From positions 472,476 to 536,475 of the forward strand of contig JALDTO010000162.1 in assembly GCA_023515725.1 (NCBI GenBank): a stretch of DNA of 64,000 nucleotides, in the 5' to 3' direction. The position numbers were made by a program, and so were the translations under genes. This document shows, piece after piece, positions 1 to 64,000 of the stretch; the first letter of the stretch is position 1, and every line of letters begins with the position of its first letter. Source of the DNA: Amoeboaphelidium protococcarum X5. Taxonomy: Eukaryota > Fungi > Aphelidiomycota. The notes below the pieces were generated by a model that saw only the letters and a program-made list of their open reading frames with translations, did not search any database and was not told the DNA's origin.

Positions 1-333
1 TGCATAGAGTGTGTACACCTCTGAAAATGGTTTCTCTAGCGAATCAGATCTTCAATGTAATTTAAGAGATGCTGCAATATCTTAAGTCTGCAGCGTATGC
101 TGGAAAGCACGACTGATGCTTAATTGTAATATCTATACCAATGGTCATGGTGGGAAGTCTTGCGAAGCTGCTCGTATCCTCAGTTAAGAGCAGGTGTAGT
201 ATCGCCGATCAATATATAAAAAAGTCAGCAAGAGATATGAACGTCAGCGAAAAGTCCCTACGTTGTGAACGGAGCCAAGCTAGAATGTCTATGGACGCCT
301 CAAATTATTAAACATACTTTCTTGTCTAATTTC

Positions 334-993
334 TCATATTACGTCAATCGCCCCCGACCTTCGGTCGGCTGCGATATTACATTTTTTCCGAGTACCCGTA
401 TTACCATATTACAAGCCCAAAATCCCAAAAATGATAGAAAAAGCTACAGCGGCGTCATATTCGGCTTAATACGGACACGCGCTTTAATCACAAAACTAGC
501 CATAATAAGGACCTGCACATCCACGCGTGCAATTACCCAATTTAAAATCACATTCACCAAACAAGCAATTCTCAGGACACTTTTTAGAGCAGTCTTAGCT
601 AAAGAAGCCCATTTTGCACTAATTGCATTTTCCAGTAAGCTTATCGCACTCTCCAATGCAGTTCGAGGAACAAGTAACTTCGCATCGATCGCCAAAAAAG
701 CCATCTTGGCATTTCTCACATACTCCAGTGCTTTGATGGCATGAAGAGTCTCCTTAATAAATAATATGACATTTAGCGGGACATTTTCTGTTGCAAAAAT
801 CGACATATTTATTATTCTAGCATCCGTATATGCAAAATCCTTAAAATTTATCACATGTCGGCAATCCGTACTTGTGTTTACAATCTGATGGGCAGTCTTT
901 ATCGCAGTCAACGCCCCATTTACCATTAGCACACTACTCCGCGCCAGCAAAAAGGCTAATCAGAGCTACAATAGCAAATATCACGAATCTCAT
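334..993 (-). CDS. Secreted/membrane Cys-rich EGF-like repeat protein (MEGF10/SCARF-type repeats)
   Basis: Table 6 translation: signal peptide MRFVIFAIVALISLFAGA, then repeats CANGKWGVDCDKDCPSDC, CQDGFFGDRCEVTCSSNC, CKMGFFSQDCSKKCPENC; hydrophobic tail AAVAFSIIFGILG; TGA at 334-336. Confidence 0.7.
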
Positions 994-1122
994 AGTGTCT
1001 TAAATCTAGATATAGCAATATTTAGTGATTCTGTTAGTGATAAAAACTGTAAAAGGGAAAGATCAACGACAATAGAATCAATATATACATTTTAAAACCC
1101 CTGAAGTATTTAAATTAAGTAA

Positions 1123-1689
1123 TCATATATTGAGTAAATCATCAAGAACATCGGTAGGTTCAGGAACTTAAGCCTACTCGGTAGCATCAGCCTTGATTTA
1201 CCTTTTGATAATGGGGGCGCTTGGAACAACTTTGTATTAATAATGAGCGGCAAACTCGCCTCCCAAATTTTACACTTGCTAAAGACTATCCACCTAATCT
1301 AGCTTTTCAAACATTTATCTATCCCATTGAGTTTACTGCTGCCACTTGGACACCTTCTCAGAGTGCTACTACTTCAACTACTCCTATTCTAGTTGTAAAT
1401 GATGCAATAAGTCCTTTTAAGCCTGTATTTGTTGCAATTTCTACTGCTTACTCTGTGTCGCTTTATGAGGCACAGCATTCTATCCTTTACTATTTCCGTC
1501 ATTCAAATCAGAGACAGACAGAGGAGAGAGAATCTCATCCATATAAACATGATTCCGCTTGTACCGAATTGCCGCAATATCTCTCACCGTTATGTGGTCC
1601 AATTCATCACAACCTTATTCCTGTACAAAATGATGTCGCTATTACTACTGCTTCATCTATTACACGTTCTAAGGCTATGGCAAAGTCAT
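1123..1689 (-). CDS. Small Gln-rich coiled-coil protein with a SMARCE1(BAF57)/Ssr4-like 'NHRLI' motif, putative SWI/SNF subunit
   Basis: 189 codons ATG..TGA in table 6; contains DELDHITVRDIAAIRYKRNHVYMDEILSP followed by a Q-rich helix. Confidence 0.5.
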
Positions 1690-1891
1690 TTACAATTCTA
1701 TTTATATTCCGCAGTGTATAATTCAAATAGTTATACGATGAATGCGAGTTTCTCTTAGGTGAGTTTTAAAGACAGAAGAGAGAGAGAGAGGCGCGCGAGA
1801 GAGTAAATGCTTCAACTAAAGAACACCAAAATTTCATCGCATTTATTCAATCATTCATTGTTTTCACTAAAAGTCATTTCATTATAATCAA

Positions 1892-2845
1892 TCAGAAATC
1901 TTTAATCCATTGGGACAGTCTGGAGTGATTTCTTGTCTCTGGATAATCTTAACCAGTAAGCACCGAGTCGTTAGGCATAGACCCGCGCTACTAGTTGCGA
2001 TACGTTTCAAAGTTTCCAAATTGGACCTGGCCTGAACGTTGACAGTACTCCTGCTCCTACTGGGATCCCTTCTCAAAATGTAGAAAGCAGCACCTTCTGC
2101 CATATTTGCATATTCCCTCCTCGTAGAATGATCTGCACACCTCAGTCTTGTAGCGTGGATGTCTTTTCACCAGTCTCAACTCTGCGCGATCATGGGCGAA
2201 TAAGCACCTGGTGCCAAATTTACACTTGCCAGTCTCTTCAAAGGCGCGACACATCTCAGTCTTGTACAGTATCACTTTCTTCTCATCCTTGTACGCTTCA
2301 TCTGAAATGTAAGGCTTCTTCTCGTGTCCAAGCGAGAAAGATCTTGCCTTGCCACCCTTCAACGAAGTTGGCCACGGACGGCCGTCTTCGAATGCTCCCG
2401 TAGAAGAGATGGGATCAACAGAGCCATTGACAGACGCGTGATTATCAACTGCTGGAATCTCGCCATCTTCCAAAGAAGCTTGACGATGAAAGACTCTGAG
2501 CAGCTGCTCTTCTTGATACTTGGACAATTTCCTGAGCCATAGTTCATCATCTTCAGGATCAGACTCAAGAAGGCCTTCAGGTAGGAAATACTGCGGATGG
2601 TCCTGAGTTTCACACTGAACTTGATGACTTTCAGCCAGCTAGCGACGCGCAAACTGATGGCGAGAGTCTGTCAGAGGACTTTACTGCAATTCTTACGCGT
2701 TGGCAGATGGATCATCATTGAATGGAGATATTAAGCTTTGATCAAGCGGCGTGTGATCGAGGCAATCACCGTTTGTTGCAACTGAAACAATCGTAATCTC
2801 ATTAGTCACCTCTTCAGGAATATCTTTTAAAATAGCTCTCATCAT
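1892..2845 (-). CDS. Tandem CCCH zinc-finger mRNA decay factor (TIS11/ZFP36/Cth family)
   Basis: LYKTEMCRAFEETGKCKFGTRCLFAH ... RHPRYKTEVCRSFYEEGICKYGRRCCFLH; continuous ATG 2845 to TGA 1892 in table 6. Confidence 0.92.
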
Positions 2846-3627
2846 TTTGATTACTCAAATGTTATAAATGGAGGAGAAGGAGTTGGATTAGGAGGACATT
2901 GAGGTGATAGTTCATAATTCGATTTATCAAACCGGTAGCCACCAATGAGATTCGTATTGATCTAACGCTGAAATTCGATTTTATCAATCAGCAAGTGAGC
3001 GTCGACTTTCATCTCAAGATATCCACCATAAACACAGCACTTCGTGATGAATTGCAAAAGAAATAAAGCTTTTTAAATAATTATGGCCAGAAATCCAGCA
3101 ACTACATTACATTCATTTAAGTTGACACACCACTGTACTTACTGTACATACAATTTAGTCAAGTTTAATGTCATTAGGTAAGCCCCGGAATCGCTGATTT
3201 TTGTGCCAATTTAACAAACTCAAAAGCTCCATTGAAGTACGATAATATTCTGTCACGTTTTCTGTATTTAAGAGCACACTTCTCGACATTCTTAACTTAT
3301 CACGCATACTTTTAAGGAGAATTGTTTCCGCAATAAACTTCAGAGATTGACATTTTACTTGATTACTGTAACCATCCTCTTCCTGTGTATCCTAATTTTT
3401 GGCAGGATATCAACTGTATACGAACACAGCGCGACAAAAATATAATTATAAAATCCGTTCATAATGACGCGTCTAAATACACTTTATAAAGAATTTTTAA
3501 TCGGTTTGACATCGGTAAATGACTCCTTCATCTAGGGACGAAATACATCTCTCTATTTATCTCTTTTTCTATCTACTGTAATCACATTATATAAGTGACA
3601 TAAAGTACTTCGTAAATTTTTTGTAAA

Positions 3628-4119
3628 ATGAATTCTGAATAAATTTCTAAAGAGTTTGAGAAATTGCATGTTCTTATTGAAAACCTCACTGAGGAAGTAC
3701 GCGAATTAAAAGCTGAGCTTGGTAAAATCAAAGTAAGAGACCTGCTTAAATCTTTCCAAGCTTTGTTCACGTATAGATTTGCTTCACTGGTTGGGAAATA
3801 TTACGCATTTGAGGTTGAACGCAATCCTGGTTTATGGTACGAGTCTTCTGTAAATCTAAGTGCCCATGTGAAGGCTGTCATTGAAGCTGTGAAACGCGCG
3901 GTTGAAACTGATTAGATAAAGGAGATTGTTGAACAGAAACGCGCATTTGATGAGCGCTGCGGCCATGATTGTTTGCGAGTCGCCGAGTACCGATTTTACT
4001 CTCAATTTAATGAGATGGAAACGGCAAACCGCTCGCCCACGAGTCCCTTTCACACAGTAATCAGCAATGTGGGTCTGATCAGAATTCCTAATCAGATTCC
4101 CCTTTCGTATTTGCTCTGA
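3628..4119 (+). CDS. Hypothetical protein with N-terminal coiled coil, possibly degenerate
   Basis: Open ATG..TGA in table 6 (164 codons); no recognised motif. Confidence 0.3.
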
Positions 4120-4689
4120 AAATTGCGAAGCTGTCAATACTGTGATTACAGTACTGCATGACAGTCACCAAGTTCCCGCTTGCTACATGATTACTGTGCT
4201 TCCGTAGAAATGCTTTGATACATCCCAATTCGAGAAGATCAGCGAGCCAAATCAGCAGTCATTGACAAATCCTACACGTATATGGTTATGAACAATTCTA
4301 GACAGACAAAATGTAAAACTTGACCTTCGTATTAGCATTTATTGATTTCAGACATGCGTACAATTAGAAGAAACTAACGAAGAAGAGAGAAAATAAGTGC
4401 TTAGATATCGCAGCGCCAGCGCAAGATCAAACTGGTCGGTGATGAGATCATTGTTCGCATCACTCAAACGTAAAGTTGTGCCTTATGGACAACCTTATGA
4501 CTAACGCACCGACAGTAAACAGTAAAACAGTAAAAAGCGAGAGCGCGAGAGGAGGAAGAATGAAACGCGCTCGTGTCGATAATACCAATGACAACGACGA
4601 CACAAACGCTGAAACAATATAACACTGTAATCTTTATCCCCCACTCACATCCGCTATTATTTATTTAGTGTAGAATAGGCTTCAGAATT

Positions 4690-4784
4690 CTAATCATATA
4701 ATATACCTACATTGTAAGTATATAGATAGAAAATAAATAAATAGGTAGGTACCTACATTGTAAGTAGGTATATTATATGATTAG
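4690..4784. repeat. Perfect 21-bp inverted repeat enclosing a 17-bp direct repeat (MITE-like/hairpin)
   Basis: CTAATCATATAATATACCTAC (4690-4710) is the reverse complement of 4764-4784; TACCTACATTGTAAGTA occurs at 4704-4720 and 4750-4766. Confidence 0.85.
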
Positions 4785-5134
4785 GCTACTGCAATAATCA
4801 ATCTGTTGACACCAAACTCTAAACACGTTGCGAGTGTGTCAGTGACAGGCATTCTTAAAGAGGAATTTGTGAATAAGGATAGCTGTACACCAAAAGGAAA
4901 ATCTACTCCCCGCGTGCTCGGCCTAAAGTCTCAGTTGGCTGGATAGGTACTGCCTTATTCTAATTAAACATCCACTCCGAAATAAAAGCGGCTCTTGACG
5001 CGTCAAACTGCTTATATTGAGTACGATAGTCCGGTGCAAAAATCTCCCTCTCTGAAAGCTAAAGCGTAATATATGATTTGAGAAACAATAAGACAAATTA
5101 GTTTGCATTAAATCAAATTATAACTGCGTAACAT

Positions 5135-5869
5135 TCAATTACAACATACCTTAAGTTGATTTGCGACAGCGTCGTAAAGTATTTGCATCCTAGCAAAATT
5201 GGATTGCATTTTCTGATTCGCTATTTATAGTAACCACTCAAGATACTAGTCAGTCACCATCAATCGACGCGTTCCATCAGCTGTAATGTTTCCAATAGGT
5301 ACATCCAGCTTCATAGTGTGTCTAATCCCCACCATAACTCTTGATTTGGACAATGTCAAGCCGGAATTACGATACCCGGCTTGCAGTGCAATTTTAAGCA
5401 ATGCTTCACCATTTTAAACACTGTCAGCTTCCACATGAAGAACAAAGGGCTCCATCTTGAAATATATGACAGACTCAAAATTTTGTCCACTTCCACTAGG
5501 AAGCTTCATAAGCTCTATAACACTACTAGAATCATCAACCAGATCATGCGACGCGTAAATCCATTCAGAAGCCTTCTTCTTCATTTTATTATTCTCTGAG
5601 CTGTTAGAATCTGATGGTTATGCAACTATTGATATCCTTCCTGAACAACTACATTAACAATTCAAATACGGTTTATATTATCATAATCATCGCTTCATTA
5701 AAATAACAAAAGCTAACCTCGAAGTTGTGACAAATTAATTCATATCATTGAGCAAGTTTACTATGGGTAACGCGTGAACATCAATTGACTACTTCACAGA
5801 TTTATCATTGTCGTCTATAGATTTGAGAATTTCAACCTTCCTCTAATTGAATGGAATCTATCCAGTCAT
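5135..5869 (-). CDS. TYW3: tRNA wybutosine-synthesizing methyltransferase TYW3 (one intron)
   Basis: FVTTS/SCSGRISIV split by a GT-AG intron; FKMEPFVLHV, AGYRNSG, VMVGIR, YLEWLLQIANQKMQSN. 3' end approximate. Confidence 0.88.
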
Positions 5870-6042
5870 GATTTATACGTGATATAATAATTATGCGCTT
5901 TAATGACTGCAATAAAAAGAAACTTGATACGTTGAGATTGAATATGAAAATTGTAAAATCTTCAACTAGCCGTTTGATAAAGCAGTACAGGTTGATTAAC
6001 TAACGAAAATGTTTCCAATATAACATTATGTATTGTGTAATA

Positions 6043-7216
6043 TCACGACTTCAAAGCCTAATCTTCTCTGGCATAATAGAACGTGATAAATGCAAAAGCT
6101 ATGAACCCCAAAGCCCCGACAATCGTAACTACAAGGCAAATCAATAATGCTTGACACGATTAAATCTTAAGATCATGATTGAAAAACAACTTACCTGTCC
6201 GTATAGAGATCTTCGACGCGAGTAATCTTCCGCCGAGAACAGCCGCGCCGGTGCAGAGACAATGTGCGATGGACGCGCCGAGTGAAACAAACACGAAATC
6301 TTCAGACGCGGCCAGCGCGATCGTTGCGATTTATGATCTGTCACCCCATTCGGCGAGGAAAGTCATCACAAATGTCTGCACAAAGACGGGAGTGAGTAGA
6401 AGAGAGGCCAAGTTCTGGAGTGAAGTCAGCACACTCACGTTCTTGCTCTTCATTGAATGGTCCAGTACGCCATCATCGTCATCATACACGTTTCCTTCCT
6501 CCACCGTCTAATCGTCAATCTTCTTGCCGGCTCTCTGCATCTCCTGCAACTCTTCCTCAACTTCAGACATCTCTTTGCTAGTTTCATCGCCCGTCATCTC
6601 ATATCCTTCCTACATTATTCACGTACGATAATAGTTCACATACACGTCCACAATCAAAGTAGTAGATACCTTGAGCATTTTCAAGCCAAAGACAAGAAAC
6701 AATATTCCCGCCAACCACTAGGTAACTGATCTAGGAATTAAATTTGGCACCGCGTAGCCCAGCGCGGCACTCAATACAGTCATTAGAACGAGTGCAGATG
6801 AAGCACCAAGAAAGACAATCATTCTAGGATTCCTCATGGCCAGAATCGCTGCAATAATAAAAGTTTTATCTCCAATTTCAGACATTGTTATGACCATGAA
6901 CGCGGCTGTGAACGACTTGTACTTGTTAATCTCCTTCACCGGACCATCATTTAACGGACCTCCTTACAACTGAATCTCGCGAGCCTTGATGACTTCCGTT
7001 TATGCAGACACCTAAACTTAATAATAACGTGTTATACATTGGACGTATAGATGAACAAAAGATTAAAGTTACTTCAGGTTCAGCGAGAATATTCTTGATT
7101 GGCTCTAGCGATACTTTGTCAAATTCAAGATCAATGTCTTACCGTGAGTTGGTGTTCAGAGACTGCGCATAACCAAATAAAACAATTATAAGAATAGAAA
7201 GGATTTTTAGCTTCAT
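6043..7216 (-). CDS. GDT1: GDT1/TMEM165 (UPF0016) Ca2+/Mn2+ transporter, about two introns
   Basis: Both family motifs present: MSEIGDKTFIIAAILAM and TFLAEWGDRSQIATIALAA; N-terminal signal peptide. Confidence 0.92.
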
Positions 7217-7761
7217 CTTTACCAAACTTATTAAAATTTCCGGTAAAGTTTAATGTGACGCCAAGTAGGTAGGAAATCAACTACAGTTAGAGAAGCTTTT
7301 CAATGGCGGAACGCTCGAAGAAAATGAAAACTTTTCTTGAAACGTGACGCGCAAAGGCTCAAAAGATTCGGAGCATCTGGGCGGTCACCCAAGAGAATAT
7401 TCAACGTTCACTCATCGTTTTTTAATCTAATTAAAGTTGCTTGTAGTCTTCTGATAGAAGGAGTGGTCAAGTTGATATTTTCTGCTATCTAAAGCCTGCA
7501 GAGTATAAAAGTTTCATCTTGTAACTTTAGGCTATTTTTAAACGCTCATATCCTCATCAAAGTCGAAATTGTGAATTTTTGAATTGAATCTTGTTCTTTC
7601 CTCTCAGGCCTTTACTGTAAATCATTAATCTACTTTAAGTTGAGGTGATTTTGTAATTTAATTTGAGTGTACATATCTCTGAATACTCTGTCTATTGCCT
7701 CGTCTACCTTGTCATTAGATCATAGCATCTTCCATAGATTTATATATTCAATCATATACAA

Positions 7762-9036
7762 ATGGCGGTGGATGATAAATATGTTGGGCTAATACTTGCT
7801 CTGTCCTCTTCCGTGCTGATCGGTGCCTCTTATATAATTACAAAAAAGGGACTCATTGCATCTAGATCTCATCACGGTGGTGGCGGTACTGATAGCTATG
7901 GGTACTTGAGCAATAGTTTATGGTGGGTGGGAATGATTGTGATGGTTGGCGGTGAACTGGCTAATTTTGCGGCGTACTCCTTTGCACCGGCTATTTTGGT
8001 CACTCCGCTTGGAGCTCTGTCCGTCCTGATAAGTGCTCTGCTGGCTCAATTCTTTTTGGGTGAACAACTGGGTCGCGATGGTATTATTGGTAGTGCGCTG
8101 TCACTTATTGGCTCGCTTATCATCATTCTCCATGCGCCGGAAGAGAAGAAGGTGGAGTCTATCAATGAGATGCTGTAATATGCACTGCAGCCTGGTTTCC
8201 TTATATATATGATCCTATCTACTTCCATATCGGTATTACTCATCTATCATTACGCGCCAAAGTATGGGAAGCGGAATCCGCTTGTGTACATCTCCATCTG
8301 CTCTCTGGTCGGCAGTATCACTGTTATGGCTTGTAAAGCGTTTGGTATTGCTCTTAAACTCACCTTCTCCGGTAACAATCAGTTCGTGTATCCATCCACC
8401 TACCTGTTTATTATAGTCGTTGTGACGTGTATTGTCACGTAGATGAATTACTTCAACAAGGCTCTGGATCTCTTCTCCACTAACATTGTCACTCCGATCT
8501 ATTATGTGTTTTTTACAACTGCCACCATATCTGCCAGTGTGATACTATTCCAAGGAATATCGGATACATCTGGAAATGATTTGACCAGTATATTCTGTGG
8601 ATTTTTGACTATATTTATTGGTGTCTTTTTGTTGAACACGCCCAAGACTGCTGGCGGTAATTTGAGATCCAGAGCTAATAGTCGATCGCACCATAGCTCG
8701 GCTTTAGATATTATCAAGAGTCCATTTGTTTCCACGTATGGTCAGAATCCGGACAGGTTTTAAACTCTGAAAGATGATGTTGATTTTCTCGAAGATGAAG
8801 AAGATTCGAATCTGAATGGGGGCGGGAAACTGTATACTAATGGATTGGCTGTGACTGGTCTGAATGACACGGACAATATTAGTTATAACAATAATGAAGA
8901 TGATGAATTGGTTATTGGAGATGATGGTCTGCTCATAGTGCGGCATGAAGTTCCATTGAAATAGTCAGACTCGGAAAGTACAAGTCGCAACGATAGCAGA
9001 AATGATAGCCGAAGTCCTTTGAGGCCATAGCGTTGA
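7762..9036 (+). CDS. NIPA-family magnesium transporter
   Basis: KYVGLILALSSS, ANFAAYSFAPAILVTPLGALSV, IVT(TAG=Q)MNYFNKALDLF; three standard-code ORF pieces join in frame, TGA 9034-9036. Confidence 0.95.
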
Positions 9037-9268
9037 GATAGTTCCTTACCTATTGCCATGATTTCCATGCTGGTTGTTGATGTCGTTCTTCATACTACTC
9101 ATATCTCTGAGTTTTGTTTAAAATCCCCACTATCAATAGAATCATTACTTAATGCATGTTGCATCGAATTTTATATTTTAATCAAAATAACATTGCTGTT
9201 AAAGGTTTACTCATCTACGCAATACAATTATAAAGCATAGCATAAAAAGGCGCGATAATTTTCTGAAA

Positions 9269-11647
9269 TCATATCATTCCGAATCCTTCTGCATTTTATA
9301 AGGCAGTCAGCAGTTTATCTTTCAACTTGTCTGAGCTAGAGTACTCCGGTAGGAGGAGCACATTAAAACATGTGTGGGAACTTGGTAATCGCTCCGAGTC
9401 AGGACCACTTTTAGTGATAGTGAAGCCGAGTTTACTGAATCCATGTACAGGAACTCTATCAGTGCCAGTGGTAAAGAACAGTAAACGCTTCTTCTACTCA
9501 GTATCTAGATTAACCGCCACATCCCAGAATAGAGATACGACTGGAGAGTCGGCCGCATACCCACCATCGTACTAAGTGTGTTTACGAAGTTCATTGAAAT
9601 CGAGATCGAGTGTACCGCAGATAAGCAACTCCATTTCCAACGGATGGAACAGTGAGATCGCGCTTCCCTAACACACCGACCAGAAACCGTCTGCGAATGA
9701 CTGGAACAACATGTCACAGGACTTGTTGAAAATGAAATCCACGTACAATTACACAAATTGCTCCCTATTATCATTCATCAAATCTATAGACTGTCCATTC
9801 GGGAGAAGTTCATTTTGATGAGTTTAATCAAAGACTGAGAAATCAACAGCGAATGATCTATCATACACGTCCTTAACATCTCCATCTTTAAAATCCAATA
9901 AATCTTCCATTGATTTGCCAAGTATAGGATCGTATTACAGGAGATCATCCAATGAAGGTTTCAGCCCACTCAATTTCTTATATAAAGCCACTGGAAATTA
10001 CACATCCAGTATGACACTATTGTATATTGCGAGTCCAATCAATCGGCCAATCAGGCAAACTTCTTCAAGTAAAACCTTATCAACATGGCTCTGAAGAAGC
10101 GTTGACTTTGTGAACCAATATAGGCCACTGTCTTCCTATCGCTCAAAGATACCATACATTGGGTCCATCAACTCTCTAAAGATTAATTGAAAAAATTCCT
10201 TCTACACACCTCGTTCATCTACACCTTCTTCTCCAATGAATTGAACTTTGAGCTGCTTCTTCAAGTCCTATTTCCGCCGAGGTTCCAGTTAAAACATTGC
10301 GTCTCTTACAATACTATCTCTGCGCACCTCAATAATCAAGTAGGGACTATTGACACCTGCGAACATGGCTCTGAAAAACGAATCTTGCAATTCATGTCGC
10401 ATCTACACCATAGACTCCACTTTCAGAATATCACTCTTTGTCGAGACATTCAATATCCAGGGATGATTGCAGAAGGAGAATCCCTCCTTGGCTTTATAAT
10501 GAGGGAAATCTTCTTTAATTTCCAGATATTCATTTACAATTTTGTTGTACCAAATTTACAGTCGAGAATCCCCACTACTATTGCTGCTCATTGAGTCTTA
10601 ATTGAGATTTTCTGTATTAAAAGGAACCAACTCGGAAAACTTATCACTCCAGCACTAGTGAAATAAACCAAGAACCATAACAGCATTTCGTAAAGCTTCA
10701 TCCTTATTTATAACAACAGCGCCACTTGAACTATCAGCAGAGAGAACAACTTTTAAATCTATGATCTCCTTAACTCTTTGCGAGATGAACCTTTGCAACG
10801 GTGTAATAAAGCGCATGAAGCATCGCCCAGTGAGCTTTACTTCATCCAGAATCTCCTAGTTCGATCTAGAAATGTAATTATGCTGATGAAGATGACTCTA
10901 TAATTTCTCAGAGGAGACTTGATTTTAGATAATATTAATAAACGCCAGCGAAAGATCATGCGATTTAACTACAATTCTTGCTAATACTTGCAGCACATGA
11001 ATAGTCAAGTCATAACTCTGGCCAGACATGGAATCTGCATTGAGTTGACATATCATAAATAAAATAATCATCAATGAATTAATATTATCGGCCCTTATAG
11101 ACATTTCCGTATTCTCAACATTACTGTAAAGCATCACTTTGTCCAACAATATAGTAAGCACTTTGATGATGATCGAGCTATTATCTGCTTGTCTGAGTAA
11201 ATGCTAAAGCTATTAGACTTCGACATCAATCTTATGAACAATAGAATCTCTAATAAATCCGTCCGACACTGATTTGATATCTTTAAACATTCGGTTAATA
11301 ATTGACTCCTTCTAATTATTCTGAGCAAGTTGCAGACAATGACATAGAGCTTCAATTCCATACACATTATCAGGGATTTAGGGAGGTATTTCAACAAGAC
11401 TACTTGCTTGAGCAGCAACTTCTTATTAAACAGCTTAAGCAATTGATCCAGAAGAGGATAAGCAGATGAACTATGGACCTTATTCCGCCAACTCCTATGC
11501 AATTTCAAGAATTTCCTCGTCAGGCATTGACTTGAATTCCGTAGATGGATTGGAAGCACAAAATGAGTTGGTACAGCCAGAATTCTACCTGCATCCAATT
11601 CTTAGTTAATAGAAATATTTCTCCTTCAATTATTATGAATACTACAT
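9269..11647 (-). CDS. UBE3A: HECT E3 ubiquitin ligase, UBE3A/E6AP-like with N-terminal AZUL zinc finger
   Basis: N-term [25 protein letters not shown] (AZUL); C-term [35 protein letters not shown]; 793 codons from ATG to TGA. Confidence 0.88.
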
Positions 11648-11837
11648 CTGTGCACTATGGACACTTATGGTATGATGCTCAGAACGTGGGATGTTTCACT
11701 AGACGTTGGTCACAATGGGGGAAAGAATGAATATTTTGTTTCCGAAACAAATGGGGAGGAGAATTGAATGAAACAACTAACCGCTTATAAAGTACTGTAA
11801 AACAACGCCTTTTTTATTGAAACCATCATTATTATCA

Positions 11838-12942
11838 TCACTGACTCATAATAGTATTTACACTATTTTCTAACTAAGGCCCTTATTTCCGGGATTTAGA
11901 CCGGGCTTAATTAACATCCTTGGCTTGTTAAGACGAAATCAATGCACTTTGAAGACGCGTCATTATTGTCAAATCGACCTGATAACGTGCCAGTTTCAAA
12001 AGTCTTGAGCACTACACAGTTTTAATTACAATGAGTCATACAAATGCAGGAACAACTTACCGCTATAGATTCTCTCAATGTGATAGAAGCGTAAATCAAC
12101 ACACTAATAGCTACTCTGCTTGGGAGCTATGATTTAAAGATATCTTCCATTTACATAACTTGAGTCAGGTACGTCTACAAATTACACTAGAGAGATTAGG
12201 AAAAAACACTAACAAATAATCTACTATTTGACACATACCGTCGCCATGTTGTAAAGATTAGACTTCACATTGATGCCAATCTTTTGAGAATACACGCCCA
12301 AGAATGTGTATGCTGTCGGGAATGTAACTCGATAATCCTACACCATTAGCGGTTAAACGCGTCTGCATTCAGACATCTTCATCAATATAATATTATTACC
12401 AGCTCTTTCAAAATTATCTGCTCTGCATTCAGAATATCCGCAGATGTGATGGATAATACTTCAGTTGAATATTAAGCGCATAGATCAACAAGAGTAGATA
12501 ATTTTGGCAAAGTCACTTCTTCGACTTTCACGGCAATATTAACTGCAGCTATAGCAATAATTCGGTAATCTCTTTAATGATATATTTTTGAATATTCGGA
12601 GGAACTGAAACGATCTATAATAGACATGGAGAGATAAAACGTTTCTGGCCTGAGATTCAACTTGTCAGATATATGGGAGACTAGAGCAATCTTTTGTGAT
12701 CGATATTGATCTCTTTCCATATTCGCATGTTGCATAAGATACGTTTCAAGTCTATACAAGTGTTATGTAATAGCATTCTCATATTCGCTCGTGACCAACT
12801 CAGCGGCATATTAATCTCGTTGAAGATATCCAGTTTTCGAGCCAGGATCTTTTGCATAATCATTAGATTTATAGTAAGATTTTTCTCCATCTTTATGGCG
12901 ACCTTTCACCAAAAAGTCCAAGCAGCAAAAGAGTCCAAACAT
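11838..12942 (-). CDS. Cyclin (cyclin-box protein), about three introns
   Basis: LRPETFYLSMSIIDRF, IAIAAVNIAVKVEE, ILNAEQIILKEL/DYRVTFPTAYTFL across a GT..AG intron; alternative start at 13008. Confidence 0.8.
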
Positions 12943-13098
12943 TGTGATTTTTATATACAGTACCTTAAGATTTACAGTGATGCCAGAGTTGTAAAAATTA
13001 AAAGACAATGGATATTAGCAACTGATGGCGACGATCAAAACAATTATTTGAGACAATCTGCTGAAACAACAATTAACCAATGCCGTTCATGTATTGCG

Positions 13099-13760
13099 TC
13101 ATGATAGGGAACTCCTCCGCCAGCGGCGATTAAAGCCGTCCGCATTAACAGAATAACGCGACGACCTGAAGTTTGCCATAAATATATATCTCTGCCCCTT
13201 GTCTTTAATGCTAATAGAGCTTGTCTTTACATTCTGCAAGATGTGCCAAAAGCACAATGCGTGGTTTACTCCATCGTATTCTTTCAATGATCGCTGCAGA
13301 GCCAAATCCTTGTCGGAGTAAACAGCTTAACGATTTGAGTGCAAAGCAGACTTTGTTAATGAGCGGCGTTGGGAGTCCGTGCGCAACTTGTACCTCAAAG
13401 TTTTGACAAATATATGGTAACAAAAAGCATCGGGATTTAAGAGCTATATCAAACAATATACTTTTACATGAATAATGAAATAATTCAACAACTCTCACAA
13501 TCGGATGACAGCAAGTAATGTGTTTAGAAGTGATCGCGATTAGACTCTTCTTGATTAAATGTGTCAACCGCGACACCAACAGGAAAGCCGCCATCACTAT
13601 CACTACAAGAGTCATTCTCTTGCTCATCTGAGCCTGTCGCTGGTTCAATAAAGTCAGCCAACTATTGCACTCTCACCTCTTGATAAACCATAGTTCCGTC
13701 TTCGGCTTCACCACACTTAAAACGTGGGATGATACGCCCAACATCCTAGGAAACATGATG
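13099..13760 (-). pseudogene. Mutator-like (MULE) transposase fragment
   Basis: VYSDKDLALQRSLKEYDGVNHALCFWHILQNVK is the MULE second-Asp plus CxxH motif; in-frame TGA after 'RRSSLS' and broken upstream frames. Boundaries approximate. Confidence 0.7.
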
Positions 13761-13855
13761 TTCTTCTTCACTGCGTTCATCATTGAAATCATCATAATTA
13801 TCTTCTTAATTACTACGGCGCGCCCTTTTACTGGGCCTCACTTTATCAATGCTAT

Positions 13856-14939
13856 CAGGAATAGGCTTTGAAGATCGCTTCCTAGTATATTTCATAGACG
13901 ACGACTATTTCAGCGGGGTGTAAGAGGCATTGGCAGCAAGAGGATTTGAAATACGCGACACTTGTAATTTCTACTACTCAGATGGCTTTCTTAGTAGACA
14001 GATAATGAGCGCCTTTATCAATCGATCACCGATAGGCTCTGATGCATTGGCGCCATCCTCCTCTGTGAATGGGTACGTGAATACTTCATTTCGGACCTCA
14101 TTTTCAACAAAGATTTTAAAGCGCACAGAGTTGAGTAGAAAGATGGGGGCATTCAGTGTGTACAATGCGGCAAACATCTGAGCAGTTCTAGAATCTTGAT
14201 ACCAATGCTGATGGACTGGAAATGCAGTGCGACTTTTCAACTCTGTACCAATAAACGTAAACGAATCGCAATAATAATCTTGGAAACAAACGTCCATACA
14301 AGATTGATAATCATACTCAGGCTTGGCCATGATGCCCCCAATTCGCGTTTTGCGTTCGGCTATTGGCTTCGCTGCGACTTAGAGAATTGAAGCTATCGCA
14401 CCAACCAGTATAGACAAAACAGCAAAAATATTAACCTCAGAATCAGCTTCACGCAGTTGTGTCAGAGACAATTAAATCGTTTGATTATCCTTGACAATTT
14501 ACCAATAATCAATCCAATCCTAGCGCGAAACCTTGAGCAGAGCTGCTAAACTATCAAGCCCATCATACTCACAGCCTAAAGGTTGAACATTTCTATACAG
14601 CGCTGGATGGAATAAAACATGCTTTAACTATGATGCATGTGGAGTAACAATTACATGGGTCTATTTCTCTTAATCACGATCATCCGAACGCGAAACCAGC
14701 CTGACAGACGCCTTAAGAACAAATTCATGGAGCTTTATACAATGAGATTAAATTAGGTCTTGCAAAGGAGTTTCGAAATTCTGCCCCATATCATCATCGG
14801 AATCATCTTCAACATAATCTAGGATATCAACGGTTGATCCAGATCTAGAGGAATTTGCCTCTATGTAAGCACTTGGCTCTACTCGAACTAATTACGGCAA
14901 TGAGATATCAAGACTCTGATTGAACGTAGGTAAGGACAT
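13856..14939 (-). pseudogene. Frameshifted PD-(D/E)xK/REase-fold-like protein (Crinkler-type effector domain-like)
   Basis: MDVCFQ...FIGTELKSRTAF..HQHWYQDSRTAQMFAALY has D...ExK...Q spacing; the frame appears to break between the ATG and this core. Confidence 0.4.
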
Positions 14940-15559
14940 ATGACGCGTTAATTAGTATTAATTAAGTACTAATAGAAATAAACAAAGACTCAGAACAGAA
15001 AGAAGGCTATGAGTTTTCCGCCGGTGAATAAAAAGTAAAAATTTTCTCTTCTACAGCAAAATAGTGAAAACACTAAGCTTCTTCGACAGTCCACATATGA
15101 TAAGTAGTATAGACTGGGATATGATAAGATTCATAAACTTCATGCTTTCAGGATCCTTATAGGTCGCATCAATGAGGAAATTGTAACACTCGATCGAGTA
15201 GCTTACTTACACGAATCGAGTCAAAGTGCTGGTATCCGAGATATCCGCTTAATACCTCTTTTTCAGATGAAGTAATCTCCGCGGAATATGGTGATTATCG
15301 CCAATAGATGATTAATTTTGTGTTGGAAATTTTATTGGAGTTCCCTATTATTATTATTCTTCTTATTATTATGATTCTCATTACAGTATTATTATTTAGA
15401 CTTGAGTTTAATTTGCAATAACAGATATTTCACAACATCGTTTAGAATGGAATTATTCATTGAGCTAATTTATCATTAATTTTTGAAACGCGGGTGAGAT
15501 CAATAAAGCCAGGCATAACTGCCCATTAAGCGGGATTGTCCGGATCCGGAAAGGGTAGT

Positions 15560-16020
15560 GGAGCAAGATTACGCAACTCTGCATCATCATGCTAGTACCC
15601 ATGGGATCGTATGTGTTCCTTTGCAGCATTAATCGCTTCATTAGGATTGTTTCGCCAATACTTCAAGTTTGTTAGTCCAACAAAGCCAACTCGGCAACTT
15701 TGGTACCATTATAAAAGTCTTCATCAGGTCTCAGTCTTCTATTCCAGGAGTGCGGAGGACAAAATATGAGAGTATCTTACTCACTGCCTTCTGAAGAAAT
15801 AGAATAGCAGCGTGCATGAATGGCGAATGGCATAACCAAATATTTCATGCAATTCAAAGTCTTGATACAGACTTGCCTGCATTGCGGGTAAAGGATCTGC
15901 CATAGTTTTAACTCATCTTCAAGACTATTCTTGGAATCGCTTCGTAATCGCTTCACAACACATAGGTGACCTGATATATCAGCTGCCATATACACGGTGC
16001 CATCGCCACCCGTATGATGA
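15560..16020 (-). pseudogene. Kinase-like fragment (DUF5898-like fungal family)
   Basis: GGDGTVYMAADISGHLCVVK...LEDELKLWQILYP...LVMPF resembles a kinase N-lobe; truncated. Confidence 0.45.
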
Positions 16021-16276
16021 TATCTTTCAAATAGAGTTCGTCACGCATATATTCAGTCTCTTGGCGGTTTTAAAAATCTAAAGCTTTAATGCCAAACTAG
16101 AATCGCTCTAATAGGTATCGGGATCACCAAGATCATCCTAGAGACCGCAAAGTTGCGCATAGCAACCATCTGATAAGGATTTTCATTACTGAAGATGTGG
16201 TGAGCCTTGATTTGAAAATATATCCCATCTGCATTTACTTTACATTTTGGTCATTCTCCTACTTAGTTATTAAGAG

Positions 16277-16735
16277 ATGAGCAAGCAGCACAAATTGAAA
16301 GCTTTCGTTCAATCAGACGGATCTATTGACATAGTCGATTCCTCGGCAGGTCGGGAATTGTATATCACTCTGAATAAAACAATCTAGTTAAAACCCACAT
16401 CTAGCGCAATTAGGGTCTTTCCTGATGGTTCCAAGGTTGTAAGTGGTCACAGTAATGGTTAGGTATGTATTTGGAATGTTTCTGATGGATAACTTTTGAA
16501 GACTTTGAGTGGGCATTCTGGCGGCAATATGTCAATTGAGTTTTCGCCTAATGGCTCCAAAATTGTTGTTGATGACTATAATGGCAAAGTATGTATTTGG
16601 GATGTGACGAATGGTTTTCAACAATCTTATTTGAATGTTACATGTTCAAGTTCTAATTCGTATGGCTTCTCTAAAGACAACCAATATATAGCGGTTGTTC
16701 ACGATGATGGATCATCAATCAAAGTTTTTAACGTA
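16277..16735 (+). pseudogene. Truncated WD40-repeat gene
   Basis: VFPDGSKVVSGHSNGQVCIWNVSDGQLLKTLSGHS, FSPNGSKIVV..VCIWDV; WD40 pattern ends abruptly at ~16735. Confidence 0.65.
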
Positions 16736-17277
16736 AATCTACTCAACTGCTCTTTAAATCTTACCCTTTTCAATCTTTTTCACAGCATCGTCGCTCTTCC
16801 TCTTCTTAGTCTCAAAGTCGCCACATTCTTGCTCGTATATCGAAATCAAATTATCTAAACTTCTGATAGCCCAAAGAGTCTTCAACTCCACTGTAAGTTT
16901 TGGAAGATGCTTGGCTCTATCAGACACCAAAACCAGATCTGGGTCACCAAATACTGAGCTGCCGGATTAAGATAAAAATCCACAATCAGTACCGAAATAC
17001 GCGTAATCTTTATGGCCAGAGAGCGATCGGCAGCATTCACTGACTACTTTAGCTGGTTTTCTTTGATACTCAGCTTAAACTTGACTTTCATTGCTAATAT
17101 AATCTTCTTCTGCCAATGATAGATATTTAAATAGTTCCAAATCCGGGACCTTAGCAATGAAATCCACAGCTGTTTCGTCAAAGTCGGGCCAGATGCGTAA
17201 ATCAAGTCGTGATATGTCAGCATACTTTTTACTAACACTTGTTGTAGTCCTTTTCCCACTCATCTAAGGGCCAACAT
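16733..17277 (-). pseudogene. Truncated Crinkler-type REase (PD-(D/E)xK) domain gene
   Basis: LRIWPDF, SNESQVQ, VFGDPDLVLV, LTVELKTLW, RAVEQIY, then cut off where the WD40 fragment ends. Confidence 0.55.
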
Positions 17278-17580
17278 GGCATTCTTTAAAAGTAAAATTA
17301 ATCGAGTCAGAGACAGTTTACAGGATCTTGTTATTTGACTGCACTAAATATTCAAAGATATCATGTCCATGTGATTTGTCCTTTAATATCGCACTCGAGT
17401 TCGCCCCTTCATTGTCAGTTGTTGGAAAATAACGCGTCCACACTGACTTAAATCTCTGAGGCATGATGTCGCTACCTGTTTATCACACGTTGGTAGCAGT
17501 TAACATCATTCCGCCACTTTATATAAAATTTAGCGAATAACATTTCTAATTAATCAGGATAAAATAAGAAGCATATTTAG

Positions 17581-19254
17581 TCAGTATTTTTATTGTTTTT
17601 TCAATGTTTTGTCGTTTATATAAGCACCCAGTCCACCACCACCGCCGCCGCTACTCTTCTGAATACTCAGTGAATCGGACGCACCGCTAGCTGTAGCCAA
17701 TTCTTGAAAACACCTCTCTGCACATTATTTCAAATCACGCCAACTAAGAATCAGGCAATTGGATTCATCGCAACTCACCAGCAAGACGTTCTCTTCACTG
17801 CCGCAATCCAACTTGTTCAGGCATTTCAAAACGTGAGCCATATTCAAAACTGGTACATGCATTCCATTCACACCAGGTGCCTGTTAGTGGAAGATGTAAT
17901 CTCGTAGGAGAGACAGAGTGTACCGATCACCAGTCTGAGCCCATGTGGTATCACCAAGTAGATGGTCACGCTCCAAAATCGCATTCAATTTCACCATCAA
18001 TCTAAACAATCTGCCATTCTCAATATCCCTCTTCATAGAGGACTGAATAATATCAGCCATAGCGTATGCTCTCTATGTCTCTTGGATCAGCTTAGGCGCC
18101 ATAACTGGAAAGCATTGACCAATAATGTTGGATGCAATCTATTTTTCTACCACATAGCCTGATTAAACGTTATTCATCTCTGTTTGACATGCGTCTAGAA
18201 TAAACAAAATCAAATTCTTTAAATCCTGCTCCTCTGGTGCACCCGACTTGCTATTGACGTCGTTACAAAATGTATTAATAAACGCAGGAATAATCTACTA
18301 AGGCTGATAAATCATATCTGGAGCATCACATTACAGAGCTAAAGAGGCAATCAAAGTGACAGCCTGCATTAGATCATTCAGTTAACTATGAATAAGCTAC
18401 CCAGTGGTATAACTCTAACTTTAAGAGTACAATACATGTGGAATGCCAAGATATGCCAATCTGATCTATCCAGAATAACTTCTCATCACCGTGAAAGGAT
18501 TCAAGATTCCCACAGTTAAACCACATTAGAATATCTGATGCAACAGGCTCAGCAATTACACCAAGACACTCCACACTTCATCAATGATAGCCCGGCAATC
18601 TATATTCTAATCAGTAACATACAAAGGAAACGCATGATACAGAGGTGTTAAAGAACCAAAACTGTCATATATAAACATGAGCGAATCATCGCCAAAGAAT
18701 CTGGTGGAGAAGGCCTCCTTTAACTTTACCACTCCCGGCAGATAAACCAGACCGCCGTTAATATACTTGCCAAGAGATAGAAGAATTTTTTCATTCAGCG
18801 GTTTATATCCACACACTCTAATCATTGTCACGAACGAACTATCCACAGCACTAATACCATGATATCTTATCAACTAATACTCAGACAGAACGTGCCGCAG
18901 ATCATCATGATCATCCACCTAAACCACAGAGTGGTAATCACCGACTGATACAGACTATTTGGCTGAATTGAAGTACACATTATATTGACTCTGCATTTCA
19001 GATAGTATCCGATGCCTGAGTTGACTTTCTACCTGGTACTGTTTACTGTTACTACTACTATTCTAAAGCTGTGATGCATCAAAGTATATATTATGGTCAA
19101 GCGGATCCACTTGGGAATGTCTATATGTGAGTTGGTCAATATGCACCGGTTATACATACCCATCACTACCAACAACAGGTAACTGAAAAAATTCGGCATT
19201 CTGTCCATACTCTGTCTATTCTGGATAATCCCGATTAATGTTAACTTTAGTCAT
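17581..19254 (-). CDS. PAN3: PAN2-PAN3 deadenylase subunit PAN3 (pseudokinase)
   Basis: LKEAFSTRFFGDDSLMFIYD; ENGRLFRLMVKLNAILER; WAQTGDRYTLSLLRDYIFH(TAA=Q); LNKLDCG; 558 codons. Confidence 0.9.
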
Positions 19255-19740
19255 TTTTTACGATACCTGACTCACTTGGCTAATTATTTAATTTTAATCT
19301 AAACTGCTGACACCATTGTCAGGTGCAATACTTGACTTTGACGACTACGGTTCAAATTAGATCTATTGTTATGAAATCTCTCCCTATCCAGGAGTCGCTA
19401 TTACAGTTGAACTATGTTTATATAGACATCCCTACTTCTCATACTTGCAATAGCCATACAGAGCAATATTTCTGCACTACTTATCGAACCTCTACTACTA
19501 GTTCTTACTAGCAGACTGCTAATCCTCCTCTTCTCCTTCGCCCATGACTAGAGAATCGGATACTTGAATCCTACAGCAGACTTTTCACAAAACTTCAAGT
19601 AAGAAATTACCCACCAGGAAGAACAATCTAATATTCTAAATAATTCCAAGAAGACTGCCCTCTAAAATACCCAGGAGCCAAAACTATAACAATAGAGCGT
19701 ACTGAAATAAAACTCGATTATCTGCTAAAGAAATCCAATC

Positions 19741-19820
19741 GAGACGAGACGAGACGAGAGAAAGAGCGAACTGTTGAAAGAGAGATGCGGAGAGATGAAG
19801 AGAGATGCAGAGAGAGAGAT
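19741..19820 (+). repeat. Purine-rich simple repeats (GAGAC)n and AGAGATGNRG
   Basis: Seen directly: gagacgagacgagacgagag...agagatgcggagagatgaagagagatgcagagagagagat. Confidence 0.6.
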
Positions 19821-20326
19821 CAGTGAATAAGAGTACGAGCTAAAGAGCGTATCATGCGAGGTTAAGCTGTGATGGAAGATTCATTGTAATATGAAGGTAA
19901 CAAAGAGTGTAACTGACACTATTTATTGATAGATGTTGCTGCTTCACGTTCTATGCGCTAAAGATTTCGTTTGATTTGTATCATGCTGTACTACTGTAAG
20001 CATTCAATACGCGTTGCTCTCTTGGTGCTTTAAGGATGAATGAGACAACTGTTCAGAATAGATGGACGTTTGCTTTACAGATGGAGACGTTTGCCTGGCT
20101 ACGATTATTAAATAAGTGCTATTTTATATCATGGTATTTTGTCTAGGCTTCTTGGTAACGATTGGAACCTCTAAATTAAATTTAGATCTTTGTCTAGATC
20201 CTACAGTTGTATACAACGCAGAATATTGCTATCCATCACCTCTATTGAATAAGTTGTAACTGTATAAAAGCGCTTCCAAATATGGTCAGAAAATCTGGTT
20301 ATGGTGGTGGCGGACGTGAGTAAATC

Positions 20327-21121
20327 ATGTCTAAACTAATGTTCATTGCTGGCTTTGTATTCTTTGCCTTGGACATTCTGTCGCTAGGTACAACGTTCAG
20401 CTTCATTCAGACAAGATTGTATCCTATAAGTCCAAGTAATGCTCGGTTCAATTACTATAATAAGACGAGTCAGTCCACAGTTTATTTCAATACCACCGGA
20501 AATCCTAATCTATACGTTGTTGATTCCTCCATATGCCTACCCATGTCTCCTGATCGCATAAAGGACAACTTCCGCTTGAATATGTGGTTTGCAGGTGCCT
20601 TCTTCCTCGTCGCCTCGGTGTTGACCATCTTGTACACGGCTTATGCTTCGTTTTATATTGCTGGACGTGGTGTGTATTAATGTACCGATGGTGAAGGCAA
20701 TTCTACTTGTAAATTGTACTTGGTGAATCCGTGGTTTGTGTAACTGAGATAGCTGTACGCTGGCAAAGGTTGGATGTCGGAAGGTGATAGCCATCGCTTG
20801 AATAAGCTGGATCATAATTACCAGGCGTTAACTGGGTACTTTTCATATGCTCAACTCTTCTTCCTGGCAGCGTTTATCTTGATGTGCAGTCCTAATAGCA
20901 GCTTTGTCGACCCCTTGTCATTGCTGAACTATTGTGCTTCTGTCGCGTCCATAATCCGCAAAATTCCCAAAATTGCGTCCGTCACTGTGAATTTTGCTGG
21001 ATGTTGCTGCTTCTGCTTCGGTAAGAAGGGCCGCTATGTCGAAGCATTCATTGGTATATTGATTTGTCTGGCTATTATGATAATGCCCATAGTGAGCTTC
21101 TTCACATATGTTCCCTTTTGA
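20327..21121 (+). CDS. Multi-pass membrane protein of unknown function
   Basis: Two ORF pieces join through TAA/TAG into 265 codons with about five hydrophobic segments. Confidence 0.65.
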
Positions 21122-21268
21122 TCGAAACGCCATATGATGATGATAATTTAGCATTTTGAAATAGATAACAATTATGATATACTATATTGTTCAACTTTCA
21201 CGTACTCTTTATATTCAAATTTCATGATATGGTACTATAAAGATAGCTCCTTTCAGATCTTGGCCAAA

Positions 21269-23146
21269 TCAGCTCGAATCTTCCATTTCTACATCCATGT
21301 CGACAAACATCGAATTGATGGACGAGTCGTATTTGGCAGCGCTTTGAGGTGACTAGATGGTATCATTAGATACCAATTCAAAAGATAGTTGTATGTCTGA
21401 ATCCTGTTCATTCTTAGTATACTCTGACACAGACACGGTGGATCCTTCTTTAATACACTTCTCTGCCTCCCATTGCTTACTGAATCTGACTCGAAGCACT
21501 TCTTAACCAGCACCATCTCCCACAGCGTCGCTCGCCTCGACATAGCCAAATTTATGAAGATGCTTCAGTAAAATCGATGGTCCAGGCATTCCAGATCCGG
21601 CTTTCATATAGGTAGGCTGTTTAAGAACAGCATTATACGGACTGACAACTAGAGTTCGCGGTCTATTATCCAGACTAAACGCTGCCGCTCCGCCACCTCT
21701 TCCTGACGATGTACCTCTACCTCCCCGGCCACGAGCCCGCCTACCAGCGTAAGCGCCACGGATAGGTGCTGTACCACTCCACGGCTGGACACCTTATGGC
21801 TAGACTTGAGGCATCTGAACGTCAGAGCCATTCGACTGAGCATTCTACTACGCAGCCTATAGATCACTTTACATGGTACGAGTTTCAACATCAACTTGTG
21901 GTTATTCTTCAGCTTTAACAATCTTTGCAGTTGGCAACTTGATGACTGAAGATACCGCCTATAACTGTTGTAAAATCTTGTTCTTCTCCTCCTCATTCAA
22001 ATGTCCAATATTAGCCATCAGAAGGCGCCTCTACTCATCCTGCTTCTTGGCCAATTCCTGCATTTACTAGCTTAAAGCCTACTGGAGCTACAAATTTTAC
22101 TCCTTCTTTTATTAAAGCTCTTCAGCCGTCATTTTAACCATTTCTACTTCTTAATCCGCGCTGTTATCGCCACTCTCACCTGAATCTTCACCATGTCTAT
22201 CCCGGCTAACGTATTCTCTAACATTATAGACTTTGATAAATCGATTATTAAGGACAGCAGCGGGATCTTCAAAGGCCTTCTGGGCCATCTCAACACCACG
22301 CTACTCATCGTCGCCAGAGTCAAATTCGACTATACACTTTCCCTCCATAGGATAAATGTTAACATTCTTTATAGGCCCATACTTTGAGAAATAATCGCGT
22401 ATAACCTACTCCGGATTGTTATTAGTCTCAGAGGGAGTGAGGATCTCAGCAGGTACATTCACCACGGAGATCTTGTTGGTAAACTTGGAGACACTACGAC
22501 GCTCAGCTCTGTCAAATCTCCCAGCGCCATAACTATTATTATCGCGGCGTCTATCACCATATCCATCTTGTTAACTACCACCACCACCACGCCCAGATGA
22601 ATACGGCGAGAATCTCTGACGCGATTAATAATGCTGACCGCGACCTCTACTGTCAGGTGGACCATATCTGCTAGAATCTCTATCATATGAATCACGCTAT
22701 GCTCTCAGATCGTAATGTCCACGCTAAAATCTATCATGCTACTACTACTACTACTACTACTGACTACGGTCAATATACTACTAATCGCGGTCTGTCTACT
22801 ATTATGGATATTACTAGTTACCTTAATATCGCGGAGGATGACGGTCTCTCGGAGAAGCATAATTTTAGGAGCTAAACTCGTTAGCATCAACAATTCCAGT
22901 CTAAACGTATAAATCCAATAGCAAATCTAGGAAAACATCAGTAGACACTCTAGTAATAAAAGGAGCCAGGTCCCTGCTGAACTACTGGCGCAATTGCTCA
23001 ACATCGGAGAATTAATTCTTACTAATAGCCACAATGTACTCTGATAGAACATTACTATCCGCGTCACTATAGCGTGGTAATATTTAGAGCAACGACTACC
23101 GCAATTTCTCCCCTTTCTCCGCGGTAACATCCAATTACAGCGGCAT
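21269..23146 (-). CDS. RBM26/RBM27-like RNA-binding protein (PWI-like + RRMs)
   Basis: N-term YSDADSNVLSEYIVAI..LAPFI; RRM DYFSKYGPIKNVNI..AVLNNRFIKVY; second RRM VRFSKQWEAEKCI; poly-Q encoded by (TAG)7. Confidence 0.78.
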
Positions 23147-23421
23147 AATTCTATTAAGATTACAGGATAATAAGGCAATCTAAAATCTAAAATAAAAGAG
23201 ATGTTATGTAGATCTTTTGACACTCGCACTACAAATGATCTTTCGAAGGAGAAAAGAGCTCTAGACGCGACTAAAAGCTAAAAGTGACCGCAACGTTCAA
23301 GAGAAGGGAAAACCTCTCGGCGTATCGTTCTCGAAGAGAATTTTGCACGCAAATTCGCTATTCTCCATCACTCTTTGAGTGGCGGTGATATTATTGAGGA
23401 AAAAGATATACCAAAATAGTA

Positions 23422-25503
23422 ATGATTAGATAGATAGTAACGCGTCAAGTTGTGCGATTTGCATCATCTTCTTACCATGGGTATAAGCCGCCGCAGCCGA
23501 AGCCTTTGAAAGTACCTCCTGGATTGTTGGCACTTGGTATCACTGCCGCGCTTGGATCTGCGTTCTACTTGACAAGCCCTCCGCCATCATACAGAAGTCA
23601 TCAGCTGGGTGAAGAGGGAACCGATGATGTTCGACACGACGTGTGGATCAGTTCTAATCCTGACTAGAGAAGACAGTTGGGACACGGCAAGATATCAGAC
23701 TTGGTGCACAAGGCAAAAGACGCGGTGGAACACGTGGTGTAAGAGGTCATATCTGAGTAGGGCGATATTGTGGAAGATGTGCTGGAGGAAGCTGCGCGCG
23801 AAATCGTTGAGGAGACTGTCGGAGTCTCATTGTAGAAGGAAGAAGTTGCGGCTGGCTCATAGCATTCCGTAGCAGAGTAGAATGAGAAGTCTCAGGAAAA
23901 TGGCAATGTTGTGCATACACCCTCTAAAACGTCTCCGTATGATGATATGATTGAATGTTAGTATCTGCTGATTGGCGGTGGTACTGCCTCTTTCAGTGCT
24001 ATGAAATCGATATATCAGCAGGATCCGCAAGCTAGAGTATTGATTGTCAGTGCTGAGAGCCAGATTCCTTATATGCGCCCACCACTGAGTAAAGAGCTGT
24101 GGTAGGGTGAGAAGAGTTAGTCGGATGTGAGTGCAATCAAGTTCAAAGATTGGGGTGGTACTGAGAGAAGCTTGTATTTTGAAGACGCGTCCAGTTATAG
24201 CGTAGTCAAGTCTAGCGATTCTGTTGAGTATTAACAGGGAGACGATGGTGCCCATAAGCCGGTGATTATGCTCAACGCTTCTGTCTAGGATCTGAATGTT
24301 GATACACACCTGGCCAAGCTCAATACTGGTAGATTCGTCAAATACGAAAAAGTTCTGATAGCCACTGGAGGTAGTGCTAAGTTGGTAAAGTAATTGCCTG
24401 TAGAGTTCTAGAGTCGCGTCACCACTTTCAGAACTGTGGATGATTATAAGAGACTTGCTGATGTCATACAGAGTGGTAACAAGCGTATCCTGATTGTCGG
24501 AGGTGGATTCTTGGGTAGTGAGCTGGCTTGTGGTGTAGCAAGATTTGGTCGTAGGTATTAAACGAAAGTCACTCAGATTATGCCTGAAAATGGAAATATG
24601 GGACTTGTCTTGCCTAAATACTTGGTCAAGTGGACTACTGAGAAGGTGCGCGCTGAGGGTGTTGATGTTCTACCAGATGTGTACATCAAAGGTGCTAAAC
24701 TGATTAATTCTAAGCAGCAGATAGAGGTTTAATTGGATAATGGTAAAACGGTACAGGCTGATCATGTTGTCGTTTGCGTTGGTATTGACGCTAATGTCTC
24801 TTTGGCGCGTAAGGCTGGTCTAGAGATTGACAAGGTGCACGGCGGTATTGTAGTTAATGACTAGCTTGAGGCGCGTAGAAATGTCTTTGTTGCCGGTGAT
24901 GTAGCATCTTTCCATGACATCACTTTGGGCCGTCGTCGTATTGAACATCATGATCATGCTATCCTTAGTGGCCGCATTGCAGGTAGAAATATGGCTGTGA
25001 AGGAGGATCGCAAGAGAAAGTCTTACAAGCATCAGTCAATGTTCTGGAGTGATTTGGGACCAAATATTGGGTATGAAGCTGTCGGTATTTTGGATAGCAA
25101 GTTGAAAACTGTCGGTCTATGGGCAAAGTAGAAGAAGGTTGATACTCCAAAGTAGGTGGTGTCTGTCGACACTTAGGAGGACCATAACGTCCGTGTCACT
25201 AGCCCTGAGGATCTGGTAGAAGCATCCCCCGCTGATGTTCTAGCCAAGACTGAAGCGGATTTCAAGTAGGATGAAGATGCTGATGTTTATTCAGTGACGC
25301 AGTAGAACTCTTCATCTACCGGTGGAGATGATTACGGCAAAGGTGTTGTATTGTACCTAGATCCTGAGGATGGGAAGATTGTTGGTGTCCTACTATGGAA
25401 CTTGTTTAACCGCACTAATATTGCGCGAAGACTTGTTGCTGAGCAGAAGACTATACAAGACATTAGAAATTTGGCGTCGCTATTTAAAATCCATGATAAT
25501 TGA
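23422..25503 (+). CDS. AIFM1: Apoptosis-inducing factor, mitochondrial FAD/NADH oxidoreductase
   Basis: [79 protein letters not shown]. Confidence 0.92.
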
Positions 25504-25651
25504 TCCATTATTATTATTAGATTGAAGATTAAAAGTGATACAGATGCTATAAGGAAAAACAGTAATAACACTATTATATCATTTGGAAACAGTATACTGT
25601 ATATATTCTCTTCAAAACTCCCTACTATACTCTCAAATCAGAACCATGGAT

Positions 25652-27052
25652 TCACAGAGTTCTAGTGTACAAAATGTCACTCTTTTTAAATCCATTAAAG
25701 TTGGATGCAGCACAAATGGTGTAAGCGCCAGTATTTTCAAAATACAGCCAGTCTCCGATTTCCATTTTCGGCAAAAGACTATTCTTGGTAATACAGTCCA
25801 TAGAGTCGCAACTAGGTCCCCAAATACTGCACGGGTACATTGCTGTGTCTTAAGCAGCTGACACGGTACCATGGCGGTACACTAAAGGTTCAACGACAGC
25901 GTGATCAAACAAAATACAATTAAAGGATCCGTACACACCATCATTAACATAATACATAAAGCTCTACTTTCCACTGTCGGCATCTTGTACACTGCGGCGA
26001 GCCGTAATCTACACAGCCAGAGTAAAGGCAGAAGCAACAAAGAATCTTCCAGGCTCGGCAATAATATTGATTCCCATAGAATCGGGAAAGTGCACATCCA
26101 GAGCCTATCTGATCACAGCAGCAATCTCCTCAAAAGACACAGGAGCCGGCTGGTTAGACGGGAAACCACCTCCAATGTCCAACAAGGTAAAATTGAATCC
26201 CAAATCACGTCCCAGATCGAAAGCTCTTCTAGCAGCGATAATAGCATCACTAAATGCCTTGGCATTAAAGCAGCCACTACCAACATGAAAACTAACACCG
26301 ATAACATCAAGCTCTAACTCAGCAGCCACTCTCAACAAATGCTAAACCATGCTCTCGGATGCACCAAACTTTGTGCCCAACTTGCAAACACTATGACTAT
26401 CATCAGTTAATATACGCAAAACCAACTGGGCATTAGGATGCAACAGTTTAATCTTGTGCAACTCATCTGCATTATCAAAAGTCATCTTGCGTACACCCTA
26501 ACTGGCAGCAAACTTGATATGAGACGCTTGCTTGGTAGGATTCGCGTAGATGATCTTCTCCGGCTAAACTCCCAGATCCAGCATGGTCTTTATCTCGCTC
26601 TTACTGGCGCAATCAAATCCAATACCTTCATTGACAAGTGTCTTCAGAACACCCATGTCGGTATTGCATTTGACTGCGTAGAAGGGCGCCACTCGTGGCA
26701 ACTGCATCTTCCATCTCACATGCTGCCTAATAATCTCGCCAAGATCAGCCACAAAGAAGGCATCCTCCTCTCTATCGCAATCATAAACTTGCTAGATCTT
26801 CTCCGATATGATGGCCATTGTCAGTCTATTATCAACCTCTAAATCGCCAATATTATCGTCGTCTTATACATTTTTATTACTCTTCTTTATATCCGCTTCA
26901 GTGACGTCGACAGCTGAATCTATAGTCGGCTTATCACCAGCACCGCCATTGTTGTTCAAGAACCATGGAGATGAGTAGAGCAGTTTGTCTGCCAAGCACT
27001 AAGATTCATCGACATTTATAACCAATCTATTAACCTTGTCAATTTCCAACAT
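25652..27052 (-). CDS. SPE1: Ornithine decarboxylase
   Basis: [42 protein letters not shown]; 467 codons in table 6. Confidence 0.96.
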
Positions 27053-27599
27053 ATTTATTGTTTTGAAAGAGATACCAAGATGTTTTAATTATGATGATGT
27101 AATACAAATCTAAAATATATAAAGTTTGTTTGCTCGTAATTTCGTTATCAGCCAAAAGTTAATTTATGCTCAGGCAAGATCCAGTAGTTAAGCTTCAGGT
27201 ATGTGTCTAAATTTAAAAATGGAAATCGCTGAATTACTATTATAAATAGACTTTTCAAGATTATAGACTTTCCGATAGAATTATTTGATAACCACCAGTT
27301 GTAAACTTCAAAGTAAAGGCTTCGTTAATGCTTTGTACTGAAATTTGATTAAATGTGCAAAGTTTTGTTAAATTTCATGCTCCGCTCGATTTGATCATCG
27401 GTTTCTCTCAACCTTATCATGACGCAGATCTACTGTACACTCGATTAGAACTACCTTAAATTGGAAAAATTTCTCAAGTACTGACCAGTGTTATTCAGTA
27501 ATAAATACAACTTGGATTCTTTCTAAAAAAATACTATTTCAGCATTGCTCTTGAAGACTTGATGTACTGTATGTATGTACAATATTGTTATCGACCTCA

Positions 27600-29534
27600 C
27601 TTTTAAAAATATAATCACGCCTTACCAAAACTTCCTACCTCCCTATCCCGGAGTGTCAGAGTAGCAAATATCATCTAATAAGGAAATTTCATCCGGATAT
27701 TACTCCAAAATAATGCCAATAAACCATTGCACACCTAATTAAGCCATTCTTTTCAAAATATTAATGTCTCTCACCACTGTCTGAATTGTAGCGGCCAATT
27801 AACTTTACAACTATTACGACAAAGAACCCTTGCTAAGGCATTTTCTCAACGATCCAACCTCCAGAGTAGACATAGAATGAGCACTTTTCAGCTTTGTCAT
27901 TAGCAATGTCTCTTCTGTATTATTTCTTTTCTAACCACTTGAACGCGCATCACATTTATCGCGAGTTAGAGAGAGCTGCTAGCACGATAGTTGCCACGTC
28001 TCGCTGTCTGGGAGGACTAAACACTTCTCTTTTTACGCGGAGCTACCTCGATATTGTCAGATTAGGTAGTATCATCACTGTCTTCCTAGCGTTCTTCATG
28101 ACTTTCAATATCACGGATGAATTTTGGCGTCTACTTCTTAGGCTGATGTATGTCCGATTTAGACCTGCGATTCCATTCAACCTCCTAGAACATATATCGC
28201 CCACCGCTTTATACTGACGTACCACTTTATCGATCATCAACATACTCCTTCTTATAAAGAGGCAGAAATCTATTGTAGCCTTTCCACCTTTTTTGAAGAG
28301 ATAAATAAGACACCTCTTCACGAGACTTTCCAACTTGACGGCTTTAGATTTTCCACTTTTAGTAGGCATCCATTTTTACAAATTTCAGCTAAAGGACGCT
28401 TTCATGCAACTTGGAACAAAGATTCCTTAAGGTATAAACTTCGTGGTACTGACGATGAGCAGCTGTCAATGAGCTAGCAGATATTTCGCGTCGGATCCAT
28501 TCCAATGTACCCATAGAGACGAAAACTTCTTCCTCCACACGCTTGAACAGTTTATCAAGCGAATTCTTTTCATAGTTCGGATCCCCCTCTAGGGACTGAA
28601 CAATGAGACTCTCTTGATTTGCGTCGAACACACGCAAGGCCTGACAGAATATGGAACCAACTTCCATCACACTCTGATATTAACTAACAATACTCTTAAC
28701 ATCTGAATGACCGGCTTCCATCAGCTTACGAATGATTTTCAAACTGCGCCCAAAACCGAATCCTTTTACATTGTCAGAGTAATCGTTGCCTGATACTACT
28801 GCGAGCGCAACCCAGGCAGAATTAGTTAGATTTAATTTATCACAGACCTCTTTCCTCTCCAGCACAAAAAATTTCATTAATCCGCAGTCAGATGTTGGCT
28901 TTGCAGCTACTAAGACATTCTTATGCATGAACAGATCAGAATCAAAGCTTACTGCGACGACTGGATCTTTACACTTGGCAATGTGAACATCTGCCTCTCC
29001 ACACGCAACTTCAACATTATAGCCCGCTTTAATCAGCTCTTAATGTAGATTTGACGCGTCATCAGCCTTAAAATGCCAAGTAGAGCGCTCAAGCTTTCCA
29101 ATCATGCACCACTTTGCTTTACTCACTTTCTGATCAACCGGCAGATTTTCTAAACAATTACGCAGTTTCAGAATTTGTTTCAGTCTTGCATTGACGCGTT
29201 TGAGAGAAGTCTGAGATTTCTCGCAAGTCTGCTCTCCTTCAAACACCAATGTGACAATGTCTTTTAATGGCCTAGCCTCACCTTAAACCATCACCATTTA
29301 ATTAAGAGGAAGCGCTGTCTTTACGAGATGGATGCTAGCCTCGAGGGGATTCTTGCTGCGATTGTAAATTCTGCGCAGATGACGATAGAATGTACCATTG
29401 AAGTCTACCATAATCTTGAACTGCGATCCTAAAGCTGAGGTGGCCATTTAACCCATGCTTTATATATCAACTGCTCTTTGATTGCTAAAGAGGTTCAGCC
29501 TTCTTAATTGACGATGAACTCCCTTTACACCCGT
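27600..29534 (-). pseudogene. FEN1/XPG-type PIN nuclease with long non-FEN1 C-terminal extension; ACG at the start position, frameshift ~27960, truncated
   Basis: (ACG)GVKGVH, IMVDFNG, LVFEG, ACGEADVHIA, SFDSDLF, ALAVVSGNDYSDNVKGFG; open 29534-27897 in table 6, continuing in another frame AHSMSTLEVGSL..KRMAQLGVQWFI..LLDDIC. Confidence 0.75.
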
Positions 29535-30794
29535 GGTCTTCTTCGAGTTGATTATACCTTACAGGAGTGAATAGACGACTGATTCAATTGAAGCGTGTTG
29601 GACGCATCGTATCAACGATGATCTGGCCAATAATGTTAAATCATACGGTTGAAACTGGATCGTCGACGGTATTGCGCAAGAGAGCTCATATTCATATTAT
29701 GGGTTAAGAAATAAGACTACAATAGCGCAACATTGTTTGAAGATATGTAAAGCATGCTGATGCTGATTGGTAACCGACTTAAAATTAATTGCGTGTTAAT
29801 TAGTGATAGTGTCAAAGGTAATTAATTCATCCATAGAATCAAGGAAACCATTTTCGTAAGACGTTCATTCGTAAAATCTTTCATTGAATAACAGGTCTTT
29901 AACTGTCCCTCCAACTTGAGGAAGGTAGTCTGCTAATTTGCAGTTTCTGTGCTTCCGGTAGAAGTATTGAAAGTCGTGATCAGTGAAGTTTGGACAACGA
30001 TTAATGAAACTAATCATCATCAACAGTGTAGATCGTTCAATTGCGTCGTCATATACAATATTATGAGCAGTTTACAACCCACAGATCGTAAATGAATATT
30101 CACAGGTTCATGCTGGAATTTCTTCTTTGCGAATGTAATTGTTCTAAATGTAATTATCAACTTTAAAAGATGCACATTGATATCAAGGCCGAAAGCTTAT
30201 AGAGACCTTTAGCCTCTGGTTCATAGACGCCATTATTAGCTAGACGATCAGCGTCACTCTTAGGCCAAACTGAGACAACCACTTCAGTGTTTGGCTTTTC
30301 AATTGCCACAATAAGTGATCGACACGTAATTGGATAAGATACCTTGTACTTAGGTTGCTTCTGAGGCTTAGCCCAAGAGACGGTCTACACACCAATGATT
30401 CCGTTTAAAGTTAACATATTAGATTAGATTTGATTTAAAATAGAGACTTAAACTGATTGAAAAAAAGAAGTAATTCAGGTAAAGTGACGCATTAAATGGG
30501 TGCGCAAAGCAGCGGTATTGGCGAATGCTTTGTTCATTTCATGTGATTGGCCGAATTACCTTGTAATTAAGTAAACTGCTTAATTTAGCTTATGTTACTA
30601 TTCCTGCTGATTTTTAGCAATATAACATCAAATGATAGAAAGGACTGATCACGTCGTCGTGGTTGAGCAATCGCGTCATTTTGTAGCGACGTCTAACATT
30701 GGCGGCGGCTCTATTCAGCTTTGTCTTTTTGAATCTTTTCGCCTACTCCTCTCTCTTTGCTCTCTGGTGTGAAAATCGCTTTGAAAATCTCAAA

Positions 30795-32507
30795 ATGGAA
30801 AATTCAACGAGGAAAATGTGTCTGAGACATTCTAATGCTGCTGCTTATGGCACATTTCATGACCATTTGGATGATGGAGATTTACATGCATTTCAGCAGT
30901 TATCTATTCAAGAGCAGGATCAATTGTCCATGGCTCGTGAAGTGTATAGCAACGCGTCTGATCCATTGAGAAGACTGTTATTGAAGAGCATCCTATTTGA
31001 TTCTTGTTCATCCCAGATATCGCTGATAGAGTCTGAAATTAAGTAGTATAGTAAGGTTGATTTCCTATCTGAGTTACCGAATGAGCTGGCTGTTTATATT
31101 CTGAAGAAACTGGATATCTAATCTATTTCTGCAGCATCGACTGTATCTAAGCGGTGGAATTCAGTGTGTAATGACGATAATCTCTGGTTTCATCTATGTG
31201 GACAGCACATTGGTAAGCGCTGTGATGGTTGTGGTATCACTCTGCCTGTTGTACGGTATAAGCCGCCTTAGATTAGCGCCGCTGTATGCTCCTCCTCATC
31301 TTCTTCTACAACTGTGAATTCTTCTCACATGTCCACTTCTGAAGATCATCATCACCATCTTAACAATAATCACTAGTAATAGCTCTAAACTTAGAGGCGG
31401 CGGTATTATTCTAAATGGAAATAGATTTTTATTGACCGATATGTAATTGATAAGAATTGGGAGTATAACAGACACATTGCATTTCGCGTCGATGGTTAAT
31501 ATTCGCTGGTGAAATTCTGTGGCGAGTCTAATACATTGCTGGCTTTCAACAACTTATAGGATGAACTTGTGTGCTTCAAAATTGTGGATGCTTAGTCTAT
31601 GTCGAAGCCTGGTTATGCTGTGGAAATGTATAGAGTATCTATGCCACAATCAATTAGTGATCTGTACTTTGATGCGCGTAAAATTGTTGCATTTGGAGGA
31701 CATGGTATTTTTATCATGGCTCTTAATGATGGGTCTGTACTGAGTGAGATAAAAGTATCTTAGCTCTTCTAAAGGCCTGACTATTTTATAGAATTTTCAG
31801 CGACAGATGGGTAGAAAATTGTCGTGTTGCATAAATCAATCCTGGTTGTCTACGATCCTGGGCGCAAGTTTAGGAAAGAGTATGATGTTAGTGAATACTT
31901 TGGACTGGATGGTGGTGGAGGTATGTAGATTATAATCGAAAATAATGTTGTAGTCGTTACTTGCTAAACTGTAGACGAAACGACCTTCTGCTTTATCGAT
32001 ACTGATTCTGGAAGAGTATGTAGTTAGACAATACGATGCGAACTATTGTGCCTCTCCCTGGTGAAAATGAACCAGAATAGTTACCTGATGAAGTTATTGG
32101 ATAATTATTCGTCAGAGTACGAGTCTTATGACTACAAAATCATTCGGTTTGACTTTTAGCAACTGTCTGTTAATGCCAGTGGCTTCATGTACCGTGCTTT
32201 AGGGGAACTTATTGGATTTGGTGACATCTAGAAGGCATCAGGCAATCGCTTTGTTGGTAGATTTAGTCTTGGCGGTATATTTCTAGCAAAACAGTCCAGT
32301 CTTTATGGCTCTGATTTGTACCGCAGGCCACACTTTTAGACTCACAAGCAGAAGCCAGACTATCTCAAAATCTTATGGGATCAAGAACAAAATAGTTTGA
32401 GTTATTTACACCACGTAGTCGAGCATATCTCTGAAAGTAAACTGGTACTGCGAAGTAAGAACGATATTGTAATTTAGGACTACTCTGTCACGAATTTGGA
32501 TATATGA
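30795..32507 (+). CDS. F-box protein with Met30/SconB-like N-terminal region and divergent C-terminus
   Basis: DFLSELPNELAVYILKKLD..SKRWNSVCNDDNLWFHLCGQHIGKRCDGCGITLP. Confidence 0.8.
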
Positions 32508-32621
32508 TGATTAAAAGTATAATTGTACTTTTTGCACATTAAAATTTTTATTTAATCCTTAACTTTTAATCAACATCATTTTAAAATTCGATAAATAACC
32601 ATCCACCAGTATTTAAATAAA

Positions 32622-33473
32622 TCAGCGCATTCTGGAAATCGACCTAACTAGAGGCTTAGTTGCAACTTTAAAATGAGCAGCCATAGGAGTACTTTAATAT
32701 TCTGACGAGCGATGGTAAGCTGGAGATGAGGCAACAGGTGTCTGCGGGAATTTGGTCTTCATTGGCTGAAACATTTTCTTCGTCTCTGCCACGTGAGCCT
32801 TGTGAGAGGCGGGAACTGTCTAATACTTTACCACGTCAGCGTAAGTGGATGGTTGTTTCACCTGTACGCAATTCTCCTATCTAAATTGACGCTTTCTCTT
32901 CATCTCATGCTCAACATTATCAGTAAATTGCTATCCGCCAAATCCAGTAAATTTGAACGATGTCACCTGTTAATTATTACTTTAGTCTCTCATAGACACT
33001 CCATCTTGGCGCATTACATTAGTAATATCAACCAGCGGTCCTCCGTACTCAGTAGCGAAAAACTTTCTCTTTTTCTAATCTTTTCCCGTATTATGGACTT
33101 TTGCTCTTTAAGATAATTACTAGTAGGAGCTAGTACTATACTGTCCAGTCAGCGGATTAAGATTCTCCTTGTTACCATCAGCGCCGATATGATTTCTTTA
33201 AGGCACAGTAAAAGGAGTTTGCTAATTATGATAATTCTTTACCGGGAACTGATTAGTATTTAACAATACTGATTGTTATTTTTGCAATTTGATCAATGAT
33301 TATTACTATTCCATAGGATACTAATTCTTATTCATTGTGGCAGAATGCAAGTTGATTGCGGCGACATTTAAACAGTCACTCTTACTCAAATCATATTAAG
33401 GTCCACTAGAGAATGAGAATGTAAATCCATTTCCGCTCAAGTTATTACTTCCAAAGCGATATATATCTGTCAT
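32622..33473 (-). CDS. Disordered protein with KEN box and D-box-like motif
   Basis: 284 codons ATG..TGA in table 6; NKENLNP and GPLVDITN. Confidence 0.5.
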
Positions 33474-33649
33474 ATCTTCCCAGGACTTATAGATTTAGCT
33501 ATGAAGCAGAGTATATAACAAAATCAAGTTAAAACTATCACGACAGCAGTTGAAAGATGAAACAACAATTTGTACGTTTCAGAGAAATGACAAGAGCGCC
33601 GCCGCTCACTCAATCAGGCGCTTGAAACAAACAAACAAACAATCAAATG

Positions 33650-35163
33650 ATTAAAAGCGAAAGTGGAAGGAGTGTAGGAACTTTCATACGCGTACTGTGT
33701 ACTCTACAGTAAGATTAGGTATAAGGAATATTCTGATGGAACCTTAAATAGATTATTACCGACTTTAAGCAATATGAACATGCTTGGCCCAATCCGCAAT
33801 TATTTAGTTGCCAATGCTATAAGTCATACTCATGTATCCCGACCAATTTAATAATGAAGTACCGGTACTTGAAGTTCTACTTGATGTTCCGAGGCGATGT
33901 GTAAAGGGGAGCATTCGTTGAAACGCACCAAGTTAAATGAACCTCTGCCATGGACCTTCGATATCATTCATAAACAGTTTCAGAATATCGCCGATGATAC
34001 AAAGCCAAATCTTGAGGTGATATCCCATCCATACCAATCACTTGCACGTCCAGCGAATCTCGCCCGTCCATTGCAATCGGAACTCTATCAAGGGAAAGGT
34101 CCGGTAAATGCAGACATATGCAGAATTGGGGGTGATTCCTCGAGATGCGAACGCGCACATGAGCAGGAAAGCAAGGCACTTTTCTTGCTGAAATGTCCCC
34201 TGTATGATGACAGGCCCTCCGTTCTATAATGGTGTAATGAGGCAGAACTTTCTTTATTACTTTTAGACTACGACAATTGCAAGAGGAACATAGAATTTAT
34301 GGTAAGAACCCATAGATTCTACCATTGAGACAAAAGAGCACCTGCAAAGTGATTTTGACTCTATACAATGAAATTTCTGCTTCCTAAGAGTAAAGAGTTA
34401 CTAAAGCAAGTGACTCTCATTGAAAAGTGATTCAATATGAAAGCTCGCTGGGATCTCTGGAGTACTAGCAGATGAAGCGATTAAATGACTATGATAATTG
34501 CTGCACTTAATTGATCTAACTAAAAGACGAATGGTGGGCCTGAAGTTATAGAGGATTTAGCTAATCGCGTCTTGCATTTTTAGAAAGGCAATGAGTTTCT
34601 CATCTCTGCTGTTAAAAGGCGATAAGCTGCTTCTTTGAAATAAATGCCTTAATGCGTATAATTAGTGTATTAGAAAATTTATGTTGGATTTCGGTCTCAG
34701 CAAAAAGTGCAATCTTAGAACACTTAGAAAGAACTGCTCTTTGGAGGAAGTAGAGTTTATGCTTCCTGATCATTGCGGATGTGATTGTAAGAGTCAATCT
34801 TTTGAGAATTTGTTACAGTTCAAGCACTTTAACGTAGAAGAGTAAGATATATATATGCCTGCATGAAATGCGTTATTACGTACAAAGTTCAATTGTTTCC
34901 ATTATCAAGCTTATCAATCTAATTGCAGAGTACTGTGGTAGAATCAAGATTTAGATGAATATATTCTCTCTCAACTTAACGCTCGTTATAAATCTTTCAG
35001 CAGAAATTTTGGTATTAATAAATCTTACTTAGAGTCTACAGTGGATAGAGAGCCAATAGAAGTGGTTGTTCAGTAGATTTGTCAGATTAAGGACCCGCAT
35101 GACCAGGAAGATGATGATTCTGAATCCGTCAATAGTTAAGACAGTGTTGATGGCTTTTGTACT
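33650..35163 (+). pseudogene. Unidentified degenerate ORF (frameshifts, in-frame TGA at 34864) running into the Fanzor frame
   Basis: Coding-like segments in alternating frames; frame 1 is open from 34867 straight into the Fanzor ORF. No family recognised. Confidence 0.35.
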
Positions 35164-36201
35164 ATGATGACGCTGAAGGAGATTTGTGTTGCTGCCAATC
35201 TGCCATATGTCCGTCAGATGAATACTCACGCTCTGTGGTCACATTGTTTCAGATTGAACAAGGTCACTAGTTCTATAGATCAGAGAAGACGTTTTGGCTA
35301 CTCCATAACATCCGCTAATGTTGGCGGCCCTGCTTCCGTTTTACGGTCTGCGTATCGTGCCCCTCCTGCTAGCCGCTACGGGTTTGCTTTCGATGGTACC
35401 GGATACCAACCATTGGATGTAAACTATGAAACACACGTAATCGGAATTGACGTCAATCGTGGCGTACTTCTGGCTGCTTCTTGTGGTCCTGATGACCGTA
35501 TCCCAGATGTTCCAACCGAGCAGAGTCCGTTTGCAAATGGAAAGCAGGAGCTGGTATACACGACTGCCAGATGGCGTGAAGAGAACGGAGAAAATTTAGG
35601 TGAAAAGAAGTTGGCTGAATGGAATGAAAGAGCTCCAGAAATCGTTAATGCCATGGCCCACATTCCTTCCGCTAAATCAACTTCGTTTCTGGGAATCATC
35701 TAACATTTGCAGTACGTACTGTAACATAGAGATTCATTCACTGGCTTTCACCGTCCTGAGATGTGGCGAAAGCTGAGGAGAAAGCTAATCTCCAAGCGTC
35801 AAAGGGCCTATGACAATTTGGTGCGTATGTTAACTCTCCGCCAAGATGGTTAGTTTGACCATAACACCATCATAGCATATGGTGCTGGCAACTTTGTCAC
35901 TGCTTCTCCTGGATATCCTGCGACTCCCGACAAGCGGCTGTTTTATGAGCTGAAGAAACGCTCCGGAGTCTGCTTGGTGCATGAGTTTCAAACCAGTCAA
36001 AAATGTAGTAATTGCGAGTGTGAGCTTGGTCAATCACGAGTATGGAGAATTAAGCATTGCGCAAATAACAATTGCTTAGCTATCTGGCACCGTGTTGTGA
36101 ATGCTGCACGTAACATTCACTACATCTTTCTGGCAAGGAATCGTGACGGTGGTGAAAGGCCGGTTCCATTTCGATACGATCCTCCTCGCCCTCAATAATG
36201 A
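35164..36201 (+). CDS. Fanzor1 (eukaryotic TnpB-like RNA-guided endonuclease), C-terminal RuvC/Zn-finger half; RuvC-III Asp replaced by Val
   Basis: RuvC-I VIGID(35449)VN; IPSAKS; WRKLRR..KRQRAYD; TIIAYGAGNF..GYPATPDKRL; RuvC-II LVHE(35983)FQTSQKCSNC; IKHCANNNC; WHRV(36094)VNAARNI. Four in-frame TAA/TAG, TGA 36199-36201. Confidence 0.9.
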
Positions 36202-36275
36202 TCAGTCCAGGCTTCGGCGCAACAGTCTGATCGGAGGTGAAAATCCGTAGCTGTCCCTAATACACTTAAACTATG
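36199..36275 (+). ncRNA. Candidate Fanzor omega-RNA (scaffold plus adjacent guide)
   Basis: GC-richer island right after the stop: GATCAG(36200-05)/CTGATC(36227-32), cUUCGg (36212-17), CGGA-GGTGAAAA-TCCG hairpin (36232-47), ACAG(36222-25)/CTGT(36251-54); then AT-rich flank. Position matches the known Fanzor layout. Confidence 0.55.
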
Positions 36276-36345
36276 AAAATAACAGTAAATGTCTTTAATT
36301 ATATTTAAGAACTCTTTTAAATCATTTCTATCAACCAGTAGTAAT

Positions 36346-37416
36346 TCAACTGTTCTGCTCAATCTTCTAAATGACAGCAGCAGTGAACTCTGAGCACTTG
36401 GCCTTTCCGCCCAGATCGCCAGTTCTAACTTTACCTTCTGAGATCGTGTCAATCACACTCTTCTCAATCAGCTCAGCATACTCATCCAGATGCATGTGCT
36501 TCAACATCATACACGAGGAAAGCAGTAAAGCAGTTGGATTAGCCAAATCTTTGCCTGCAATCAGAGGCGCAGTTCCATGGACACTCTCAAATATAGATGC
36601 GGATTCACCAATATTTCCAGATGGAGTCAGACCAAGACCACCAATCAAACCGGCACACATGTCAGATAGAATGTCACCATACAGGTTAGGCATTACCAGA
36701 ACACTGTCCTTGTACATATTCGGATTGGTAACAATATTCAGACACGCATTGTCCAGGGACACGTCATCATGCTTGATGTCCTCAAAGTTCTTGGAGGCGT
36801 CTTGGAACGCGCTCAGAAACAGACCGTCCGAAGACTTCATGATCGCAGCCTTGTGCACGCAAGTGACGCGAGAACGGCCCTGATTCTTGTGGCGACGCGC
36901 ATAGTCAAATGCAAAGCGTACAACACGGTCAGATGCCTCCTTGGTGATTAGTTTGATCGACTGCACAACACCTGGCACTACTTCATGCTCGATACCGCTA
37001 TACTCACCCTCAGTGTTCTCTCTGATGATCACAGTGTTCACATCCTTGTACGGAGTAGGGAAGCCAGGCAGAGAACGGCACGGACGGACGTTGGCGTACA
37101 GATTGAACAGTCTGCGCAGAGTCAAGTTCAATGACACGTGTCCTTTCCCAATAGGAGTTGCCAGCGGACCTTTCAGCGCAATCTTGTTGTGACCGATACT
37201 ATCCAAGGCGGCTTACGGAATAGTAGTCTTGCCATCGGGCAATCTTACCGGAGTCACGTCCACCTCTTCCCACTCGATAGGCACCTGCGCGGCGGTGTAG
37301 ATCTTTTTCAGCGCTGCACTAATTTCCGGCCCAATTCCATCACCAGGTATTAAAGTGACGCGATGCTTAGTTCCCACTGACGCCAACTGTCTGGCAAATG
37401 TTTTTCCTTATATCAT
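36346..37416 (-). CDS. IDH2: NAD-dependent isocitrate dehydrogenase, catalytic subunit (yeast IDH2 / IDH3A)
   Basis: [52 protein letters not shown]; 357 codons. Confidence 0.95.
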
Positions 37417-37659
37417 TCTGTATATATGTATTGAGATTCCTACCGTTTGTTTAATCAAGTTGGAGTAGATAAAAGGGTAAAAGATCAAAGGTGGCAAAAC
37501 GTGAAAAATCACACCGAACGAAAAAAAATAATTGTCTTTTGCCTAATGATATTTCATATAACTGCTTAATCCTGTAATCAAGATAATCTTTAGTAGTCCA
37601 TTATAAATTAGTCTGATTCTATTACGCGGTTATATAGTGACTATTATTAACAAAAAATT

Positions 37660-38316
37660 CAACTTCACTGAATAACTTTTATTTTCAACTACACATAACA
37701 TTATGACCAACTATGAGCACGTCCAACAAATTGAGAGAAATACCATTATAAAGTGGTCATTAATGGGATCAATCAACATCAGTTTACGCGGCCTAAACAG
37801 ATTTCGATTCTGCTCATCAATATAACTGTGAATCTTGTCCAATTTCTACATATATACAGCTAGCGACATAAGTGTCCACCAAAATATCATGCTATTGAGC
37901 TCACCTTTTCAAAATGTGATTGAAAGAATAATGAGTAAAGTTGGAGAGTCGCGCATCCCAGCAGACAATCCAGAATATTAGGCTAATTTAAACGTTCCGC
38001 CTGAGCGTACATGGAGTTGAGCGTATTCAACACGGGAATGAGTTCATTCAGTTCAATCTACAATGAGCTTTATAATATAAAAATTGTATTAAAATATACT
38101 ATTTCTAAATGTTACAAATTCGGACAGTTCTGGAGGCAGCTCTGACGTTTTAAATTAGATTGTGTCACCATGTGAGTGGTCTCGTTCAATGGTATACATC
38201 CTGCTCGCGAGCTCTGTCTACTTAACTTGAGACTACTATTATTCTTCTTATCCAGTATTAGGAATTTCATTATTGCTGTGATAAGCATTGTCATTGTGTT
38301 GAGACTGAAGCTCCAT
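37660..38316 (-). CDS. Golgin A7/ERF4 family palmitoyltransferase accessory subunit, several introns
   Basis: TIERDHSHG..FKTSELPPEL; LNTLNSMYAQAE..LDCLLGCATL..SHFEK; YIDEQNRNLF..LMLIDP. 3' end approximate. Confidence 0.75.
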
Positions 38317-38438
38317 ATAAAATTTACTATTGCTGTGACGCGAATTACTTGCATTTAAAGCGAAACTTTAGTTCCAAAGAGAGCTTTTTTATTGATCAAA
38401 GACGTGCACCATTTCGCGTTACTTATCGGAATATAATC

Positions 38439-38924
38439 ATGTCGCATTAGCAACCACTGAAAATGTACATTATAGTGCGACGGGATCTATCTAAGGTATG
38501 ATCATTTTTTATTTTGATCATTAGTAAGTGGTATCTAATATGAGTCCATTGTAGATGCTCAAGTGGCCTGGAGGCGCAGTGATTGCTCAAGCGTGTCACG
38601 CCTCAACTCTCGCTCTGCATCAGTTTAAAGATGACAGTAACACGTCGGAGTACTTGAAGGATGCTCAAAATATGCATAAAGTAGTTTTACAGGTAATTTA
38701 ATGTTCTTTAGCTGGAGATTAGCAAATCATTTATTGATCGAATATCACTGTAGATTGAAGATGAAGCATAATTAAAGCAGCTGTCCAACTCGCTGTCACG
38801 GCGAGGGATTGATCATGTAATGTGGATGGAGCAGCCTGAGAACATCGCTACATGCATAAGCACTAAACCGTATCGCAAAAATGAAATTGGCGACATTCTC
38901 ACCCATTTAAAGTTATACAAGTGA
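38439..38924 (+). CDS. PTRHD1: PTH2-family peptidyl-tRNA hydrolase (PTRHD1-like); introns 38496-38554 and 38693-38753
   Basis: MYIIVRRDL/KWPGGAVIAQACHAS..MHKVVLQ/..WMEQPENIATCISTKPY. Confidence 0.9.
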
Positions 38925-39014
38925 TTTCTCTCGTCAGTTCTCCAATATGTACTCTTCTTTCCTCGTTTATTCCCTTTCATTAACGTTTATTAAGAACCTA
39001 CTGATAGAATTGTG

Positions 39015-39386
39015 ATGAGCACAACTTAGTCTTTTAGAGAGCGAAATTTAATTGCGGCCATTGGAGATGAAGACAGTGTGACTGGACTCCTATTGGCGGG
39101 CATTGGTAATGTCGACCCAGTGTCAAAGGCTTCAAACTTTCTGGTTGTGGATAAGAATACAACGCTGGATCAGATTATCTCCACATTCCAGTAATTCTGT
39201 AAGCGAAAAGATATTGCAATCATTCTTATAAATCAGTACTTGGCTAATGAAATAAGAGATCAGGTGGCAGAGTAGTAGAAGATGGCGTTTCCTGTAATAG
39301 TTGAGATTCCATCGAAAGATTATCCATACGATCCGGCTCAAGATTCCGTGCTGATCAAGATTCAGAAAATGTTTGGTAATGAGTGA
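39015..39386 (+). CDS. VMA7: V-type ATPase subunit F
   Basis: [40 protein letters not shown]. Confidence 0.95.
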
Positions 39387-39485
39387 TGATGATCTTATCA
39401 CGTCAGAATGGATTGTGAAACATTTTACAGATTATATCTATTGTACACGAGTTTCATATTTTTTTATTATTAGGAGGGAAGCCAG

Positions 39486-40646
39486 TCACATCTCGGAGTT
39501 GATTTCAATGACAGACTAAAGAATTTCCGCAGGTTAGTTGTAGTTTGTCCACGCTGATATGATACAATTGCCTTCGTTCTGGTCATCACTAAACATACAG
39601 TATGTAAAGTTTTCGCATCGTTTGAAGAGCTTCTTGTTTTTGGGGTATTGGAGCGATATTTATATTAACTCATTTTGGACACTTTCCACTATACGCTCCA
39701 ACCTGTCTGTATCTAAATCCACTTCATCACGCTATATAAGTCCAACTTCATCCGGCACAATTAACTAACACCCATTGACTATTCGCACAAAGTACACCAG
39801 TCCAGGGAAGCGATGAAGGTAAGGAAGAAGTTGAACACGAGAATATTAAAACTCAACGGCAATATCAAAGTTGGATAACTATGCAAAGTTACTTGCATCG
39901 GAATCATAATCAGGCGGGAGTAATTACACCAAAACAATGTCAGGATCTTTAAGATTTCTCACAGAAATCGCTTTTTTACCTGATACTTTAAGCTTGTACT
40001 CATAAGCTTCAGGTTTTATATACTAGGAGTAAACACTATGAAGAACATTAAACAAACGCAAGAGAGAATTAGACACGTCGCCGTGAACGCATAGAAGCGT
40101 GTCATTGTGGTAGAGAGCCGATGGTAAGCTTTGCATCTAATACAAATCCTGAAGCTAAAGACTTAACTCAGAGTCAGCGATAACATAATCTTTGATAGCC
40201 AAGTCTTGAAAATAACGCGTGTATGGACTCTCTGTAATAGCCTTTAAACAATAATTGATCAGTCCAATCAGCTACGTGTTTTCGTCAAGCAAGTCTATAA
40301 CGCCATCTATATGTAAGTCCTCTAAGCATATACTAATTAGATCAATAACTATATTCGCTACAGATTCCGCACTCGCTTAATTTAGACCACAGCAATAAAA
40401 ATAACCAACATCATCATACAAAGCTTTCATGATGAACTATCCAGAAGATCTATAAAACGAGGCAGCTTTTACCAGGATCCCTTGATTATTATCATCAGTA
40501 TCGTCAGAGCCATCCAGTAACTCTGTCAACAAATTCTAAGTGGTAATCAAAGGCATAAATTATACATCACTGATAACTTTTTGATCTCCACGGTCACCAA
40601 AACAGTATCTGATAATCCCATTCCTATCGAGCAAAATTAGACTCAT
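39486..40646 (-). CDS. Putative HPS1/MON1-like longin-domain protein (BLOC-3 subunit-like)
   Basis: 387 codons open in table 6; FMPLITTQNLL and YLHRFPGLVYFV..QLIVP resemble HPS1 FPGLVHFIYV..QMVAP. Confidence 0.45.
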
Positions 40647-41515
40647 ACTCCACTATAATTTAGCAAAGAAAGGAATAAACGATCTCAAGAGAGTATTCAC
40701 AGCGGAGTACAACAACGCGATACAAAGATATAGAGTAGAGTCTATGCACAGTCTGTTCGCTGATTGTTTACAGATTGCTGCGTGAGTCATTCGAAACAGA
40801 TTAAGCGCCAATAGAAATGTTTTCGGAACATTCCGCGAGCGATACATGGACAATCAATCAGTTGACCAACCAACGAACCAACCAGAGCGCGCTCCCTGAC
40901 GTATGAGGACGATCGCTCAGGTACATACCTCCACACACGCACACATTCATCCCTTGACGCGAATCTCGTGAAAACATTCGTATTATTACCCCGATCCGCC
41001 CGCCCGCACGCACGCCGCCGCCATTTCGCGATTGTTGTAAGATAGATAGATTTCATCATTATCATCGTCTTCTCTGTTGATTGACGACATTAAGGCTTTG
41101 ACTCTGTCCTCTTTTGTCTTGCGTAAGGGCTTCACATTGTTATCATTATTACAAGAGATAGCACTCCTTCTCTTTCTACAATCGCTGTCACTGTGAGATT
41201 AGTCTATAATCTTTCGTCATATCGTCGTCGATTACTGTGCTCTCTCTTTACAGTATACAATACACAATCTGAATAAATCTGGCGTGATCATAGCTGCACA
41301 CCCCACTTCTATAAAATTGAACTATTTGTTGTTGTTGAAACTCCGAGATATAGAAGGTTGATTGTAGTAGACTACATTGAGATTGCCAAAAGACATCATA
41401 GTATTATTATAAATTTTGGATATTAGAGCAATAAGTTGCACATTCGATAGTGGTGAGCTTTACTAGTCTTCGTATATATAATAAACCTACAGTTAGTTTA
41501 AGTTTTGAGTGATAA

Positions 41516-42661
41516 ATGGCCGATAAATATTATAATGGTGTTGCTGTGACTGCTCCGGTAGCTCCTAGATGGTAGTAGCAAAGGAAATATACATCATCAG
41601 CATCTACATCTCTGGACCCTTCGCTGATATCCTCTGTGTAGTCTACTGGAGCCTCATGGCGCAAGATTGCCAGGCCATGTGAGCAGATTCAGTAATATCA
41701 ATCCTTTAGTTCTAGTTAAATACCGGATGATTATGGTGGTATTAAGGTATCTACTCCATAAATGAGAATGGGAGGTCAAGACCGGCTGAGCTAGAATGAA
41801 ATTTCAGTGGTTGGATGGAGTGATGACCAGCGTGTGTGGCAGCAATAGTCATCAGTATCGAATAATGGCGGTACACATTAGACTTAACCTTTCAATCGGT
41901 ATGAGAGCAGAAGTAATGGAAGTAGTAATACTAGCGACAACAACATTGGCGGTGGTAATATTGTTCACAGTCAACCTACAGTAGTGGACAAGGGGTACGT
42001 ACAGTCGATATGGAGTAGCCACGACGAGAAGGAGTATTTGCATAGAACTAGAAGCTCTGATATCAGCTATAAGAAGCATTCCCATTATTCGCATAATCAT
42101 CATTAATAGTCTCAACAGTTATCATTGCATCATAATCACTCCATGTACAATGGATCGTCCGTGCCTGATCTGACATCATGCGGATCTCAGTTTGATGATG
42201 TGAAGAGCATCAAGAGTGATTTATCTTCACCTGCTGTGAGAAGTGATTTGTCTGTAAGATCGATAGATGGTGGTAGAAGTGGCGGTGGATCTATGTTCTA
42301 GTACTATCCGCAGTCTGAGCCTGACAGCACGCGTAAATGGATAAAGGTGAAGTAGCCAGAGTTGCTGCCATACCAACATTGGAATAAGCATCTGAATGCT
42401 CAGATTATGCCGCTTGGTAATCCCCGACATTTGAAGGGAAAGATGCAGTAGAATAATGGCAGTAACGTAGGAGATAGCCATGGTGATGACGCGTAGTAGT
42501 TGCAATAATAGCAATAGTTTACCGGATTTATAGTTGGACGTCAAGACTACAATAACAGCAACAATAACTATAATAATAATGTGAAAGGTACGAGGAATTA
42601 TCAACATCGCTATCAGCATTAACAATAATAGCAGAGACCATAGCGAGAGTATCAATACTGA
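41516..42661 (+). CDS. Low-complexity Q/S/H-rich disordered protein
   Basis: ATG..TGA frame of ~382 codons in table 6 with Gln runs of mixed CAR/TAR codons; no domain recognised. Confidence 0.55.
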
Positions 42662-42796
42662 CGCCAGCAGGATCTTGACTGATCATAGTTCAAGTTTCGT
42701 ATTATCTAACTGAGAATAAATAAATAAAAAAACAAAAAACTTAAATAGTGGGCAGATTGGGATGAGCTTAATATATATTTTAGTAATAAAAGTATT

Positions 42797-44356
42797 TCAT
42801 TTATTTTGACGCTTACGCTGCTTCTTACCACCTTCTACGGCCAATGCGTGTCCAGTGGCTTCAATGTGTCGAAATAACTTGTTCCTGGTCTCAAATTGCA
42901 TTGAACATACATTACATGCCAGTCCTTAAGATGATGAATATTGCGCATTCTTGGCTGTGTCCCTTCTAGAACCGCTCTTTTTTGTCTAATTTTATGAGAC
43001 TTTATCTACTTGAGTACCGGCAGACTGGCGCTCTTCCTATTAATCACCTTTATGCTACTTTTCATCTTGATCTGATATTTCTATAGATTTAATTCCCACC
43101 ACTACTTCAGGCTCACCGTACTCGCTACCAGAAGATAAAAGCTCTGTGGATGAATTACTCGATGAAGCAGATTAGTCCACATCCTGCTCTTGATCAAAGG
43201 CACCATTGTCCATTGATCCGTCATCAGATTCAATAAGAGTCTAATAATCTTATTATTCATCTAAAGGAGATTTTGACGCGTCTTGAACTTCTTCAGAACT
43301 TGCATCAGCGTCATTTAATTAATTGTATAATTCCTCATCCTTGAGCATCTGTTGCCTTACCAGCTTCTCCATCTTTTAATGCTTCTTACTTCGCTCATGA
43401 TTACTTAGCTATTTATCAGACTTAAAACTTTTATCACACAGTACGCAGTAGAAGTCTTATTCAAACGAGTCATCTTCATTAAAATCGCCATCATTGACAT
43501 CAGCATTGCCAGATTAATAAACATCTTCATACTCTTCATCCAACAGCTGGTCTAGGCGATCTTCATCAACCTTCATCCATTCCTACTCTTAAAAGAATTC
43601 TCCCTTCCGAAGCAGTTCCGCTCTCTCTTCAGCCACTCTACGCCTTTCAATGGTCTACCTGGCCTCCTATGCAGCTTTCGCTTCTTCATGCAATCGTTTC
43701 CACCGCTCATCACGTCGCTGCACAAACTTGGTTAGAGCTCGGACACTATCATTATACTCGCGCTTGGCCTGCTCTCTGAACTTCTTATTCTCTTTACCAA
43801 CCACACGGCGAACGCGTCGATTATGTTCATCAGCTGTGCGATACTTGTCGACCCAGGCGAAGTCTAGCGAGGTGGAAAACGACGTCCAGTAACTGTAGAA
43901 GGCCTTCAGAGTCTAATAATCAGTATCTAAGGAGCCAAATGACATCTGGAACATGTCGCTGTTACCCGCCTTGATTTCCTGCTATACAAGCTCTTCATAC
44001 ACGCTCCTGTACACGGCATAAAATCCGTTCGGACCATCATTGTAGCCATCATATACAGATGTAGAGAAGTAATGATTAACATCCACAATATCCTCGAAAG
44101 AATGCTACTATTCCACTTAATCTTTAGAGTTTCTAAGAATTTAATTTCTATGACTATCATACCAAGATCGCTCCTGGGGATCAGATAGAATATCATAAGC
44201 TTCTTGAATCAATCTAAATCGACTTGTCGCCTCATCAACCTTGTCCGAATTCTTATCAGGATGCCACTATAAAGCCATTTTCCTATAAGCCTTCTTAATC
44301 TCATCATCTTACGCTGTTCGCGCCACTCCTAGCACCTCATAATGACACTGCTTCAT
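42797..44356 (-). CDS. JJJ1: J-domain protein with C2H2 fingers (JJJ1/DNAJC21)
   Basis: [34 protein letters not shown]; [19 protein letters not shown]; C-terminal second finger; 520 codons. Confidence 0.92.
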
Positions 44357-44544
44357 ATCTATATCTATCACTGTGATTAATTTTTAAAAAGTTAAGAAAA
44401 ACGACAGTGTAGTATAATTGAAGTAAAAATGGAAAAGACGTTAGTTGACGATTAAACTCCCAACAACAATTCGTGTCAAAGCAGTTAAGTTTATATGCCT
44501 TCGTTATTATCATTATCAAGTATGTACCAAACTCACTCCACAAT

Positions 44545-47216
44545 TCAAGGACCAGAGACCACCTACTTCACCAAGCTCCTTGACCATCTGATAACTTCGC
44601 GTGTTTGAACAGAGAACGATCTGTCAGCTCTCGCCTCTTTAAAGAAAGCTTCCACCCACGCGCCAGTGAGAAACTATTTCAGATCAGCGCCCATCGCGTC
44701 GGCCATGTCGCCCAACAGACCAATGGCACCTCTCACAAGTGGCTCCGTCTTGTTCTGATCTTGGAAGATCTCATACACAAAGGCAAGCATCGTTTCCGCG
44801 TACTACAGCAGCAGCTTGCCCTTGCCGTTCATTTTGAAGCCTTAGACGATTCCGGTCAATGCTTCCAAAATACCTTCTCGCAACGTGCACACATAGTCAA
44901 CCATGTCCAAATCATGTGGTTCGGCCTACATCTGAGCAGCCTATTGCAATACAGTCATTGTGACTTGCAAGAATGGCTCAAACTTTGATTCAATCGCCAG
45001 GGATATGTCTCCAAAACACGATAGAATAGGCGGCTTCACCTCCCTGTGCAACACTTCACTTTACAGATTTTGGACTAGCAGTGTCATAAATTTCTCGCAG
45101 TACACTACCACTTGATCATTCAATGCACGACAAAGATCTCCGACAACGCCGACGGCAATTTAACACAATTAATGCTCAGTATGGTTCTACAACGCCTGGC
45201 AAAGGAAGGGTACAAACATATCTGCATAGCGCTAAAAGTCCTGCCCCATGCAGTTAATAAGGACTCCAATAGCTACAAAGACATCTTCCACAGTCGTGGT
45301 ATTTTTCGAAGATTAAGTGAGAATCTTCAGCAGAGAAGTCATGATGCGATCAGAGTACGTCGTAATTCCTCTTTTTAATCTTCTGGCCAAGCTTTATACT
45401 ACAGAACACAGGGCAAGTTACAGCTCAGCCTGTTCATTCAGATCGTCCGCTCCCAGCGCCTAGCTTCCTTATTGTATAGAAAACTCCAGTCGCGAGAGAA
45501 CTACGTTGGCCGCATTATCGACAGTTTTAAGACAATCCTAGGCACAGTATTAAATGAAATTAGCCAGCGCTTCATACGCGGAAGTCTTCAGCTAATGCTC
45601 GACTGCATCACTTCTCTGGGCCGCATTTAAAAGTGCATTCACCGCGGCATCAAAGAAAGGTGACAGAGCATACGTCACCTCGTCCTGGTCATCGACACCC
45701 AGTTCATTAGCCAAATTCATCAATGCCCAAGAAGCACTAGCAGCCACCTTAGGGGAGTCTTATAGAGCTCTAAGCAGCGCCTCAATGACCGAGGTAAGCA
45801 TCTGACTGCCTTTAATACATGCTGAATGTAATTCACAAATCTTGCCCAAAGTCCAAGCGGCTCCATCTTTTACTTGCACATTCTGATCACTCATCAACTG
45901 CAGTAGAACTGGCATTGCCTAAGTAATCAGCTGCTGTAGGATCTAGCTATCCGGACCATTTAGGATGGAGCCAAACGCCATAACTGAAGCTTCTCTCAAT
46001 CTCCACTCTGACTTGGTGATGTTAGCCTCAACAAATGGGACAACCAGTGGTACAACATCGTTCTAAATACACTCAGCAAACAGAGACAGAGCAGTAGCGC
46101 CAGCCATAAAAGGCGTCCATTCATCCTCGTCTATACCCTCTTCCTATTAAGTCAACAGTTGCAATAAGACAGGCACAACATTAGGAGCAGCAGCTCTAGC
46201 AAAGTTCTGACTGACTCTTTCTGGTTACTCACCAAACTCCATAGCCTCCTCTGCTTCTTCCATCAACGCGATTTCTTCATCACACACGGTTGACCAGAAT
46301 TCTATGGCCTATAGCGCAATGTTAGTGTCTTGGCTAGTCATTCCATTGATAGTCAGCCCAAATAGAGCTTGTCGCATGTATACCAGCATATGATCATAGT
46401 ACAGAGACATTATTCTGACCAGACACTCAAATGCGGCACTCACAACTTCTCCACTCTCGGTAACTGTGGTGGCCTCACAAACAACTTGCATTATAAAGTC
46501 GCGCTCCTTTGGATTGTCGAAATTGCGCCTAATAAACTCTAAAGAATTGGTCATAGCTTTAAGAGCAGCGATAAGAATAGCGGGACTCTAACCTTTACGC
46601 GCACCTTGCACAACTGCAGTCAGAATTTCATTGGAATAATTCTCCAAGGCTTCAGGTGCCACTTCTTCACAAAGGAAACCGATTGTCTGTAATGTGGCCT
46701 ACTTTAATTCATTAGAACTTGACTACGCAGCGACATTATTCATTAGCGTCTAGATAAGTTCCGGCCATGCATTCATAGGCAACTCTATGGCTGCAATCAC
46801 AGCAATGGCCTAACCAGCAGTAGTGGTCACCAGCTTTTCAGTGGCAGTCAGAGCCGAGAGAGTCAACTGCTTCACCTGACTCTTGACACCGCTATCAACA
46901 GTCTGCCATTTCTACTGTAATAACACTCGTCTAGCAAAATCCTTGGCTGTTAAATTATTCTTCAATTGCAGACCAGCAGCAGATCTCATGGCTGGCGCCT
47001 GGTCTCCTCTAGCCAGCTCAGTGGCAAGACCCAACACAAATTGTCCAAAGTTCTCCTACGCGGCTTATTGCAACTGACGCAAAGCCTGGTCTCTTTCAGA
47101 CTGGACTACATAATTCAAGATTAAATTCACAATTCATTATACTCCGTCACGTAACTTGATCAAGTCATACCTGGTGAGAGAGTCTTGGCAAAAATCTACC
47201 CAAAGTTAACGATCAT
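44545..47216 (-). CDS. KAP95: Importin subunit beta-1; intron 47106-47170
   Basis: [58 protein letters not shown]. Confidence 0.95.
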
Positions 47217-47721
47217 ATTTCTATTTAATCGAGGTGATGTATAAAGTTCAGAAAGAAGACAAGATCTCAGTTAGCACTTGTCTGCTCGTTGAATGAAAAA
47301 AGATTCACCGCGTTCAAGACAGACGGCGGAAAGCAAAACACCGAGCGCAATGGACGAACAAATACTAAACTTCTCTCGGCTATCTCGAAGCGCAATTCTC
47401 GTTGAAAATAATCCGTTTTTGGGAAAACACGGAAAAAGCCAGGAGGATGATTGAATGCTTCTCTTCGAGTTCGAGGTTGAAAGCAAGCAGTGGCGAAAAC
47501 TTTAGACGCGTTTCAACAACCGTCCGTCTTGATTGCCGAGTTGATTGACAACCGCGCGATGTGATTTGTGTTGGGAAGTGAAACGGGCCTCATATCAGAG
47601 CAACAGCTTATAAATAGCCCTGATTTTACACAAATGCTATAATCAACAATTATTTACAGATGCCATATTTTCTTTTTACATTTATTCAATGCATTAGCAA
47701 AATTATAACAATACTGTAATC

Positions 47722-50301
47722 ATGGAATTGGTGTAAGAATCAGATCGAAACGTCAACGGTGGAATGGATCAGCAGCTATTACATGCCAAAACCCAAGCAT
47801 CAGATATCCAGTCATCACAGTAACTAGTGCTTAAAAGTTCCACTATTGCAGTGGTTAACAACGCAGAACAGTCAATTTAATAGCAACAGTAACAACAGGT
47901 TCATTCGTAAATTTTATAGAAGAGAAAGGTGAGTTAAATGAAGGCTCGTAAATCGGCACCTGAAAAGTTTGATCAGCAGAAGCTGGCTCTATCCTCTAGA
48001 GTTGATAATGGCAGTAAACTCTCTCCTACACCTGAAAGCCCGTAAAGTCCATCATAGAAGCCATTGTCGCGTAGAGGACACAAGAAACTTAAATCTGGAG
48101 ATAGGCGAAGGATCCGCGAGAGTTTGAAGGAGAGTTAGAAGAAACTGTTGAACTAGGGTGGGCCTGCATCATTCGTGCTGGGACCACCAGTACATTCATA
48201 ATAGCGAAAATCCTCATTAAGTTACCGAAAGTCATTGTCAATGAACGATTTATAGAGGGAGCATAGTGTATTATTTTCCACAGATCTGTTAACTGACATA
48301 AGCGCGACGACGTAGAGCAGAAATTAGAAAGGTTTAGCTTAATCAGATGTCAAACGTCAAGAGAAAGCTTAAGCAGCAGCGATTACCATACAGCGCTATT
48401 ACAGATTCTATAGAATGAAAAGACATTATGGTCTCATGCTAGATAAAATGTAATAGAGTCGTAATCTGTCATTGATTAAGGAAAGCAGACGAAAAAGTGT
48501 CATGTTAATGCTCGCTCATGCTAATTAGATCAGTCCATCGTAAGAGTTGCTTTTGAGGTTTCAACTGGAATCATAAACGTCACCAAGCTCAGAGACCTAG
48601 ATTCAGCTTGATACTTAGACATCAATGCTACAGTCAAATGAGATGCTGGATGCATAGAAGGAGAAAAAAGCGATTAGAAAAGTCACCAACTTATTTAACG
48701 AGAATCCATCCAAGGGAATATAAAGCGCGATTTAAATTGCCCAATGTGGCCCCGATTCTAAAGATGTCGCAAAATTTTTATTAACCCATCCAGGACTATC
48801 CAAAATCAAGATTGGGGAGTATCTTGGCATAGGCGATTCCATTTCAAATTAAGTGCTCCATCATTTTGTTGATGAATTAGATTTTTAAAATCTATCGTTT
48901 GATGATGCGCTCAGAATGCTATTGTAGACATTCCGACTGCCAGGAGAAGCGCAGAAGATCGATCGTATTATGAATGAGTTTGCTCGAAAGTTTTGTCAAG
49001 ACAACTCAGACGTGTTTCAGTCACCAGACACTGCTTATATTTTGGCGTTTAGTTTGATTATGCTGAACACTGATGCTCATAATCCGAATGTGAAGAAGAA
49101 AATGTCAGTGACTGACTTTCTGCGCAATAATCGCGGTATTAATAATAAGGAAGATCTCCCTCGTCCTTTTATGGAGTAACTCTATTATAACATCATTAAC
49201 AATGAGATCAAGATGAATGATCATGATGGTGAGTGGCATTTTCGTGATATTCTATCCAAGCTGGAGGGAAAACAAGATGCTCTTCAGACAGCGGGGCGTG
49301 AAGTACTTGCTGAATTCACTGCATACCAAATTCCTGATATAGGCAAGCCAAACACTCATCGGCACGAGAGAACTTTATTTGTCTGCAATGATTTACTTTT
49401 GATCGTTAAGCCGCGACACGGAATGCAGTTGAGCTAATATGTGACAATGTAAAGTGATTCGCTCGCGTCCATATCGAGATCTAATCTATAAAGGAACGTG
49501 GCTGAGTTGAAAGAGCGCGAACAGCAATACTCCGTTAGAGAGAGGGTGTCTAGTGCTAGTGGAACTGTTTCGTCTCGTCCTAGCAGTGCAGCGGCTGGTG
49601 GAAGATACTAATTTAGATACTTTTTCAATTATATCACAATGTCGGCTCTATCGAAAAGTTCTGCCTGTCATCCATTTATTGTCCAGTTGGTGAATATTAA
49701 TGGACATCTGATTGATCTTGGCTTCAGTCATAAAGAAGAGTAGGAGCGCTTTCTGGAAGTACTGCGCGCTCAGATCGAAGATGAAGAGGAGAGGGAGTTG
49801 GATAAGAAACGAAAGTTATCTGAGCTTACCATTAGCAGAGCTGAAGCTGCCAAGTTTATGATTGAGAAAACATACTCGCTCAAAGATCTAAGCTATGATG
49901 AGCTTTCGCATTCTTAAAGCTCAATCACTGATGAATCTGCAGGCTAAGGTTAGCTGGCTCCGAGGCACCGATTTTCTCAGTATGGAAGCTTACGAGATGC
50001 GCGTACAGCCTTAAAAGCCCAGGCAGCGTTCTTGCGCGGCAAATCCAGTAAGAAGACTGCCCAAGAAGCTAAGGCTGTTGAGTAGATCTAGACTGATCTG
50101 AAAGCTTTCAGTGTGCAATACAAGTTGTCAGTTCCGTCGCCCAGTCCACAGAATGCCAATCACCCGGCGAATGATGCTTTGATTGAGGCGGATGAGTTGT
50201 CGCCGCCATTGTAGAGTAGTAACGACAATCTGGCAAAGGGTGATGGTAGACTAAGAATACGACGGAAAACTATTACAGATTTGAGCACACTAGGAAATTG
50301 A
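47722..50301 (+). CDS. ARF guanine-nucleotide exchange factor, IQ + Sec7 + PH-like (IQSEC/BRAG-like)
   Basis: IQ motif AAITIQRYYRFY; Sec7 FRLPGEAQKIDRIM, AYILAFSLIMLNTDAHNP; PH-like HERTLFVCNDLLLI. Confidence 0.85.
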
Positions 50302-50475
50302 ATTTGAATGAATCAGAAAAAAGGTCATCTATCTGGTTATCCTTGTTTCAGTCGCTCATGTTCTAGAATGTTCTACTTGTTTCCCGATTAAAACCACCAT
50401 CTGATTATATAATGGCGGTTTTATCCCGTATCATTACTTCTTGTTTATTACTTTTTGAATATCATTAAGAACATA

Positions 50476-51093
50476 ATGTTTGCATACTATCCTTGCTATT
50501 ATCAAGATACTCCTCTGGTGTTTGGTACACCTTCATATGCTCAACAGAACTGGTATCCAGAATACGCGGTGCATGATTGGTGCCCTCAACCTCAGCGAAG
50601 AAGGAAGACTCCAAAGCGCAGACATAGATCTCCCTAATACTCTCAATAAAGCATCGCTGCTGCAAGTGTTATCCAAAGAGCATACAGATCTTATACTTTG
50701 AGAAAGCGATTGCATGCTTTAGCTGTGATTCGTCGATTCTTAGATCGCGTGGCTATTAAATTGGAAGTATAACGTTAGATAATCCCGCCTCTGAAATAAG
50801 TATAGAAAATCCAGTAAGAGTTGAATGACATTAACGATCTGCACTGCGATGTATTCTGGGGCAATCTCAGCTTTATAAATGGGCAACTCGATTACTCTAA
50901 TGCGAATAACAAATCGTTCTTGCTATATGAAGATAAGTTGACCAAGTTGCTACTGAAGCTGGACTCTATTTAATCCAATGGCCACGAAGAAGTCCAGACT
51001 CGAAGGAAAGCTGCTATAAAGAAAGTCTAACAGTGCCTTACTGAATGTGACAACTACAGAGCAGAACAGATGCACAGTGCAATGGACCAGTGA
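50476..51093 (+). CDS. IQ-motif/BAG-domain co-chaperone
   Basis: AASVIQRAYR (IQ); EDKLTKLLLKLDSIQSNGHEEVQTRRKAAIKKVQ (BAG). Confidence 0.85.
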
Positions 51094-51147
51094 ACAAAAA
51101 ATATCGTGTTAAATAAATCATTATCTTCTATATTTGTTTATTATAAC

Positions 51148-51738
51148 TCACATTTACTATCTTAATTTCGCTGCCCAATGCTTAGTAGTGCGAGGAATTA
51201 CACCAAGACTGACCGCGAAATTTATAGTCTTGACCAACCTGCGCTGGTTTCCCGACGATAAACCAGTTACCCTCCGCGGCAGTACCTAACCCAAATCATT
51301 AACGTATTCAGAGAGGAATATAGCATTCTTGTATTCTCTGGACACGTCGACTCCAGTTTTGGTCATCCAATCGGCCTTACGCGCAACACTATCATTAGAA
51401 CTTTGTGTTTTCCAGTACCACATATCATGGACGCGACTGTATCTATTACGCGCATTAAATTCGCTTATGGAAGAGTTCAAATCTATATCAGAATACGTAT
51501 GACCAGATTCAAATTTCAGTTTCCGATCGCCATGATTAGCGCTGCTAGAGGTCTAATCAATCAACTCTGCCTTGCTCCGGCTACTTTTACTCATGACAGA
51601 GCTTATGGAGTTGGTATTACGTTCAGCGACTATCTTGCTTGTAGACTTGACGTCTGACAGAATCTACTCAATCTCATTATGCGCACTCTTACGCGCTTTG
51701 GCATCATTAGATACACGTCTTATGCAATTTCTAATCAT
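51148..51738 (-). CDS. RSM18: Mitochondrial ribosomal protein bS18m
   Basis: EYKNAIFLSEYVNDLGQVLPRRVTGLSSGNQRRLVKTI. Confidence 0.85.
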
Positions 51739-51873
51739 CTTGAATTTACAGACAGTAGATTTAACTGAGTTTTCTAGAGGATTTTTAATTCTTCTTTGAT
51801 GACGAACGAGCGCGTTGAATTTCGCTTTCACATTAACAGTTTCTGATAAAAAATACAGTAGAAGAGATTTAAA

Positions 51874-52398
51874 ATGTTAAGACTAACGCGTAGACTGTAA
51901 TCTAATCAAGCCGCATATTCAGCCAAGAATCTAGCTGACGCTGCCTCCTAATAGAGTTAGAAGGGATCCTAAAAGACTAAACAGAGAAAGCATCAATAGT
52001 AGTCTGGGAAGGCTTCGAAAAAGCCTGTGCCAAATCAGTAGCTAAAAGTGATGGAAGTTGATGCTCATCCAATAGACACCACCGCTCCATATTAGTACCT
52101 CAAGTCATCATCTGGCTATACATATCGCGATCATTTGACCTTGTTAAATGCTGAGAAGTGTCGATCAGAGAAGTTGCGATCCATGCTCCCTTAAGTGATG
52201 AAGAGTACGGAACATTAGGAGTATCTTTAGTCCATGCTTGACGCGTTAAATATGAATCCACAGTACAGTCTTAAAGATAAAGTGGAAATGCTTGAGCTGG
52301 CATGCGATTTCTTCATCAAGAATTAGGGAGGAAAAACTATTGATTACTAATTTGAAGCATTAAAGGGAACGCCGTAAGAGAAGATAACGCGTATATGA
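51874..52398 (+). CDS. Hypothetical protein, probably mitochondrial
   Basis: 175 codons in table 6; N-terminus MLRLTRRLQSN looks like a presequence. Confidence 0.5.
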
Positions 52399-52462
52399 AA
52401 TACAATTTAAAGTGATACGTTTCCAGCACAAAAACAACGTTTATTCATATAGACTATCTTGA

Positions 52463-52996
52463 TCATACTTTCGGCGTATATCCAGGTGGAAATCCTCTTG
52501 GGTGTGGCATCTTTGTAAAATGAGGCACTACACAATTTAACTTCAATCATAAATAATCTCAGCTTAATAACAAAACTTACCTGCTGTGATAGGCTTCCGG
52601 TGTCCTTTCGGATCTCTACTAAACACGTAATACTTTTCCACAGGCTTCAGATCAGACTACTTCTTCCATTGACCATTTTCAATCTATGACTACAAACACA
52701 CTATCATTATAGTATGATATGATCAGTCCAACCGGAAATCAAAAAATATATTACGCGTGACGAAAATGGAACTTTAGATTCGAGCAGTGCCTATATCACA
52801 GAGTCGACCTACTTGAGCCGCTTTCTGACATTTCTCTTCTGTGTGTGACTAAGGAAGAATGGCCTTCTTGCAAATCTACCCAATTATTAAATTAATTAGT
52901 TATCAGCAATAACGTGTCTTTTAGATTTACAGTAACAACAGTTTACCTCACTTGACCCACCTGAGCAATAAATGAAGGTTTAAACGCGCCAAACAT
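52463..52996 (-). CDS. MRPL31: Mitochondrial ribosomal protein mL60, several introns
   Basis: MFGAFKPS..PFFLSHTQKRNVRKRLKQVDSVI..EKYYVFSRDPKGHRKPI..VPHFTK. Confidence 0.8.
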
Positions 52997-53181
52997 ATTT
53001 ACTTTTGTGATATTTTAATTCTAAGCGTTTCACTCAAAACAGGAAAAGTGCGGGCTTGTAAATTTTAGGTACCGGCAATTTCGAAGAAGAGAGGAAAACT
53101 TGAAAATTCCGGGGCTGCCGCGCCGGAATTGGATTTGGAAAATTTCGGCTAAGGATTTTTGTAAAAATATTGTAATGGATA

Positions 53182-56100
53182 GTGTCGAAGGCATGTCCAA
53201 GCATTAAAAACATAACTTAATTTAATCGAGATCATAATGACTAGTCTAGAGAACGCTTTAATATCTTTTTAACAGCGTCTTTCTCGCGTTTTTCTTCTTT
53301 GTTGGGCGCTCGTTTCACTATTCGACACCATTGCTTAGCATGACCATCAGCAAATCTAAATATCCCCTGCTCATTCTTTTTCATATATACATCTTTACGA
53401 GCAGCACAGACTTAGACAGATTCATCCAAAAGAAGCTCTTAAAATCTCTTCATGTCCGGATCTATTGGTTTCAATAAACTAGCCGATGTTGTTTCAGGCG
53501 AAATAGTACTTAGAACATCGCCCTTGTTACTGAAGGCTCTTCAAAGACTACCGCTTGATCCATGTTATCCGAATCATCGTATAATTTTTCAAGAGCAGGC
53601 AAATTAAGAACTCTCATACACCCAAAACGCTCTAGCTCACCAACATGCTCAAAATTCCAATACAAGTAGTTATCTGTAGGGCTCTACAAATGCAACTGTT
53701 CATTCGCTGTTCTTCTGAAGAACAGTCTATATAGGCAACTCAAATCATTAGAAAAGCATTCCTACCAATACCTAGGCGAATGGACTGGTTGTAATTCCAG
53801 CGACTAATCACGTCTAACATCATAAAGTCAGAAAGAGCTGGATTCAGAGAAAGTGCAGCTATACATCGTCTCAAATGTCTATGGAATCCTTCTTGACTAG
53901 AGCTACCTCTGGCACTTCTATACTTACTGAGCTGAGCATTGTCTGACTTGATGTCCATGTACAGCTCCACATCCGGATGGTCTGAAACGCATCCTTTTCC
54001 AATATGCTCCATCTAACTTTAGTGGATCTCTAAAATCTTCTTTGTAATCAGGTCAGGAGCAATTAGATGAAACAGAACAATAACCGCATCAACACGAGTG
54101 CCCAACTCCTTCGCTGATGGAATCTATCTCTTCAGTCTCCCTTAACGGATATACTTTCTAATGGTGAAAAATATTTCTGACTAGGACAGTCCTTTACCTT
54201 CAAGAAACTCTTCAATTAGCGCCTTGTCTTCAGGATCATTAATGAAAATGGCATCGCTCAAGAAGGCCAAAAATACAGAGTACAATGAATGAGACTTTGA
54301 CACTGCGTAGCGCTAAATTAGATGGAATGGATCCAGGAGCACTCTCTGATATTCTTGCCCATTGTCATTTACAGCAGCATTAGGGGATGATGATTCAGCC
54401 ACTGCAGCACCAGTACACAGCGAAGCATTTACAGCAGCAATAGGCGCTGGAGGAAAGTCTGACAATACACCAACTTATTCAGACTCAGATTTAGATTCCT
54501 TATACAGCAATAGTGAAGCATATTCATCTGAAGCATACTTGAGTTGATTTTCATTTAATTATAAACTCTCCCAGTCAGAGAACAATGAGAGATAGTCTTT
54601 ACCGATTTTTAAACGAAGTACAGCAGCGCAGAGAGCTTTCAAACTCAACTAGGTGTAGCCCTTGTCTTTGTAAACATCCATCAGCTCGACCACACCATTG
54701 ACTGTTACATTGAATTGGTTCAGCAGTCTAGTTACGTCACCTTTGATATTCACGCCAGTTTTCACGACATCCGATTGAAGAAACTAGCATAACGACTGTG
54801 GAAATTACTAGAAGGCTTTCAAACTTATAATGAAACAATGCGTTTAAGTGCATATCTAGATGACAGCTATCTTCCCAGCAGGAACACCAGTCTAGAATGA
54901 AGTATTCCATTCAGCATCAAATCCGACACATTAACATGATTCCAACACCGCCAGACATTGAGCCAAACTGTCGAAACATTTCACATGCATTATTTCACCA
55001 GGGAATTTCAGAGGCTTCAAATGATTCGACAAACAACTTGATGTCTAGAGCGATGGAAATATCGATGCAATGGCACTTCTATCTTAGCAGCAATTATCGA
55101 TGTAGAATAACTCTGGTCCATCAGAGCCAATAGCCTCGTATCTCATGGCAAGCAAACGCAACTCATCTTCAATCTCCAGTAGAGATTAAGTATTGACAAA
55201 ATAAAAACCAGAAATTTAGCCATTCTCATTCATTAAAGAATAGCAAGCTTCGAATAAACGCTGATGTTCCTGCTTTACTACCTTTGCAATCTTGAAAGTG
55301 TGATCGGCGCTGAGAACTTTCCCAGTCACCTGCATGATACCAGCTCTCTAAATGTCCGCATTCAGAGTTGCTTACTCCTAATAGCACTTGGTGAGCAGCG
55401 GAGTACTTGGCACGAAGCCGTTCCATCCACCAGAGTCGTCAAGCGCACCAAACTAAGGCACTTGTTTCAACTATCCAACATTCACTTGGAGAGGATTCTT
55501 CAGCCCATGCAACACAAACGACTCGAAGCGATCGACAGTTGCCCAATAACGCGTATCGGCAACTTCCTTTAATGAATCCTAAATCGCTTAAAAGGAGACG
55601 CCTTTCACTACTAAAGACTAAACTAAGGATACCAGATCCTGATCCAAAGCAGATTTTGGATAAATACGAGAAGGGAACTGAGCTTGAATAAAATCAGGCA
55701 TCTTACTGATAGCTCGATGATCAAACCCAGCAAAGCTAGTATCGCATCCTCTACAATGATATCGAAAACAAATTACATAATACAAATGACCAAGAGATGC
55801 CACGCGCCGAGGACCACACTCATTCCAACCTGTTTCGTGAACTAAACCAAAAACATGACCACAATTTACACATGGCATGTGACGCATATACTTCCAAAAG
55901 AACAGCTCTGGTATCCAAAAATATACTGGTACAGCCTGCCAGTCAATTGGATTCACTGATCCTGACATCAAATGATTAGGTGGTAGAGCTAAAAAAGTAT
56001 CCCAATCAGGCTTTACTGCTGGAACACATAGACAATGAGATGGCATTTGCTTGGTACGATTGCAAGCCGCGGTCCTTCCAGATCTATCACTGCCCTTCAA

Positions 56101-56676
56101 GAAAGTCCTGATCTTCCTGACCTTAGACTCAAGCCATGAAAACTTGGGATCTTTCAGCCACTTCAAAGCTTTCGAATTGGCAAACTCATCACAGTCATCG
56201 CTACCCTTTGCTTCATCATCATGTTATAAATCACCAACATCAGCCTCAGGCAACTTCTACTGCTGACCTTATTGTGAATTCTCATCCACCTACTGCTTGG
56301 GTGCGAAAAACTAGCTCACCTTTGCATTGTTTTTGACCTTACATACCTTCTCATGGTTGTACTTGTTCTAAAAAGAGAATTCCTTATTGCAATTAGGACA
56401 AATATACGGTTTTGCCTTATAGTATGATCAAGTCAACTAGCCTTAGGCGGCATTCTTGCCAGGCTTGATATGTGGTTTCACCAAACTTGTTGACTTGATC
56501 ATCTGGTATTTAAAAATTTCCAAGTCTTTAAGTTGAAACTTGAATTTTTTGCGCCGAACTTTTTCATTTTACAGTTTTCCGTGCTCGCGCGAATTCTTTC
56601 TCGCTTTTTCTTTGCATTGGACTCCCTTGGACAATTGACGGTTGTCATTGCTTGGACACCGAAGTGCGTGCGACAC
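53182..56676 (-). mobile_element. ~3.5 kb DNA transposon with imperfect terminal inverted repeats
   Basis: Left GTGTCGaaGGCA-TGTCCAAGCA (53182-53203) versus the reverse complement of 56649-56676, GTGTCGcacGCActtcggTGTCCAAGCA; encloses the transposase ORF. Confidence 0.6.
53740..56427 (-). CDS. DUF6729-type DDE transposase (DxxH class) with inserted DEDDy 3'-5' exonuclease and N-terminal Zn fingers; likely frameshifted at ~53755
   Basis: 896 codons open in table 6: CPNC..HEKVC; VYFWIPE..MPCVNC..GW..GPRRV..YHCRGC; LSADHTFK; FYIDNCC; exonuclease VGFDAEW / GVNIKGD / SDWE..LKYASD; VLLDPFH; RGSSSQEGFH. Start codon unresolved. Confidence 0.8.
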
Positions 56677-56893
56677 GATTTATTCCAAAAAGCGAACTTG
56701 CCGTTGTCGCTGTCGTTGTTGTTGTTGTCGAGTCTTTGTGTGTTGGACAATCCGAGCGAGGTTTTTTGAAAGATCTAAGGTTGATCCAAATTGCGAGTGA
56801 AAGAGACGCGTTCGATAAAATTTTTTTGATCTCTCTTCTTCTGTTATCATAAGTCATACATTTTCATCAACAATTTGAGAAAATAGAATCAAG

Positions 56894-56962
56894 ATGCGTG
56901 AGAAGTGGAGAAAGAAGAGAATGAGAAGATTGAAGAGAAAGCGTCGCAAGAACCGTAAGTGA
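56894..56962 (+). CDS. RPL41: Ribosomal protein eL41 (eS32)
   Basis: MREKWRKKRMRRLKRKRRKNRK* (22 aa), below the ORF-track length cutoff. Confidence 0.93.
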   Translation: MREKWRKKRMRRLKRKRRKNRK

Positions 56963-57207
56963 TCAGTGTGAAGGGGGTTCAGTGACGGTTTGGCAGTAGT
57001 AATAAAATCACTATACTATGATTTCTTTTGGCTTCTTTCGTTTACTTGTCCAAGAATCGAATTTGTTTCATTTCGACTATTGTTCTTTTCTATCTCTTTT
57101 AAGTATAAACTCCAACTGTATATCACCAGAGTCGTTCATTGAATTTCTCTAATACTGTTCGCTCACTCCTCAACTTGTCTTTATTAAAACTACAACATTG
57201 AATTAAA

Positions 57208-59745
57208 ATGAACAAAAAAAAGAGTCAACAAACATAATAATAATTGTCATAGAGTAACGGTGGGAAGTAGGGAGTGTCTGAGACATTTCTGTCACCGCCA
57301 GTGGAGGAAGCATTGCATGAAATATTGAGAGACTGGCCTCAACTGGTGCCGAGCATAGAGCAGATTGAGCGTAATGAAACAGACTACAATCCCATCACTC
57401 TGGCGCTAGAACTGCTTGATACAACTAATCCTGCATCCAAGTCTCCGGATATGTTCTTTGAGTCTCTGGGCAAGTTGGAACATGCGATGGAGGTATTGGT
57501 GGATGAATACTACACCCCATTTAATGCCAGTATCCAGACGTACAGTCAAGTGTCACAAATGGTTGGATCATCGCTCACATCAGCCACCACGATCAAAAGT
57601 GATCTGGTCAAGTGTATTACTCTGCTTTCTGAACGAAGAAATGATCGCATGAATTAGGAACTCCTGTCAGTGTGGACCAAGTCTGTCAAGGTGAAGGAGA
57701 TGCTCAAGATGTTCACGCAGATTGATGAACTTGTCTAGACTCCTGCAAAATTATAAAGGTTGATGACAGAAGCAGAGTATGTACAGGCTGCCAAGTTGTT
57801 GCTTTCAAGTCTCAAGAAACTTGGTGTCGGTCAGTCATAGACTAGCGGTTTGAATGAAGTTCAAGGTCTGAAGCAGTTGACTGAAAATCTCTTAGTGTTG
57901 CGTAAAGAACTTCCATCACAGATATTGGATCACTTGGTGGAGATCATGTTTGGACATGGAGATTATTATTATCAGTAGAACTTGTTTAGTTTAGGTCGCC
58001 AGCTCTGTATTGAGAATAGTGGTGGTTATGGGATAGACGGTGATATTCATCATCCAGGTAAAGAGAATGATAATTTTATCCCTGGACATATCCGTCATAA
58101 TCGAGACTAATCTAATTCCGTGTAAAGCAAAAGTAATGGCAAAGTTTCTAATAATGCTAGTACCACTCGCAATGATAGTAATAAAGATGTTTTTCATCTT
58201 GTCAACATGTGCGTCTAAGCTTTGGATTTATTAGATAAAGTGAATGAATCTGCTGCTGAGATCAAAAGTAGACTGAGCAATGAAATGTTCAAAGTTACTG
58301 AGGCTGTAATTAAGTAATTTGAGTGCGATTTTGGCTAGACGAAAGGTTAATTGAAGCAATTTAAGAAGAAGACTGCCACTTTGGTATTGAATGAAGTTTT
58401 CAATCTGAAAAAGAAGGACCCCCTCTGGACATTGCTCAAAGGAGAAGATGAACAATAGCGAAAATTGTTACTCCTTCTATTCTCTTAACTGTTTGAGAGG
58501 TATAAGTGGATTTACTAGATGAATTAGTATGTGGTGAAGTGCCTCAAGGATTCTTACATGTCAGAGTCCACGGAGAAGATGTATTATCTGTAGGTGACTG
58601 ATGGGCGAAAGAGTCCTGTGAAAGATAAGGTGCTACGTTTATCTGCTGTAGATTCTTGGAATGCCATTTAGACGGAGCTGAAAGATATTTTGGGGTTGTA
58701 TTTGGACATTTAGTCTCACCAGTTTTAAGATAAGCCACTGCCCATTGCAAAACCTTAAGGAGCGTCTGGTAATGCATCTAATAGCGCGGTGTAAAAGTCA
58801 ATCTTCCAAATCGCCACTGAAAGCATTACCGGCGTGGCTCAGTCTGCCAAGAGTGCCAGCAGTCCATTGAAATCAAAGCCTGAAGATGGATAATTGCGCC
58901 CACAGTCTACCTAGATCCCCGTGGCCATCAATACATTGGGAGCTCAGGGACATAAAGTTTTAGTAGATGGTAGCATTGCCAATATCCTCACTCTGTATAA
59001 GCCATGCGTAGACTTTGCAGCTTTTATGGAAGCTAATTTCCTGAATAGATTCGAGCGCCGTAGTGAGATATTCTCTTTTCTCAACACCGCGTTGGGTACG
59101 CACTTTATTGAATACATAAACAAGATGGTGGTGGAGAGTCGATACAACACTAATGTAATGGTTGATGACGCGTTTGACATTGACTCTGAGTCTGATGACT
59201 ATTATCTTGTGCAAAGATGCTTTCCCTCAATGTCTGCTCTGCTCTACGATGTGTATGTGGTATAACGCAGAATGCTCATGTTTGCTGATAAGTTACAAGC
59301 TATAATTGACAGGTGCATGAATTAGTTTATCAGCTCTTGCTCAGCGTACTTTGAGAAGACTGCCGGTAGGATAAATTCCGGCTTATCAAGCGAGTACTCT
59401 AGTAGTAGAATCGCTATTGATGTTTTGCAAATGGATCAAGTTACTGCAGTGTATAGGCAAGTTTTTACTGGTGGTGATGATGGTGGGAATTCGGGTGCAC
59501 TTAATAACGTGGTCAATCACGATAAAATGGAACTGTCAATTGATGAAATGCACTCCATTAAGCAGCGATTTATTGAATAACGTTTTGGAGAAGAATTTGC
59601 ATTCATTAATGTTGATTACTCTAGCGTGGAATCTATCGCCAATTTGTACGTCTCTTTGCGATGGTTCACCCGTTCCATTGAATGTATCTCTGTTAAATTG
59701 TCGAATATCCCATCTCAGACCGCTTCGCCTAGTGTACAACGGTGA
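57208..59745 (+). CDS. SEC8: Exocyst subunit Sec8/EXOC4
   Basis: YNPITLALELLD..LVDEYYTPFNASIQTY..IDELVQTPAKL..YVQAAKLL; first TGA seen in frame at 59743, shorter than typical Sec8. Confidence 0.8.
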
Positions 59746-59850
59746 TAAATATTACTCGTTATGTTATTGTACCTCTTTTTGGTTTAGTTGTTATTTTCAC
59801 GTAATACTTATTTAAATTGTTACTATAGCTAAAACGCGTCAGGTTTCGTA

Positions 59851-60940
59851 ATGACGTTGATTCCCAGCGAAATTATAGCAAGGTGCCAAGGTAAGTATAA
59901 ATCTACTAAAAAGTCAATGAGGACGCCATCTGTCTGTATTTAGTGTAGATTTGAATTAACGAATTAACGTAAAATCTCAATCTGGTGATGTCTAGAGCGA
60001 TGAGTCTAATATGCATAATAAGTTTATCCAAGAAATCACCGTGTTAGAATCTTAACTGCACCAGGTGCGCTCTCAAATGGCAGCATATGATGTGAAAATG
60101 TGCTTAGATATTCTTACATCTTTAAAGCGACAATTGGATTCTTATAGTCAAGTTGCGCGTCCAAGATTTAAATTCAAGAGCAAGTCGCGGTAACGTGAAG
60201 CTGATTAGACTTTTTTAGATAAAGACTCGGCAAATTCAGCTTAATAGATATGCGATAAAGCTTATGATTAGGCATCTCATGACAATCAAGAGCATTTGGC
60301 TGTCAGCGAACAGTGTTTAAGTATTCGTGACGTTCATTATCGCCACCAGTTACCTGAATCCTTGTTGAGTCTTATAGTAAATGCTAACTTTCAGACTATC
60401 TCTGTTAAAAACTGTTCATTCGCCGTAATTGATCTTCAAAGTTTAAAATATTAGCCAAAGTCTCTGCGTATTTCAAATGTAAAATCGTGCTTGGTGATTG
60501 CTCCTCCTGTTGATGGACCGGTGTTTGTAGATGGCGTATCAGAGTCTCTCATCATCTGTCATTGTAAGCAATTGCGCGTGCATAACAGTTCTGGTGTAAA
60601 GTTCATTGGGTTTAGCTCAAGTTCGCCTGTAATTGAGAATTGTACACAGCTCACCTTTGCTGATTCTCGCGATTTTTATAATCATTATGAAGATCAAATT
60701 TAGTAGGTTGAAGGTAGTTCTGTTCAGTATAATGATGGATCATAAATCGTTGGACCGATTAATAAATTCTATCAAGTGCAAGATTTTGGTTGGCTCCAAG
60801 CTGGGCAGAGTCCAAACTACAATGTTGATAATTCTGTGTCTGATGTTACAAGTCATATCCTAGAGTAGATAAAGATTTACTCTGATAATATTCGATAGCA
60901 GCAATAACAAGAACAGAAATGTGATATAGGTAGAGGCTGA
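59851..60940 (+). CDS. TBCC: Tubulin-specific chaperone C; probable intron 59891-59948
   Basis: MAAYDVK..PRFKFK; VDGPVFV..CKQLRVH..SPVIENC; VQDFGWLQAGQSPNY. Confidence 0.88.
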
Positions 60941-61072
60941 ATTAAAGTAATATTGATGATTAAAAAAATTAACAAATAGTACAAAGCTAATACTCTTATT
61001 AACGTCCAACCTCAAGCGTACACTATTATCGAGCGTTATAACACGTTAATACTCGCCAAGTGTTCACCAAGT

Positions 61073-62866
61073 TCACGTTCCAACATACTGAGGACCGCCA
61101 CCACCTTAAGGCACGACCCAATTGATGTTCTGTGATGGATCCTTGATATCGCAAGTCTTGCAGTGAACACAATTCTGCGCATTGATCTGCAAGCGCTTGC
61201 CACCAGATCCATCCTCCTTCTCCACATACTCATAAACACCTGCCGGGCAGAATCGGTTCTCTGGACCATCAAACACGGCTAGATTCCTATTCACTGGCAC
61301 ATCCTTGTCCTTAAGAGTGAGATGAACAGGCTGGTCGTGATCATGATTAGTACCAGATCTGGTCAAGTTGGTGAGTAGATCAAAGCTGAGCACACCATCT
61401 GGTTTAGGATACTATATACGCTTAGACTCTGCGGCAGGCTTCAGACAGGCATAATCAGGAGGTCCATGCTTAAAAGTGACCGGTAACTTTCCTCTAAACA
61501 GAATCGTCTCCAATCCTGACCACAATACACCTCCATAGAGTCCTTTGAACGAGTGAAAGGCAGGACGGCAATTGCGAATAGCCCACAATTCCTCCCATAC
61601 CCACGACTCTTTCAAAGTCTTTTCATACTCAGAAAGTTCAATAGCAGATGATGATGAACCTGCAGACTCTTCAGATGCGCCGCTAAGAGCATTGAAAGCA
61701 GCTTCTGCAGCAAGCATTCCACTCTTCATCGCCGTATGGGTGCCCTTAATTTTTGGCACATTAACAAACCCGGCAGAGCAGCCAATAAGTGCACCACCTG
61801 GGAAGTAAAGCTTAGGTACACTCTACACACCACCCTCATTGATAGCACGGGCACCATAAGCAACACATGTTCCACCCTCCAAGTACTATCTAATAGACGG
61901 ATGATGCTTGTATCTCTAAAACTCCTTGTACGGACTCAAATACGGATTAGTGTAATCAAGGGCAACTACAAAGCCAACGTAGATCTTGTTACCATCTGCA
62001 TGATACAAGAACGATCCTCCGTAGGTATTAGAGTCTAGAGGCCATCCGAGACTGTGAACCACCAATCCGGGCTGATACATCTTATTTTTCTCTGGATCAA
62101 TCTCCCACACCTCCTTAATTCCGATACCATAAGTCTAGTGTTGACAGTCCTTGCGCAGGTCAAATTTATTAATCAACTCTTTTGACAGCGAACCGTGAAC
62201 ACCTTCACCAAATAGAGACAGTTTGGCATGAAATTCCATTCCACGTTCGAATGAGTCCTTAGGCTTACCATCACGGCCAATACCAACATCATTAGTAGCG
62301 ACACCTTTCACATTTCCGTTGTCATCATACAACACCTCGCTAGCAGCTATACCTGGATACACCTCAACGCCCAACTCTTCCGCCTGCTCACCCAGCCACT
62401 AGGTGACCTCTGACAAACTAACGATATAATTACCCTTATTAGACAGGGATGGAGGATGCGGTAGAGGAAGCGAAGACTTTTCAGTGAGATAGAGCATTTT
62501 ATCTTTAAGTGCAGGCTGTCTTAGAGGAGCACCGCGGTCCTTCCAGTCTGGGATGAGCTCATTCAGAGCCCGCGGTTCCAACACACAGCCAGACAGCGTG
62601 TGTCTACCAATCTCTGCCGCCTTCTCCAACACTACAACTCTTAAATCCTTATTCTTCTCATTGCACAGCTACTTGAACCTAATCGCTGCTGATAGCGATG
62701 CAGGTCCTCCACCAACAATGACAATATCAGTTTCGTCAACCGGTCTCTCTGCCTCAATCTTTGAGCCGAGCACAGACATTGGACCCTCTGCATAAGAACT
62801 TTAGAATCTTTTGGTACATACCGCTAGCGATTTCTTTATCCTAGACGCTGTAGTCAATCTCTTCAT
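61073..62866 (-). CDS. ETFDH: Electron transfer flavoprotein-ubiquinone oxidoreductase
   Basis: [27 protein letters not shown]-type motif, [23 protein letters not shown]; 598 codons in table 6. Confidence 0.96.
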
Positions 62867-63183
62867 ATTATAGCAGTTGATATCACTTTTAAACTATTGC
62901 AATTGGAAATAGTGTACAAGCTTTGCACTTACTGACTGAATGACTGACGTTTAATCGCTGCGCAGTTCTAAAGGAAAAGGAAAATCGTAAAATCTTGGCG
63001 CTGATCAGACGCTCTTCAAACAATCTGCTGTTACGATACGACTCTTCTATAAACTCCAATAGCTTTTTAGCAATCATTTAAAAGAGCAAATAAAGCTAAA
63101 TTAAAAGCCATGTTGAGATTGTGTATTAATCGCTCTTCTGAATATCAGTAGCGTAAATTACAGCATAAGAGGTAAAAAGAGTA

Positions 63184-63935
63184 TCAGAAAATGACATCAG
63201 CATCATGTTCATCCTGGAGTAGATTAGGCCCGACCTGAGCAGGATCTACAGCGAAATTGCCGTCAGTGTTCATACGTACAGCATTCTTGGCCGCTTCCTC
63301 ATCAGCATGTGCCAGCATTTCTTTATACGCAGCCTCCTTGGCCACCTTCTTCTTGCCTTGCACCTTCTTGAGACGGAAGAACTCCTCTCTGTCCAGTTCA
63401 TCCAATTCTGATTGAATGTACTTGATAGTGTTCTCAATCCTGGGGATAACTACGAATTCTATAGCATTAACTCTTCTGTTGGTAGCCTTGATCACCTCAT
63501 CCAAGATTACAAAGGCCGTCTACAAAGAGGCAATCTCAATCAACAGCTCTACCGATTTGACGTACGTCTCTTTACATCGCTGCACCTGAGCACCACCACG
63601 ACCAAGTCCAGTCAATTCAAAGGCATTACCGGGCTCATATTACTTTTCAAAGGCCGGAATCAACACACCGCTCACGTTCTCCTGCCGGCTTTTGACTTTA
63701 TAGTTGGCAGTCTTCACGTTCTCCCGCACCTGATATCCAATGTCACCGGCAGCGTATACAACTTGGGAGTATGAGAAGGAAGCAGTCTGCATCACCTGGC
63801 CCATCTGGCGCTTGAGATCATCAATCTTGTGCAGAATCTCTCTAAATCTCTTTGTCAAAGCCTCGCTCTTCCTCTTTAACAGAGAATGACCAGTCTGCGC
63901 ACCTTTTAATTTAATCTTCATGTTGGTCAAAGCCC
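63184..63935 (-). CDS. VMA8: V-type ATPase subunit D (partial; first exon beyond the window end)
   Basis: [15 protein letters not shown](TAG=Q)[36 protein letters not shown]; acceptor tgtag at ~63936. Confidence 0.95.
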
Positions 63936-64000
63936 TACACAACACAACGCAGTCTTTTTATTAAAGTGATTGTAAGTGTCAATGGTGATCGATCGACATA

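Follow-up and report, generated by a model that had tools for sequence, protein, structure and literature searches.

Does a 64,000-nucleotide stretch of DNA (hereafter, the window) from Amoeboaphelidium protococcarum, a parasite of algae whose genome comprises two diverged chromosome sets (subgenomes), contain at positions 35164–36201 a Fanzor1 RNA-guided nuclease gene, as proposed in an initial annotation made from the sequence alone? The aphelid-like host assumed there agrees with the actual source of the DNA. The reading of UAR as glutamine in A. protococcarum has already been published (PMC5304391), and in the window such reading (table 6) gave approximately 20 frames of more than 400 codons, with the standard code giving none. 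When translated in this manner, as had been advised, the 346 codons of the locus yielded one unbroken frame of 345 amino acids closed by TGA, with the reassigned codons lying where they had been placed, namely, TAA at 35701 and 35722, TAG at 35851 and TAA at 36196. The frame is open back to 34867.

The motifs on which the proposal was based, i.e., VIGIDVN, WRKLRR, AYGAGNF, E-x6-CxxC, a second Cys pair and the RuvC-III motif, were all found in the translation. The last 114 residues matched PF07282 above cut-off (E = 2.6e-7), and the whole 345-residue frame matched the profile of the family described below (E = 1.3e-88). While the frame is real, the gene as drawn is not, with Fanzor homology starting only at 35173. 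From there to 36201, on the plus strand, lies the 3' half of a Fanzor1, corresponding to residues 355–696 of a 696-residue protein (85% identity to intact copies over 345 residues) and covering the end of WED, RuvC-I, the bridge helix, RuvC-II, the zinc finger and RuvC-III, with a TGA stop codon at 36199–36201. The RuvC-I catalytic Asp (D447; 35449–35451), presented as D-V-N (cf. D383/N385 in SpuFz1), is intact, and its equivalent was invariant across 37–44 homologues. Similarly intact are the "alternative" RuvC-II Glu (E625; 35983–35985), six residues ahead of the first CxxC, and the C4 zinc finger (36004–36075; Cys at 36004, 36013, 36058 and 36073), with the canonical TnpB Glu position being occupied by Gly (G591 in the family; 35881 in the window). 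The RuvC-III motif WHRxVNAARNI was likewise present, but its "x" is the catalytic Asp position, and at 36094–36096 the window reads GTT (Val) instead of GAT (Asp). Asp was found here in 13 of 13 other family copies checked and in 35 of 35 aligned homologues, and no residues other than D and N are known to function at this position (PMC11423790); the substitution is predicted to have cost this copy its cleavage activity. The N-terminal REC/WED portion is missing, as had been suspected, with residues 1–354 being absent from the window. The window copy thus shows neither the full D-E-D(N) triad nor the WED/REC lobe of a functional Fanzor1 and, because the TAM-reading lobe and one catalytic residue are missing, cannot act as a nuclease. 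What had been taken for a separate nuclease gene is instead a relic, shortened at its 5' end and mutated in RuvC-III, that belongs to a multicopy element with intact 696-residue copies elsewhere.

A genome-wide search, also recommended in the initial annotation, did indeed recover full-length copies. Near-full copies numbered at least 12, in addition to numerous fragments, with DNA identity to the window being 89–92% from 35173/4 to 36288 and 11 other copies matching from this very point on, such that the element itself accounts for 35173–36287 only. Upstream of 35173, every other copy continues as Fanzor, whereas the window instead presents a frameshifted internal fragment of a KDZ transposase on the same strand (34382–35173; 87% identity to a KDZ ORF on C146), the frames of which are broken, as judged by tblastn. 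The ATG codons at 35164 and 35167 come from this KDZ scrap, by way of a 1-bp deletion there. On C146, the KDZ (Kyakuja-Dileera-Zisupton) transposase ORF (PF18758; E = 1.6e-11) is part of an 8.8-kb block that sits inside a Fanzor element, with a 10-bp direct repeat at its borders. Because this 10-bp sequence occurs once in uninterrupted copies, the block is a nested insertion. The C146 KDZ element (655003–663834) retains an unbroken transposase ORF of more than 1,100 residues, with what by eye is an Ulp1-like protease motif at its end.

The homeologue of the window locus, on C154, carries the same KDZ-Fanzor junction, and so this junction is not an assembly artefact and is older than the subgenome split. 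In the homeologue, all three catalytic residues are lost, with 15 synonymous and 54 non-synonymous private changes, frameshifts and about nine indels being seen. The private changes of the window copy (9 synonymous, 18 non-synonymous) did not differ from the neutral expectation (p = 0.16; expected synonymous share 0.26–0.31) and affect conserved motifs, including T-D-G-V and P-E-Y-R-T-S. Two observations count against a relic, namely, the lack of any frameshift or TGA in the 342 codons of the window half and its smaller number of private substitutions (27, as compared to 69 in the homeologue). Taken together, the locus is very probably the dead remnant of a non-autonomous, pogo-type (IS630-Tc1-mariner group) transposon that carried a Fanzor1. 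Its history could have begun with insertion of a KDZ element into a Fanzor element, as is still visible on C146, after which a deletion of some 6.6 kb in the compound copy would have joined the KDZ gene to Fanzor codon 355. The left end would have been lost, with the KDZ-Fanzor joining predating the subgenome split, and the RuvC-III Asp would have mutated later. Next to the element lies a host isocitrate dehydrogenase subunit gene (36346–37400, minus strand; PF00180, E = 5e-85), convergent with the element and ending about 75 bp from its right end, with a dS of 0.16 relative to its homeologue. In three DNA contig sets, coverage of the locus was confined to the IDH3 side.

Four of the copies, on C154, C212, C205 and C13, encode an unbroken protein of 696 residues with D447, E625, D662 and the four zinc-finger Cys residues all in place; a fifth has an unbroken ORF but bears D447E and C650Y. 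Over the whole ORF, dN/dS was 0.15–0.19 between intact and other copies and 0.14–0.22 among intact copies, showing that the intact ORFs are under purifying selection. A search of 1.8 billion representative sequences returned 794 matches, of which the best full-length ones were 30–41% identical. Although searches of the PDB with single sequences, be it pieces or the full protein, gave no significant match, the profile built from homologues matched solved Fanzor1 proteins over its whole length (SpuFz1, 6e-37; GtFz1, 1e-34; PpFz1, 8e-32), as opposed to 1e-9 for Fanzor2, with Fanzor2 and TnpB aligning only at the zinc finger, over the last 55 or so residues. An AlphaFold model of the 696-residue protein (pLDDT 89) used in a Foldseek search returned SpuFz1 with E = 1.7e-21 and TM scores of 0.60/0.70. 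The top three matches were the solved Fanzor1 structures (E = 2e-21 to 9e-18; TM 0.53–0.70), while TnpB, Cas12f, Fz2 and the rest gave TM scores of 0.37 or less. The comparison with SpuFz1 and TnpB that the initial annotation had called for therefore returned Fanzor1 (profile E = 6e-37, Foldseek E = 2e-21 to SpuFz1), rather than the absence of a match that it had named as speaking against its proposal.

The intact copies also carry published hallmarks of these proteins. The signature of Bao and Jurka, D-x(125–275)-[TS][TS]-xx-C4 zinc finger-x(5–50)-RD (PMC3627910), is found in all four as D447, T-S at 628–629, C632/635/650/655 and R661-D662. The rearranged RuvC-II of Fanzors, in which the canonical Glu is lost and a Glu appears just before the zinc finger (PMC10711439), is seen as E625-x6-C632 with Gly at 591, while the profile and the model both present the large REC/WED lobe and a fold of the Fanzor1, rather than Fanzor2 or TnpB, type. 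On the other hand, the DPG motif described as "near exclusive" to Fanzors at RuvC-I (PMC10711439) is replaced by D-V-N in the family; 35 of 38 homologues have DPG and 3 of 38 have N at +2. As SpuFz1 itself has D-P-N, DPG is typical but not required. In a FastTree tree, which has long branches and no solved Fanzor as reference and as such is usable for nearest neighbours only, aphelid Fanzors were spread over three or more places among relatives from metagenomes, and so do not make up the aphelid clade that had been envisaged. One relative, 28% identical, comes from a giant-virus-like ENA contig of 96 kb, where its neighbors are genes for D5 primase and AEP_C962R.

Nor had the genetic code hidden these genes. 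NCBI already holds a table-6 model of the window locus (KAI3636969.1/MIR68_005236), a spliced prediction of 424 residues that matches PF07282 and ends in exactly the 345-residue frame. The idea that the family had been overlooked because of the code is likewise at odds with the presence of full-length proteins from two strains in NCBI nr, 16 of them members of one cluster. The intact proteins are found in GenBank as KAI3633313.1, KAI3641888.1 and KAI3638071.1, together with several from the second strain, all listed as "hypothetical." Fanzors of A. occidentale, a member of the same genus, appear in the supplement of Saito et al. (2023; PMC10432273), while A. protococcarum accessions were not found in the supplement text searched, and no paper was found in which Fanzor and Amoeboaphelidium occur together in the main text. 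As far as the sources consulted extend, no paper describing the family was found, and a name and a description are all that it lacks.

Alignment of the copies, proposed earlier as a means of defining element ends and target duplications, did just that. Full copies, of which the four intact ones measure 3.35 kb and the mostly decayed remainder 2.8 kb, present imperfect terminal inverted repeats (TIRs) of approximately 26 bp between TA dinucleotides. In the window, the right TIR (36260–36287, plus strand), matching the inverted left ends of full copies, is decayed and ends in CAG at 36283–36285, followed by the TA target duplication at 36286–36287; the homeologous empty site of another copy has one TA. 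Homeologous empty sites were located by BLAST searches with the flanks. One candidate, a match to the joined-flank pattern with three mismatches, was rejected, not being the homeologue. The homeologue of the C212 copy is empty, with a single TA preceded by AT, whereas that of the C205 copy, on C245, reads TACAGTA (TA-CAG-TA). TA, the terminal 3 bp and TA is the canonical excision footprint of Tc1/mariner elements (PMC6943129). Of further homeologous sites, one ends in T-CAG-TA, a footprint-like remnant, and one has a small deletion. Because of the TIRs, the TA duplication, the one-TA empty site and the TACAGTA footprint, cut-and-paste mobility can be assigned to the family.

Short TIRs with TA duplication and an excision footprint are as expected of a pogo-type element, but no DD35D transposase is encoded in cis, none being found inside any of the family's copies. 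For the partner transposase, which the initial annotation had also proposed to look for, a pogo DD35D candidate can be named. In other samples, four full-length Fanzors that rank among the closest relatives are found directly downstream of sequence for an HTH_Tnp_Tc5 + DDE_1 transposase, and C207 contains an unbroken DD35D transposase 40% identical to those of the relatives, upstream of a second Fanzor (24% identity) that ends in the same TIR. DD35D transposases of this type are Passer-like (PMC9976928). The similarity of the TIRs suggests that such a transposase may act in trans on the family, and the C207 transposase and second Fanzor together form a candidate autonomous element. Transposases of the Tc1-type (DDE_3) were considered as partner and rejected, since their matches in the genome do not adjoin the TIR of the family.

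The second Fanzor1 family is found at C207:293362–303574 and C249:1397–2335, with tandem partial repeats. The left end of the first family is an inverted remnant of the 3' end of the second, RuvC-II/III relic included, making the element a chimera of two right ends. The left TIR of the intact C154 copy is cut short, its place being taken by 11 bp duplicated from the right flank; this left end is an aberrant insertion or repair product. On C205 (742106–742766), a non-coding element of approximately 660 bp presents TA and a related TIR at each end; it is a MITE belonging to this pogo group and, beyond the TIR, is unlike the omegaRNA considered below. Further Fanzor families are found at C200:298449–301430 (KAI3635164.1; 39% identity), the upstream end of which is common to the PIN element described below, and at C244:467466–467735 (about 29% identity).

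Other explanations of the window locus were weighed against that of a dead pogo-type remnant. The locus could have been domesticated, serving as a nuclease-dead half-Fanzor that binds RNA or as a stand-alone guide locus supplying omegaRNA in trans. The unbroken 342-codon frame, its having fewer changes than the homeologue, the retained 3' scaffold and the spliced 424-residue model predicted by NCBI are all compatible with such a role, as is the finding that SpuFz1 "ghost" loci yield working omegaRNAs (PMC10432273). Yet non-synonymous changes are not depleted and reach conserved motifs, the terminal stem and TIR have acquired several substitutions, the locus has lost the entire REC/WED lobe as well as its left end and promoter region, and the homeologue is destroyed, all of which render domestication improbable. 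Still less probable is that the KDZ transposase is the true partner, with the window representing an internal deletion of an autonomous KDZ-Fanzor element. At two loci that are not linked, in the window and on C146, Fanzor is indeed preceded by a KDZ sequence of like orientation, but the C146 block is nested between its own repeats, ten other full copies have no KDZ, and the ends with their TA duplication, as well as the footprint, are those of Tc1/mariner-pogo elements. Rather than KDZ and Fanzor recurring between the same ends in independent copies, KDZ was found nested in one copy only, and the proposal is largely refuted.

That TAA and TAG are real stops, making the locus a standard-code pseudogene or contaminant, can be almost entirely discounted. 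In the copy alignment, TAR and CAR exchange in seven codon columns, with codon 35722, for instance, being TAA in the window and CAA in 12 copies. TAR makes up 24% of Gln codons in the Fanzor family versus 56% in host frames (Fisher p = 0.002), and 67–68% in the KDZ and pogo genes. The assertion that the gene had adapted to the host code therefore stands insofar as TAR is used for Gln, but not as far as its share is concerned. The low share, calculated from a small sample, may reflect selection on codons or the family's having come later, from a donor with the standard code; it is also, together with there being only four TAR codons at the locus, what could be said for real stops. Shared TAR codons are, however, fixed in intact copies, in which the sequence before and after these codons is under purifying selection; TAR/CAR exchange and the published code speak for sense codons, and the flanks are host genes with the same code and with a homeologue. 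At 36196–36201, all copies end in TAA-TGA (Gln, stop); speculatively, this TAA may be an ancestral standard-code stop now read through to the next TGA. It is equally hard to credit that the fragment is the C-terminal half of a PIN/XPG-like ORF at 27.6–29.9 kb, split off by inversion. The two are in opposite orientation and 5 kb apart, and the C179 copy of the PIN element runs on into a Fanzor-like RuvC; the fragment, by contrast, is 85% identical to a family whose known N-half contains no PIN and has no match at 27–30 kb of the window, the homeologue lacks the PIN element but has the Fanzor half, and the C179 RuvC belongs to a different, distant family. The PIN element itself (27584–30644), broken at 27604 in the window, is a multicopy element of about 3.06 kb that is not found in the C154 homeologue; its minus-strand ORF (27897–29864) is XPG/PIN-like (XPG_I, E = 0.0065, below cut-off). 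The C179 copy, 94% identical, continues into a RuvC that displays the D, E and R-D motifs (profile E = 3e-12), and a PIN-Fanzor fusion there, if true, would be more unusual than the window Fanzor.

A candidate omegaRNA scaffold on the plus strand (36199–36287) begins with the stop codon and takes in the right TIR and TA. This sequence is kept in all copies, with conservation stopping sharply after TA. Three stems are predicted, the last closing on the terminal CAG-TA, and this last hairpin recurs in the second family; neither covariation nor folding statistics back the structure, as the consensus fold contained no compensatory pairs and single folds gave z-scores near 0. The 3' end of about 90 nt plus some 15 nt of right flank would constitute the omegaRNA, with the guide starting at 36288 in the window. 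Upstream, AT-TA is found at the left flank of 11 of 12 copies, a count from which one copy with an altered left end was excluded, and the mirror image was found in only 1 of 13 right flanks (Fisher p = 3e-5). A TAM of 5'-ATTA is predicted on this basis, although the bias could instead reflect an asymmetric preference of the transposase. By analogy to SpuFz1 (PMC10432273; reviewed in PMC13565253), the intact protein would carry out RNA-guided, TAM-dependent cleavage of double-stranded DNA reading 5'-ATTA plus flank. Such is the sequence of clean empty alleles, and their repair with a filled allele as template would restore or copy the element. Filled and footprint alleles, reading CAG-TA before the guide, would escape cutting.

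Between the intact C205 copy and its siblings, dS is 0.02–0.045, as compared to 0.16–0.24 for homeologous host genes. A footprint at the homeologue of so much younger a copy implies either homing followed by excision or an old insertion and gene conversion. In the former case, a young insertion would have been copied to the homeologous site of the other subgenome by Fanzor homing and later excised from one; this is a tentative and rather unlikely scenario. Homogenization of an old insertion by ordinary gene conversion is the simpler alternative, and the homing scenario is weakened by mismatches between homeologous flanks that begin nine bases into the putative guide. A 2026 review (PMC13565253) counts TnpB and IscB, but not Fanzor, among the nucleases for which restorative homing has been shown.

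The window copy itself is of little weight, with interest lying instead in the intact copies and the footprint. These offer an undescribed and apparently intact 696-residue Fanzor1 with a predicted TAM of 5'-ATTA for the editing toolbox, as well as a named type of transposase (pogo DD35D) for a Spu-1-like element. With filled, empty and footprint alleles being readable side by side in two diverged chromosome sets, the genome is also a place to test the open question of restorative homing by Fanzors (PMC13565253).

The closest described system is Spu-1 of Spizellomyces punctatus, encoding SpuFz1 (PMC10432273; PDB 8GKH, 9CEU–9CEZ). The two proteins have the same Fanzor1 fold (TM 0.6–0.7), D-x-N at RuvC-I and the alternative Glu, and in both elements a single ORF lies between inverted repeats of about 26–30 bp with no transposase inside, some 80–90 nt separate the stop codon from the right end, and full and partial copies are mixed. 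Bases 5' of the left repeat are conserved in each, being CA-TA in Spu-1 and AT-TA in the aphelid. The proteins, however, share only about 15% sequence identity, that of the aphelid having an N-terminal CCHC knuckle, and the aphelid element is 2.8–3.35 kb long, has a predicted TAM of ATTA rather than CATA and uses TAR for Gln. A partner transposase (pogo DD35D) can be named for the aphelid, while none was found in Spizellomyces. The window copy departs further from Spu-1 and SpuFz1 in being truncated and RuvC-III-mutated. PGv-1, PUl-1 and PUl-4 (Bao and Jurka, 2013; PMC3627910) are likewise TA-duplicating TIR transposons carrying a Fanzor1, and among Tc1/mariner Fanzor1 elements the transposase is in cis or absent and chimeric elements are common, as in the aphelid (PMC3627910). 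What sets the aphelid family apart from PGv-1, PUl-1 and PUl-4 is a transposase of the pogo DD35D type (Passer-like; HTH_Tnp_Tc5 + DDE_1) and a left end that corresponds, in inverted form, to the right end of another Fanzor family. "Fanzor" and "pogo" were not found together in the literature searched, where "Mariner" may include pogo. Within the genus, KAI3658238.1 and KAI3657820.1, among the Fanzors catalogued in the Saito et al. (2023) supplement, come from a different species, A. occidentale. With Fanzor2/IS607 and IS200/IS605 TnpB, the aphelid protein has RuvC and the C4 zinc finger in common and, in the case of Fanzor2, the alternative Glu; unlike these, the aphelid element encodes neither a serine recombinase nor a Y1 TnpA and is instead delimited by TIRs and a TA duplication.
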